The notes under the pieces: generated by a model | Told to the model about the DNA's origin: nothing | What the model saw: only the letters and a program-made list of their open reading frames with translations | Databases searched by the model: none | Made by a program: the position numbers and the translations under genes | In this document: positions 1 to 64,000 of the stretch, one piece after another | Layout of the letters: every line of letters starts with the position of its first letter | Numbering within the stretch: position 1 is the stretch's first letter | Source of the DNA: an uncultured Clostridium sp. | GTDB lineage: Bacteria > Bacillota > Clostridia > TANB77 > CAG-508 | Reading direction: 5' to 3' | Length of the DNA stretch: 64,000 nt | Assembly (NCBI GenBank): GCA_900552655.1 | Contig: USAE01000001.1 | Coordinates: 3,392 to 67,391, forward strand

Positions 1-10678: not shown

Positions 10679-11666
10679 TTATGCAAACTTTCTTTGTAAT
10701 TTTTTTCGTACAAATTTTATTCTTCCTAATTTCTCGTATATTTTTAGTGTTTTTTCATTTACGCTTTTCATATATTTATTTTTCAAACCTTTTTCTTTTA
10801 AATACTCATTTTCTTTCCATTCTGGAAATGTTGTATTTAGTTTTTCCCAAGCACAACTTATAGCTTTGTTTCTCTCTTCTTTATTTTCTATCATTATCAT
10901 TCTAAGCATAGAACTACATAGTAAATACCTTGCGTAATTGTATTCTAACTCTTTTTTATATCTTTCGTATATGTTGTTTTCTTTGTAAAATTCTAGTACA
11001 TTATCTAACACATCTATTATTTCGGTTGTCTTAACTGTTTGTGTGTTAGAAATAGAATTATCACGTTGTACATAGTGTATAAATGGTTTCTTTACTATTG
11101 ATATAGTATTTATATATGGTACTAATTTATAAAAGAATTCTACATCTTCATATCTTAAGCCTACTGGAAATTTAATTTTTGTTTTTTCTAATAATTCTCT
11201 TTTTATTAGTTTATTCCATGCTACTACTCTTGCATTTAATATCATATCTTTTCTATCTTTATATGCTCTTCCCTTACTTTCTATTGTTTCTTCTGGATAT
11301 TCCCATAAGTAGTCACATTCTACAACATCTGCTTTATCTATTTTAGCAGTTTCGTACATTTCTTCGTACATTTCTTCTTCTACATAATCATCAGAGTCTA
11401 AAAATGCAATATATTCCCCTGTTGCATATGGCAATGCATAATTTCTTGCGTCAGATAATCCTCCATTTTCTTTTTCTAAATATACTATTTTAGTTGGATA
11501 TTTTCTTCTATACTCTTTTGCTATTTCTTCTGACCCGTCTTTACTTCCGATCATTTACTAAAATTATTTCTATTTCTTCTAATGATTGTTCTAATAATGA
11601 TTTTATTGATCTTTCTATATATTCTTCCACATTGTAAAATGGAACTATAACGCTAACTTTTTTCAT
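10679..11666 (-). pseudogene. Glycosyltransferase family 2 disrupted by a +1 frameshift near 11549.
   Basis: An upstream short frame gives MKKVSVIVPFYNVEEYIERSIKSLLEQSLEEIEIILVNDRK*. ORF 10679..11554 then continues as (M)IGSKDGSEEIAKEY...AFLDSDDYV. Removing the C in AATGAT[C]GGAAGT restores ILVNDGSKDGSEEIA, the classic GT2 motif. Confidence 0.75.
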
Positions 11667-11795
11667 TTTTATAATTCATTCCTTTCACTTCGATAAAGGG
11701 ATAGCATAGTATAAAGCAATCTTTTGTACAAAATTGGTATAATTAACTTATACTTTTAATTTATAGTTACTTTGTCTAGCTATTTTTAATATTTT

Positions 11796-12743
11796 CTATT
11801 TCATCTGTAAATACCATTTAATATTTATACATAACAAAATTCTTTTTATTAATTGTTTTAAATTTCTTATCCTTATATTTTTTACCATTTTTCTTTGTTG
11901 TATTTCTTTAATAAATTCTTCTTGTTCTTTTTCGTGTAATTCCTTTGTTTTTAATATTATTGCATTAGTATAATAAATTCTTAAGTTCTGTTTTGTTCTT
12001 TTATTAAGATTAAATTCATTAGTTAATTTAATAGCATTGTCATAATGTTTTAAAGCATCATATGCTTTTTTTATAGTCTTATTATAGTCTTCATTTCTTG
12101 TTATACTATTATCACTTTGAACATAATAGTAACCATAAAAATTTATAGAAGCCATTGTTTTAGCAAATACAATAATAAAAGGAATTAATCCAAAATCTTC
12201 ATGTTCTGTTCCAACTGCAAATTTCAAATTATTTCTTACAAATATATCTTTTTTTATTAAATACACACAAGGAGAATCTAATAATACATCTGTTGAATAT
12301 AAGTCATTAAAGCCTTCTTCTCCTGTTTTTGTTTCGAATGTTGCACCTGGTACTATTTCTAAAGTTTTTCCAGAATCATCCACTCTTTGTAATTTAAATT
12401 TTATTAGTTCTACTTCATTATTAATATAATTTTCCAAGTTTTTAAATAATGCTTTATCAATATAATCATCTGAATCTAAAAACATTATATAATCACCTGT
12501 AGCTTTTTCTATTCCAAAATTCCTAGTATCAGCAACGCCAGTATTATCTTTTTTATAATAACTAATTAAATCTGGGTGCTTATCTTTATATTCTTTAATA
12601 ATAATTTCAGAATTGTCCTTACTTCCATCATTAATAATTACCAACTCTACGTTTGGATAATTTTGTTCTATTACCGAATCAAAACATCTTTTTAAATATT
12701 TTTCCGTATTATATACTGGAATAATAACACTAATTTTTTTCAT
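11796..12743 (-). CDS. Glycosyltransferase family 2.
   Basis: MKKISVIIPVYNTEKYLKRCFDSVIEQNYPNVELVIINDGSKDNS...MFLDSDDYI. Confidence 0.85.
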   Translation of the reverse strand: MKKISVIIPVYNTEKYLKRCFDSVIEQNYPNVELVIINDGSKDNSEIIIKEYKDKHPDLISYYKKDNTGVADTRNFGIEKATGDYIMFLDSDDYIDKALFKNLENYINNEVELIKFKLQRVDDSGKTLEIVPGATFETKTGEEGFNDLYSTDVLLDSPCVYLIKKDIFVRNNLKFAVGTEHEDFGLIPFIIVFAKTMASINFYGYYYVQSDNSITRNEDYNKTIKKAYDALKHYDNAIKLTNEFNLNKRTKQNLRIYYTNAIILKTKELHEKEQEEFIKEIQQRKMVKNIRIRNLKQLIKRILLCINIKWYLQMK

Positions 12744-12765
12744 TTATTCTCCATTTCTATAAAAT

Positions 12766-12796
12766 CGGGATTCGGGGACGGTCCTTAAAATCCCGG
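12766..12796. repeat. GC-rich palindromic REP-like element, copy A (reverse orientation). It sits inside the glycan operon between two co-directional GT genes.
   Basis: CGGGATT-CGGGGACGGTCCTTA-AAATCCCGG, a 7-bp outer stem, followed by T7 on the plus strand. It is related to the copies at 19039, 55402 and 58399, and to the degenerate copy at 48918. Confidence 0.7.
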
Positions 12797-12860
12797 TTGC
12801 TTTTTTTGCTTCTAATATATTTTTTAAGAGCCCATAACGCTTCTTGTTTAAAGTGAACTT

Positions 12861-13958
12861 TTAATAACGTCCCCAAAGTTCATTTAACTTTTCATATATT
12901 TTGTTATTATATTCTTCTGCATCAAATTTTTTGGTTATTTCGTAGCCTTTTTCTATGTATTGTTTCATGGCTTTATAAATTTCGTTTTCATCTTTTTCTA
13001 CAACTATTCCATGTCCTTCTATCTGCTCAGAATCTGAAACATTTGTAGTTATAATCGGCTTTTGCATTACAAAAGATTCTAAATATACTACTGGATAACC
13101 TTCATAATCTGAAGATAAGACTACACAATCTGCTAATTTAAAATATGGATATGGATTTTTCTTTCTTCCTAAGAAAATAATTTCTTTTTCTAATCCTTTT
13201 TCTTTTACTTGTTTTCTGTAAAGCTCTGTATCTGGTCCATCGCCTATAAATATTATCCTAAATTTTTTATTATCTTTTTTTAGTTTTTCTGCTGAATAAA
13301 TTACTCTTGTTAACTTCTTTTGTTTTTCATCATGTCTTCCCACATTTAAAAATGTAACCACATTTTCTTTTTTTAAATCATTTATAGGTTCTTCAGCTTT
13401 ATTTAATATTCGTTTATAATTTATTAAATTATTACATACATAAACTCTATCTTTTAATTTTGGAAAAGCTTTTATAAAACTCTCTTTTCCTTCGTTTGAA
13501 ACAAATACAATATTTTTAAATTTTGATATTTTCCTTTTATAAAAAAAATCTTTCATTTCTTCTATATTATTATTGTATAAAGATAGATAATCAGCATGTC
13601 CCCATATAGCATTATTCTTCGAGCATGTTCTTGCTATAAAGCTTGATGGTATGGAATATGTCGCAAAACTTGCTGAAAAATCAAATTTATTTTTGTATTT
13701 TTTTATAAATTTATATCTTTTTACTAAATTACTTATTTTTCGTTTAATTACATTCTTTTCATTTGATGGTGCATATTCTATTATATTTATATTTGGAGAA
13801 ATTTTATCTAAAAAAACTCCCTCTTTTTTTTCTAAAGCAATTGTTATTTCATAACCTTTTTCTAGCAAAAAATTTGTAAGAGTTACAAGCGATGTTTCTA
13901 TTCCACCTAGGTCTAAATTATATGCTGCAAATAATATTTTTTTCATACAAGATTTCAT
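12861..13958 (-). CDS. Glycosyltransferase family 4.
   Basis: MKSCMKKILFAAYNLDLGGIETSLVTLTNFLLEKGYEI...GRHDEKQKKLTRVI...IFIGDGPD...KNPYPYFKLADCVVLSSDYEGYPVVYLESF. Confidence 0.85.
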   Translation of the reverse strand: MKSCMKKILFAAYNLDLGGIETSLVTLTNFLLEKGYEITIALEKKEGVFLDKISPNINIIEYAPSNEKNVIKRKISNLVKRYKFIKKYKNKFDFSASFATYSIPSSFIARTCSKNNAIWGHADYLSLYNNNIEEMKDFFYKRKISKFKNIVFVSNEGKESFIKAFPKLKDRVYVCNNLINYKRILNKAEEPINDLKKENVVTFLNVGRHDEKQKKLTRVIYSAEKLKKDNKKFRIIFIGDGPDTELYRKQVKEKGLEKEIIFLGRKKNPYPYFKLADCVVLSSDYEGYPVVYLESFVMQKPIITTNVSDSEQIEGHGIVVEKDENEIYKAMKQYIEKGYEITKKFDAEEYNNKIYEKLNELWGRY

Positions 13959-14149
13959 TCCTTTCCCTCTTTACTCGCAAGGGTACACATAGTTATGGAA
14001 TTTTTATTTTTTCATACTATTTTCTCCTTATTTCTGCTAGTTTTTTCTTATGTCATTGTATATTAAAACTGCTGATGTGTCAATTAATTTAAGACTTAAA
14101 CAAATATATAATTCTTCTAGTTAATATATTTTAAAATAGCAAAATTAAA

Positions 14150-14172
14150 GCTTAAGGATTCTTTCCTTAAGC
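14150..14172 (-). terminator. Intrinsic terminator downstream of the Alg14/Alg13-like gene pair.
   Basis: GCTTAAGG-attcttt-CCTTAAGC, a perfect 8-bp stem, followed on the minus strand by TTTAATTTTGCTATTTT. Confidence 0.55.
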
Positions 14173-14209
14173 GTTATATTTTTTGTTATATACTAATTTT
14201 ATATCATCT

Positions 14210-14689
14210 TTAATTGTTATCTATAAAGTCTTCAATTAAATTTATCATATGTTCTGTTTTACTTTCAAATTTTTTAGGTTTAAATTCTTTTGATCTTTTT
14301 AAGGCTTCTTCTAAATCTTTTAGTTCGGTTATACCTATTAAAAATTCTTGACTATTAAAAGAATCTATTATTTGAATTTGGTGATCATTTATGTGCTCTC
14401 CAAATTCACTTAAACGTGGTACTGCAATAACTTTTTTCCCCATTTTTAGGGCCATAACTATAGAACCAACCCCACCATGTGTTATTACTAAGTCTGACTT
14501 TTTCATTAGTTCCGCAAGCTTTTCTTCTGGCATTAAACTATATATTTCCATATCTTTTGACTCATACTTAGTTCTACCTGCTTGAACAATAACTTTCTCT
14601 GTTATTACATTTTTATTTATTAATTTTTGCACTTCTTCTAGTAATCTGTGAAAACTGTTATCTTGTGTTCCTAATAATATTAGAATCAA
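14210..14689 (-). CDS. Alg13-like / Glyco_tran_28_C UDP-sugar glycosyltransferase C-terminal subunit (EpsF/Cps14G-like).
   Basis: ILILLGTQDNSFHRLLEEV...ITHGGVGSIVMALKMGKKVIAVPR. The track ORF 14210..14743 runs through the upstream gene. The likely real start is TTG at 14689, 9 nt after AGGAGG, overlapping the upstream stop by 4 nt. Confidence 0.7.
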   Translation of the reverse strand: MILILLGTQDNSFHRLLEEVQKLINKNVITEKVIVQAGRTKYESKDMEIYSLMPEEKLAELMKKSDLVITHGGVGSIVMALKMGKKVIAVPRLSEFGEHINDHQIQIIDSFNSQEFLIGITELKDLEEALKRSKEFKPKKFESKTEHMINLIEDFIDNN

Positions 14690-15159
14690 TATATTGAACC
14701 TCCTAATTTTGCTTTTGGGTATAATTTTAACATTTCTTCCCATTGCACTATAAATAAATCTGCAAATTTATAAACTAATTTTCCAGTTGATGTTTTAGAA
14801 TTTCTATTTGCAAATGTTTCTATATATATAATTTTACTTCCAAATATTTTGCCTAATAGGCACATTGGACCTGCATTATGTGTTCCAGTTGTTACTATGT
14901 ATTTAGGTCTAATTTTTATAAAATAAATTACTGTTAATATACAATTCCATAAAAATTTAAATGGGTACACAAGTGGATGTGTTCTTGTAGCATATAGCAT
15001 ATACGAAATCTTTTTTCCATATTCTTTTTTAAAACCTTCTGTAAATTTGTCTTTTTCGGTAATTATATGATAGTCATATTTTTTAAACATTGGCTTTAAC
15101 TGCATAAGTTCATTAAAATGTCCACCTGTGCTAGATATAAATAGTACTCTCTTTTTCAT
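14686..15159 (-). CDS. Alg14-like oligosaccharide biosynthesis protein (EpsE/Cps14F-like membrane-anchoring subunit).
   Basis: MKKRVLFISSTGGHFNELMQL...IVTTGTHNAGPMCLLGKIFGSKIIYIETFANRN. This is the Alg14 family signature. It is paired with the Alg13-like gene. Confidence 0.75.
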   Translation of the reverse strand: MKKRVLFISSTGGHFNELMQLKPMFKKYDYHIITEKDKFTEGFKKEYGKKISYMLYATRTHPLVYPFKFLWNCILTVIYFIKIRPKYIVTTGTHNAGPMCLLGKIFGSKIIYIETFANRNSKTSTGKLVYKFADLFIVQWEEMLKLYPKAKLGGSIY

Positions 15160-15258
15160 CTTGTCTTCTACTTTCTTTAAATTATACTTTACTCTTTGGT
15201 TTTATATTCATAGTATTTGCTTTAATATCTTCTATTTGATATTCCTTTAACCTATGTT

Positions 15259-17121
15259 TTATTCTTTTGTCTTATCTTTTTGAAGTTCTACATATCTTTT
15301 TATTTTCATTGTTGTTGTTTTAGCAAATTCGTCATGTTTTAATTCTAGATTTTTTATTGCTTTATATGATGTTAAACTTTTATTTACTTCTTTTATTTTG
15401 TTCCAAATTATTTTGTGTATTTCTTCTTCTTTTAAGTCTTTTCCATGTAATCTTTCTATTTCTTCTTTGTTTGGTATTACTTTTACAGAAATTATTAGTT
15501 CTTTTTCGCCCTCTACTTCTTTACCATATACCATACATTCTGCAATTTCTGGTATCTTTGATAATAAAAGTTCTATTTCTTCTGGGTAAATATTTTTTCC
15601 ATTTTGTGTTACTATAACATTTTTACTTCTTCCTGTAACATATACATATCCATCTTTATCTTGATATCCAATATCTCCAGAATTAAACCAGCCATCATAT
15701 ACTACTTCTTTTGTTGCTTCTTCATCTTCGTAATAACCAAGCATTAATGTTTTACTTTTTATCCAAATTTCTCCTTCACCATTTTCATTTGGATTATGTA
15801 TTTTTATTTGAGCACAATTTACTGGAATACCTACAGATCCTACTCTTGGATCACATTCTGGTGTAAGCGCTGCAATAGGTGCTGTTTCTGTTAAGCCATA
15901 TCCTTGCAGAAATTCTATTCCTATATCTTGAACCCATCTTCCTATTTTTTTATCTATTGGCGCTGCAGCAGAAACTATTATTCTCATATTCCCACCTAAA
16001 TTGTCATATATTTCTTTAAATACTTTTCTTTTTATATCTATTCCTACACCTTTTAATGCATTTGTTACATGTATCATAGAATTTACAAGACCTGCTTTTC
16101 CGCTTTTTTCTATAGTTTGGTTAATTTTTTTGTATAAGTTTTCTACTAGTAATGGAACAGCAAGCATTGCAGTTGGCTTTGCTTCTTGCATATCTGGAAC
16201 AATATATCTTAATCCTCCACAAACAGTAACTGAAGAACCATTTGCAAATGGTAGTAATGCTCCAATTGAAGATTCATATGTATGATGAAGTGGTAATACA
16301 GAAAAAAATCTATCGCTTTCATATATTTTTACATATTTTGAAACTGCATTTACATTTTCTGCTAAGTTTCTATGGCATAGCATAACTCCTTTTGCTTGTG
16401 AGGTAGTTCCAGAAGTAAATATTAAAAATTTAAATTCCTCTGGGTCTATTTCTATATCCATATATTCTGTATTTCCTGAGTCTGTTATTTTTTTACCTTC
16501 TTCTATTACTTTTTCTATTCCTATATCTCTGCCTTGTAAATTTGCATCACTATTCATCTCAATAAAATATTTAACCATTGGAAGATTATCTTTTATTTTA
16601 TCTATTGCATCTTTTTTCTTTTTAGAAAAGATTACAGCAGATGCATGTGAACGTTTTATTACATTTTCTATTTCATTATTTGGTAATTCTTTATCTACTG
16701 GAACAGCAATTCCAGCACCACATAAAATAGAAAAATAAGATACATACCAATAATATGTATTTTCACCTATTATTATAATTCTTTCGCCTTTTAGATTTAA
16801 ATGTTTTATAAGACCTGTTCCTAAATTAATAACATCATTACCAAATCTTTCATAAGTAAATTCTTCAAATTTAGCTTTGTGGTCATGTTCTGGTCTTTCT
16901 AAAATATAAATGTTATTTTTATATTTTTCTATAGATCTTTTGAAAATCTCTTTTACATCTGTGTAATGAGTTTCTTCGTAAAACTTATTTTTAAACTTTT
17001 TATCTTTCATTTTTTCTATTTGATCATAATTAATTTGCATTTCTTCGATGTCTTCCATACCTTCCATTTTCATTTTAGGAAATTTAAAATCTGGCATTTT
17101 AAAATCTCTTAATATTCTCAT
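15259..17121 (-). CDS. AMP-forming acyl-CoA synthetase / long-chain fatty-acid--CoA ligase (FadD-like).
   Basis: 620 aa. AMP-binding motifs FTSGTTSQAKGVMLCHRNL, YGLTETAP and GWFNSGDIGYQDKDGYVYVTGRSKN. Confidence 0.85.
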   Translation of the reverse strand: MRILRDFKMPDFKFPKMKMEGMEDIEEMQINYDQIEKMKDKKFKNKFYEETHYTDVKEIFKRSIEKYKNNIYILERPEHDHKAKFEEFTYERFGNDVINLGTGLIKHLNLKGERIIIIGENTYYWYVSYFSILCGAGIAVPVDKELPNNEIENVIKRSHASAVIFSKKKKDAIDKIKDNLPMVKYFIEMNSDANLQGRDIGIEKVIEEGKKITDSGNTEYMDIEIDPEEFKFLIFTSGTTSQAKGVMLCHRNLAENVNAVSKYVKIYESDRFFSVLPLHHTYESSIGALLPFANGSSVTVCGGLRYIVPDMQEAKPTAMLAVPLLVENLYKKINQTIEKSGKAGLVNSMIHVTNALKGVGIDIKRKVFKEIYDNLGGNMRIIVSAAAPIDKKIGRWVQDIGIEFLQGYGLTETAPIAALTPECDPRVGSVGIPVNCAQIKIHNPNENGEGEIWIKSKTLMLGYYEDEEATKEVVYDGWFNSGDIGYQDKDGYVYVTGRSKNVIVTQNGKNIYPEEIELLLSKIPEIAECMVYGKEVEGEKELIISVKVIPNKEEIERLHGKDLKEEEIHKIIWNKIKEVNKSLTSYKAIKNLELKHDEFAKTTTMKIKRYVELQKDKTKE

Positions 17122-17192
17122 AATTATCTCACTCCTATACTTTTACTATTATGTCACAATAATTAAATTTTGTAAATAATTTTTCCCGTTTC

Positions 17193-17208
17193 TGTACTAC
17201 CCAGTACA
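17193..17208. promoter_or_regulatory. Palindromic candidate operator in the divergent fadD-like / thioesterase intergenic region.
   Basis: TGTACTacccAGTACA, a 6-bp inverted repeat with a 4-nt spacer. It is GTAC-cored like the FapR-type boxes of Firmicute lipid regulons. It lies about 70 nt upstream of the thioesterase ATG. Confidence 0.3.
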
Positions 17209-17276
17209 ATTGTAATTTTATTTTTTATATGATAAAATCAATTATAAATTTTACTAAACTATAAGGAGGCTTTAAA

Positions 17277-18005
17277 ATGGCTTTTTTCGAACATGATTTC
17301 GAAATTGGATTACGAGATATAGAAAATCCTAATTTTTTGAGTAATAAATCTATATTAGCTTTTTTAGAAAATATCGGTTCTTATCATTCAGATAGCATTA
17401 ACTTTGGTCTTAATAACATACCTTTAACACACTCATCTTGGGTATTACTTGGTTGGAAAGTACAAGTATTAAAAAGGCCTGTTTATGGTGATAAATTGCA
17501 CATTATAACATGGGCAAAAAATCCGGAAAAGTTTTCTACTTATCGTGATTTTGAAGTATATAATAGTACTAATGAACTAGTTATAATTGCAACTTCTAAA
17601 TGGGTTTTAATTGATACAACTACTGGCAAATTAAAACCGATTCCCGAAGAAATACTTAATTTATACCACCCAGATACAAAAAATGTATTTTCTGAAGAAG
17701 AATCTTTACTAAAGAAATTGAATGTTTCTGAAAATTATATTTCTTCCTGTACATATACTGTTAGTCGCTCTCAAATTGATTTAAACAACCATATGCATAA
17801 CTTATATTACTTAGATATGGCTTATGAAGTATTACCAGCAGATGTTTATAACAATATGTTTAATTATTTTGAAATATCTTATAAAAAGCAAATTCGACTT
17901 CACGAACAAGTAAAATGTTACTATACTTTTGAAGAAAATACTCATAAAGTAATTATAAAAAGTCTAAATGACAAAATAACCCATGCAATTATTTTCTTAA
18001 GGTAA
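17277..18005 (+). CDS. Acyl-[acyl-carrier-protein] thioesterase (FatA/B-like hotdog).
   Basis: The RBS is TAAGGAGG. The protein is MAFFEHDFEIGLRDIE...SSWVLLGWKVQVLKRP...WVLIDTTTGKLKPIPEE, typical of the acyl-ACP thioesterase family. Confidence 0.8.
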   Translation: MAFFEHDFEIGLRDIENPNFLSNKSILAFLENIGSYHSDSINFGLNNIPLTHSSWVLLGWKVQVLKRPVYGDKLHIITWAKNPEKFSTYRDFEVYNSTNELVIIATSKWVLIDTTTGKLKPIPEEILNLYHPDTKNVFSEEESLLKKLNVSENYISSCTYTVSRSQIDLNNHMHNLYYLDMAYEVLPADVYNNMFNYFEISYKKQIRLHEQVKCYYTFEENTHKVIIKSLNDKITHAIIFLR

Positions 18006-18071
18006 CTAAAAAACTCACCTAAGATTTTTTAACAATTATAAATTCTAAAACATCTTATAAGCATATAGTGC

Positions 18072-18117
18072 AAAAACGAATACCAATTTTTTATAAAAAT
18101 TTGGTATTCGTTTTTTT
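18072..18117. terminator. Bidirectional intrinsic terminator between the convergent thioesterase and deacetylase genes.
   Basis: AAAAACGAATACCAA-tttttt ataaaaat-TTGGTATTCGTTTTTTTATT, a 14-bp perfect stem flanked by A and T runs on both sides. Confidence 0.75.
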
Positions 18118-18979
18118 ATTCTAATAAATCATAAATATTTTCGAAAACATAACCTTTTTCTTTTAACATTTGTATCAATCGTGGTAAAAGTTCAGATGTT
18201 CCTTTTTTTATACCTGTGTCATGCATTAAAATTACTACACTGTTCTTATTTCCTATTGTTTTTTCTACATACTTTAACATTTCATCTACATTTTCTAAGC
18301 CCGCTGCATCTGCTGTTAGCGCATTCCAGTCTAAATGTGCCACATTATTTTGGTTTAGCAAATTAACAGCATCTTTTTTTGTGTTTGCATATTTTCCTCC
18401 CGATGTTCCCCCCGGAAATCTAAATAGTCTAGAATTATAATTTTGATTTCCTATTGCATTTTTTATAGCAATTTCTGTTCTATTATACTCATCTAAAACA
18501 TTTTGAGGTGATGCATATATATTAGCATACACATGTGTAAAACTATGATTAGCTATATAATGTCCTTCTTGATATGCTCTTTTTACTATTTCTGGATATC
18601 TTTCAGCATTACTTCCCAAAACAAAAAATGTCGCTTTTACGTTATTTTCTTTTAATATATCTAAAATTGGAATTGTAACAGACTTAGATGGTCCATCATC
18701 AAATGTTAAAAATACTCTTTTATAGTTTGAGTTATATATATTTGCTACTCTATTAACTATTTCATTCTTTTTTACTTCATCTGAATAAAATAATTTGTGC
18801 TCTGGTACACTTTTTTGAGATATTTTTTGTTCGATTATACTTAATTTATTATAATAATTACGTATACCAAAAAATGAAGATACAGCTACAATTGCTATTA
18901 TTAATAAGATAGAAATTGTAATTAATATTACTTTTTTTTTATTTAATCTTGGTTTAATTTCTATTAAATCTAATGTCAT
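18116..18979 (-). CDS. Polysaccharide deacetylase (NodB/PdaA family) with an N-terminal transmembrane anchor.
   Basis: NodB motifs ...RVFLTFDDGPS... and ...ILMHD..., with an N-terminal hydrophobic segment LITISILLIIAIVAVSSFFGI. Confidence 0.8.
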   Translation of the reverse strand: MTLDLIEIKPRLNKKKVILITISILLIIAIVAVSSFFGIRNYYNKLSIIEQKISQKSVPEHKLFYSDEVKKNEIVNRVANIYNSNYKRVFLTFDDGPSKSVTIPILDILKENNVKATFFVLGSNAERYPEIVKRAYQEGHYIANHSFTHVYANIYASPQNVLDEYNRTEIAIKNAIGNQNYNSRLFRFPGGTSGGKYANTKKDAVNLLNQNNVAHLDWNALTADAAGLENVDEMLKYVEKTIGNKNSVVILMHDTGIKKGTSELLPRLIQMLKEKGYVFENIYDLLE

Positions 18980-19038
18980 CTTTGCTCACCTAATAATTGT
19001 ATTTAACACATTATATATTAATTTTTTCAAAAATTCAA

Positions 19039-19070
19039 CCGGGATTTTAAGGGCTGTCCCAAAATCCCGG
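19039..19070. repeat. GC-rich palindromic REP-like element, copy B (forward orientation). It sits immediately 3' of the ATPase gene.
   Basis: CCGGGATTTT-AAGGGCTGTCCC-AAAATCCCGG, a 10-bp outer stem. On the minus strand it is followed by TTGAATTTTTG, so it probably acts as the ATPase terminator. Confidence 0.7.
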
Positions 19071-19078
19071 CTACTATG

Positions 19079-21877
19079 TTATGCTTCTTCTTTTGATGTA
19101 TTTATTTTTAATAGTTTGAATATTTCTACTATTACTAGTGGCGCTAGTATTAATAATATTGTTTCTATTAAATTACTCATAGGTAAAATTGGTATACTAA
19201 ATATGTGTCTTAATGCTGGTACTAATAATATTACAAGCATTAATGCTGCTGAGCCACCTATTGCTAGCAATAGCATTTTGTTGTTAAATGGATGTGTTTT
19301 AAATATAGATTTTTTATTATTTCTAATATTAAATACATGTACAAGTTCTGAAAATGCTAATACTATAAACGCCATTGTTTGGCCTATTTCTACTTTTACT
19401 TCTTGTGGTTCTACATATTTGGCTCCATTTGCTAAATCTTCATCTAAATTTTCTACCTCTTCTACGCTATATAATGTTCCTTCTACTCTTACCATTTTTG
19501 GTAAATTTTCTTCTGGTGTAGCAAGACCTATTATAAATGCTGCAAGTGTAAGTAAGCCAATCATAATACCTTGATATACTACTCTAAAGCTCATTCCTTT
19601 TGTAAATATACCTTTTTGCTTATTAGGTTTTCTTTTCATTACATCATCTTCAGCTGGGTCTACTGCTAAGGCTAATGCTGGAAGTGAATCTGTTACTAAA
19701 TTAACCCATAATATATGAATTGGAAGTAATACTTCTATTAAACCAATATCTATTCCAAATGTGCTTCCAAGCCATGGTGTTAAAAGAATTGCAAGGAATA
19801 ATACTATTATTTCACCAACATTGCTAGAAAGTAAAAATTGTATTGCTTTTAATATATTGTCATAAATACGTCTTCCTTCCTCTACAGAAGATACGATAGT
19901 TGCAAAATTGTCGTCTGTTAAAATTACATCTGCTGCTTCCTTAGAAACATCTGTACCTACAATTCCCATTGCACAACCAATATCAGCTGTTTTTAATGCT
20001 GGTGCATCGTTTACACCATCACCTGTCATTGCTACAATTTCGCCATTTGCTTGCCATGCTTTTACTATTCTAACTTTATGCTCTGGTGATACTCTTGCAT
20101 ATACAGAATATTTCCTAATGTTTTTTGTTAAGTCCTCGTCTGACATTTCTTCAAGATCTTGACCTGTTATTGCTTCTTCTTCATTTTCAAGTATTCCTAA
20201 TGCTTTTGCAATTGCAACAGCTGTTATTTTATGGTCACCTGTAATCATTACAGTCTTTATTCCTGCGGTCTTACATTTTTCTACTGCTACTTTAACTTCT
20301 TCTCTTGGTGGGTCTATCATTCCAACCATACCAACATATATTAAATCATTTTCTATAGTTTTCATTTCGTCATCTGTTGGTTCATGGTCTAGTTCCTTAT
20401 ATGCCATTGCTAATACTCTTAAAGCTTCTTTTGCCATGCTAATGTTGTATTTATCTATTACAGATTTATAATTTTCTAAATCTGTTTTAATTTCCCCATT
20501 TACTGAATAAGAATTACATCTTGCAAGTAATTCATCAATTCCACCTTTTGTATAAACAACATATTTATCTCCTACTTTGTTTACAGTTGTCATTAATTTT
20601 CTGTCTGAATCGAATGGAATTTCTTTTATTCTTTTTAATTTTAAAATTTCTTTAACATTATATCCTATTTTAAATCCTAAATCTATTAGTGCTGTTTCTG
20701 TTGGATCTCCTGTTAATTGGTCTTCTGCACCAATTTTAGTGTCATTACATAATGTACATACTTCCATTACTTTATTTAATTCATTGCTTATTTCTTTCAC
20801 ATTTGCAACATCTTCTAAATTTCCATTTGCAAATATTTTTTGAACTGTCATTTTATTTTGTGTTAAAGTTCCTGTTTTATCTGAACATATAACTGTAGCA
20901 CTTCCTAAAGTTTCTACAGCTGGTAATTTCTTTATTATTGCATTTTTCTTTACCATTCTTTGTACCCCAATTGCTAAAACAATTGTAGATACTGCTGCTA
21001 AACCTTCTGGTATTGCTGCAACTGCTAAGCTTACAGCTGTCATAAACATATCTATTACATTTTTTCCATATGCAATACCTATTACAAATATTACTACACA
21101 TATTGCAAGGGCTGCTATTCCTAATGTTTTACCTAATTTATTTAGCTTTGTTTGAAGTGGTGTTTCTGTTCCTTCTGTATCGTTAATTATTTTTGCAATT
21201 TTACCAACTTCTGTATTCATTCCTGTTTCTACAACAATACCTTTTCCTCTTCCATATGTTATAAGTGAAGATGAGAAAAGCATATTTTTTCTATCACCAA
21301 GACTAATTTTTTCGTCTTCTATTATTTCTGTGTCTTTATCTACAGGGACAGATTCTCCTGTTAAAGATGCTTCTTGTGATTTTAGATTTGCACTTTCTAC
21401 TATTCTTAAATCTGCTGGCACATAGTCACCTGTATCTAAAACAACTACATCACCTGGAACTAGTTCTTTAGATTGTACAACACTTATTTTTCCATTACGC
21501 ATAACTTTTGATGCATGTGCACTTAACTTTTGTAGAGCTTCTAAAGATTTTTCTGCTTTACTTTCTTGTACTACACCGATTATTGCATTAACTATAACTA
21601 CTATTAGAATAATAATTGTATCTGTTATTCCTTCTCCTTCTGCAATTCCTACTGCTCCAGAAACTACTGCTGCTACAATTAAAACAATTATCATAAAATC
21701 TTTAAATTGTTCTAAGAATTTTACAAATAAAGATTTTTTCTTTTTTTGTTTTAATTCATTCATTCCATACTTTTCGTAATTTGCTTTTACTTGTTCGTCT
21801 GTCAAGCCTGTTTTAATGTCTGTTTGTAATTCTTTTTCTACTTGACTTATTCCTTTGTTAAACCAATTCACTTCCAT
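19079..21877 (-). CDS. P-type cation-transporting ATPase, type IIA/PMCA-like Ca2+ (or Mn2+) pump.
   Basis: 932 aa. ICSDKTGTLTQN (phosphorylation site), TGDGVNDAPALKTADIGCAMG, ten TM segments, and a PEGL-type motif (AIPEGL). Confidence 0.9.
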   Translation of the reverse strand: MEVNWFNKGISQVEKELQTDIKTGLTDEQVKANYEKYGMNELKQKKKKSLFVKFLEQFKDFMIIVLIVAAVVSGAVGIAEGEGITDTIIILIVVIVNAIIGVVQESKAEKSLEALQKLSAHASKVMRNGKISVVQSKELVPGDVVVLDTGDYVPADLRIVESANLKSQEASLTGESVPVDKDTEIIEDEKISLGDRKNMLFSSSLITYGRGKGIVVETGMNTEVGKIAKIINDTEGTETPLQTKLNKLGKTLGIAALAICVVIFVIGIAYGKNVIDMFMTAVSLAVAAIPEGLAAVSTIVLAIGVQRMVKKNAIIKKLPAVETLGSATVICSDKTGTLTQNKMTVQKIFANGNLEDVANVKEISNELNKVMEVCTLCNDTKIGAEDQLTGDPTETALIDLGFKIGYNVKEILKLKRIKEIPFDSDRKLMTTVNKVGDKYVVYTKGGIDELLARCNSYSVNGEIKTDLENYKSVIDKYNISMAKEALRVLAMAYKELDHEPTDDEMKTIENDLIYVGMVGMIDPPREEVKVAVEKCKTAGIKTVMITGDHKITAVAIAKALGILENEEEAITGQDLEEMSDEDLTKNIRKYSVYARVSPEHKVRIVKAWQANGEIVAMTGDGVNDAPALKTADIGCAMGIVGTDVSKEAADVILTDDNFATIVSSVEEGRRIYDNILKAIQFLLSSNVGEIIVLFLAILLTPWLGSTFGIDIGLIEVLLPIHILWVNLVTDSLPALALAVDPAEDDVMKRKPNKQKGIFTKGMSFRVVYQGIMIGLLTLAAFIIGLATPEENLPKMVRVEGTLYSVEEVENLDEDLANGAKYVEPQEVKVEIGQTMAFIVLAFSELVHVFNIRNNKKSIFKTHPFNNKMLLLAIGGSAALMLVILLVPALRHIFSIPILPMSNLIETILLILAPLVIVEIFKLLKINTSKEEA

Positions 21878-22029
21878 CTCTCCTTTTTTATATTATACAC
21901 AAAAAGCAAGACTTTAAAAAACTTTCTGTGTTTTCTAAAAGTCTTGCTTACCTAAATTAGGTTACTAACCAGAATAGTTCGAGTCTGTTGATTAGTAGTT
22001 TATAAGCTACTCCCTTTTAAAGTAGTTGT
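21878..22029 (-). promoter_or_regulatory. Structured 5' leader of the P-type ATPase, with an intrinsic terminator/attenuator just before the RBS. It is a riboswitch candidate.
   Basis: The minus-strand leader reads ...ACTACTTTAAAAGGGAGTAGC...ACTAATCAACAGACTCGAACTATTCTGGTTAGT..., then AAGCAAGACTTT-(21 nt)-AAAGTCTTGCTTTTTGTGT (a 12-bp perfect stem plus U-run, 21905..21949), then AAAAAGGAGAGATG. Confidence 0.45.
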
Positions 22030-22058
22030 ATTGTATCACTTAATATATTCTTTTTCAA
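22030..22058 (-). promoter_or_regulatory. Sigma-A type promoter for the ATPase leader.
   Basis: On the minus strand, TTGAAA (-35), a 17-nt spacer, then TACAAT (-10). Confidence 0.5.
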
Positions 22059-22096
22059 TATCTAATTGCAAAAATTTGTCTTTAAATAAATCTTTC

Positions 22097-22786
22097 CTAT
22101 TTAGCATATAAAATTAATCTTGCAGAACCATTTTGTGAACATGTTGCAAGTGTTATTTCTGGGGCACCACCTGTATCTCTAAACATATAATTTGTATCTT
22201 GTGGAGATGTTTCAAATTTATTATATATTGTATATTCTACTGTTACGCCATATAAGTCTGTAATATACACTTTATCCCCTATATTTAAATTCTTATTTTT
22301 AGAAAAGAATAATCTATTTAAATAATTATGACCTGCAATTACTGTATTACCTGGTTCATTCGGTCCTGGACCATATTCCACACATACGCCTTTTTCTAGA
22401 GCCTGTTTTGAAAGTGTAGATATAATTGGATATTTTATTCCTGTTTTTGGAATTCTTATATATCCACATATATCATAATTATAATATTTTTTCACACTTT
22501 TTTTAGACTTAGATTTTCTTGCATTATTCACTGTTTTAGCTTTATTTTTTTTAGTGTTTTCTCCTTGGTTTTCAACATTTTCTACTGTTTCGTCATTTAT
22601 TATATCTTCTTCTAGTTCTCCTATTTCATTTTCAAATTCTGCTATATATTCTTCCGAATCATCATTTATAATTTTAGCAGAAATAAATTTATAAGCTATA
22701 TAACCTGCAATGCATAATAACGCTATTAATAATATTATAAAAAAAACATTTAAAATTTTTTTATATGTTTCTTCTGCTGTACTCAT
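22097..22786 (-). CDS. Sortase family transpeptidase (class B-like) with an N-terminal membrane anchor.
   Basis: ...IPKTGIKYPI...GNTVIAGHN...PEITLATCSQNG..., giving catalytic H and TLxTC with C, plus an N-terminal TM. Confidence 0.8.
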   Translation of the reverse strand: MSTAEETYKKILNVFFIILLIALLCIAGYIAYKFISAKIINDDSEEYIAEFENEIGELEEDIINDETVENVENQGENTKKNKAKTVNNARKSKSKKSVKKYYNYDICGYIRIPKTGIKYPIISTLSKQALEKGVCVEYGPGPNEPGNTVIAGHNYLNRLFFSKNKNLNIGDKVYITDLYGVTVEYTIYNKFETSPQDTNYMFRDTGGAPEITLATCSQNGSARLILYAK

Positions 22787-22867
22787 TTTTTCCTCCTAAT
22801 TCTCGGGATTTAATAAAATTTAACCTTGCTAAATGTTCAAAATCTACCGATTTTTCCTATACAATAA

Positions 22868-22907
22868 AAATTTTAAAAGTGAATTGTACAAAATTACAAT
22901 TCACTTT
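22868..22907. terminator. Bidirectional terminator between the two sortase genes.
   Basis: AAAAGTGAATTGTA-caaaat-TACAATTCACTTTT, a 14-bp perfect palindrome with A and T flanks. Confidence 0.6.
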
Positions 22908-22929
22908 TAAACAAAAATCAATCTATGTA

Positions 22930-23601
22930 TTAATTAACAAGTCTTGCCCAAATTATAATTCTTGCTTTGCTATCATCTGTACAAGTAGTTAAAGATATTT
23001 CTGGTTTTCCGTCTGTATTTCTTTCCATATAGTCTGAATCTTCTGGAGTTGTTTCATATTTATTATATATTTCATATTTTAATTTATTTCCGGCGTTATC
23101 TGCAATATATATAATATCTCCATTTTGTAATTTGTAATTATTTGAAAAGAATTGCCCATTTCTATAATTATGCCCTGCAATTACTGTATTTCCTACTTGG
23201 TTTGGTCCTGGACCATATAGTTGTACTACAGATGTATTCATTGCTTTTGTTCCCATTTGCTTTAATATTGGAAGGTCTACGTTAGTTTTTGGTATTTCTA
23301 TTGCTCCCAAAACATCGAACCCTTTAAATTTCTTTTCACCTGTACCACCATTACCACTTGTGTTTGAAACAGAGTTAACATCCATTAGTGAATTAAAATC
23401 ACCTACAACATTGTTTGTTTCTAAAGGTTTTATTCCTGTATTGTTTCCAAATTCTTCTTCCATAAAAGCTTGAGTATCTTCTTCTAGAAAATATTTTGTA
23501 TACATTTCATAACCTAAAAATCCTAATAGTCCAACTATTCCAATTATTACAACAACTAATAATACAGTTAGTATTTTACTATATTTACTATCTATAAACA
23601 T
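22930..23601 (-). CDS. Sortase family transpeptidase, second tandem paralog.
   Basis: ...IEIPKTNVDLPIL...GNTVIAGHNYRNGQFF...PEISLTTCTDD..., the same architecture as the 22097 gene. Confidence 0.8.
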   Translation of the reverse strand: MFIDSKYSKILTVLLVVVIIGIVGLLGFLGYEMYTKYFLEEDTQAFMEEEFGNNTGIKPLETNNVVGDFNSLMDVNSVSNTSGNGGTGEKKFKGFDVLGAIEIPKTNVDLPILKQMGTKAMNTSVVQLYGPGPNQVGNTVIAGHNYRNGQFFSNNYKLQNGDIIYIADNAGNKLKYEIYNKYETTPEDSDYMERNTDGKPEISLTTCTDDSKARIIIWARLVN

Positions 23602-23687
23602 AATCTTACCTCCAATTATCTCTCTAAAGTATATTATACCATATGTTTGTATGTTTTCCTATACTTTATGTAAATTTTTCTTTTGTT

Positions 23688-24032
23688 TTAGCACATCTTC
23701 GTTCCTAATTTTTTTCCTCCTATTAAGTGAAAATGTAAATGTTTAACTTCTTGTCCTCCATCTTCTTTGCAATTGTTTATTATCCTATAGCCACTATCTG
23801 CAATTCCTTGCTCTTTAGCTATTTTATTTATTATTAAGTGTATTTTTGCAATAATATCTGAATCTTTTTCACTTACTTCACTTATATCATTAAAGTGTTT
23901 TTTTGGTATTACTAATATATGCACTGGTGCTATTGGATTAATATCTTTAAATGCTAATATTTCTTCATCTTCATATACTATTGTAGATGGTATTTCTTTA
24001 TTAATTATTTTACAAAATAAACAATTTTCCAT
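23688..24032 (-). CDS. HIT (histidine triad) family nucleotide hydrolase.
   Basis: 114 aa. ...PVHILVIPKKH... and the C-terminal HLHFHLIGG histidine triad. Confidence 0.85.
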   Translation of the reverse strand: MENCLFCKIINKEIPSTIVYEDEEILAFKDINPIAPVHILVIPKKHFNDISEVSEKDSDIIAKIHLIINKIAKEQGIADSGYRIINNCKEDGGQEVKHLHFHLIGGKKLGTKMC

Positions 24033-24048
24033 GTTTGTGCCTCCATAA

Positions 24049-25803
24049 TTATTCTTTAATTAATACCGCTTTTATTCTTCTAATACCAGAAGAACTAGAT
24101 TCTTCTTTCTTTATTTTAAACTTACCAAGTTCTCCTGTATGTTTTACATGTGGTCCTCCACAAATTTCTTTACTAAAGTCACCTATTGTATACACTTTTA
24201 CTCTGTCACCATATTTGCTTGTAAATAACCCTATTGCTCCAGAATTTTTAGCTTCATCATAAGACATTTCTTCACAAGTTACTTGTAAATCTTCTTCTAT
24301 TTTTTTATTTACTAAATCTTCAACTTCTTTTATTTCCTCTTTTGTCATTTTTTGTGGATGTGTAAAGTCAAATCTTAGTCTTTCTGTAGTAATATTAGAG
24401 CCACTTTGTTTTACATGTTCGCCTAAAACTTCTCTTAATGCTTCATGTAATAAATGTGTTGCAGTATGGTAAGCTGTAGTTTGCTCGTTTTGTTCTGCTA
24501 AACCACCTTTAAATTTTTGTTCACTACCTTGTCTTGATTTTTCTTGATGTTCTTTAAATAATTTATTAAATCCTTCCATGTCTACATTTATGTTATTTTC
24601 TTTTGCCAATTCTTCTGTTACCTCTGGTGGGAAACCATAAGTATCATATAATCTGAATACTGTTTCTGAATCTATACTATCTTTTCCTTGTTCTTTCGCT
24701 TTATTAGTAGCTTTTATAAATTCTCTTTCTCCATGTTCTAATGTTTTTACAAATTTATTTTGTTCTTCCAGTATAACTTGCACTATTATTTCTTTATTTT
24801 TAATTAATTCCGGATACATTTCTTTTAAGTTTTCTATATTTAAGTTTATTAAGTTTTCTGTTTCTGATAAGTTTATTTGAAGTTTGTTTAGATGTCTTAT
24901 CATTCTTCTTATTAGTCTTCTTAAAACATATCCTCTGTCTATATTACTTGGTCTTCCTCCATCTGCTATAATCATCATAGAAGATCTTAAATGTTCTGCA
25001 ACAATTCTTCTACTTTGCACGTTATCTACTTTTTGTAACTCTTCTAATTTTTGCATTACTGGTGCAAATAACTCAGTTTCAAATGGAGTTTGTTTTCCTT
25101 GTAGTAGCATTGTCATTCTTTCTAAACCAAGCCCTGTATCTACATTATGTTGTTTTAATTCTGTTAATTTTCCATCTTTATGTTTAAAATATTTCATAAA
25201 TACATTATTCCAAATTTCTACATATTTACCACAGTCGCAGTCTGGGTTACAACCTTCAGAACATTTTGGCTTACCTGTATCATAAAACATTTCTGTATCT
25301 GGACCACAAGGACCTTCTTCGCCTGCTATCCACCAATTTTCTTTTAGGAAATATATTCTTTCTTTTGGAATTCCAACTTCTTCCCAATATTTTGCTGCTT
25401 CTTCATCTTTTTTAGCATCATCATTTCCTGCAAAACAAGTAACAGATAATTTTTCTACAGGAATATTTAATTCTTTTGTTAAAAATTCAAAACTCATTTT
25501 TATTGCATCTTCTTTAAAATATGCTCCCAATGACCAATTACCTAACATTTCGAAATATGTTAAGTGTCTATTATCTCCAACCTCTTCTATATCGTTTGTT
25601 CTTACACATTTTTGGTAATCTGTTAGTTTATTACCTTCTGGATGTTTTTCTCCCAACAAATATGGTACTAATGGTTGCATTCCAGCAGTTGTAAATAATA
25701 CAGATGGATCATTAATTGGAATTAATGGTGCACTTGGTATTACTTTATGATTATGTTCTTCAAAAAATTTTAAAAACTTATTTCTTATTTCTATTGCTTT
25801 CAT
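24049..25803 (-). CDS. Alanine--tRNA ligase-like protein, a short form. The aminoacylation, tRNA-recognition and editing HxxxH/CGGPH elements are present. The beta-barrel linker and the C-Ala domain of canonical AlaRS appear to be absent.
   Basis: 584 aa, against about 870-880 for bacterial AlaS. N-terminus ...FTTAGMQP...YQKCVRTNDIEEVGDNRHLTYFEMLGNWSLG...GPCGPDTEMFYD...VEIWNNVFM. The editing core is HTATHLLHEALREVLGEHVKQSGSNITTERLRFDF...ICGGPHVKHTGELG. The protein stops about 40 aa later. Confidence 0.65.
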   Translation of the reverse strand: MKAIEIRNKFLKFFEEHNHKVIPSAPLIPINDPSVLFTTAGMQPLVPYLLGEKHPEGNKLTDYQKCVRTNDIEEVGDNRHLTYFEMLGNWSLGAYFKEDAIKMSFEFLTKELNIPVEKLSVTCFAGNDDAKKDEEAAKYWEEVGIPKERIYFLKENWWIAGEEGPCGPDTEMFYDTGKPKCSEGCNPDCDCGKYVEIWNNVFMKYFKHKDGKLTELKQHNVDTGLGLERMTMLLQGKQTPFETELFAPVMQKLEELQKVDNVQSRRIVAEHLRSSMMIIADGGRPSNIDRGYVLRRLIRRMIRHLNKLQINLSETENLINLNIENLKEMYPELIKNKEIIVQVILEEQNKFVKTLEHGEREFIKATNKAKEQGKDSIDSETVFRLYDTYGFPPEVTEELAKENNINVDMEGFNKLFKEHQEKSRQGSEQKFKGGLAEQNEQTTAYHTATHLLHEALREVLGEHVKQSGSNITTERLRFDFTHPQKMTKEEIKEVEDLVNKKIEEDLQVTCEEMSYDEAKNSGAIGLFTSKYGDRVKVYTIGDFSKEICGGPHVKHTGELGKFKIKKEESSSSGIRRIKAVLIKE

Positions 25804-25985
25804 TTTCTTCTCCTTTTGGCTTTGCTTTTTTATGCTAATATATTAATTTTAGCTTATTTTTCGCATTTAAATTATATTATATTCTAATGTAAATTGCAAG
25901 AATTATCATATTTTTATCTTTTAGTGCATAATTTAATTATTTCTAGAAATACTAATTTTAGACAAAACTTAAAAGGAGGAAATTT

Positions 25986-26541
25986 ATGAAAGCAACTGGA
26001 GTAGTAAGAAGAATTGATGATTTAGGTAGAGTAGTTATTCCAAAAGAAATACGAAAAACTTTAAGAATAAAAGAACGGTGATCCTTTAGAAATATTTACC
26101 GATAAAGAAGGTGAAGTTATATTAAAAAAATACTCTCCTATTGGTGAATTATCTGAATTTGCCTTCGGATATGCTGAAACTTTAGCAAAAACAACAGGAC
26201 ATATTGCTTGCATAACAGATAAAGATACTGTTATTGCAGTTGCTGGTGGTTCTAAAAAAGATTACTTAGAGCAAAGTTTAAGTCAGGAAATAGAGCAGAT
26301 TATGGAAGATAAAGAAATTTATAAAAGTGATAAAAATAATAATTTGTCTGTTCCTATTGTAAAAAATGATAAATCAGATAAAAAATATAATTCTCAAATT
26401 GTATATCCAATTATTTCTAATGGTGATTCTATTGGAACTGTTATATTACTTTCTAAAGAAGCTTCTACTAAAATGACTGATGTAGAAGCAAAAGTAGCAC
26501 AATCTGCTGCTAGCTTTTTAGGTAGCCAAATGGAAATATAA
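25986..26541 (+). pseudogene. spoVT: Stage V sporulation protein T (SpoVT: AbrB-type N-terminal domain plus GAF-like C-terminal domain), interrupted by a +1 frameshift at about 26076. It could equally be an intact gene with a sequencing error.
   Basis: RBS AAAAGGAGG. MKATGVVRRIDDLGRVVIPKEIRKTLRIKER* matches the SpoVT N-terminus. Removing the C in AAAGAA[C]GGTGATCC gives ...RIKEGDPLEIFTDKEGEVILKKYSPIGELSEFAFGYAETLAKTTGHIACITDKDTVIAVAGGSKKDYLEQSLSQEIEQIMEDK...ILLSKEASTKMTDVEAKVAQSAASFLGSQMEI, collinear with B. subtilis SpoVT. Confidence 0.8.
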
Positions 26542-26570
26542 TACCTCAAATGAGGTGTTATACATATATT

Positions 26571-27233
26571 CTAATCTTTTGCTATTGTTAGTACTCCTAC
26601 TTTTTTTGCTTTATGTTCTTTAAGAACTCTACTACATTCGTTTGTTGTACTTCCTGTTGTAAAAACATCATCAAATATTAATATCTTTCTATCTTCTATT
26701 TTATTTTCTTTATTAATTATCTCATACACACCTTTTATATTATCTTTTCTTTCTGCTTTATTTAAAGTACTTTGTGGTTTTATATTTTCTGTTTTTTTAA
26801 TTATATTATTCTTTATTATTATATTTTTTTCTAATTTAGAAAGTTCTTTTAAAATTAAATATGCTTGGTTATATCCTCTTTCTCTATACCTATACTTATG
26901 TAATGGTACTGGTATTATATAATCATATTTTTGTATATATTGCATAACTTTTTTATTTGTATATATTATTTGCGCAAAAAATTTATATAAGTATGCATTG
27001 TCTTTAAACTTATATTTTCTTATTTTATCTTTAATTATTCCATTATATTTACAAATGTGCATATGTTCATCATAAAAAATTCCTTTTCTATCTAAAAAAC
27101 ATTTTCTGTTTGGATAAATTGTGTATTTTAACTTTATTTTGCATTTATTACATATTATCTCATCACAAATTTTGTCACATATAGCACAGGTTTGTGGAAA
27201 AAATAAATTGGAAGCTATATTTAAAAAATTCAT
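26571..27233 (-). CDS. comFC: ComFC-like phosphoribosyltransferase (competence protein F family) with an N-terminal Cys4 zinc finger.
   Basis: CAICDKICDEIICNKC at the N-terminus. The C-terminal PRTase motif is ILIFDDVFTTGSTTNECSRVL. Confidence 0.75.
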   Translation of the reverse strand: MNFLNIASNLFFPQTCAICDKICDEIICNKCKIKLKYTIYPNRKCFLDRKGIFYDEHMHICKYNGIIKDKIRKYKFKDNAYLYKFFAQIIYTNKKVMQYIQKYDYIIPVPLHKYRYRERGYNQAYLILKELSKLEKNIIIKNNIIKKTENIKPQSTLNKAERKDNIKGVYEIINKENKIEDRKILIFDDVFTTGSTTNECSRVLKEHKAKKVGVLTIAKD

Positions 27234-27319
27234 TTTTTCTCCTTATAGCCCCCAATTTTTTATTAATCTAGTTTTTAGTATTTTTATATCTTTTAATTCC
27301 TACCATAAAATTATATTTA

Positions 27320-29539
27320 CTATATCATTTTTAGTTTATATTCTAATCCTGTGTTTCTTATTTTGGTATCTGCATTTTGTATCATAAATTTTACTACATT
27401 ATCATTTCCAATTAGTATTAACAATTTTTTAGCTCTTGTTAAACCTGTATATAGTAAATTTCTTGTAAGTAGCATTGCAGAAGATTGTGTTACAACTACT
27501 ATTACAACATCAAATTCGCTCCCTTGTGCTTTGTGCACTGTTATAGCATATGCATGTTCTATTTGGTCCATATCAGAAAATGCATACCATGCTTCCTTTT
27601 CATCATCAAATAATATTTTTATTTGTTTATTTATAAAATCTATTTTTACTATTTTCCCAATTTCACCATTAAATATGCCTGTTCCCGTTTCATAGTTTAA
27701 GCTAAGAGTATTTCCTTTCTCCCAATATATGTCGTAATTATTTTTAACTTGCATTACTCTATCGCCTTCTCTAAAAATTATATCTCCAACCTTTTTTTCG
27801 TTTTTCTTATCATCTGATGGATTTAATTCTTCTTGTAACTTTTTATTTAGTTCTTTTGTTCCTAAGATTCCCTTTTTAGTTGGTGATAAAATTTGAATAT
27901 TTTCGAAAAAATTATAATTGCCAAAATTCTCTAATCTTCCTTTACATAAAGAAATCAACTGTGCAAGCATTACATCTTGACTTTTTTCTTTTATATAAAA
28001 AAAGTCATCTTTTAAGTCTTTTTGTTCTTCTTTTTCTAAAAAATATTCTCCATCATTTACTCTGTGTGAATTAACAATTATTTTACTTTGTGCTGCTTGC
28101 CTAAAAATCTCATCTAAAAATATAGTCTTTATTCTTTCTGAATTTATAATATCCTTTAAAACACTACCCGGTCCAACAGATGGTAATTGGTCTGTATCTC
28201 CTACTAATATAAGTTTAGTTCCTTGGTATATTCCATTTAGCAAGTAATTCATTAGATAAATATCTACCATTGATGCTTCATCTACTATTATTACATCTGC
28301 ATCTATTGGAGCAACTTCATAATTCATAATTGTAAATTCATTTTCTTTTTCTATTTTTCCTATTTCTAGCAATCTATGTAATGTTTTTGATTCTTCACCT
28401 GTCATTTCTGTCATTCTTTTTGCAGCTCGTCCAGTTGGTGCACATAACACAACTTTTTTACCATGAGCTTTATAAATTTCTATTACATTTTTTATAATAG
28501 TAGTTTTTCCTGTTCCTGGACCTCCTGTTATTATTACAACATTATTAGAATTTACAGCTTGTATCGCTTCTTTCTGTTTAGAAGATAATTTTATATTCCC
28601 TACTTTTTCTATCTTTTCTAATTCTTCGTTAAAACCTGATATTTTTTTTATATTTTTTGCAGAATCTAATACTATTAACTTACTTGCAATATTTGCTTCT
28701 GCTTCATATAATTCTTTACTATAAACCCAATTTTCTTCTTCTCTTTTTTCTATAACAATTTCTTCCTTTACATTTAAATCTATTAAACAATGTTCTATAT
28801 CATCATATTCTACTTTTAAAAGATCTTTAACATATTTTATTAGGTTTTCTTCAAGTGTACAACAATGTCCATTATATGTAATTTTTAATAAGCTATATTT
28901 TATTCCACATTTAATTCTTTTGTAATTATTTATATCAAATCCATTTTCTAAAGCATATTTGTCTAATTTAGTAAAATCTACTCCTTTTACTAAATCTATT
29001 AAAATATATGGATTTTCTTCTATTTCATCTATTGTTTGTGGTCCTAATTTTTTGTATATATTTTTAGCATTGGCAGGGCTTATTCCAAAATTATCTAAAA
29101 AACCAACAATTTGCCAAAGCTCCCAGTTTTCTACAAAACATTGAGCCATTTCTATTGCTTTTTCCTTAGTTATACCCTTTATTTGTGTTAATTTTTCTGG
29201 TTCGAATTTGAATACATTTATTGTATCTTCTCCAAATAATTTTACTATTTTTTTTGCTGTTGCTGGTCCAATACCTTTAATTGTACCATTTGATAAGTAT
29301 TTTTCTAATGATTCTAATGTTTTTGGCATTATTTTTCCGAATGTTTCTACTTTAAATTGCATACCATATTCTTTGTGTGTAACAAAATTACCAATTACTT
29401 TTATGTAATCTCCCTCTACTAAAAATGGCATATATCCTACTATTGTAATTGTATCTTCTTCTGTTTCCAATATTCCTATTAAATAACTATTAACTTCATT
29501 TTGATATATTATTTCTGTTAGCTGTCCTGTAAGTTCCAC
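27320..29539 (-). CDS. recD2: ATP-dependent RecD-like DNA helicase (RecD2/YrrC family).
   Basis: 739 aa. Walker A VVIITGGPGTGKTT, LILVGDTDQLPSVGPG, and an N-terminal HhH region. Confidence 0.85.
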   Translation of the reverse strand: MELTGQLTEIIYQNEVNSYLIGILETEEDTITIVGYMPFLVEGDYIKVIGNFVTHKEYGMQFKVETFGKIMPKTLESLEKYLSNGTIKGIGPATAKKIVKLFGEDTINVFKFEPEKLTQIKGITKEKAIEMAQCFVENWELWQIVGFLDNFGISPANAKNIYKKLGPQTIDEIEENPYILIDLVKGVDFTKLDKYALENGFDINNYKRIKCGIKYSLLKITYNGHCCTLEENLIKYVKDLLKVEYDDIEHCLIDLNVKEEIVIEKREEENWVYSKELYEAEANIASKLIVLDSAKNIKKISGFNEELEKIEKVGNIKLSSKQKEAIQAVNSNNVVIITGGPGTGKTTIIKNVIEIYKAHGKKVVLCAPTGRAAKRMTEMTGEESKTLHRLLEIGKIEKENEFTIMNYEVAPIDADVIIVDEASMVDIYLMNYLLNGIYQGTKLILVGDTDQLPSVGPGSVLKDIINSERIKTIFLDEIFRQAAQSKIIVNSHRVNDGEYFLEKEEQKDLKDDFFYIKEKSQDVMLAQLISLCKGRLENFGNYNFFENIQILSPTKKGILGTKELNKKLQEELNPSDDKKNEKKVGDIIFREGDRVMQVKNNYDIYWEKGNTLSLNYETGTGIFNGEIGKIVKIDFINKQIKILFDDEKEAWYAFSDMDQIEHAYAITVHKAQGSEFDVVIVVVTQSSAMLLTRNLLYTGLTRAKKLLILIGNDNVVKFMIQNADTKIRNTGLEYKLKMI

Positions 29540-29615
29540 ATTTTACCTCTTTTCTATAGTTTTATTAAAACTAATAATGTAGCAATTTTATCACATTAGT
29601 AAAATATTAACAAAT

Positions 29616-29966
29616 TTATTTTGAAATTTCGTCCATTATTTCTTTACATTCGTTCCAATCTGAAGCTTTTATAAAATTATAGTCTTTAGATAATTTTGAA
29701 ATTATTTTATATGTATCATCATTAGAGTCTAAGTCTACCATTATTATTCCTTTACTTAATTCTTCTTTGCCATATAATAATTTACAAATTATATTTCTTG
29801 TAAAACATTCTATCTTTTCTTCTTGATTTTTCGCTGCTATTATTACATATATTCCATCTTGTTTAAATTTCGTACAAGAAAAATAATATCTTATTACTTT
29901 TGCAATCTCTATTAAACCATATAAAGCAAGCGTCCATAATATTGCATTTATTATAAATTCCTGCAT
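29616..29966 (-). CDS. Hypothetical small protein with an N-terminal TM helix.
   Basis: ORF of 116 aa with an RBS. No recognised domain. Confidence 0.4.
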   Translation of the reverse strand: MQEFIINAILWTLALYGLIEIAKVIRYYFSCTKFKQDGIYVIIAAKNQEEKIECFTRNIICKLLYGKEELSKGIIMVDLDSNDDTYKIISKLSKDYNFIKASDWNECKEIMDEISK

Positions 29967-30019
29967 AATATCACCTTCTTATATATTATATGATTTTTTT
30001 ATGTAATTGTGCTAATCTA

Positions 30020-30172
30020 AAAAGCGTACCTAAGCTTTTCTAGCAAATGTAAATTCTAAGAAAATCTAAGGTACGCCATAATTATCTAGTACAGAAATTT
30101 ATCCTACCAGGATAAATTTCTTACTATCTAAAAAAGCACTCTGCTAAAAAACAAAGTGCTACTATATATAAA
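30020..30172 (+). ncRNA. Copy 1 of a repeated approximately 150-nt structured element. It has hairpin 1 with an internal loop, a conserved CATAATT linker, a long hairpin 2, and a terminal hairpin. It is a candidate sRNA family.
   Basis: AAAAGCGTACCtaagcTTTTCTag..taAGAAAAtctaaGGTACGCcataatt atcTAGTACAGAAATTTATCCT-ACC-AGGATAAATTTCTTACTAtctaaaaaAGCACTctgctaaaaaacaaAGTGCT. Similar copies lie at 55446 and 58217, with compensatory stem changes between copies. Confidence 0.55.
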
Positions 30173-30211
30173 TGAAGAGGGCTATTCTTCTAAATTATAT
30201 TTCTAGTTTTA

Positions 30212-31216
30212 TTATTTTCTTGTTTTACCATCTAGAGCATCAAGATTATCTAATGCTTTACCTGTTCCTAATGCTACACAAGAAATAGCATCTTCAGCTA
30301 TCATTACATTTATTCCTGTCTTTTCTTGTAATAGTTTGTCTAGTCCATCTACTAAACAACCTCCACCTGTCATATATATACCTCTATCGCTTATATCTGC
30401 TGCAAGCTCTGGTGGTGTTTTTTCTAGTACTGAATGTACTGCATCTACTATCATCATTGCTGGTTCTATTAAAGCTTCTAGCATTTCGCTAGAATATACT
30501 GTAATTGTTTTTGGCAAACCTGTTGATAAATCTCTACCTCTTATATCCATCTCTACATCTTGTATTTTTGGATATACACATCCTATATTTATTTTTAAGT
30601 CTTCTGCTGTTCTTTCGCCTATCATTATATTATGTTTTCTTTTTATATATCTTACTATTGCTTCATCTAGTTTATCTCCTGCTATTTTTAAAGATGTACT
30701 TACAACTGATCCACCTAAAGAAATTACAGCAACATCTGTTGTTCCTCCACCAATGTCTACAATCATATTACCATATGGCTTAGATATGTCTATTCCTGCA
30801 CCAATTGCTGCTGCTATTGGTTCTTCTATTAAATACACTTTACGAGCTCCTGCTTGTGATGCTGCATCTATTACTGCTCTTTTTTCTACTTCAGTTACTT
30901 GAGAAGGTATACATATCATAATTCTTGGTGCAAATATAAATTTTCCACACACTTTATTTATAAAATATTTTAACATTTTTTCTGTTACTGTGTAATCTGA
31001 TATTACTCCATCTCTTAATGGTCTAGTGGCCACGATATTCCCTGGAGTTCTTCCTAACATTCTTCTCGCTTCTTGACCCACAGCAAGAACATCTCCAGAA
31101 ATTTTATCTACAGCAACAACTGCAGGCTCTCTTAAAACTATACCTTTGCCTTTTACATATGCAATTACTGTAGCTGTACCTAAATCTATTCCTATATCTT
31201 GACCAAAACCAAACAT
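30212..31216 (-). CDS. mreB: MreB/Mbl actin-like rod-shape protein.
   Basis: MFGFGQDIGIDLGTATVIAYVKGKGIVLREPAVVAV...DIGGGTTDVAVISLGG, the canonical MreB family. Confidence 0.9.
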   Translation of the reverse strand: MFGFGQDIGIDLGTATVIAYVKGKGIVLREPAVVAVDKISGDVLAVGQEARRMLGRTPGNIVATRPLRDGVISDYTVTEKMLKYFINKVCGKFIFAPRIMICIPSQVTEVEKRAVIDAASQAGARKVYLIEEPIAAAIGAGIDISKPYGNMIVDIGGGTTDVAVISLGGSVVSTSLKIAGDKLDEAIVRYIKRKHNIMIGERTAEDLKINIGCVYPKIQDVEMDIRGRDLSTGLPKTITVYSSEMLEALIEPAMMIVDAVHSVLEKTPPELAADISDRGIYMTGGGCLVDGLDKLLQEKTGINVMIAEDAISCVALGTGKALDNLDALDGKTRK

Positions 31217-31445
31217 TAATATTCTCCTTTTCTTTTATTATTACAAGTCTGTTACGATTATATTACAAAAGATTAAAAATAGCAATAAAAATATTTATAT
31301 ATTTTAAATATTTTTATTGCTTAAATTATATTACAATTTTATTTGTAAAATTTCAAGTACTTTTCATATGTTTAACATATTTGTTTAAGGATAAATGTGT
31401 TTTTATTTTATATCGTTGCATTTTACTTTTTACTTAATTAATTAT

Positions 31446-31958
31446 TTAAAAAGGAAATATTCCAAATAAATATCCCACTGGCATATAATAAATTACAATT
31501 AATCCTCCTACTACAAGAGCTAATTTTTCTGTTTGTGTAAGCTCTATATCCATTGGATTTAGTAAATAATCTGGTGCTGTATCAGACATAGAAATTTCTA
31601 TTCTTTCTGTTCCCTCACATTTATATTTTATTGTAAAATATTGACTTTCATTTGGCTCTAATTTAAATATTTTTGCATAACCAGTATTTATATTATTTTC
31701 ATATTCTGAGTAACAATCTAGCTTTATATATTTATTTTCTATAGTGCTTCCTGTTGTATTTGTTATATTCCCATATATGTATCCATTTGCATTTGTAGCT
31801 TTAGAATCTATTATTTCTATTTTTGGATTTTCGAATAATATTCTACATTCTTTTGGTTTATACATTGATATTATTAATAATTTTGAAACTATAGAAACTA
31901 AAATAAATACTCCTACTAATGCTAATGCATATTTAATGTATGTTTTAAATTTATCCAT
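31446..31958 (-). CDS. Hypothetical membrane protein, with an N-terminal TM, a beta-rich ectodomain and a C-terminal TM.
   Basis: 170 aa. No recognised motif. Confidence 0.4.
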   Translation of the reverse strand: MDKFKTYIKYALALVGVFILVSIVSKLLIISMYKPKECRILFENPKIEIIDSKATNANGYIYGNITNTTGSTIENKYIKLDCYSEYENNINTGYAKIFKLEPNESQYFTIKYKCEGTERIEISMSDTAPDYLLNPMDIELTQTEKLALVVGGLIVIYYMPVGYLFGIFPF

Positions 31959-32152
31959 TTTTTGCTCCTTTTTATTTTTTCCATTATATTATATAACAGT
32001 ATACATAAATTGTAAATATAATATTATATAAATTCACCTATTATAACATATTTTTTCTAATTATGTAATTTTTTTAATCCAATTGATATAAGCAAAAAAA
32101 GAGTTTCTTTTTACTTTTTTACTTGTAAATTGAAACTCTTTTTATTTTTAGA

Positions 32153-33607
32153 TTATATTTTTAATATTCCACCAACTGTTTTATTAACAGCATATTTTGC
32201 TTTTTCTTTGCTAATTATTTGTGGACCTCCACATAAAACAGCTGTGTCTCCTTCTTCTAAATTTCCTAATTCTATTAATTTTGCAATACCTTTTTCAATT
32301 GTGTCATCTATATCTGCTCCATCTTCTACTAAAATTGGATATACATTCCATACTGGACCTAATTGGTTATATACTTTTTCTGAATCTGTTATAGCAAATA
32401 TTGGGCAAGCTGCTCCATAACCTGCTAATCTTCTTGCTGAATTTCCTGTATGTGTGTAGTCTATTATAGCATCTGCTTTAATATCTCTTGCTGTAACACA
32501 TGTTGTATATGCTGCATGTGATTCTATATCTGCTTCTGCAACATTCCAATCTTTTTTAGTAAATCTCTTCCAGTAATTTATTGTAGGCTCTACACTTTTT
32601 GCAATTTTTACCATTGCATTAACACAATCTAAAGGATAATCTCCCATAGCTGTTTCACCTGAAAGCATTATACAACCTGTACGATCATAAATAGCGTTTG
32701 CTACGTCACTTACTTCTGCTCTTGTTGGTAATGGATTGTTTGTCATGCTTTCTAACATTTGTGTAGCTGTTATTACTAATTTTCCTTCTTCGTTACATCT
32801 TTTTATAAATCTTTTTTGTACAACTGGTACTTGTTCGAATGGAACTTCTACAGCCATATCACCACGAGCTACCATTATACCATCACAAGCTGCTAAAATT
32901 TCTTCGAAGTTATCGATTCCTTCTTGGTTTTCTATTTTAGCTAAAATTTTAACGTCTTGTCCTCCGTTATCATCTAATACTTTACGCATTTCTGCTATAT
33001 CTTCTTTTGTTCTTACAAAAGATGCAGCAACATAATCAAATCCTACTCTTGCTCCATTTGATAAATCATTTATATCTTTAGGACTTAAGAATGGTATTTT
33101 TACAGAAACACCTGGTACATTTATACTTTTTCTTGAACCAGCTCCTCCATCATTTAATACTGTTCCTACGATATCTTTTCCTACTATTTCGTCTACTCTT
33201 ACTTGAATTTTACCATCATCAATTAAAATTAAGTTTCCTGGTTTTACATCTTTATATAAGTCTTTGTAAGATAAAGATGTTCCCTCTTCATCTCCTAATC
33301 TATCTTCATAGAAGAATGTATATTTTTGTCCTTCTTTTAATTGTACTTTTACATCTCTTCCTACTTTATTTAACGCTGTTCTAATTTCTGGTCCTTTTGT
33401 ATCTAACATTACAGAAACTGGTAGACCTAATTCTTTTCTTATTTCAAAAAATCTTGCTATTTTGTCTTTTTGTTCCTCATAATCTCCATGAGAAAAATTG
33501 ATTCTTGCAATAGACATTCCAGCTTTCATTAATTCATCCATTCTATTTTCTACTGCTGGTCCTATTGTACATACAATATTTGTTTTTCTTAAATTTCTTT
33601 CTTTCAA
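32153..33607 (-). CDS. pyk: Pyruvate kinase.
   Basis: MKERNLRKTNIVCTIGPAVENRMDELMKAGMSIARINFSHGDYEEQ...VSVMLDTKGPEIRT...MVARGDMAVE. PK family signature. Confidence 0.9.
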   Translation of the reverse strand: MKERNLRKTNIVCTIGPAVENRMDELMKAGMSIARINFSHGDYEEQKDKIARFFEIRKELGLPVSVMLDTKGPEIRTALNKVGRDVKVQLKEGQKYTFFYEDRLGDEEGTSLSYKDLYKDVKPGNLILIDDGKIQVRVDEIVGKDIVGTVLNDGGAGSRKSINVPGVSVKIPFLSPKDINDLSNGARVGFDYVAASFVRTKEDIAEMRKVLDDNGGQDVKILAKIENQEGIDNFEEILAACDGIMVARGDMAVEVPFEQVPVVQKRFIKRCNEEGKLVITATQMLESMTNNPLPTRAEVSDVANAIYDRTGCIMLSGETAMGDYPLDCVNAMVKIAKSVEPTINYWKRFTKKDWNVAEADIESHAAYTTCVTARDIKADAIIDYTHTGNSARRLAGYGAACPIFAITDSEKVYNQLGPVWNVYPILVEDGADIDDTIEKGIAKLIELGNLEEGDTAVLCGGPQIISKEKAKYAVNKTVGGILKI

Positions 33608-33687
33608 AATAATTACCTCCTAGAATTGACACTATTTAGTATTATAGCATATATTTTTCGCCTTAACAATACATTTTTCTACATTTT

Positions 33688-34791
33688 TTAATTTTTATTT
33701 AGTGCTTCATCCATAACTTTACTTAAATACTTCATGCTGTTTAAACATTGCTCCATTGTGTTTCCTGTAGCACCTATTTCCATTATTGTTGCTGCTTTTG
33801 CTACATGTTGGTTATATCTTGAATTTCTTACCATTATTGGTTTAAACAAGCCTGGATATAGTTCATTTCCTTTTTGTACAATTTTTATAGCAAATTTTAA
33901 ATTTTGAACCCAATCTTTATGTGTAAGACCTCCTCCATCTGTTCCTATTACAAACATTATTTGTGCTACATAATCATCTCCTATTTTTACAGTAGGTGCA
34001 TATTTTCCTCCTTCTCCTACTGCATCTCTATGTAAATCTATAACAATTTGCGTATTTGGATTTGCTACTAAATCATTTTTTATGCTAGTAAGTGATCTAT
34101 TATAAGATCCACTATACGCAGGATAATCGTGATATGTTTCATTATGTAGAACATTAAATCCATAATTTGTTAGCCTATTCTTTAATTCTCTACCAGCTCT
34201 AACAACAGAAAAATTTAAATCTGTTGTTCTAAAATTACCACTTGGCGTATATTCAAAACCTGCACTTTGTGTATAACTTTCACAAGTATGTGTATGATAA
34301 ATAATAATATCTTTTTTATTTTCTAAATTTATATTTGGTGTTAACATATCTTCTGTTAATTCATATTTAGACTCATTTTTTATCTGAACTCCATTGTATT
34401 CATTTGTATATTTATTATTTATATTTCCTCCAGATATGATTTCTGTTCCTACTCCTGTTTTAGCCTCTTCTATTTTTTCTTCTTCTTTTGCTATTTTTAC
34501 TTCATTATTTTCCGGCACTTCTTTTGGTATTTCTTTTTCTTTTATATATTTACTCATTTGCAGTTCTGAAGCTAATATTTTCTCTGTATTATCCCTATCC
34601 ATACTTTTAAATTCTTTTAATGAGTTTCCATTTGCTAAGATTATTGTATCTTCTATTAAAGGTACTAATGATACTTCTTTTATTTTGTTTTTTCCTATTA
34701 CTATTATTTTAATAAGACTCATTAATAAAAATGCTATTATTCCAAAGGATATAATAGCATTTTTCGCTTTTATTACTTTTACATTCACCAT
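33688..34791 (-). CDS. spoIIP: Stage II sporulation protein P (SpoIIP) family.
   Basis: ...IIIYHTHTCESYTQS...IVIDLHRDAV...ATIMEIGATGNTMEQ..., the SpoIIP hallmark motifs, plus an N-terminal TM. Confidence 0.8.
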   Translation of the reverse strand: MVNVKVIKAKNAIISFGIIAFLLMSLIKIIVIGKNKIKEVSLVPLIEDTIILANGNSLKEFKSMDRDNTEKILASELQMSKYIKEKEIPKEVPENNEVKIAKEEEKIEEAKTGVGTEIISGGNINNKYTNEYNGVQIKNESKYELTEDMLTPNINLENKKDIIIYHTHTCESYTQSAGFEYTPSGNFRTTDLNFSVVRAGRELKNRLTNYGFNVLHNETYHDYPAYSGSYNRSLTSIKNDLVANPNTQIVIDLHRDAVGEGGKYAPTVKIGDDYVAQIMFVIGTDGGGLTHKDWVQNLKFAIKIVQKGNELYPGLFKPIMVRNSRYNQHVAKAATIMEIGATGNTMEQCLNSMKYLSKVMDEALNKN

Positions 34792-34912
34792 AAATTCTTT
34801 TCACCCTTGTATATATATAATTAATATATATTCCACTCACTTAAAAAATATGACAAATCTTACATAATATTTTATTAAATTTTTTACTACATATGAAAGC
34901 TAACAATGTGAA

Positions 34913-36238
34913 TTATTTGTTTATATTTTTAACTATTTCTTCTGCTTGCATATTAATTTCTTTTTCTTCACCAGTTTTCATGTTTTTTAATTTAATTTTA
35001 TTTAATCTAATTTCGTCATCTCCTACAACAATTACATATGGTATTTCTAATTTATCTGCATATTTAAATTTTGCTTTTAATTTTTTATTATTTAAATATA
35101 TTTCTGTATTTACTCCTAATTTTCTTATTTCTGTAGATAATTTTATTGGCTCTTCTAAGTTTTCTGTTAAAGGAATAATTAAAACATCTGAAATAGATTT
35201 CTTTTCTGCTTTAATTATATTTAATTCATTTAATTTATAAAATAATCTAGTAAGCCCAATAGAAATTCCTACTCCTGGTAAACTTTTTTCTGTGTAATAT
35301 TCTGCTAAATTTTCGTATCTACCTCCAGAGCATACACTTCCTAGCTCTCTGTAATCATTTAAAAATGTTTCATATACTGTTCCTGTATAATAATCTAATC
35401 CTCTAGCAATTGTTAAATCTACTTTAAAATTATCCTCTGGAACACCAAATAATCTTACATTTTTTACTACTGTTTTTAATTCTTCTAAACCTTTTTTATA
35501 AACATCATTATTTATTCCTAAATTTTCTAATTTTTCTATCTTTTCATTTGAAGTTCCTTCTATTTCTATAAAATCTATTATAAATTTTATTTGTTGTTCT
35601 TCTACGCCTATTTTTTGTAGTTCTTCTATTACAGCATCTTTTCCTATTTTGTCTATTTTATCTATAATTCTTAAAATTTCTGTAGAATTTTCTTTTTGGT
35701 CTATTCCTTCGAACAATCCATTTAAAATTTTTCTATTATTTATTTTAATTGTAAAATCTTCAAATCCTAATTCTCTAAAAAGATTGTAAATAACGCTTGG
35801 TATTTCTGCATCATTTATTAAGTCTAGTTCTCCATCACCTATTATGTCTATATCACATTGGTAAAATTCTCTATATCTACCCTTTTGTGCACGTTCACCT
35901 CTATATACTTTTCCTATTTGATATCTTCTAAATGGAAAACTTAAACTTCCATAATTTTTAGCCACATATTTAGCAAGTGGTACTGTTAAGTCAAACCTTA
36001 AAGCTAAATCATTTTCACCTTTTTGAACTCTATATATTTGCTTTTCTGTTTCTCCTCCTGCTTTTGCAAGTAAAACTTCTGCTGATTCAATTATTGGTGT
36101 ATCTAATGGTAAAAAACCAAATTTTTCATATATCTTTTGAATTTTCTCTTTCATCTGGTTAAACAATATTTGTTCATTTGGTAGTAATTCCATAAAACCA
36201 GATAATGTTCTTGGCTCTATTCTTTCCATATTTTTCAC
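34913..36238 (-). CDS. hisS: Histidine--tRNA ligase.
   Basis: 441 aa. Class II motif 2 FRRYQIGKVYRGERAQKGRYREFYQCDIDIIG, an HGTP anticodon-binding C-terminal domain. The genomic context recJ-relA-MBL-hisS is typical. Confidence 0.85.
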   Translation of the reverse strand: MKNMERIEPRTLSGFMELLPNEQILFNQMKEKIQKIYEKFGFLPLDTPIIESAEVLLAKAGGETEKQIYRVQKGENDLALRFDLTVPLAKYVAKNYGSLSFPFRRYQIGKVYRGERAQKGRYREFYQCDIDIIGDGELDLINDAEIPSVIYNLFRELGFEDFTIKINNRKILNGLFEGIDQKENSTEILRIIDKIDKIGKDAVIEELQKIGVEEQQIKFIIDFIEIEGTSNEKIEKLENLGINNDVYKKGLEELKTVVKNVRLFGVPEDNFKVDLTIARGLDYYTGTVYETFLNDYRELGSVCSGGRYENLAEYYTEKSLPGVGISIGLTRLFYKLNELNIIKAEKKSISDVLIIPLTENLEEPIKLSTEIRKLGVNTEIYLNNKKLKAKFKYADKLEIPYVIVVGDDEIRLNKIKLKNMKTGEEKEINMQAEEIVKNINK

Positions 36239-36250
36239 TCCTTATTTTAT

Positions 36251-36898
36251 TTAGTCTATATTTGGTTTTGCTTCCAAATATATTGGCTTTTCATCTCCTA
36301 TTCTAGTTGGTCTACCATGGCCTGGGTATACTATTGTTTCTTCTGGCAATATTAGTAATTTCTCTATTATAGAATTCATAATATCATCAAAATTACTTGT
36401 TGGTAAATCTACTCTGCCCCATGCACCCTTAAATAAGGTATCACCTGAAAATAACATACCCTCTTTTTTACAATAAAGAGATGTTCCATCATTTGTGTGC
36501 CCTGGTGTATGGATAACTTTAAATTCTATATCTCCTACATGTAAAACATCTTCATCATCTACAATAGTATCTTCTTTTACATTTAATGGTGGTATTCCAA
36601 TATAATCTGAAAGTATAGGTGTTCCATTTTCTAGGTTTTCTCTTCCGTTTCTATGAATTAAAACTTTACCACCTTTACTATTTTTTAGTTCGTTTACTCC
36701 ATTAATATGGTCTGCATGGCAATGCGTTAAATATATGTATTTTAATTTTACGTCCAAATTTTCTAAAATTTCTACTATTTTTGGTACATTGCCAGCTGGA
36801 TCTATTACTATTGCTTCTTTCTTTTTTTCGTCTATAACAATATAACAATTAGTTTCTCCTACAAACTTCATTTGTACTTTTATTCTTTTTAGTATCAT
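36251..36898 (-). CDS. MBL-fold metallo-hydrolase.
   Basis: LTHCHADHINGVNELK, the HxHxDH motif, with downstream H and D ligands. Confidence 0.8.
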   Translation of the reverse strand: MILKRIKVQMKFVGETNCYIVIDEKKKEAIVIDPAGNVPKIVEILENLDVKLKYIYLTHCHADHINGVNELKNSKGGKVLIHRNGRENLENGTPILSDYIGIPPLNVKEDTIVDDEDVLHVGDIEFKVIHTPGHTNDGTSLYCKKEGMLFSGDTLFKGAWGRVDLPTSNFDDIMNSIIEKLLILPEETIVYPGHGRPTRIGDEKPIYLEAKPNID

Positions 36899-36908
36899 AA
36901 AAACTCCT

Positions 36909-39113
36909 TTATTTTTTTCTTGCTACTTCGTATACGCTATCTATTTTTCTTAGTTCTTTTAATACTTTATTTAGTTCTTCTATATTTTCAACCTCTATAG
37001 TTATTTCTATTGTTGCAATATGCTCTTTAGTAGTTTTGGAATTTAAAGCTATTAGTTTTGTTTTTACATTACCTAAAACTTGAATAACCTCTGCTAGTAA
37101 ACCTGCTCTGTCATTTGCAAATACTGTTATATCAACATTATAAGCTGCTGTTTCTTCTGTATACCAGTAAACGTCTATAATTCTATCTTCTTCTTTTAGT
37201 AAGTCTTTTACATTTACACAATCTGTTCTATGTACAGAAACTCCTCTTCCTTTTGTAATATATCCTATTATATTATCTCCTGGTACAGGGTTACAACATT
37301 TAGAAAGTTTTACTAAGCAATTATCTATTCCTTTTACTACTACACCTGTGTTAGATGGTTTTATATGCTTTCTTTTACTTGTTAATTCTTCTATTTTTTG
37401 TTCTATATTTTCTTCGTTATGAGCTTTTCTATATTCTTCTAACATTCTAGATATAATTTTAACTTGTGATATTGCTCCAAAACCAACACTTGCATACATT
37501 TCTTCTACATTTTTAAATTTGTATCTATCTAGTGCTGCATTTATATAATCTTGTTTAAACAATTCGTCATGACTTATTCCTATTCTTTTTATTTCTTTTT
37601 CTATTAGTTCTTTTCCTTTTTCTATGTTCTCTGTTCTTTGTTCTTTCTTAAACCATGATTGAATTTTACTTTTTGCTTTTGTTGTTTTTATAAATTTAAG
37701 CCAATCTCTACTAGGACCTTTTTGAGAGTCAGATGTCATAATTTCTATTATATCCCCACTCTTTAACTTTGTTATTATTGGCATCATTTTGCTATTTATT
37801 TTACATCCAACCATATGGTTTCCTATTTCTTCATGAATGCTATAAGCAAAATCTATTGGCGTTGCTTCTCTTGGTAATACTAATATTTTTCCCTTTGGTG
37901 TAAATACATATACTTCATCTTCAAATAATTCTGTTTTTAATGTATTTAAAAACTCTTGAGGATCTTTCATGTCTTGTTGCCATTCTAAGGTTTCTCTAAG
38001 CCATGAAAGTTTGTCATTTGTAACTTCTACAACTTGTTTTCCTTTTTTTCCATAATTTGCTTCTTTATATGCCCAATGTGCTGCTATACCATATTCTGCA
38101 ATTCTATGCATTTCCCATGTACGTATTTGTACTTCGAATGGAGTTCCTTTTTCTCCTAATAATGTTGTGTGTATAGATTGGTACATATTAGGCTTTGGTA
38201 CTGCTATATAATCTTTAAATCTTCCTGGCATTGGGCTATACATTTCGTGTACAACACCTAATGCAGTGTAACAATCTTTTACAGAATTTACTAATATTCT
38301 TAATGCAAATAAATCGTAAATTTGATCTAAAGTTTTGTTATCTCTTTTCATTTTTCTATATATAGAATATAAATGTTTTGCCCTACCTGTTACTTCTGCT
38401 TCGATTTTTTGTTTCTTAAGAGCTCCTCTAATATCTCCCATTATTTTTTCTATAAATTTTAATCTTTCTTCTCTTTTTTTGTCTATACCTTCAACTAATT
38501 CTCTATATTCTTCTGGATATAAGTATTTGAAAGCTAAATCTTCTAATTCCCATTTTAAAGAATATATACCTAAACGATTTGCAAGTGGAGCATATAACTC
38601 CATTGTTTCTTTTGCATTTGCAATTTGCCTATCTCTTCTTAAATATTTTAATGTACGCAAATTATGTAATCTATCTGCTAGTTTTATTATTATAACTCTA
38701 ATATCTTTTCCCATTGCAAGAAACATTTTTCTGTAGTTTTCCACTTGGCGCTCTTCTGTACTTGCTTGATATCTTAGTTCTCCAAGTTTTGTAACTCCAG
38801 CAACCATGTTGGCAATTTCTTCTCCAAAATCTCTTACTAAATCTTCATGTGTAACCTCTGTATCTTCTACAACATCATGTAATAGCGCAGCACAAATTGT
38901 TGACTCGTCTAAACCTATATCTGCTAAAATATAAGCAACTTGTACTGGATGTATTATATATGGTTCTCCAGATTTTCTACATTGTGTACCATGCTTTTCT
39001 TTTGCATAGTTATAAGCTTTTAATATTATTTTAGTATCTGCCCATCTTTTTTTCTGTTTTACTAAACCTATTATATCCTCTATCGTTTTATTTTGTACTT
39101 CTGACATAAGCAA
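36909..39113 (-). CDS. relA: Bifunctional (p)ppGpp synthetase/hydrolase RelA/SpoT (HD, RelA_SpoT synthetase, TGS and ACT domains).
   Basis: 734 aa. HD motif ALLHDVVEDT, synthetase region ...RAKHLYSIYRKM..., and C-terminal TGS and ACT domains. Confidence 0.9.
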   Translation of the reverse strand: MLMSEVQNKTIEDIIGLVKQKKRWADTKIILKAYNYAKEKHGTQCRKSGEPYIIHPVQVAYILADIGLDESTICAALLHDVVEDTEVTHEDLVRDFGEEIANMVAGVTKLGELRYQASTEERQVENYRKMFLAMGKDIRVIIIKLADRLHNLRTLKYLRRDRQIANAKETMELYAPLANRLGIYSLKWELEDLAFKYLYPEEYRELVEGIDKKREERLKFIEKIMGDIRGALKKQKIEAEVTGRAKHLYSIYRKMKRDNKTLDQIYDLFALRILVNSVKDCYTALGVVHEMYSPMPGRFKDYIAVPKPNMYQSIHTTLLGEKGTPFEVQIRTWEMHRIAEYGIAAHWAYKEANYGKKGKQVVEVTNDKLSWLRETLEWQQDMKDPQEFLNTLKTELFEDEVYVFTPKGKILVLPREATPIDFAYSIHEEIGNHMVGCKINSKMMPIITKLKSGDIIEIMTSDSQKGPSRDWLKFIKTTKAKSKIQSWFKKEQRTENIEKGKELIEKEIKRIGISHDELFKQDYINAALDRYKFKNVEEMYASVGFGAISQVKIISRMLEEYRKAHNEENIEQKIEELTSKRKHIKPSNTGVVVKGIDNCLVKLSKCCNPVPGDNIIGYITKGRGVSVHRTDCVNVKDLLKEEDRIIDVYWYTEETAAYNVDITVFANDRAGLLAEVIQVLGNVKTKLIALNSKTTKEHIATIEITIEVENIEELNKVLKELRKIDSVYEVARKK

Positions 39114-39121
39114 TCCCCCTT

Positions 39122-40810
39122 CTAATAGCTTTTTCTAATGTCTTTTACATTTATTTGTATAGAGCTAAATCCATTAAAACTATTAATTTCTAATGTTCCT
39201 ACAATATCTATTTTATCTCCAATTCTATATTCTTCTGCTAAGAAGCCTATATCGAATCCTATAGCATTAATTACAAAATTTTCGTCCCTTAAAGTAAGTT
39301 TTAAATGTCTTCCTTCTGAAAGAGCTCTTATAGAATCTATTTTTAAATTTTTTATTAAAAATAATGGAACTTTATTTGATTCTCCAAAAGGCTCTAATAT
39401 ACTTAAACTTTTTATTAAATCCATATTTATATCTTTTAACTTTAGTTCTTCGTCTATATAAATAATTGGTTTTAATTCTTTAATATTACTTTCTTTTGCA
39501 ATTTTATTAAATCTTTCTTTGAATTTCTCGAAATTTTCTTTTTTTAATGTAAGACCAACAGCCATGGCATGACCACCATATTTTTCTAGTAAGTCATCAC
39601 ATTTTGTTAAGCTTTCGTATAAATCAAATCCCGGTATGCTTCTTCCTGAACCTTTTGCTATGTCATCTTCAAAGCTTAATAATATACTTGGTTTATAATA
39701 TTTGTCTGTTACTTTAGAAGAAACAATTCCAATAACACCATGATGCCAATTGTTTCCACCCACAACTATAGAATCATTTTCATCTAAATTATTTTTTTCT
39801 ATTTTTTGTACTACTTCTTCATATATATTTTTCTCTGTAGATTGTCTTAAAGTATTGTAATCGTTCAGTTCTTTTGTAATTTCTAATGCACTTTCTAAAT
39901 TATTTGCTAAAAATAAATTTAAAGCTTCTTCTTCGTGCCCCATTCTACCAGAAGCATTTATTCTTGGCGCGACTCCAAATGAAATTGTATTTGAATCTAT
40001 TTCTTTATATCCTGAACTTTTTATTAGTTCTCTTAAACCTAAATTTTTAGTAACTTTTATTAGCATTAGTCCTAATTTTGCTATAGTTCTATTTTCACCT
40101 TCTAATGGAACTATATCTGCTATTGTTCCTACACATACTAAATCTAAATATTTTAAATATTCTTCTGGTTTAATATCTAACTTTATGGAAATTGCCTGAA
40201 TTAATTTAAATACTACTCCTACTCCTGCTAATGATCTAAAGGGATACGTATTATCTTTTCTTTTGGCATCAATTACAGCTATTGCATTTGGGAGCTTTTC
40301 TCCAACTTCATGATGGTCTGTAACTATTATGTCCATTCCTAAACTTTTTACATATTCTATTTCATCTATTGCAGAAATCCCACAATCTACTGTTATTATT
40401 AAATCTATCCCTTTTTCTTTTATTTTTTCTATAGCAGATTTATTTAATCCATACCCTTCATGCAACCTATTTGGTATATATGTGTCTACCATAATACCTC
40501 TATCTAATAAATATTTCTTTAAAACAGTGGTACTAGTTATTCCATCTACATCATAATCACCATAAATTAGTATCTTTTCTTTATTATTAATTGCTTTTAT
40601 TATTCTTTCTACTGCTATATCCATTTCCTTAAATAAAAAAGGATCATAAAAATCATCTCTTGTAGGATTTATAAATATTCTTACATCTTCATCTTTTATT
40701 ACATTTCTATTAACAATTATTTTTCCTATTACTTTGTTTAAATTATATCTATTACATATATCATCTACTAATTTTTCATCTGAACTATAAAATTCCCATT
40801 TTTTTATCAT
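39122..40810 (-). CDS. recJ: Single-stranded-DNA-specific exonuclease RecJ (DHH/DHHA1).
   Basis: ...ILIYGDYDVDGITSTTVL...DHH... 562 aa. Located upstream of relA. Confidence 0.85.
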   Translation of the reverse strand: MIKKWEFYSSDEKLVDDICNRYNLNKVIGKIIVNRNVIKDEDVRIFINPTRDDFYDPFLFKEMDIAVERIIKAINNKEKILIYGDYDVDGITSTTVLKKYLLDRGIMVDTYIPNRLHEGYGLNKSAIEKIKEKGIDLIITVDCGISAIDEIEYVKSLGMDIIVTDHHEVGEKLPNAIAVIDAKRKDNTYPFRSLAGVGVVFKLIQAISIKLDIKPEEYLKYLDLVCVGTIADIVPLEGENRTIAKLGLMLIKVTKNLGLRELIKSSGYKEIDSNTISFGVAPRINASGRMGHEEEALNLFLANNLESALEITKELNDYNTLRQSTEKNIYEEVVQKIEKNNLDENDSIVVGGNNWHHGVIGIVSSKVTDKYYKPSILLSFEDDIAKGSGRSIPGFDLYESLTKCDDLLEKYGGHAMAVGLTLKKENFEKFKERFNKIAKESNIKELKPIIYIDEELKLKDINMDLIKSLSILEPFGESNKVPLFLIKNLKIDSIRALSEGRHLKLTLRDENFVINAIGFDIGFLAEEYRIGDKIDIVGTLEINSFNGFSSIQINVKDIRKSY

Positions 40811-40878
40811 TCACTTTCTCCTCGTATTATACAATTTGTACAATATTGTATAACATTTCTTCTTTTTTTTAAAGAGGT

Positions 40879-41586
40879 TTACAATAATTTTATTAAACAA
40901 ATTATAATATATAAAATTATTAAATATAATTTAGATGATATTAGTTTATAACATGTGTATTTTATGCCTATGTTATTTATTTTTTCATATTCTTCTGTAA
41001 TTTTTTTTGTTTCTTTTACATTATGTTCTTCTAGATATTCTTTTGCAATATATTTTGCTTTTGTCATTGCTTCTATTTCTAAATAACTTCTTATTACATA
41101 AAATACCATTGCTAAAATTAACATTATTGATACAAATAATATATAATTTTTTATTACTCCTACTACTGTTAGTATTGTTATTACCAACCAAAATAAGTTT
41201 AATAAATTTGTAAAAATATAGTTAAACCATAACACATTTTTATTTTGAATGGAATGTACACATTCGTGTGCTATTGTTTGAATTCTTGTAAAAAATTTTT
41301 TATCTTTATTTAAAATAATTTTATCTGTTGCTATAAAGTAAAAGCAATTTGTTTTTTCCTCTTCTTCCACCTTTACTTTTTCATTATTTAGTTTTTTCAA
41401 TATTTCCTTACAAATTACCACATTATTTGGAAGTTCTTGTGTTCTAGCATTTAAACTCTCATTTTCGGCAATTTTCATTATCTCTTTTTTATTAGTCTTT
41501 AAAACTATTTTTAATATAATTTGTGTAATTATTATTATTATTAAAATTATTAAAAGCTCCATATAAACAAAATAAGGGATATACAA
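40879..41586 (-). CDS. Putative membrane zinc metallopeptidase (HExxH) of unknown family.
   Basis: TIAHECVHSIQ HExxH motif between TM helices. 235 aa with several hydrophobic helices. Confidence 0.45.
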   Translation of the reverse strand: MYIPYFVYMELLIILIIIIITQIILKIVLKTNKKEIMKIAENESLNARTQELPNNVVICKEILKKLNNEKVKVEEEEKTNCFYFIATDKIILNKDKKFFTRIQTIAHECVHSIQNKNVLWFNYIFTNLLNLFWLVITILTVVGVIKNYILFVSIMLILAMVFYVIRSYLEIEAMTKAKYIAKEYLEEHNVKETKKITEEYEKINNIGIKYTCYKLISSKLYLIILYIIICLIKLL

Positions 41587-41607
41587 TATATCCCTTCCCC
41601 CTTACTT

Positions 41608-41943
41608 TTATTCTATAACATCTTTTATTGCTTCACTTATTATTTTATTTATATCTGTTACCATTACGCTAAATCTCATTTCTGATTCTAAATAATTTTT
41701 AGCTACTTCATTTTGATATAATTCTGTATATAAATTTTGTAATTTTACACTTAATTCATTTGAATTTGTTTCACCTTTTAGCATTGCTTTTTGCATTTCT
41801 ACTCTTAATTTGTCAAATTCTTCTATCTTACTTTTTATTTCTACATTAGATTCTATTTGTTCTTTTGAATTTTTATAAGCTTTATACTCTTCTGTTAATT
41901 TTATTTCTGATGCTAATTTATTAGCTGTATCATATATATTCAT
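41608..41943 (-). CDS. YlbF/YmcA family regulatory protein (UPF0342).
   Basis: 111 aa helical protein MNIYDTANKLASEIKLTEEYKAYK..., with the size and N-terminal pattern typical of YlbF/YmcA. Confidence 0.6.
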   Translation of the reverse strand: MNIYDTANKLASEIKLTEEYKAYKNSKEQIESNVEIKSKIEEFDKLRVEMQKAMLKGETNSNELSVKLQNLYTELYQNEVAKNYLESEMRFSVMVTDINKIISEAIKDVIE

Positions 41944-41958
41944 TGCTTAGCCTCCTTC

Positions 41959-43251
41959 TTAAGCATATGCATGTCTTTTTTTGAAACTTAATAAGTTTGT
42001 AATTTCTCCTTGTGTATTTTTAGCTTTCTTTGTTTTTCTAGCTTTTTCTTGTTCTAATTCTCTTCTTTGTTTTTCTGCCATTGTTTGACATATTGCTTTT
42101 TGATATATAAAATGTGTATCTTGAGCTATTTTGTTCCAGTTATATTGTGCTTTTACTTTTGCTTTTGCCGCTCTTGAAACTTCTGCACCTAAACCTGGGT
42201 TATATAGTAATTCTAATATAGAATCTGCTATCGAATTTGGGTTACCTGCATAACTTTTCATTCCATTTTCTCTATGTTGTACTATTTCATTTAGTCCACC
42301 AACATCTGAAACTACAACTGGTGTTCCAGATAACATTCCTTCTAACGCTACAACTCCAAATGGTTCATATGTACTTGGGAATACCGCTACGTCTGCACAT
42401 TTATACATTTTAGTAACTTGATTTAAATTTAAATATCCTGTAAAGTAAACTTTATTTTCTATGTTTAATCTTCTTACTTCATCTCTTAGCTCGTCTATCA
42501 TTCCACCTTTTCCAGCTATTATTAGTTTCGAGTCATGATATCCATTTAATACTTTTGGCATTGCTGCTATTAAGTTTTGTATTCCTTTTTCGTAAACAAG
42601 TCTTCCTACATAAAGAATTATTTTTTCGTTATCTGCTGCATATTGTCTTCTGAAGTTATAATCTTTTTCTACTCCATTATATAAATTTAAATTAACTCCA
42701 TTTGGTACTACATTTATCTTTTCATATGGTAATCCAAATAATCTTTGTAATTCACTTTTCATATAATTACTATTTACTATTACTTCTGTTGATTCATATG
42801 TTAGCATCCATTCTGTATCATTTATATATCTTTGTACTTCATCATGTATTCCAGAATTTCTTCCTGCCTCTGTTGCATGTATTGTTGCTATAATTGGTGT
42901 TTTAAAAGAATCTTTTAAAGTTTTTGCTGCATATGCAACTAACCAATCGTGTGCATGTATTACATCAAATGGGCCTTCTTTATTTATTATTTCTGTAGCT
43001 TTTGATATTAAATTAAAGTTTAATTGCATTATCCAGTCTATAAAATTATTTGGATTTATCATATAGTTGTTTACTCTATATACTTTAACTCCGTTGTCAT
43101 CTTCAAAATCTTCTACATTTCCTTCTTTGTAAGTAACTACTGTTACTTCGTGACCATCTTTTATTAATCTATGGGATAAGTCGTGTACTACCCTTGCAAT
43201 TCCACCTACTACCCTTGGTGGATATTCCCATGTTAACATTAAAATTTTCAT
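41959..43251 (-). CDS. Glycosyltransferase family 4.
   Basis: MKILMLTWEYPPRVVGGIARVVHDLSHRLIKDGHEVTVV...YEPFGVVALEGMLSGTPVVVSDVGGL. Confidence 0.8.
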   Translation of the reverse strand: MKILMLTWEYPPRVVGGIARVVHDLSHRLIKDGHEVTVVTYKEGNVEDFEDDNGVKVYRVNNYMINPNNFIDWIMQLNFNLISKATEIINKEGPFDVIHAHDWLVAYAAKTLKDSFKTPIIATIHATEAGRNSGIHDEVQRYINDTEWMLTYESTEVIVNSNYMKSELQRLFGLPYEKINVVPNGVNLNLYNGVEKDYNFRRQYAADNEKIILYVGRLVYEKGIQNLIAAMPKVLNGYHDSKLIIAGKGGMIDELRDEVRRLNIENKVYFTGYLNLNQVTKMYKCADVAVFPSTYEPFGVVALEGMLSGTPVVVSDVGGLNEIVQHRENGMKSYAGNPNSIADSILELLYNPGLGAEVSRAAKAKVKAQYNWNKIAQDTHFIYQKAICQTMAEKQRRELEQEKARKTKKAKNTQGEITNLLSFKKRHAYA

Positions 43252-43522
43252 TTACATAAGCCCCTTTCGATATACATTTTCTTTCGTATTTTACATTTAA
43301 ACATATTGGTTTATATTGTATATAACTTTTATTAAAATGTAAATAACTTTTTGTAAAATATTGTGTTTTTTTGTAGTTTTTTTATATTTATTTTTTTCAC
43401 TTTTTTATTTTGTTATTAATATAATTTAAAAGACAATATTTTTTATAAAAAAACCTTTAAAGTAGTATATATTTTTTATTTTCTACATAAAATTGCTCTT
43501 TTTAGGTTATGTAATTTAGGAG

Positions 43523-45380
43523 GTGTTTTTTATGTGTGGAATTGTTGGATTTGTAAATTATAAAAAAGATATAAACAATCCTGTTTCTATACTTAATGAA
43601 ATGAATCATTCTCTTACTAATAGAGGACCTGTTGAGGAAGAATCTTATATTTCTTCTCCAGCTTATTTAGCTCGTAAAAAATTAGCTGTAGTTGACCCAA
43701 TAAGTGGCTCTCAACCTATGATTACTACATATAATGAAAATGAGTATTCTATTGTATGTAATGGTCAAATATATAACACATTGGAGATAAAAGATACTCT
43801 TATCGAAAACGGTTTTTATTTTAAAACTAATTCCGATATAGAAGTTTTACTAAATGCTTTTATTTTCTATGGTTATGATATCGTAAAACATATTAATGGT
43901 AATTTTGCTTTTGCTATTTGGAATAAAAACAAAGAAGAATTATTTTTAGCTAGAGATCATTTTGGAATAAAACCTTTATTCTATACTATAACTGATGATA
44001 CATTAGTTTTTGCTTCTGAGTTAAAATCTATTTTTAAATTTCCTACAGTAAAAAAGACTATAGATTCTACAGGCATCTGTGAATTATTTCGGAATTGGTC
44101 CAGCACATACCCCTGGTACAACTGTTTTTAAAGATATTTATGAACTTAAACCGGCTCACTTTGCAATCTTTAATAAATATGGTTTATTTACACATGGGTA
44201 TTGGAAATTTGTAAATAAACCTCATCTAGATTCTTTTAATGAAACTTGTATGAAAGTAAAATTTTTATTGGAAGATAGTATTAAAAACAATTTAGTTTCT
44301 GAAGTACCTTTTTGTTCTTTTTTATCTGGAGGATTGGATTCTAGTATAATAACTGCATATGCTAGTAAATATTGTAATGACAATGGCTTACCTACTCTTA
44401 AGACTTTTTCTGTTGACTATCTAGATAATGACAAAAATTTTGTTAAAAGTGACTTCCAGCCTAATTCTGATAATTATTATATAAATTTAATGGTTGAAAA
44501 ATATAAAACAAACCATACAAATATTATTTTAGATACCCCTGATTTAGCAAATTATTTAGAAGATTCTATGATTGCAAGAGATGTTCCTGGTATGGCTGAT
44601 GTTGATTCTTCTTTACTTCTATTTTGTAAAAATGTAAAACCTTATGCTACAGTTGCTTTAAGTGGAGAATGTGCAGATGAAATTTTCGGTGGCTATCCTT
44701 GGTTTTTTAGAGATGATGCTTTAAATAGTAATACTTTTCCTTGGTCTATTGCACTAAGTGAAAGACAACATCTATTACACACAGATATTTCTAAGAAAAT
44801 TAATTTAAAAGAATATATAGATTTTAGATATAATGAAAGTTTAGCTAATGTGGAAATTCTAGATACTGATTCTAAAGAAACTGCTGAAAAAAGAAAAATT
44901 TCTTATCTAACTTTAAATTGGTTTATGCAAACCTTACTTGATAGATCTGACAGATGTTCTATGTATAATGGATTAGAAATACGTGTTCCTTTCTGCGATT
45001 ATAGGTTAGCTCAATATTTATGGAACATTCCCTGGGAGATGAAAACTTATAAAGGACGTGAAAAAGGACTATTACGACATATTATGAAAGATATTTTACC
45101 AAGTGAAATTATAGACAGGAAAAAATCTCCTTACCCAAAAACTCATAATCCTACTTATTTAAATGCTGTAAAAAATATGCTTACAAATATTATGAATAAT
45201 AGTTCCTCTCCTATTCATAATATTTTAAATAGGAGTTATATTTTAGAAATATTAGAATCTGATGGATCTGCTTTTACTAAGCCTTGGTTTGGCCAATTAA
45301 TGACGGGCCCTCAGCTTATGGCGTATTTGTGCCAAGTTAATATGTGGCTTGAGAAATATCAACCTACAATTGAATTATAA
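43523..45380 (+). pseudogene. asnB: Asparagine synthetase (glutamine-hydrolysing) AsnB, split by a +1 frameshift near 44090 into ORFs 43523..44131 and 44079..45380. It could equally be a sequencing error.
   Basis: MCGIVGFVNYKK... class-II glutamine amidotransferase N-terminus, then ...SFLSGGLDSSIITAYA (PP-loop). At GAATTATTT[C]GGAATTGGTCC, dropping one base (the C, or one T) gives ...ICELFGIGPAHTPGTT.., a continuous AsnB. Confidence 0.8.
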
Positions 45381-45383
45381 ACG

Positions 45384-45408
45384 TAGACAGAGACGCCAAA
45401 ATTTGGCG
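45384..45408. terminator. Hairpin terminator between convergent asnB and the AbrB-fold gene.
   Basis: AGAGACGCCAAAaTTTGGCGTCcctgc, a 9-bp GC-rich stem. Confidence 0.5.
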
Positions 45409-45423
45409 TCCCTGCTTTCCCTC

Positions 45424-45744
45424 TTATTCAAGATCTGGTTCTTTTTCAAAAATTACTCTTTCTCCTTCCATTCGCACGTCCACTGTAACGCTTGGCGTCA
45501 TATCCAGTATCTCTAAAAATTCAATTGGAACAGAAATCGTTCTGTTTCTATTTAACCTTCGAACAAAACCTATATAAGGTTTCTTTTCCGCCGGTTCATT
45601 CCAGTTGAATTTTTTCAAGATCAATTTGCCATATTCAATTGTAAGCTCTACTTGCTGTTCCTCGAAGAATCCTAATTCTCTAAAGAATGGCATTGGAATA
45701 CGAATTCGTCTGTCTGTTCCCACTTTGCATTTACATGTTGTCAT
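45424..45744 (-). CDS. Tandem AbrB/MazE/SpoVT swapped-hairpin domain protein, a putative transcriptional regulator.
   Basis: 106 aa with two repeats of the R-x-I-x-(I/V)-P motif: GTDRRIRIPMPFFRELGF and NRNRTISVPIEFLEILDM. Local GC is clearly above background. Confidence 0.5.
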   Translation of the reverse strand: MTTCKCKVGTDRRIRIPMPFFRELGFFEEQQVELTIEYGKLILKKFNWNEPAEKKPYIGFVRRLNRNRTISVPIEFLEILDMTPSVTVDVRMEGERVIFEKEPDLE

Positions 45745-45972
45745 AATTTTTTCCTCCTGTTAGAAAGTTTTTGAAAAATATTAACGAGTTCTCATATTTA
45801 TTATAGCATTATTAACATAATTTTTCAATCATATTTCACTTTTTATAGGTCATATGTATGTTAGCCAATTATATATACCACATTTTATTAATAAATAGCA
45901 TAAAGAATTGATAAAAGGGAGCTAGCTTTCGTACATAATACGTTTAAGTTAGCTCCCTTCTATCTTAGTTAC

Positions 45973-47103
45973 TTAATAATTTAAGCACTCCATTTTTACT
46001 GTTTTATCTAATTCTAAAATTTCATCAACAGTATTAAGTTCTCTTACGATATGATTGGAAAGAGCCCAATCAATCATCTCTGGAATTTCTGTAAATCGAA
46101 TTGCTCCATCTAAAAATGCTTGTACAGCAATTTCATCTGCTGCATTTAAAACAACCTGTGCACTATGTCCCATTTCGATTGCTTTATATGCTAGCTGTAA
46201 GCATTTAAACTTGTATAAATCTGGTCTTTCAAATTTAAGTGTACCAATTTCAAACAAGTCCAATGGTTTAATATTATTTTTTAGTCTCTTTGGATAGTCT
46301 AATGCAAATGCTATCGGAATCTGCATATCTTTTGGGCCAATATTTGCCATAATTGTACCATCTTTAAACTGCACCATAGAATGTACCAAGCTTTGCCGGT
46401 GAACTACAACTTGTATCTTAGTTTCAGGAACATCAAAAAGCCAATGTACTTCTATAACTTCAAAACCTTTATTCATCATAGTTGCAGAGTCAATGGTAAC
46501 TTTTTTCCCCATTTTCCATGTTGGATGATTAAGTGCATCGCTTGGTTTTATTTTATCTGTTATTTCCTTTTCAAAAAATGGTCCTCCAGATGCTGTAAGT
46601 AAAATTTTTCCAATTTTATTATGTTCTTCTCCTCTTAAGCATTGCATAATTGCACTATGTTCGCTATCTACAGTACGAAGTTTTGTATTGTATTTTTTTG
46701 CCCTATCCATAATTATTTTGCCACCTGTGACAAGTACCTCTTTATTAGCAAGTGCTACTTCTTTACAGTGTTTCAACATATTATAAGTGGGTTTTAATCC
46801 AGCAATACCTACAAGCGCTGAAACTGCAATATCTGCATCTTCAAGCTTAGAAATTAACTCCATGCCTCTTTCGCCTGTATAAATATCAATGTTAGGAAAC
46901 AAATTCTTTATTTTCTCTTTGTTCCTTTCATCTAAAATATACACGTGCCTTGGCTTAAATTCTCTTATCTGCTCAATTAACAGATCTACATTCTTGCCAG
47001 CTACAAGTGTAACTGCAGAAAAGCGTTCCGGATTTTCTCTAATTATCCGAAGTGTAGTTGTTCCAATACTTCCTGTTGAACCAAAAATAGCAACTCTTTT
47101 CAT
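45973..47103 (-). CDS. dxr: 1-deoxy-D-xylulose 5-phosphate reductoisomerase.
   Basis: MKRVAIFGSTGSIGTTTLRIIRENPERF...NKE...LASGGPF...HPTWKMGKKVTIDSATMMNKG. Canonical Dxr. It is followed by the terminator AAGGGAGCTA-(25 nt)-TAGCTCCCTT at 45915-45960. Confidence 0.9.
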   Translation of the reverse strand: MKRVAIFGSTGSIGTTTLRIIRENPERFSAVTLVAGKNVDLLIEQIREFKPRHVYILDERNKEKIKNLFPNIDIYTGERGMELISKLEDADIAVSALVGIAGLKPTYNMLKHCKEVALANKEVLVTGGKIIMDRAKKYNTKLRTVDSEHSAIMQCLRGEEHNKIGKILLTASGGPFFEKEITDKIKPSDALNHPTWKMGKKVTIDSATMMNKGFEVIEVHWLFDVPETKIQVVVHRQSLVHSMVQFKDGTIMANIGPKDMQIPIAFALDYPKRLKNNIKPLDLFEIGTLKFERPDLYKFKCLQLAYKAIEMGHSAQVVLNAADEIAVQAFLDGAIRFTEIPEMIDWALSNHIVRELNTVDEILELDKTVKMECLNY

Positions 47104-47192
47104 ATTAAATTCCTCCTTTTTTCCTAGATTGCTACTATTTTAATATACTCTCTTTTTTATTTTTTGTCAAAATATACTTCGACATAATTAGA

Positions 47193-47762
47193 TTATCCAA
47201 TATCCTTCCTTAAATTTTCTAATGCTATTTTTCTACTACTAATATTATTTTTTTCATTCTCTTCTAACTCTGCTAATGTTCTTCCATCTTCTAATTCAAA
47301 TATTTCGTCAAATCCAAAGCCATTACTTCCTCTTGGCTTTTCTGCTATATATCCATTTAATATTCCTTTATATAGTTTTTCATTACCTTTTTCATCTACA
47401 TATGCAATACATGTTATAAATTTAACTTTTCTATTTTCTTTTTCAGCACCTTTTAATTTATTTATTAAATACGTATTTCTTTCTTCTTGTGTTGCTTCTT
47501 CTCCTAAAAATCTTGCTGTTTTTACTCCAGGAAAATCATTTAACATTTCTATACATATTCCGCTATCATCTGCAACACTTGCAGTTTTTGTTAATTTATA
47601 AATTTCTCTAGCTTTTTTTAATGCATTTTGTTCGAATGTTTCACCGTCTTCTTCTATTTCTATATTTATATTCATTTCTTTTAGAGTTTTTATTTCTTCG
47701 CTTTTTAATATTTCTTTAATTTCTTTTACTTTTCCTTTGTTATTGGTTGCTAAAACAATCAT
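47193..47762 (-). CDS. rdgB: Non-canonical purine NTP pyrophosphatase (RdgB/Ham1, dITP/XTP diphosphatase).
   Basis: MIVLATNNKGKVKEIKEIL...FGFDEIFE, the Ham1 family. Confidence 0.85.
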   Translation of the reverse strand: MIVLATNNKGKVKEIKEILKSEEIKTLKEMNINIEIEEDGETFEQNALKKAREIYKLTKTASVADDSGICIEMLNDFPGVKTARFLGEEATQEERNTYLINKLKGAEKENRKVKFITCIAYVDEKGNEKLYKGILNGYIAEKPRGSNGFGFDEIFELEDGRTLAELEENEKNNISSRKIALENLRKDIG

Positions 47763-47790
47763 CTCTTTTTTCTCCTTTATACCATTATAT

Positions 47791-64000: not shown

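What the first reader, a model, noticed from the sequence alone, without database searches (positions are those of the whole stretch)
19039..19070. Family of GC-rich (about 32-bp) palindromic REP-like elements in an AT-rich genome. There are four good copies plus one degenerate copy, in both orientations.
The copies lie at 12766-12796 (reverse), 19039-19070 (forward), 55402-55433 (reverse), 58399-58429 (forward), plus a degenerate copy at 48918-48947 (forward). The consensus is C(C)GGGATTTT-AAGGACCGTCCC-AAAATCCCGG, with a 7-10-bp outer stem and a small inner palindrome (GGAC-n-GTCC). All copies are intergenic. Most lie at 3' ends of genes, and some are followed by T-runs, so they can act as terminators. 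The GC content (about 60%) is conspicuous against a roughly 25% GC background. This pattern (short imperfect palindromes, both orientations, intergenic, multi-copy) is what defines REP/BIME-type elements. I do not know a named family of this sequence in Clostridia.
Basis: seen in the sequence. Interest (0 to 1): 0.6.

Follow-up and report, generated by a model that had tools for sequence, protein, structure and literature searches.

The report
REP-type palindromes with a cognate RAYT
The GC-rich 30-bp hairpins are real members of a dispersed repeat family shared by many uncultured gut Clostridia, and in related genomes the same repeats flank a single-copy RAYT-type tyrosine transposase gene, so this is a REP/RAYT-type system from a group where such systems are barely documented.

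Summary
Four good copies and one decayed copy lie at the stated coordinates. I found three more members: a variant-stem copy at 12855-12881, a decayed copy at 48282-48309 and a remnant at 22802-22811.

The family is not confined to this genome. A pattern scan hit more than 117 stretches, nearly all from over 30 species-level MAGs of low-GC gut Clostridia. Copies are extragenic, and their AATCCC end sits within a few bases of a stop codon or a ribosome-binding site.

Adjacent copies occur as R...F or as tandem pairs, essentially never as F...R. Some R...F composites fold into long hairpins.

In nine related genomes, R and F copies flank a single-copy 255-aa gene. It has a HuH motif and a Y---NP motif. 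Its best fold match is the E. coli RAYT bound to a REP hairpin. It also carries a C-terminal HTH-like tail.

Comparing related genomes shows filled and empty sites, so copies are gained and lost.

The elements are therefore REP/REPIN-type repeats of a RAYT (TIRYT-like) system, and some have probably been co-opted as terminators. They lack the GTAG guide. No RAYT gene lies in the window, and I could not check the rest of its genome. I rate this a new member of a known kind, of moderate interest.

The parts
12766..12796 (-). REP copy 1 (GGGATTT-stem type). On the sense (-) strand it is in F orientation. Its core ends 23 nt before the ATG of the GT2 glycosyltransferase ORF 11796-12743.
   Evidence: 39 bits. 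The RNA hairpin is -13.1 kcal/mol. Flanking genes were named by Pfam.
12855..12881 (+). Variant-stem REP copy, GAACTTTTAATAACGTCCCCAAAGTTC. It supplies the last 6 codons (ELWGRY) and the stop codon of ORF 12861-13958(-). It is the R partner of copy 1, 58 nt away, and together they form an R...F doublet.
   Evidence: 1 match, 0.02 expected by chance. The same stem type flanks the RAYT gene in L118, L132 and L138.
19039..19070 (+). REP copy 2. On the sense (-) strand it is in R orientation, 8 nt after the stop codon of the P-type ATPase ORF 19079-21877. It is followed by a T-run and a promoter-like site for ORF 18116-18979. It is probably an intrinsic terminator.
   Evidence: The - strand hairpin is -22.6 kcal/mol, z = -4.0. 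It is called terminator-like, with TTGAAT-17-TATAAT just downstream. It is retained at the orthologous site in L094 and L092.
22802..22811 (+). Remnant (CTCGGGATTT) of a copy. The copy is intact at the orthologous site of the 94%-identical relative L094 and absent from L092.
   Evidence: (row 61).
48282..48309 (+). Decayed copy with 8 of 28 mismatches, 5 nt after the stop codon of ORF 48315-48821(-).
48918..48947 (+). Decayed copy with 7 of 28 mismatches. It lies downstream of ORF 49023-49556(-) and of that gene's own terminator-like hairpin at 48966-48986.
   Evidence: It no longer folds well (z = +0.98).
55402..55433 (-). REP copy 3, between rpmE (55654-55854, -) and the radical-SAM methylthiotransferase ORF 53899-55311(-). 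It abuts a copy of the second repeat family. It is lineage-specific: absent from six relatives that encode an identical L31 protein.
   Evidence: and the alignment.
58399..58429 (+). REP copy 4, 5 nt after the stop codon of the HD-domain ORF 58435-59217(-). That ORF converges with the D-Ala-D-Ala carboxypeptidase ORF 56960-58204(+). A copy sits at the equivalent end-of-operon position in seven relatives.

Best explanation
These are REP-type (repetitive extragenic palindrome) hairpin repeats. They belong to a family shared by a clade of low-GC, roughly 1.7-1.9 Mb uncultured gut Clostridia.

The unit is a 7-9 bp stem (NN-GGGATTT / AAATCCC-NN, or in a variant GAACTTT / AAAGTTC). It closes a conserved 12-14 nt loop, (T)AAGGA[A/C]CGTCCC(YN).

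The larger form is a polar doublet or composite, R1 R2 ... F2 F1, with the AATCCC ends facing outward. It can fold into a long hairpin, as a REPIN does.

The cognate enzyme is a single-copy, syntenic Y1 HuH nuclease of about 255 aa. It is of the RAYT / TnpA_REP kind and has a C-terminal HTH-like tail. In related genomes its gene sits between an R copy and an F copy, which is the REPtron / TIRtron layout.

The mechanism is inferred by analogy with E. coli TnpA_REP. The enzyme would bind the folded single-stranded hairpin, then cleave and rejoin DNA beside it. That would spread doublets into intergenic DNA and erode them. Singletons such as those in this window would be what is left after decay or internal deletion.

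Once in place, copies that sit right after a stop codon are transcribed as 3' hairpins. Some, clearly the one at 19039-19070, probably serve as intrinsic terminators or protective 3' structures. That would explain why certain copies are kept across species.

Shown here: the repeat family, its anatomy, its positional rules, its gain and loss between relatives, and its physical linkage to the RAYT-like gene.

Inferred: catalysis by that protein, current mobility, and any terminator or mRNA-stability role.
For: Family and non-randomness:
- Four copies against 0 expected by chance.
- More than 117 stretches, nearly all from over 30 gut Clostridia MAG assemblies.
- The three loop positions left free in the pattern are A (134/140), A or C, and C (138/140).

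Extragenic position and polarity:
- 8 of 187 profile hits lie inside ORFs, in DNA that is 87% coding.
- The F 3' end is a median 1-19 nt from a gene boundary. The 5' side is 80-116 nt away.
- Among 47 singletons, 34 abut a stop codon on the opposite strand and only 2 lie between divergent genes.

Arrangement:
- Adjacent pairs are -+ 40, ++ 28, -- 27 and +- 1. The single +- case is an overlap artefact.
- The L054 composite folds at -86 kcal/mol, z = -13.

Hairpin selection:
- The closing pairs covary. Pair 1 is Watson-Crick in 104 of 146 copies, against 84.7 +/- 3.4 in shuffles. Pair 2 is Watson-Crick in 59, against 36.7 +/- 5.1.
- A whole-stem swap, GGGATTT/AAATCCC to GAACTTT/AAAGTTC, keeps the same loop.

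Cognate gene:
- tblastn with the E. coli RAYT sequence (checked against PDB entry 4ER8) found ORFs in L081, L076 and L085.
- Pfam Y1_Tnp matches at E about 1e-10. The best NCBIfam match is 'REP-associated tyrosine transposase', E 1e-16 to 1e-19.
- N60, H61, H63 (HuH) and Y121, N125, P126 (Y---NP) are invariant.
- An AlphaFold2 model (pLDDT 82) matches 4ER8 best: E 3.5e-7, target TM 0.72.
- R upstream and F downstream flank the gene in L081, L076, L120, L123, L126, L128, L118, L132 and L138.
- The gene is single-copy and syntenic in two contexts.

Turnover:
- Filled versus empty sites: the window is empty at 24033-24048 where L092 and L014 are filled. L123 is filled where L120 is empty.
- The window keeps only a remnant where L094 has a full copy.
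- The copy 2 loop is decayed in L094 while its stem is kept.

Terminator role: copy 2 is called terminator-like and has a promoter-like site just downstream.
Against: - No RAYT gene lies in the 64-kb window, and I could not scan the rest of the window's genome. That genome is apparently ENA ERZ27273503 contig_324_polypolish, which is identical over about 355 bp. It may have lost the gene.
- The canonical unpaired 5' GT[AG]G guide of classical REPs is absent.
- The RAYT-like proteins score 58-68 bits, below the NCBIfam equivalog cutoff of 80.
- One homolog locus (L130, P0091) shows no clear flanking copies.
- Published surveys found no REP-like hairpins next to the HTH-bearing subclass 2.1 RAYTs (PMC6006769). 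The analogy to that subclass is therefore not secured.
- No transposition or cleavage has been observed. Filled and empty sites could also arise by deletion.
- Only one of the window's copies passes the terminator scan.
- The genome-wide copy number is extrapolated, not counted.
Confidence: 0.8

Rival explanations
1. The repeats are binding sites for a domesticated Y1-HTH protein that now serves a host function, such as chromosome structuring, replication-linked processing or regulation. On this view the repeats are no longer mobile and are maintained by selection.
For: - The gene is single-copy and sits in conserved synteny across species, like a housekeeping gene.
- It carries an HTH-like C-terminus.
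- Some copies are kept at orthologous sites across species.
- Bertels et al. 2017 (PMC5581495) argue that RAYTs in general are domesticated.
Against: - Filled and empty sites and fast decay between 94%-identical genomes argue for turnover rather than maintenance.
- Neighbouring genes are functionally unrelated.
- Copies avoid divergent promoter regions.
- This reading overlaps with the main one rather than excluding it.
Confidence: 0.12
2. They are simply intrinsic transcription terminators, or 3' mRNA-stabilising hairpins, that look alike through common descent or convergence. No mobility and no dedicated enzyme are involved.
For: - A-rich 5' and T-rich 3' flanks.
- Most singletons sit just after stop codons.
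- Copy 2 scores as a terminator.
- The stem is kept while the loop decays in L094.
Against: - A 12-14 nt loop is kept almost invariant across more than 30 species. A terminator does not need that.
- Many copies lie in sense orientation immediately upstream of an SD and start codon, with no room for a promoter.
- The R...F composites fold into hairpins of about 120 nt.
- The repeats flank a Y1 nuclease gene.
- Only 1 of the window's copies fits the terminator scan.
Confidence: 0.05
3. They are the termini of a MITE that is mobilised in trans by a conventional DDE transposase.
For: Composite elements of 110-400 nt have terminal inverted repeats and variable interiors.
Against: - Two aligned filled/empty comparisons show no target-site duplication.
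- The only gene found bracketed by the termini is a Y1 HuH protein. No DDE transposase was seen between them.
- Each terminus is itself a hairpin with covarying stems.
Confidence: 0.02
4. It is a structured cis-regulatory RNA motif that acts on neighbouring genes.
For: It has a conserved loop with an SD-like AAGGA, and it often lies just upstream of ribosome-binding sites.
Against: - Both orientations occur relative to transcription: 69 antisense against 41 sense between co-directional genes.
- Neighbouring genes are unrelated.
- Rfam gives no match at either threshold.
- Many copies lie between convergent genes.
Confidence: 0.02

Closest known systems
REP / BIME / REPIN elements with their RAYT (TnpA_REP), as in E. 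coli and Pseudomonas (PMC2817692, PMC3116915, PMC3333891, PMC3479197, PMC8266576)
   Same: - Short GC-rich imperfect palindromes, extragenic and multi-copy.
- They occur as singletons and as inverted doublets that fold into long hairpins.
- They are depleted between divergent genes.
- A single-copy Y1 HuH gene is flanked by the repeats.
- The protein's best fold match is PDB 4ER8.
   Different: - There is no unpaired 5' GT[AG]G guide.
- The conserved determinant is a large loop (AAGGA[A/C]CGTCCC), while the stems vary.
- The protein has an extra C-terminal HTH-like region of about 100 aa.
- The host is a low-GC member of the Bacillota rather than a proteobacterium.
TIRtrons / TIRYTs (Di Nocera et al. 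2013, PMC3733652), equated with RAYT group 1 (PMC5581495) and TnpA_Y1 subclass 2.1 (PMC6006769)
   Same: - A RAYT-like gene with an added C-terminal HTH is bracketed by inverted repeats.
- Those repeats also occur elsewhere in the genome as singles, dimers or clusters.
- The published TIR motif GGGGWSAS is matched exactly by the inner copies (GGGGACAC). The outer copies (GGGGACGT) match 6 of 8 positions.
- Group 1 is reported in Clostridia.
   Different: - Published work found no REP-like hairpins beside subclass 2.1 genes. Flanking 16-mer abundance there was only about 12 copies per replicon.
- Here each terminus is a self-complementary hairpin, and density is 4-8 per 64 kb.
- Assignment of this protein to subclass 2.1 is inferred from its architecture. 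It was not tested by phylogeny.
CGTC-tagged REPs (Di Nocera et al. 2013)
   Same: The CGTC motif is conserved and changes to TGTC in the inner copies, as reported for that family. Dimers have a preferred relative orientation.
   Different: - In CGTC REPs the tag is unpaired at the foot of an 8-9 bp stem, the loop is 4-5 nt, there is a CCA tail, and no transposase is linked.
- Here CGTC lies inside a 12-14 nt loop and a RAYT-like gene is linked.
- The family was not reported in Firmicutes.
IS200/IS605 subterminal hairpins and TnpA
   Same: Y1 HuH chemistry acting on folded single-stranded hairpins, and no target-site duplication.
   Different: - The gene is single-copy, syntenic and not multiplied as an IS.
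- Its signature is Y---NP.
- The repeats far outnumber the gene.

Membership tests
REP (repetitive extragenic palindrome) | Short (20-40 bp) imperfect palindrome able to form a stem-loop | tested here: met
   Units of 28-32 bp. Hairpins of -8 to -23 kcal/mol. Closing pairs covary.
REP (repetitive extragenic palindrome) | Many dispersed copies per genome | tested here: inconclusive
   There are 4 good copies and 4 variant or decayed copies in 64 kb. Loci fetched through rpmE, and so unbiased, hold 1-2 copies per 12 kb. No whole-genome count was possible. About 100-200 copies per genome is only an extrapolation.
REP (repetitive extragenic palindrome) | Extragenic location, mostly between co-directional or convergent genes | tested here: met
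   179 of 187 hits lie outside ORFs in DNA that is 87% coding. Only 2 of 47 singletons lie between divergent genes.
REP (repetitive extragenic palindrome) | Inverted doublets or clusters (BIME/REPIN) | tested here: met
   There are 40 R...F pairs and essentially no F...R pairs. The L054 composite folds at -86 kcal/mol. The window has one doublet at 12766-12881.
REP (repetitive extragenic palindrome) | Conserved unpaired 5' GT[AG]G guide at the foot of the hairpin (classical GTAG REPs) | tested here: not met
   The 5' flank is A-rich and variable, with no GTAG in the column counts.
REP (repetitive extragenic palindrome) | Cognate RAYT gene flanked by the repeats (REPtron) | tested here: met
   Met in nine related genomes.
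RAYT / TnpA_REP (class 2 TnpA_Y1) | HuH motif and catalytic Tyr in a Y---NP signature | tested here: met
   N60, H61, H63, Y121, N125 and P126 are invariant in 29-34 homologs. The signature definition is from PMC6006769.
RAYT / TnpA_REP (class 2 TnpA_Y1) | Fold of the E. coli RAYT | tested here: met
   The AlphaFold2 model has pLDDT 82. Its top PDB match is 4ER8, E 3.5e-7, target TM 0.72, ahead of the IS200/IS605 TnpA structures.
RAYT / TnpA_REP (class 2 TnpA_Y1) | NCBIfam equivalog NF047646 score at or above the curated cutoff of 80 bits | tested here: not met
   Scores are 58-68 bits, E 1e-16 to 1e-19. It is the best-scoring family but falls below the cutoff. The proteins pass Pfam Y1_Tnp (40-42 bits against a cutoff of 23).
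RAYT / TnpA_REP (class 2 TnpA_Y1) | Low copy number and vertical, syntenic inheritance | tested here: met
   Two conserved contexts: holB-PSP1-fdx-[gene]-POR and ruvB-PMT_2-[gene]-queH.
RAYT / TnpA_REP (class 2 TnpA_Y1) | Cleavage and strand transfer on cognate single-stranded REP DNA | not testable with these tools
   This needs an in vitro assay.
TIRtron / TIRYT (subclass 2.1) | C-terminal HTH (Bac_DnaA_C / HTH_23 / HTH_28-like) on the Y1 core | tested here: inconclusive
   The C-terminal 80-100 aa are helical with a conserved ILGIGKNRI motif. Similarity to HTH proteins is only faint: sigma region 4 and Xre-type hits at E 0.4-0.8 and NCBIfam sigma70-ECF at E 0.009. No Pfam HTH family was reported at E <= 0.01.
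TIRtron / TIRYT (subclass 2.1) | Flanking inverted repeats carrying GGGGWSAS | tested here: inconclusive
   Inner copies read GGGGACAC, an exact match. Outer copies read GGGGACGT or AGGGACGG, matching 6 of 8 positions.
CGTC-tagged REP | Unpaired CGTC at the stem foot, an 8-9 bp stem, a 4-5 nt loop and a CCA tail | tested here: not met
   CGTC lies inside a 12-14 nt loop and there is no CCA tail. The definition is from PMC3733652.
MITE (DDE-mobilised) | Target-site duplication and a parental IS with the same TIRs | tested here: not met
   No duplication is seen at the filled/empty sites. The gene bracketed by the termini is a Y1 protein.
Intrinsic terminator | GC-rich stem, short loop and a U-tract | tested here: inconclusive
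   The copy at 19039-19070 meets this on the - strand. The other copies are not called by the scan.
Rfam RNA families | Covariance-model match | tested here: not met
   Nothing at gathering threshold. At the E-value threshold only sub-threshold miRNA-hairpin look-alikes appear on composites.

The most novel reading that the evidence does not exclude
This would be the first well-defined REP/REPIN-RAYT system in the Bacillota, and it would attach a genuine hairpin repeat family to the HTH-bearing (subclass 2.1 / TIRYT-like) RAYTs, for which published surveys found no REPs. Recognition would differ from the E. coli mode. The enzyme would read a conserved loop (AAGGA[A/C]CGTCCC) presented on interchangeable stems, perhaps with help from the HTH domain, instead of a 5' GTAG guide plus a bulged stem. 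In these streamlined, 26% GC, roughly 1.7 Mb genomes the repeats would have been recruited on a large scale as gene-end hairpins.
Probability: 0.3. Interest if true: 0.6.

Novelty: new member of a known kind. Interest (0 to 1): 0.45.

Why it matters
REP/RAYT systems have been studied almost entirely in Proteobacteria. For the largest RAYT branch, the one with a C-terminal HTH, no cognate hairpin repeats were known.

Here a clade of very common but uncultured gut Clostridia carries such a repeat family, visibly tied to such a gene. This gives three things:
- A concrete substrate-enzyme pair to test in vitro.
- A natural experiment in stem/loop co-variation that bears on what the enzyme recognises.
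- A strain-level marker, because copies are gained and lost between genomes that are 94% identical.

It also explains the odd GC-rich islands that annotators will meet in these AT-rich MAGs. It warns that some gene 3' ends and stop codons there are supplied by the repeat.

Tried and rejected
- **Rfam.** The window at gathering threshold gave nothing. At the E-value threshold, the window and eight repeat-rich loci gave only sub-threshold miRNA-precursor look-alikes on the long composites, plus an unrelated tRNA and T-box.
- **Literature.** The exact 20-mers appear in no paper. No paper holds REPIN, RAYT and Firmicutes together.
- **Exact-protein look-up of the P-type ATPase.** Not on record.
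- **Pfam on all window ORFs through the alignment route.** Only the 25 most frequent families are listed. It could not exclude a Y1 gene and showed only housekeeping content (recA, mutS, alaS, mreB, SpoIIP).
- **IS608 TnpA query.** It found one IS200-type pseudogene in L115 (a stop codon was noted). That gene is far from the L115 repeat, so I judged it unrelated.
- **Viral contigs.** Only 4 matches in 2.9 million contigs, so this is not a phage feature.
- **CGTC-REP membership.** Considered because of the conserved CGTC/TGTC, then rejected on anatomy.
- **Other readings rejected.** A transcription-factor operator, a cis-regulatory RNA, a DDE-type MITE and a pure terminator, for the reasons given under rival explanations.
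- **RAYT in the window's own genome.** I tried to locate it through cluster members and contig lengths. No member could be tied to the 1,718,230-bp contig that matches the window, so this stays unresolved.
Full report
**Observation**

A search with GGGATTTTAAGGACCGTCCCAAAATCCC, allowing up to 3 mismatches, finds exactly four sites: 12767-12794(-), 19041-19068(+), 55404-55431(-) and 58400-58427(+). None is expected in 100 dinucleotide-preserving shuffles. The degenerate copy at 48919 has 7 mismatches out of 28. No site with 7 or fewer mismatches appeared in 30 Markov-1 random windows.

The window is 23-30% G+C, with strongly negative GC skew and nearly all genes on the - strand. The 56% G+C elements therefore stand out. 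All five lie between ORFs.

**Further members in the window**

- A variant with a different stem but the same loop core, GAACTTTTAATAACGTCCCCAAAGTTC, lies at 12855-12881(+) (0.02 expected by chance). It encodes the last six residues and the stop codon of the glycosyltransferase ORF 12861-13958. It lies 58 nt from copy 1 in the R...F arrangement.
- A decayed copy lies at 48282-48309.
- A remnant, CTCGGGATTT, lies at 22802-22811. The 94%-identical relative L094 has an intact copy at that position.

**Distribution**

Nearly all came from more than 30 MAG assemblies labelled uncultured Clostridia or Clostridium sp., from human, chicken, mouse and rabbit gut. Nine hits in other phyla are isolated and look like chance.

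In about 140 copies, the three positions left free in the pattern are A (134/140), A or C (97 and 38) and C (138/140). The 3' arm, YNAATCCC, is conserved although it was not part of the pattern. Only 4 matches occur in 2.9 million viral contigs.

Part of the window (15430-23423) is 94% identical to a contig of MAG ERR9762703_bin.46. The rpmE region is identical over about 355 bp to ENA ERZ27273503 contig_324_polypolish, which is 1,718,230 bp long. That contig is probably the source genome.

**Anatomy and positional rules**

A profile search of the fetched loci gave 187 hits at E < 0.01.

- *Location.* Only 8 hits lie inside ORFs, although 87% of that DNA is coding.
- *Asymmetry.* With each element read in the consensus (F) orientation, its 3' AATCCC end is a median 1-19 nt from a gene boundary. 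That boundary is the stop codon of a gene on the other strand or the SD and start codon of a gene on the same strand. The 5' side is 80-116 nt from the next gene.
- *Singletons.* Of 47 singletons, 34 abut a stop codon, 11 abut a start codon, and only 2 lie between divergent genes.
- *Neighbouring copies.* Adjacent copies are arranged -+ (40), ++ (28) or -- (27), and essentially never +-.
- *Composite.* The typical composite is R1 R2 ... F2 F1, with the outer copies best conserved. The L054 example folds into a hairpin of about 120 nt at -86 kcal/mol, z = -13. L108 has a version of about 400 nt.
- *Covariation.* The two base pairs outside GGGA/TCCC covary. Watson-Crick pairing is seen in 104 of 146 copies against 84.7 +/- 3.4 in shuffles, and in 59 against 36.7 +/- 5.1. 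A whole alternative stem, GAACTTT/AAAGTTC, carries the same loop.

The hairpin is therefore under selection, and the loop is the constant sequence.

**The linked gene**

I used the E. coli RAYT sequence, which I first verified as identical to PDB entry 4ER8. tblastn on the fetched loci gave three weak hits, all to the catalytic-Tyr region. These belong to ORFs of 256-280 aa.

- *Family matches.* The ORFs match Pfam Y1_Tnp at E about 1e-10, above its cutoff. Their best NCBIfam match is 'REP-associated tyrosine transposase' at E 1e-16 to 1e-19, which is below that model's cutoff.
- *Family size and motifs.* A database search found 555 homologs of about 255 aa. Alignments show an invariant HuH motif (N60, H61, H63) and Y121, N125, P126. 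The latter is the Y---NP signature of class 2 TnpA_Y1 proteins (PMC6006769).
- *Fold.* An AlphaFold2 model has pLDDT 82. Its best PDB match is 4ER8, the E. coli RAYT bound to a REP hairpin, with E 3.5e-7 and target TM 0.72. This ranks ahead of the IS200/IS605 transposases.
- *C-terminus.* The C-terminal part is helical with a conserved ILGIGKNRI motif. Its similarity to HTH proteins is only faint.

**Linkage of gene and repeat**

In L081 and L076 the gene lies between an R copy upstream and an F copy downstream. The same holds for independently fetched homolog loci:

- L120, L123, L126 and L128, with GGGATTT-type stems.
- L118, L132 and L138, with GAACTTT-type stems. These belong to the window's own subclade.

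One locus, L130, shows no clear copies.

The gene is single-copy and syntenic. It lies in holB-PSP1-ferredoxin-[gene]-POR in one group and in ruvB-PMT_2-[gene]-queH in the other. This is the REPtron / TIRtron layout, and the polarity R...gene...F is the same as in the gene-less composites.

**Turnover**

- At window 24033-24048 two genes are separated by about 17 nt. L092 (83% identical) has a 113-nt R...F composite at that site, and L014 has a 148-nt one. In both, the composite sits exactly between the stop codon and the next ribosome-binding site.
- L123 carries a 142-nt composite where L120 has none. No target-site duplication is visible in either case.
- Between the window and its 94% relative, one copy is intact only in the relative. 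Another has a decayed loop but an intact stem in the relative.
- Copy 3, together with an adjacent unrelated repeat, is absent from six relatives that encode an identical L31 protein.
- In contrast, copy 4 has counterparts at the same end-of-operon position in seven relatives. Copy 2 is retained in three species.

**Function in the window**

Read on the sense strand, copy 2 is a -22.6 kcal/mol hairpin (z = -4). It starts 8 nt after the stop codon of a P-type ATPase gene and is followed by a T-run and a TTGAAT-17-TATAAT site. It is the only copy called terminator-like. The other copies form weaker hairpins of -8 to -13 kcal/mol.

Copy 1 and its partner fill the gap between two glycosyltransferase genes, so they are probably transcribed within an operon. 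A terminator or 3'-protection role is inference, by analogy with REPs elsewhere.

**Comparison with known systems**

The features match REP/BIME/REPIN elements and their RAYTs in every structural respect tested except one: the 5' GT[AG]G guide is absent.

The protein's extra C-terminal HTH-like tail points to the TIRtron/TIRYT group of Di Nocera et al. 2013 (PMC3733652). So does the GGGGAC motif in the repeats, which matches the published GGGGWSAS exactly in the inner copies. That group is equated with RAYT group 1 and TnpA_Y1 subclass 2.1 (PMC6006769).

For that subclass, published searches found no REP-like hairpins. Group 1 was noted in Clostridia with only about 12 copies of its flanking 16-mers (PMC5581495).

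CGTC-tagged REPs share the CGTC/TGTC motif but have a different anatomy. Rfam holds nothing comparable.

**Verdict**

I rate it a new member of a known kind. It comes from an under-studied host group and has some unusual recognition features that remain to be tested.

Main gaps:
- There is no whole-genome census.
- No RAYT has been shown for the window's own genome.
- There is no biochemical or transcript evidence.

Noticed in passing
window 30017-30140, 55445-55570, 58215-58340 (all +), partial copy at 18006-18055: A second, unrelated dispersed repeat of about 105-125 nt. It has two conserved hairpins: GCGTACCTAAG..CTTAGGTACGC with a 17-nt loop, and GTACAGAAATTTATCC..GGATAAATTTCTTAC. Compensatory changes are present. 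It has no Rfam match. Two copies sit next to REP copies (55402 and 58399). It also occurs in L094, L066, L042 and L007. It may be another mobile hairpin element or a small RNA.
   Followed up: partly
window 55311-55654 versus L144-L150: The rpmE-downstream intergenic region is a hot spot. Three different alleles occur among genomes that encode an identical L31: 212 nt; 342 nt with the second repeat plus a REP; and 341 nt with a different insert of about 130 nt.
   Followed up: partly
L051, L055, L074, L085 (for example L051 around 900-1010): Another GC-rich dispersed motif, AAACCCGGAACCGTTGG, sometimes as a palindrome around GGGGACATT..AATGTCCCC. It occurs in some of the same MAGs and is read through by ORFs as the residues PGTSGD.
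   Followed up: no
L115 6397-6750 (-): An IS200/IS605-type TnpA homolog (E 2e-19 to IS608 TnpA) with an internal stop codon. It lies far from the L115 repeat copy and appears unrelated to the repeat family.
   Followed up: partly
window 12861-12881; C-termini of RAYT homologs (L076 6198-6266): Repeat sequence is translated at gene 3' ends. ELWGRY* ends the window's glycosyltransferase. Tails such as LNPQNDDFKERPSNPHL occur on several RAYT homologs. The repeat therefore supplies C-terminal residues and stop codons.
   Followed up: partly
window as a whole; L144-L151: The L31 protein of this window is found unchanged in 10,575 blocks of the assembly collection, including many contigs of 1.7-1.85 Mb. 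The host therefore belongs to a very prevalent gut clade with small (about 1.7-1.9 Mb), 26% GC genomes and sporulation genes (SpoIIP, YtfJ).
   Followed up: no
window 18069-18122: A long perfect hairpin terminator lies downstream of the acyl-ACP thioesterase gene. It gave a sub-threshold Rfam hit to a plastid 3'UTR family (28.6 bits against a cutoff of 55.8). This is most likely just a generic hairpin.
   Followed up: no

Follow-up and report, generated by a model that had tools for sequence, protein, structure and literature searches.

Riboswitches of the yybP-ykoY family (Rfam RF00080) are exemplified by the canonical leaders of L. lactis yoaB, B. subtilis yybP and ykoY and E. coli mntP, in which helices P1.2, P2, P3 and P4 meet in a four-way junction. 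These leaders carry a P2 hairpin of ~20-25 nt and score at or near the RF00080 threshold. The outer switch helix of the aptamer is named P1 in older papers and P1.1 in newer ones, and the inner helix, which is P1.1 in the older papers, is P1.2 in the newer ones. Loop L1 contains a GGA (G16, G17 and A18) that is important for metal binding, and its 3' side has an invariable AGA after one variable nucleotide (PMC6649816). Loop L3 has the family consensus ACAUACU, and the absolutely conserved C-A within it includes the Mn2+-coordinating adenosine (PMC12153347, PMC6649816). The UCA/UGG pairs beside L3, also a feature of the family, include the C-G receptor pair for a cross-helix A-minor contact. 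Among genes for cation pumps, Mn2+ riboswitches precede those for the P-type ATPase CD2503 of C. difficile and for YoaB of L. lactis, which the cited papers spell YaoB (PMC11477304).

Aptamers with a three-way junction have been described in S. pneumoniae and in E. coli. The S. pneumoniae mgtA leader (SN44) has its intrinsic terminator just 5' of the ribosome-binding site and is an ON switch for a PII-type Ca2+/Mn2+ ATPase, in which Mn2+ leads to read-through (PMC6649816). The E. coli alx (ygjT) leader is without P2 (PMC12153347). Its L3 reads UCAUUAC, its platform is translational and coupled to pH, and P4 contains an intrinsic termination site; its cargo is a TerC-family exporter, and it is described as confined to Enterobacterales (PMC12153347).

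We analysed a window of 64,000 nt (the whole stretch of DNA under study), in which a 219-nt intergenic gap on the minus strand separates a sortase-like ORF (22786-22097) from a P-type IIA ATPase gene (21877-19079). Along this strand the gap contains a promoter, a conserved RNA of ~85 nt, a terminator, a TATAAT box, a Shine-Dalgarno sequence and the start codon, in that order (Table 1). A sequence-only reading of the gap had proposed a metal-sensing riboswitch or attenuator, and this proposal is supported by conserved loop cores, by covariation, by an overlap between aptamer and terminator and by matches of an ortholog-derived covariance model to mntP and alx. We conclude with high confidence that the leader is a yybP-ykoY-family (Mn2+) riboswitch and a transcriptional ON switch for the ATPase, its binding, ligand and direction being predicted from described relatives. 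The element is thus a member of a known riboswitch family, with a known variation (no P2) and a standard terminator platform and cargo, not a new kind.

The promoter named in the sequence-only reading, TTGAAA-17 nt-TACAAT, is present and has a TG extended -10 element; it scored 10/12 and shared the top score with two other sites in a 6-kb scan. Similar TTGxxx-17 nt-TG-n-TAxxAT promoters lie 8-35 nt 5' of the aptamer in many orthologs. In the window, transcription would start near 22023, ~7 nt past TACAAT. That the leader is structured was borne out as well, since it folds more stably than shuffled sequence (z = -3.97). At the other end of the gap, GTG 21871-21869 is probably the start codon in preference to ATG 21877, because the ATG is not conserved across orthologs (it is ATA in L004), whereas the closest orthologs retain GTG or TTG 6 nt further on. 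The ATPase scored 727.6 bits with TIGR01522 (PMR1-type) and 649.8 bits with TIGR01116 (SERCA-type), and its closest relative of solved structure is LMCA1, a Ca2+-ATPase of Listeria (E = 7e-214). Pumps of the PMR1/SPCA type transport Mn2+ too.

Table 1. Features of the ATPase leader in the window, in the order of transcription. R1 is the covariance model built from orthologous leaders; functional names follow the assignment argued in the text.
Feature	Position	Strand	Details or basis
Sigma-70-type promoter	22058-22030	-	-35 TTGAAA (22058-22053), 17-nt spacer, TG (22038-22037), -10 TACAAT (22035-22030)
Whole aptamer, probable P2-less three-way-junction yybP-ykoY Mn2+ riboswitch	22021-21935	-	R1 94.1 bits; covariation; minimum-free-energy fold
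Outer switch helix, 5' strand UUUAAAAG	22014-22021	-	Pairs with 21941-21935
L1 5' side GGAGUA, conserved half of the metal-binding internal loop (by homology)	22008-22013	-	Identical to RF00080 consensus GGAGUA
Inner helix P1.2, 5' strand GCUU	22004-22007	-	Pairs with AAGC 21949-21946
Linker AUAAAC, single-stranded, A/U-rich, in place of helix P2	21998-22003	-	Ortholog comparison
P3, 5' strand UACUAAUCA	21989-21997	-	Pairs with 21971-21963
L3 loop ACAGACUC	21981-21988	-	ACA the same in each of 65 orthologs
Distal hairpin of the P3 arm, GAA-cua-UUC	21972-21980	-	Per-sequence folding; 3-bp stem
P3, 3' strand UGGUUAGUA	21963-21971	-	Covariation in orthologs and metagenomes
P4 hairpin ACCUA-auu-UAGGU	21950-21962	-	All 4 modelled pairs covary
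P1.2 3' strand AAGC (21949-21946), then L1 3' side AAGA (21945-21942)	21942-21949	-	Conservation
Outer switch helix, 3' strand CUUUUAG	21935-21941	-	Common to aptamer and terminator 5' arm
Intrinsic terminator	21897-21949	-	Stem-loop 21949-21904 (-18.7 kcal/mol) and U-tract UUUUUGUGU (21905-21897)
-10-like TATAAT box, directly 3' of the U-tract	21892-21897	-	Conserved
Shine-Dalgarno AGGAGAG	21884-21878	-	Start codon GTG likelier at 21871-21869
Putatively regulated gene, P-type IIA cation ATPase (PMR1/SERCA/LMCA1-like Ca2+/Mn2+ pump)	19079-21877	-	TIGRFAM-type models and solved relative

Compared with the canonical yybP-ykoY aptamers, the window's leader has the same L1 and L3 cores and the same helix order, a switch helix that is likewise common to the expression platform, and cargo of the same classes. 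Agreement with the family cores extends over L1, L3, the UCA/UGG pairs and the AGCnAGAC block on the 3' side, and it holds for their sequence, their order and their pairing. The RF00080 consensus, taken from the mntP alignment, runs UUGGGGAGUAGC, P2 hairpin, P3 (GcuUgCGUCA), L3 (ACAUACU), distal hairpin, UGGCGcAagC and P4; its core UUGGGGAGUAGC compares with AAAGGGAGUAGC in the window, and its GUCAACAUACU...UGG with AUCAACAGACU...UGG. The sequence-only reading had noted a partial resemblance to this core, and AAAAGGGAGTAGC does match the consensus; the second conserved half, which that reading could not confirm, is present as UCAACAGACU...UGG and AAGCAAGAC, and the latter matches AGGCGAGAC of E. 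coli mntP. We also found the conserved 5' core of L1, GGGGAGUAGC, as AGGGAGUAGC, and its 3' side, set between the inner and outer helices, as AAGC-AAGA-CUUUU. L3 reads ACAGACU(C) here, against the family's ACAUACU, and is 8 nt long rather than 7. Mapped by alignment, A21986 is the putative counterpart of the Mn2+-coordinating adenosine.

The leader departs from the canonical form at the junction, where P2 is absent and a three-way junction takes the place of the four-way one. It has a 6-nt linker, AU-rich helices and no RF00080 score. In every ortholog this linker is 6-9 nt long, variable and without hairpin potential. The same loss is seen in alx, where a short linker also joins the inner helix straight to P3; alx and the window's element have the L1 core in common, and both are missed by RF00080. 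Only the loss of P2 places the window's element near an alx-like subgroup, however: its L3 is of the family-standard type (ACAGACU) and starts with an invariant A, its platform is a terminator/antiterminator, its cargo is a P-type ATPase and its hosts are gut Clostridia. With S. pneumoniae mgtA the window's element shares a three-way-junction aptamer and an intrinsic terminator just 5' of the ribosome-binding site, although the missing helix is a different one. In mgtA, UNAAA stands in for P4 and P2 is kept, whereas the element of the window lacks P2 and has P4; the A-rich linker of the junction is of the UNAAA type in mgtA and reads U-AUAAA-C in the window. Because the family cores match and the ortholog-derived model finds both mntP and alx, we assign the element as a P2-less yybP-ykoY aptamer with a three-way junction.

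A protein scan with the ATPase, limited to one genome per species, yielded 80 orthologous loci from uncultured gut Clostridia (69-98% protein identity). The element was present upstream of the ATPase in 68 of these, and the upstream neighbours differed among loci, being a sortase, a tRNA or other ORFs; in one orthologous metagenome locus (L086) a tRNA lies directly 5' of the element. The orthologs share the consensus AAAAGGGAGUAGCUU-(6-9 nt A/U linker)-UACUAAUCA-ACAnnnC-(small hairpin)-UGGUUAGUA-(P4 hairpin)-AAGCAAGACUUUU, and the positions that are invariant or nearly so among 65 distinct sequences are GGAGUAGCU, CAACA, UGG and GC-AGA. On the 5' side of L1, GAGUAGC was invariant in these sequences and the G before it at least 90% conserved. 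On the 3' side, AAGC had an invariant G and C and AAGA an invariant final AGA, the other three positions were at least 90% conserved, and the nucleotide before AGA was A or G.

The proposed helices were also conserved as pairings. A plain MAFFT alignment of 65 orthologs had 90.7% of its cells paired and 12 pairs changed on both sides, with none of 500 shuffles as good. This alignment misregistered the distal P3 hairpin and P4, which was mended by per-sequence folding and covariance-model realignment. When realigned to R1, a covariance model built solely from 65 orthologous Clostridial leaders, 66 distinct orthologs had 96.4% of cells paired and again 12 pairs changed on both sides (0/500 shuffles as good), and pairing collapsed to 23-54% in slid-partner controls. 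Compensatory changes were found in every helix among the orthologs. The outer switch helix was paired in 94% of cells, with GC>UG, AU>GC and UA>AU changes; P1.2 was paired in 100%, with a UA>CG change; and P3 was paired in 99.7%, with compensatory changes in three pairs (UA>AU/CG, CG>UA and AU>GC). The distal P3 hairpin covaries as well (GAA/UUC, GAU/AUC, GAUAC/GUAUC; GCA/UGC, GCU/AGC, GCG/CGC), and it appears dispensable because it is missing from four orthologs. P4 accepts long insertions (L007, L012, L025 and L029). In 48 diverse metagenome examples, 95.5% of cells were paired, as opposed to 74.6% in shuffles, and the covariation score was 0.615 against 0.213; 271 cells were doubly changed, and again none of 500 shuffles was as good. 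Across phyla in this set, five of the seven pairs of the outer switch helix covary. Seven of the nine P3 pairs do so across metagenomes, and the pairs adjoining L3 are essentially invariant (U.G in 47/48 and C-G in 48/48 diverse P2-less examples, and both invariant or nearly so in the orthologs).

These comparisons also sorted the short hairpins that had been suggested for the leader. Of those in the sequence-only reading, ACTAA...TTAGT holds, as it is helix P3 with its compensatory changes; CTACT..AGTAG and the CAGA..TCTG stem enclosed in P3 were rejected. CTACT..AGTAG is conserved just in the closest relatives and overlaps the likely transcription start, and its AGUAG belongs to the L1/P1.2 core, whereas CAGA..TCTG is unconserved and the conserved inner hairpin is GAA-cua-UUC. 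A 5' hairpin proposed by minimum-free-energy folding, CUACUUU...GGAGUAG, was discarded too, since its 5' arm is unconserved and is placed upstream of the transcription start or right at it. We likewise rejected a GUAG...CUAC hairpin as a miniature P2: in L029 and L053, CUAC is changed to CAAC and its P3 partner from GUA to GUU, which keeps P3 and breaks the small hairpin.

Scanning the whole window with Rfam 15 at the gathering threshold gave no match, and none of the models for the M-box Mg2+, NiCo/czcD and Li+/Na+ riboswitches reached its gathering threshold there. RF00080 gave no match at E<=10 in leader slices of 421 nt and 96 nt, and the matches of Rfam models to the leader at E<=10 were noise alone (miRNA, small RNA and snoRNA models). 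We attribute the RF00080 miss to the missing P2 helix. In controls, the E. coli mntP leader scored 44.9 bits with RF00080, just under the gathering threshold of 45, and the E. coli alx leader gave no match at E<=10. When 20 loci from the metagenome scan described below were run against RF00080, it matched only four of the P2-less riboswitches among them, with 33-35 bits and all below threshold, and matched none of the AT-rich ones. The RF00080 threshold is therefore insensitive for P2-less members of the family. Since the model is borderline for mntP and misses the validated alx, we did not take its silence as evidence against the assignment; the leader combines the absence of an Rfam match, which the sequence-only reading had counted against itself if joined to a lack of conservation, with conservation in 68/80 orthologous loci.

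By contrast, R1 recognized both E. coli riboswitches. It matched mntP over its full length (L081, 2463-2573; 18.1 bits, E = 0.03, a modest E-value from a rough calibration), with P2 aligned as a 14-nt insertion exactly at the position of the window's linker. It also matched alx over its full length (L082, 4373-4500; 17.7 bits, E = 0.005, calibration again rough), with no insertion at the linker. Each was the sole or best R1 match in its locus and lay at the known riboswitch position. A weak local R1 match elsewhere in the window (28970-28993, 17.2 bits) was set aside as noise, being a short hairpin with the outer helix alone.

The terminator that the sequence-only reading had placed between promoter and start codon is also there. 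Its 12-bp arms, AAGCAAGACTTT and AAAGTCTTGCTT, together with an inner stem give -18.7 kcal/mol, and the U-tract follows; the whole lies between the promoter and the Shine-Dalgarno sequence, with the ATPase start ~27 nt downstream. Its 5' arm consists of the 3' halves of P1.2, L1 and the outer helix (P1.1), so that the 3' half of the switch helix can pair alternatively with the expression platform. This arrangement, a hairpin and U-tract whose 5' arm begins inside the 3' strand of the aptamer, was found in 65 of 69 instances, and the sequences of the terminator loop and distal stem vary between instances despite the overlap being kept. Folding of the nascent transcript (22023-21930) gives exactly the proposed aptamer as its minimum-free-energy structure, at -16.1 kcal/mol, whereas in the full leader the terminator fold is at -31.2 kcal/mol and the closed aptamer at -13.6 kcal/mol. 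Such an overlap of aptamer and terminator corresponds to the classic Mn2+ ON (antitermination) design, and by homology regulation would run in that direction.

We propose that the first ~85 nt of the transcript would fold into the outer switch helix (UUUAAAAG/CUUUUAG), L1, the 4-bp inner helix and a three-way junction, whose other arms would be P4 and P3, the latter bearing L3 (ACAGACUC), with the linker AUAAAC replacing P2. At high Mn2+, an ion would bridge L1 and L3, dock the two legs and lock the switch helix, leaving its 3' strand AAGCAAGACUUUUAG unavailable for the terminator; with the terminator prevented, RNA polymerase would carry on into the ATPase gene, whose product would pump out the excess cation. 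At low Mn2+, AAGCAAGACUUUUAG would pair instead with AAAGUCUUGCUU to form the -18.7 kcal/mol terminator, which would stop transcription ~27 nt before the start codon. In this scheme it is by analogy with described members of the family that we infer that the RNA binds metal, which ion it responds to physiologically (Mn2+, perhaps with cross-talk from Ca2+) and in which direction it regulates.

P2-less aptamers were not confined to these orthologs. A metagenome scan with the pattern GGAGTAGC-N8-20-TCAACA-N20-50-AGCRAGAC returned at least 119 stretches, and we examined 80 of these loci (L083-L162). Among the 80, ~62 were genuine aptamers with terminators or platforms close to the ribosome-binding site, and ~18 were discarded as false positives in coding sequence (the CATCTTCTC and GACGACGACG groups). 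The matches listed spanned 24-68% G+C, and the samples behind them were of gut, soil, sludge and sediment. R1 detected 48 of the 50 metagenome loci on which it was tested. Among the matches listed, the first downstream ORF was a P-type ATPase in 34 cases, a GDT1/UPF0016 protein in 15, TerC in two and MntP and Na_Ca_ex in one each. GDT1, TerC and MntP are encoded by classic Mn2+ efflux genes. The P2-less relatives thus lie, as does the window's element with its P-type IIA ATPase, upstream of genes for Mn2+/Ca2+ efflux.

Mn2+ is the most likely ligand by analogy with the family, and cross-sensing of Ca2+ is possible; Ca2+ may be part of the signal because the closest solved relative of the pump is the Ca2+-ATPase LMCA1, and S. 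pneumoniae mgtA provides a precedent. It is unlikely, though, that the same fold and switch logic answer physiologically to Ca2+, or to divalent cations generally, in place of Mn2+, as a Ca2+-responsive subclass for a Ca2+ pump. The ATPase is most similar to LMCA1 and SERCA, and one P2-less relative lies upstream of a Na_Ca_ex exchanger gene, but pumps of the PMR1/SPCA type are generally known to carry Mn2+ as well, and other P2-less relatives precede GDT1, TerC and MntP genes. The L1 and L3 cores, including ACA, are moreover unchanged from the Mn2+ consensus. In vitro, the affinity of the related S. pneumoniae mgtA aptamer is higher for Ca2+ than for Mn2+, yet in spite of this read-through is activated far better by Mn2+ than by Ca2+ (PMC6649816). 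We consider it similarly improbable that P2-less, terminator-coupled aptamers form a distinct, widespread subclass systematically missed by current annotation, in which tuning in the AT-rich gut Clostridia, with their LMCA1-like pump downstream, has shifted toward Ca2+ or mixed Mn2+/Ca2+; if such a Ca2+-shifted subclass were real, it would be the first natural riboswitch with Ca2+ as its physiological signal.

Other readings would dispense with metal control of the ATPase or add to it. A hairpin that senses no ligand, and merely terminates the sortase gene or a short constitutive transcript while the ATPase is transcribed from the TATAAT at 21897-21892, is extremely unlikely. The sortase ORF ends at 22097 without another terminator nearby, and a -10-like box within 30 nt after the U-tract is enriched (44/59 distinct leaders, against ~35% expected from background); the box might allow some riboswitch-independent transcription of the ATPase. 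It has no acceptable -35 at 16-18 nt, however, and a transcript from it would begin ~5 nt before the Shine-Dalgarno sequence. The sortase gene and the aptamer have a strong promoter between them, the aptamer and terminator accompany the ATPase even where a tRNA or an unrelated ORF is upstream, and simple termination leaves the invariant loop nucleotides and the compensatory changes in four helices unexplained. We regard it as very unlikely that the terminated leader of ~125 nt is a trans-acting small RNA, whether besides cis control or in its place. In other bacteria, terminated riboswitch transcripts do build up as small RNAs, and SN44 was the name under which the S. pneumoniae mgtA leader was originally listed, as a small RNA (PMC6649816); interplay of a small RNA with the riboswitch is reported for a yybP-ykoY element of S. 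aureus (bioRxiv 10.1101/2024.09.30.615890). Conservation in the present element is nevertheless limited to the aptamer cores and the switch pairing, with a terminator loop that varies freely, and the element is always immediately 5' of its cargo gene.

A Mn2+ riboswitch that activates a cation-efflux P-type ATPase is a biologically expected circuit, already known from Lactococcus, Streptococcus and C. difficile. Discussion of the P2-less three-way junction has centred on alx, which is specific to Enterobacterales, and here the junction is common beyond that order, in forms that have the standard L3 and a plain terminator platform. The main added value of the analysis is the demonstration that the current Rfam model systematically misses P2-less Mn2+ riboswitches, and our alignments, with 66 orthologous and 48 diverse sequences, could serve as seeds for a better model of the family. 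As RF00080 misses these switches, Mn2+ regulons are under-annotated in gut Clostridia and in many environmental bacteria.

Directly 3′ of the terminator U-tract in the ATPase leader, we found a −10-like box (see table), often in the form TTTTTGTAtATAAT or TTAATTGTATAAT. Of 59 distinct leaders, 44 have such a box, compared with about 35% expected from background. We found no good −35 element 16–18 nt from this box. The box may serve as a weak bypass promoter, signal a pause or influence termination efficiency.

Features in the ATPase leader and upstream sortase region (window coordinates)
Feature	Position	Strand	Remarks
−10-like box, TATAAT/CATAAT	21892-21897	minus	directly 3′ of terminator U-tract; same place in leaders of orthologous ATPase loci L002-L080
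Tandem pair of sortase-family genes (products of 229 and 223 aa)	22097-23601	minus	weak class C/E matches
Terminator-like hairpin, 17 bp	22911-22872		between the two sortase-family genes

The ORF finder placed the ATPase start at an ATG at window position 21877. This codon is not conserved among orthologs and is ATA in one of them (L004). A GTG or TTG located 6 nt downstream (window 21871) is retained in the closest orthologs, and its spacing to the Shine–Dalgarno sequence is better than that of the ATG. In seven orthologous loci (L012, L018, L020, L025, L043, L048 and L050), a long spacer of 130–420 nt separates the terminator from the ATPase start. These loci also carry a second set of inverted repeats just 5′ of the Shine–Dalgarno sequence, with GGGAC...GTCCC in them (as in GCCTGTCCCCAATT and GACACAAAAGGA...TCCTTTTTGTGTC). 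The repeats may form a further regulatory hairpin or constitute a repeat element.

Within the aptamer, some orthologs, namely L007 (925–1067), L012, L025 and L029, contain insertions of 15–55 nt in the P4 loop. The remainder of their aptamer is unaltered, indicating that P4 is a tolerant, variable arm. The printed RF00080 model stops after P4 and leaves out the conserved 3′ strand AGCGAGAC. With the Rfam 15 copy of this model, the validated E. coli mntP riboswitch (L081, 2468–2558) scored 44.9 bits, below the model's own gathering score of 45, and E. coli alx (L082, 4373–4500) gave no match at E ≤ 10.

Upstream of the leader, the hairpin between the two sortase-family genes overlaps promoter-like sites on both strands. 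Downstream of the riboswitch, we observed that the first gene in the orthologous locus L033 (2002–3001) and the metagenome locus L151 encodes a HAD-family phosphatase of about 270 aa, assigned to the Pfam family UMPH-1 (pyrimidine 5′-nucleotidase-like). The gene order in L033 is riboswitch, phosphatase and then ATPase. A HAD-family phosphatase as the first cargo of a Mn2+ riboswitch is an unusual arrangement.

Follow-up and report, generated by a model that had tools for sequence, protein, structure and literature searches.

Small repeats that fold into stem-loops have been described in several bacteria. The bcr1 repeat comprises two stem-loops with TTTAT direct repeats and compensatory changes between copies (PMC3184786, PMC6542083, PMC6199540), and SPRITE repeats are AT-rich, terminator-like and adjoin the 3′ ends of genes (PMC3049150). 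The Enterococcus faecalis repeats (EFAR) are counted with the MITE-like repeats of bacteria (PMC3733652). Class C (IIC) group II introns insert directly after Rho-independent terminators and in the terminator's orientation, with structure counting for more than sequence, in what has been called a 'hiding' strategy (PMC7306698). Here, we show by profile searches, covariation analysis and comparison of filled and empty alleles that a two-hairpin repeat present three times in the window, that is, the whole stretch of 64,000 nucleotides that was analysed, belongs to a family from uncultured gut Clostridia. The unit, which is non-coding, is probably a miniature insertion element that resembles MITEs but lacks terminal inverted repeats.

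The repeat unit measures 104 bp, with an 8-bp direct repeat (TTTTTTAT) on either side; it occupies 30017-30135, 55444-55563 and 58215-58333, each time on the minus strand. The original prediction had placed three copies here in the same orientation, and they are borne out: a 36-nt degenerate core pattern, allowing at most three mismatches, finds exactly three sites in the window against none in 100 shuffles, and profile searches yield no fourth copy in the window. The length of about 150 nt given at the time was too large, as homology between the window copies ends at ...TACTATATAAAAAA. Read on the minus strand, the unit runs from ATAGTAGG through hairpin 2 and the linker AGATAAATATGG to hairpin 1. 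All three window copies contain hairpin 1, a CATAATT-type linker and hairpin 2, as predicted, and their folds reach z values of -6.7 to -10.1 against shuffles; the terminal hairpin, which had been counted as a third part of the same architecture, is not homologous between them.

Copy 1, delimited with both of its direct repeats by sequence comparison and profile searches, reads on the minus strand TTTTTTAG / ATAGTAAG.. hairpin 2 .. linker .. hairpin 1 / TTTTTAG. In plus-strand order, the direct repeat on the hairpin-1 side (30017-30023; CTAAAAA, with a variant C that is mirrored in the other repeat) is followed by hairpin 1 (30024-30076; GCGTACC../..GGTACGC, with an A.A mismatch and a GTAA apical loop), which on the minus strand has a T-run next to it and is terminator-like. 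The conserved unpaired linker CATAATTATC (30077-30086) leads to hairpin 2 (30087-30126; TAGTA-CA-GAAATTTATCCT / AGGATAAATTTC-T-TACTA), with its CA/C-type internal loop, and to the direct repeat on the hairpin-2 side, CTAAAAAA (30128-30135), which on the minus strand is the T-tail of a native terminator. Copy 2 consists of hairpin 1 at 55452-55504, the linker at 55505-55514 and hairpin 2 at 55515-55554, between degenerate direct repeats at 55444-55451 and 55556-55563. The corresponding parts of copy 3 lie at 58222-58274, 58275-58284 and 58285-58324, with direct repeats at 58215-58221 and 58326-58333.

What, then, is the third hairpin? It differs at each window copy, and at least 50 copies elsewhere likewise adjoin an unrelated hairpin, which removes it from the repeat. 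At copy 1, a terminator scan identifies it as the intrinsic terminator (30136-30160, minus strand) of the MreB/Mbl-like gene that lies upstream (30212-31216, minus strand), and it persists in alleles that lack the repeat; this terminator is the insertion target of copy 1 and stands outside the unit. Copy 2 abuts the native terminator hairpin (55568-55594, minus strand) downstream of rpmE (55654-55854, minus strand), and a sister lineage that lacks the repeat at that place carries a homologous hairpin; the context there differs, however, and no junction can be read. Copy 3 abuts a native two-way terminator (58334-58366, with the hairpin at 58334-58360 and a T-run) between convergent genes at 56960-58204 (plus) and 58435-59217 (minus). 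Among the strains read, no length polymorphism was seen at copy 3 or at a terminator, at about 18.1 kb, that was a candidate empty site. The genes that neighbour the copies are functionally unrelated.

The stems of the three copies differ by paired substitutions as originally described, and the covariation expected from further homologs is supported. In an alignment of 98 distinct rows, double changes occur in 22 of the 40 pairs, covariation scores 0.345 as compared with 0.104 in shuffles (none of 500 shuffles as high), and 92.1% of cells are paired, against 78.0% in shuffles and 36-50% in slid controls. The pairing survives many double substitutions, and the fold is thus maintained. Across at least three subfamilies, the stem sequences have diverged via compensatory changes while the two hairpins have been retained along with the irregularities in their helices, with the linker and with the motifs at the ends. 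The retained features include an A.A mismatch in hairpin 1, a CA/C-type internal loop in hairpin 2, a strongly conserved GNAA apical loop in hairpin 1 (plus-strand reading) and a strongly conserved unpaired linker with the family consensus C(C)ATATTTATC. The two hairpins are unrelated to each other in sequence and fold independently, with no alternative anti-terminator pairing. The ends of the unit, GCGAGCCTAAG.. and ..CCTACTAT, read directly, form no inverted repeat with one another, whichever subfamily is considered.

The original prediction also held that the wobble pairs form on the plus strand only. This does not hold within copy 3 itself, in which an A.C on the plus strand is a G.U on the minus strand. 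Among 124 distinct copies, 55 cells are G.T on the plus strand as against 107 that are A.C there (G.T on minus), and the minus strand gives the more stable fold in 103, as it does in copies 1 and 3 of the window. Wobble pairs and fold energies therefore favour the minus strand, if either. On that strand, and within the unit on that strand only, hairpin 1 is directly followed by T5-6 in all subfamilies, which is the form of an intrinsic (Rho-independent) terminator. The unit carries its own terminator-like end in hairpin 1 and the second copy of the T-tract, at which termination is predicted from the sequence; the hairpin itself, with about 24 bp and a large irregular top, is unlike ordinary terminators.

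The family is far larger than the three copies first recognized, with hundreds of copies in related genomes. A single strict pattern recovers 47 loci in about 15 genomes of uncultured gut Clostridia, with up to seven loci per fragmented genome, some of them at contig ends, and the repeat is present on at least 119 metagenome contigs. Among the matches listed are at least 162 copies, about 125 of them distinct, which fall into subfamilies A, A', B and C. Flanking sequences are unrelated from copy to copy, contigs break inside the unit, and truncated, tandem and mosaic copies exist; one mosaic (L095) suggests module shuffling between subfamilies through recombination among copies. A BLAST search of the consensus against plasmids and phages gave no match, and the two matches in a scan of viral contigs were both due to chance. 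The original prediction had set a small RNA against a recent MITE duplication; a MITE-like repeat is indeed what we find, though the family is old and diverse and not the product of recent duplication.

The sites at which the unit is found follow a simple rule: it lies in the T-tract right after the hairpin of an intrinsic terminator and points in the same direction as that terminator. Among 87 non-redundant sites, which are not fully independent as orthologous sites of related strains may have been counted repeatedly, a stable hairpin begins within 6 nt of the hairpin-2 end at 69, and the gene on the hairpin-2 side points into the element at 70, at a median distance of 53 nt; at about 80% of sites, the unit immediately follows a co-oriented gene's terminator. 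On the other side, a minus-strand gene also follows the unit at 50 of the 87 sites, the commonest context, and the gene is convergent at 25. One clean pair of filled and empty sites was found, with flanks that are 99.7% identical: the empty site in L085 reads GC ATAAAAAA TATCAG, and the filled site in L032 reads GC ATAAAAAA [104 bp] ATAAAAAA TATCAG, a 104-bp insert between duplicated TTTTTTAT. Variants of the direct repeat are mirrored at both ends, as in CTAAAAA(A) at copy 1 of the window and ACAAAAAA at L014 and L040.

Copy 1 itself, which sits in the mreB-like/recD2 intergenic region, is polymorphic. It is present in six and absent from four contigs that encode an identical MreB-like protein and whose DNA is 97-98% identical; the four (L051, L055, L056 and L057) come from the same species, and the native terminator is kept with and without the copy. 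The empty allele has about 27 nt in the element's place, and its next 26 nt are about 30% diverged; it is not a simple excision product, and deletion or allele replacement could lie behind the polymorphism. Candidate empty sites in distant species were unusable, one being next to a MreB paralogue (L004) and three having other neighbours (L034, L025 and L003). None of the metagenome loci aligns with the window at 85% identity or more, and no window site is shown by them as an empty allele. Genome pairs whose aligned locus flanks are 91-97% identical have insertions in common, which indicates that movement is slow.

The presence or absence of copies between strains, the 8-bp duplication, the contig breaks and the truncated, tandem and mosaic copies all indicate that the unit behaves as inserted DNA. 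In keeping with classical MITEs, it is small, non-coding, multi-copy and dispersed at unrelated sites, and it shows presence/absence with a target-site duplication, which is clean for L032 versus L085 and not clean at the copy 1 junction. Terminal inverted repeats matching a parent IS, the remaining hallmark, were found neither at the ends, which were read directly, nor by searching the loci, and the usual MITE mechanism thus does not apply. In about 1.45 Mb of locus sequence, neither a partner transposase or recombinase nor a longer element sharing the unit's ends was found. Solo ends, considered as traces of an autonomous partner, were explained by contig ends, deletions or diverged subfamilies. 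In L114, a PD-(D/E)XK 'transposase' gene lies between two copies, but its presence there seems incidental, as L148 simply lacks the gene body and no such gene occurs in the window. A retroposition-like origin, considered on account of copies with hairpin 1 only, is weakened by copies that lack the other half (L123 and L140). The likeness of hairpin 1 to domain V of a group II intron was dropped, the AGC-containing base not being conserved between subfamilies. The hairpin-2 end resembles an arm of the Bacillus subtilis dif site (CCTAGAATATA); this was dropped as well, the second arm being absent.

Could the conserved fold serve an RNA instead? The original proposal of a new small-RNA family survives as a conserved structured unit with compensatory changes, and fails as a plus-strand small-RNA gene with a terminator of its own. 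Such genes would each comprise a promoter, hairpin 1, linker and hairpin 2, and the third hairpin as intrinsic terminator. Covariation of the two-hairpin fold, conservation of the unpaired linker and the plus-strand GNAA loop are in their favour, and many of the adjacent native hairpins have a T-run on the plus strand too, at which a plus-strand transcript would terminate. As had been anticipated, no known family accounts for the unit, with no match at the gathering threshold of Rfam 15 in the whole window. The best match below threshold, to the Enterococcus small-RNA model RF02634, spans the full length at copy 1 with 30 bits against a cut-off of 100, which would fit an RNA gene, but it is missing at copies 2 and 3; other matches in permissive scans around all copies were chance-level microRNA and snoRNA models. 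The third hairpin, moreover, is non-homologous between copies, pre-exists in alleles without the unit and, in copies 1 and 2, is followed by its T-run on the minus strand. No promoter-like site was found in the units or conserved with them, and upstream flanks are unrelated between copies. Together with strand preferences that do not favour plus and with insertion polymorphism bearing an 8-bp duplication, this leaves a family of small-RNA genes very improbable. Still less credible is a 5′ leader or attenuator of the downstream minus-strand gene, in which hairpin 2 would act as a sensor or anti-terminator and hairpin 1 with its U-tract as a regulated terminator. It would fit the attenuator-like hairpin 1 plus T6 and the frequency with which a minus-strand gene follows the unit, but the diversity of context already largely refutes it: the downstream genes are functionally unrelated, a quarter or more of the sites are convergent on that side, and the downstream gene is unchanged in strains that lack the unit. 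The independence of the two hairpins and the lack of a riboswitch or leader match in Rfam also speak against it. In filled and empty alleles alike, a TATAAT -10-like hexamer (CATATAATAT, about 29985-29990) was noted by eye in the gap that separates copy 1 from the next gene's start codon, a further point against a leader; a consensus scan of 29900-30260 gave no full promoter match.

An RNA-level role on the minus strand is a more serious contender, possible in our judgement though doubtful. Transcripts reading through from the upstream gene would meet a back-up terminator (hairpin 1 and U-tract) or a 3′-end stabilizer or processing site (hairpin 2), and the unit would be kept by exaptation as proposed for SPRITE, REP and bcr1. 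This would account for the position of about four fifths of copies behind the terminator of a co-oriented gene, for the occurrence of hairpin 1 with T6 in every subfamily and for the better minus-strand folds. In L001, the groEL reading frame ends inside a truncated copy in which hairpin 1 with its T-run is the only terminator-like feature, and in L023 a solo hairpin-1-like palindrome directly follows a stop codon. However, little transcription would reach a unit that lies behind an existing terminator, strains without copy 1 exist, the neighbouring genes share no function, and the shape of hairpin 1 is not that of an ordinary terminator. The conserved linker and helix irregularities, read as recognized features, together with the intergenic location and the mosaic exchange of modules, would also suit a host-maintained DNA site like REP/BIME, bound by a nucleoid or topology protein or used in recombination, and spread by gene conversion. 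We consider this quite unlikely, as conversion of pre-existing sites is not expected to give a precise 104-bp insert with an 8-bp duplication at a terminator T-tract, nor a strict orientation, both of which are signs of insertion. Nonetheless, the linker, the GNAA loop and the helix irregularities could be conserved for an RNA or host function instead of as transposition signals.

How might a miniature insertion element of this kind move? It would probably be moved in trans by an enzyme that recognizes a folded hairpin followed by T6AT, probably on single-stranded DNA, with the element's hairpin 1 and T6AT mimicking the chromosomal target. Integration would either duplicate 8 bp or recombine within a shared 8-bp core. 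The position behind terminators may represent a safe landing site; the usual result for the host would be a tandem, back-up terminator or, where genes converge, a further structured stretch of a 3′ UTR. A bolder version, which we put forward as speculation and think rather unlikely, is structure-guided 'terminator-homing' DNA, in which a recombinase or nuclease joins any terminator hairpin plus T6AT with the element's hairpin-1 mimic (marked by the A.A mismatch), terminators act as generic attachment sites, and a 130-nt family is a second user. That family, which follows another terminator, starts with the same TATAGTA motif.

In metagenome-assembled gut Clostridia, units of this kind break assemblies and are easily mistaken for small-RNA genes, riboswitches or attenuators; a family model allows them to be masked or labelled. 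For the study of mobile DNA, they offer a well-resolved repeat that lacks terminal inverted repeats and for which a terminator hairpin with its T-tract defines the site of insertion; its target, ends and subfamilies are handles toward the enzymes behind the movement of bcr1-, SPRITE- and EFAR-like repeats in Firmicutes. With every insertion, a gene gains a second strong hairpin and T-run behind it, and presence or absence between strains may thereby alter read-through into the next operon. If terminator-homing were true, such units would be portable terminators that spread through the genome.

The closest known systems appear to be bcr1, SPRITE and EFAR, the first two being likened to the unit by description and not by sequence. 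Like bcr1, the unit is non-coding, falls in or near the range of about 100-155 bp, and has many dispersed copies with a distribution that is not conserved between strains; it consists of two independent stem-loops held by compensatory changes, as tested and found here, and has a short T-rich direct repeat, the bcr1 TTTAT lying within TTTTTTAT. However, bcr1 is by definition restricted to the B. cereus group, so that the unit, from uncultured Clostridia, is not bcr1; its direct repeat is 8 bp as compared with 5 bp, and we found no description for bcr1 of a strict position in terminator T-tracts or of an element-borne hairpin with T-run.

EFAR units, reportedly described by Venditti et al. in 2007, are said to be modular, about 170 bp long, built of two stem-loops and integrated at unrelated stem-loop sequences. 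Their integration is said to delete most of the targeted stem-loop, whereas our unit leaves the target hairpin intact and inserts in its T-tail. The only link is the weak, copy-1-only match to the E. faecalis small-RNA model, which is no evidence of kinship.

REP/RAYT and IS200/IS605-derived elements are likewise extragenic hairpin repeats recognized as folded single strands, and on the minus strand hairpin 2 of subfamily A has GTAG at its start, a feature also of REPs (PMC3733652). The GTAG is not conserved, however, subfamilies B and C having CTAG, and the unit is three to four times longer (104 bp versus a palindrome of 20-40 bp), with two different hairpins; IS200/IS605 elements have similar hairpins at both ends, and no RAYT or TnpA gene was seen near the unit. 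An IS200/IS605-derived element (PATE), for which similar sub-terminal hairpins at both ends and insertion 3′ of a short target with no duplication would be expected, was set aside on the unrelatedness of hairpins 1 and 2 and on the mirrored 8-bp variants, which argue for duplication or a shared core and are not conclusive alone. With class C group II introns, the unit shares the insertion niche and its logic only: these are retroelements of about 2 kb with a ribozyme and a reverse transcriptase that leave no target duplication, whereas the unit has 104 bp, no ribozyme domains (no Rfam intron match) and an 8-bp direct repeat.

The likeness to SPRITE extends to an AT-rich body of about 105 bp bounded by an A-run and a T-run, a long duplex with a T-rich tract after it, enrichment near gene 3′ ends and between convergent genes, the lack of a matching IS and a suggested role as terminator (PMC3049150). 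SPRITE is described with one 18-bp duplex, in contrast to two hairpins and a conserved linker, and its target duplication and empty site are not established, whereas the unit offers one clean pair with an 8-bp repeat. In conclusion, the unit represents a new family of small insertion repeat, of a kind that is itself already known.

The three related stretches in the window are copies of a dispersed repeat, a 104-bp unit of two hairpins with an 8-bp direct repeat (copies 1–3 at 30017-30135, 55444-55563 and 58215-58333), which is very probably a mobile miniature insertion element targeted to the T-tracts of terminators. As the original prediction had it, the three belong together: a degenerate core pattern of 36 nt matches these three sites alone and gives no match in 100 shuffles, and profile searches with a canonical and an all-subfamily model found no fourth copy in the window. 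The family, however, extends well beyond the three copies first proposed, as one strict pattern alone yields 47 loci in about 15 genomes of uncultured Clostridia from human and rabbit gut, with up to seven per fragmented genome and several at contig ends. A looser pattern reaches at least 119 metagenome contigs, and profile searches of all fetched sequence raise the count to 162 copies, among which about 125 core sequences are distinct; plasmid, phage and viral-contig collections held nothing similar to the element. At least three subfamilies exist. Hairpin 1 starts with GCGAGCC or GCGAGTC in subfamilies A and A', with CCAGAATT in B and with CGGATTAC in C, and at the base of hairpin 2 A has AGTAC/GTACT, whereas B and C share TCTAC/GTAGA. 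Common to all is the plus-strand layout A6, hairpin 1, linker C(C)ATATTTATCT, hairpin 2 and ATATAAAAAA, and despite their diverged stems the subfamilies keep both the linker and the hairpin irregularities, namely an A.A mismatch within TAAG/CTAA and a GNAA apical loop in hairpin 1 (plus-strand reading) and a CA/C internal loop in hairpin 2.

In each window copy, a 10-nt unpaired linker joins two long hairpins that form independently, and on either strand the fold reaches z-scores of -6.7 to -10.1 relative to shuffles. With 111 copies (98 distinct rows) aligned without gaps, standard pairs occupy 92.1% of the cells, compared with 78.0% in shuffles and 36-50% with slid partners, and 22 of 40 pairs show both-sided changes. 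Several pairs occur as three Watson-Crick types (for instance columns 12-54, with CG 41, UA 33 and AU 19), and the covariation score is 0.345 versus 0.104 in shuffles, none of 500 shuffles scoring as high. RNAalifold predicted the same two hairpins from the first 42 copies. The compensatory stem changes suspected from three copies are thus real and far better supported by this covariation and prediction, and the two-hairpin structure of the element is maintained.

Homology among the window copies stops at ...TACTAT(A/C)TAAAAAA. The third, terminator-like hairpin once counted as part of the element lies past this end and differs in sequence at each copy. Beyond the hairpin-2 end (the plus-strand A-run), an unrelated stable hairpin abuts nearly every copy: the mean fold energy of the flanking 45 nt is -7.0 kcal/mol on this side versus -3.4 on the other, and a hairpin begins within 6 nt of the hairpin-2 end at 69 of 87 non-redundant sites. 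At 70 of these 87 sites, the gene closest on the hairpin-2 side is directed into the element, with a median distance of 53 nt (36 of 48 in a first set of sites); against 50% under random orientation this gives a nominal binomial p of ~1e-8, for sites that are not fully independent. On the minus strand, a gene with its stop codon and its own terminator hairpin is followed by TTTTTTAT, then by hairpin 2, the linker and hairpin 1, and finally by a second TTTTTTAT; the window copies conform to this rule. Directly before copy 1 stands the terminator of an MreB/Mbl-like gene, a minus-strand terminator by terminator scan, and directly before copy 2 that of rpmE, while copy 3 lies behind a two-way terminator common to convergent HD-domain and PBP5-like genes. 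The element is characterized by its T-tract position, a fixed orientation, the 8-bp direct repeat and a hairpin with T-run of its own.

The insertion itself can be read from a clean pair of loci with 99.7% identical flanks. The empty locus (L085) reads ..GTCCTGC ATAAAAAA TATCAGTAGAG.. and the filled locus (L032) ..GTCCTGC ATAAAAAA (GCGAGCC ... CCTACTAT, 104 bp) ATAAAAAA TATCAGTAGAG.., which places the insertion in the T-tail (TTTTTTAT, minus strand) of the terminator hairpin TATCAGTAGGGAATATCTCTACTGATA, with 8 bp repeated. Deviations of the 8-mer from consensus are mirrored at both ends, as CTAAAAA(A) at window copy 1 and ACAAAAAA at two fetched loci (L014 and L040), a pattern that fits either a duplicated target or recombination inside a common 8-bp core. 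Copy 1 is also polymorphic, being present in six and absent in four contigs that encode an identical 334-aa MreB-like protein; their DNA is 97-98% identical and both forms have the native terminator, that is, the neighbouring gene's own. The copy-1 junction is not clean, as about 27 other nt replace the element in the empty allele, with divergence of about 30% over the adjoining 26 nt. Just past this native terminator, at window 30160-30172, TACTATATATAAA resembles the element's hairpin-2-side end TACTATATAAAAAA; it occurs in filled and empty alleles alike and may be the footprint of an older event.

Altered copies occur among the fetched loci. Some consist of hairpin 1 only (L001, L019 and L014), others are missing the 5' half of hairpin 1 (L123 and L140) or the tip of hairpin 2 (L016 and L027). 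Compared with L167 (6562-6675), L141 (4230-4420) carries an extra tandem unit of linker and hairpin 1 behind a full copy, and L095 (13011-13126) is a mosaic of a subfamily A hairpin 1 and a subfamily B hairpin 2. The groEL frame of L001 (..GGM Y stop) runs into the truncated copy (3602-3676) and stops there at a TAG; hairpin 1 and the T-run of this copy are the sole terminator-like feature behind groEL. Movement is slow, since insertions are common to genome pairs with 91-97% identity in the aligned locus flanks.

Could the unit instead be an independent plus-strand small RNA gene, as first proposed? The sequence observation behind that proposal was largely right and the fold is real, but the third hairpin and the strand were misread. 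Such a gene would have no terminator of its own and no conserved promoter, as promoter-like sites were not found within the units and the plus-strand upstream flanks are unrelated between copies, and we regard it as very improbable. The argument for the plus strand came from two G.T wobbles. Across 124 distinct copies, 55 cells hold G.T on the plus strand, compared with 107 that hold A.C and so read G.T on the opposite strand (32 of these come from one site). Fold energy is lower on the minus strand in 103 copies with RNA and 107 with DNA parameters; within the window this holds for copies 1 and 3, whereas copy 2 is more stable on the plus strand. Since related copies share these counts by descent and nearest-neighbour asymmetries influence them, they remove the plus-strand argument only and do not prove the minus strand. 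The layout of the unit is stronger evidence on strand than these counts: a hairpin directly followed by a T-run occurs on the minus strand only (hairpin 1), and on the plus strand A-runs flank both hairpins. Selection may in addition maintain a role for the unit at the RNA level on the minus strand; this would be compatible with a mobile element, though we think it less likely than not. A leader or attenuator of the downstream gene is unlikely, given that some strains do without the unit and that the genes downstream of it are either unrelated or convergent.

In line with the initial impression of no known family, no Rfam family reaches threshold in the window. Permissive scans gave only a sub-threshold, full-length match of RF02634 (Enterococcus sRNA EF3314_EF3315) to copy 1 at window 30026-30160 (plus strand), scoring 30 bits where the cut-off is 100 (E 2.8e-5 for a search of 300 nt), and no match at copies 2 and 3. 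The alignment includes the junction ..AUCUAAAA.. and in part runs through the native terminator; the Enterococcus locus might likewise be a repeat that inserted ahead of a terminator. The ends of the unit are not inverted repeats. As for known mobile elements, the dissimilarity of the two hairpins argues against an IS200/IS605-type derivative, and GTAG at the hairpin-2 end, which is not kept between subfamilies, argues against REP/RAYT; a group II intron is excluded by unit size and the 8-bp repeat.

How might a miniature insertion element of this kind move? The unit would be non-autonomous and mobilized by an enzyme acting in trans that recognizes a folded hairpin with T6AT behind it; on the element, hairpin 1 and T6AT possibly mimic the chromosomal target. 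Integration may resemble recombination of two like sites or staggered cutting over 8 bp at the T-tract. DNA distal to terminators may offer a safe site, as reported for class C group II introns (PMC7306698), and the outcome for the host would be a tandem terminator or, at convergent genes, extra 3'-UTR structure. No candidate mobilizing enzyme was found in the fetched loci. A gene for a PF12784 PD-(D/E)XK 'nuclease family transposase' lies between two same-orientation subfamily-C copies in L114 (724-2348; also in L168 and L178), and the related contig L148 (7858-8577) is without the gene body and the second copy; the gene looks incidental, and the window contains no PF12784 transposase gene.

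A second repeat family often adjoins the element. It consists of intergenic hairpins with variable stems and a loop that keeps ..AAG(G/A)NNCGTCCC(C/A)AA.. (for example CGGGATTTTAAGGAYCGTCCCAAAATCCCG), located in the window at 12766-12798 (-), ~12850-12885 (+), 19037-19069 (+), 55404-55436 (-) and 58396-58430 (+), with 34 more in the fetched loci. A 213-bp segment is bracketed by two of its CGTCCC hairpin units, which make up perfect inverted repeats of 39 bp (L032 726-1016, L085 5329-5636 and L012 1862-2161). The segment has opposite orientations in closely related genomes (96% identity inverted versus 75% direct); it resembles an invertible DNA switch and lies immediately next to an insertion site of the element. 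In a sister lineage, another insertion of ~130 nt lies directly behind a terminator T-run between rpmE and a MiaB-like gene (2818-2949 in L069, L071, L072 and L076; absent from L068, L073, L075 and L077). It begins at TTTTT with ATTGTATAGTAAAAATC.., which holds the element's TATAGTA start motif, ends with a hairpin and TTTCTTAT, and has no match in Rfam; a degenerate 45-nt remnant lies directly behind a terminator at window 22821-22865 (-).

The element family is an aid to annotating gut Clostridia genomes and a clean way into the mobilization mechanism of such repeats. EFAR, in enterococci, targets stem-loops. The nearest description to the present family is that of bcr1 in the Bacillus cereus group, ~155 bp in length, strain-variable and transcribed, with two independent stem-loops kept by compensatory changes, TTTAT direct repeats at its flanks and a mechanism thought to be similar to site-specific recombination (PMC3184786, PMC6542083, PMC6199540). 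SPRITE of S. pneumoniae resembles the element in its AT-rich, terminator-like build and its location at gene 3' ends (PMC3049150), and EFAR is listed among such repeats (PMC3733652). The present family differs in its host, its 8-bp repeat, its precise terminator-T-tract rule and, as far as testable, its sequence. By this comparison, the element appears to be a new family within a known kind of small structured insertion repeat rather than a new category.
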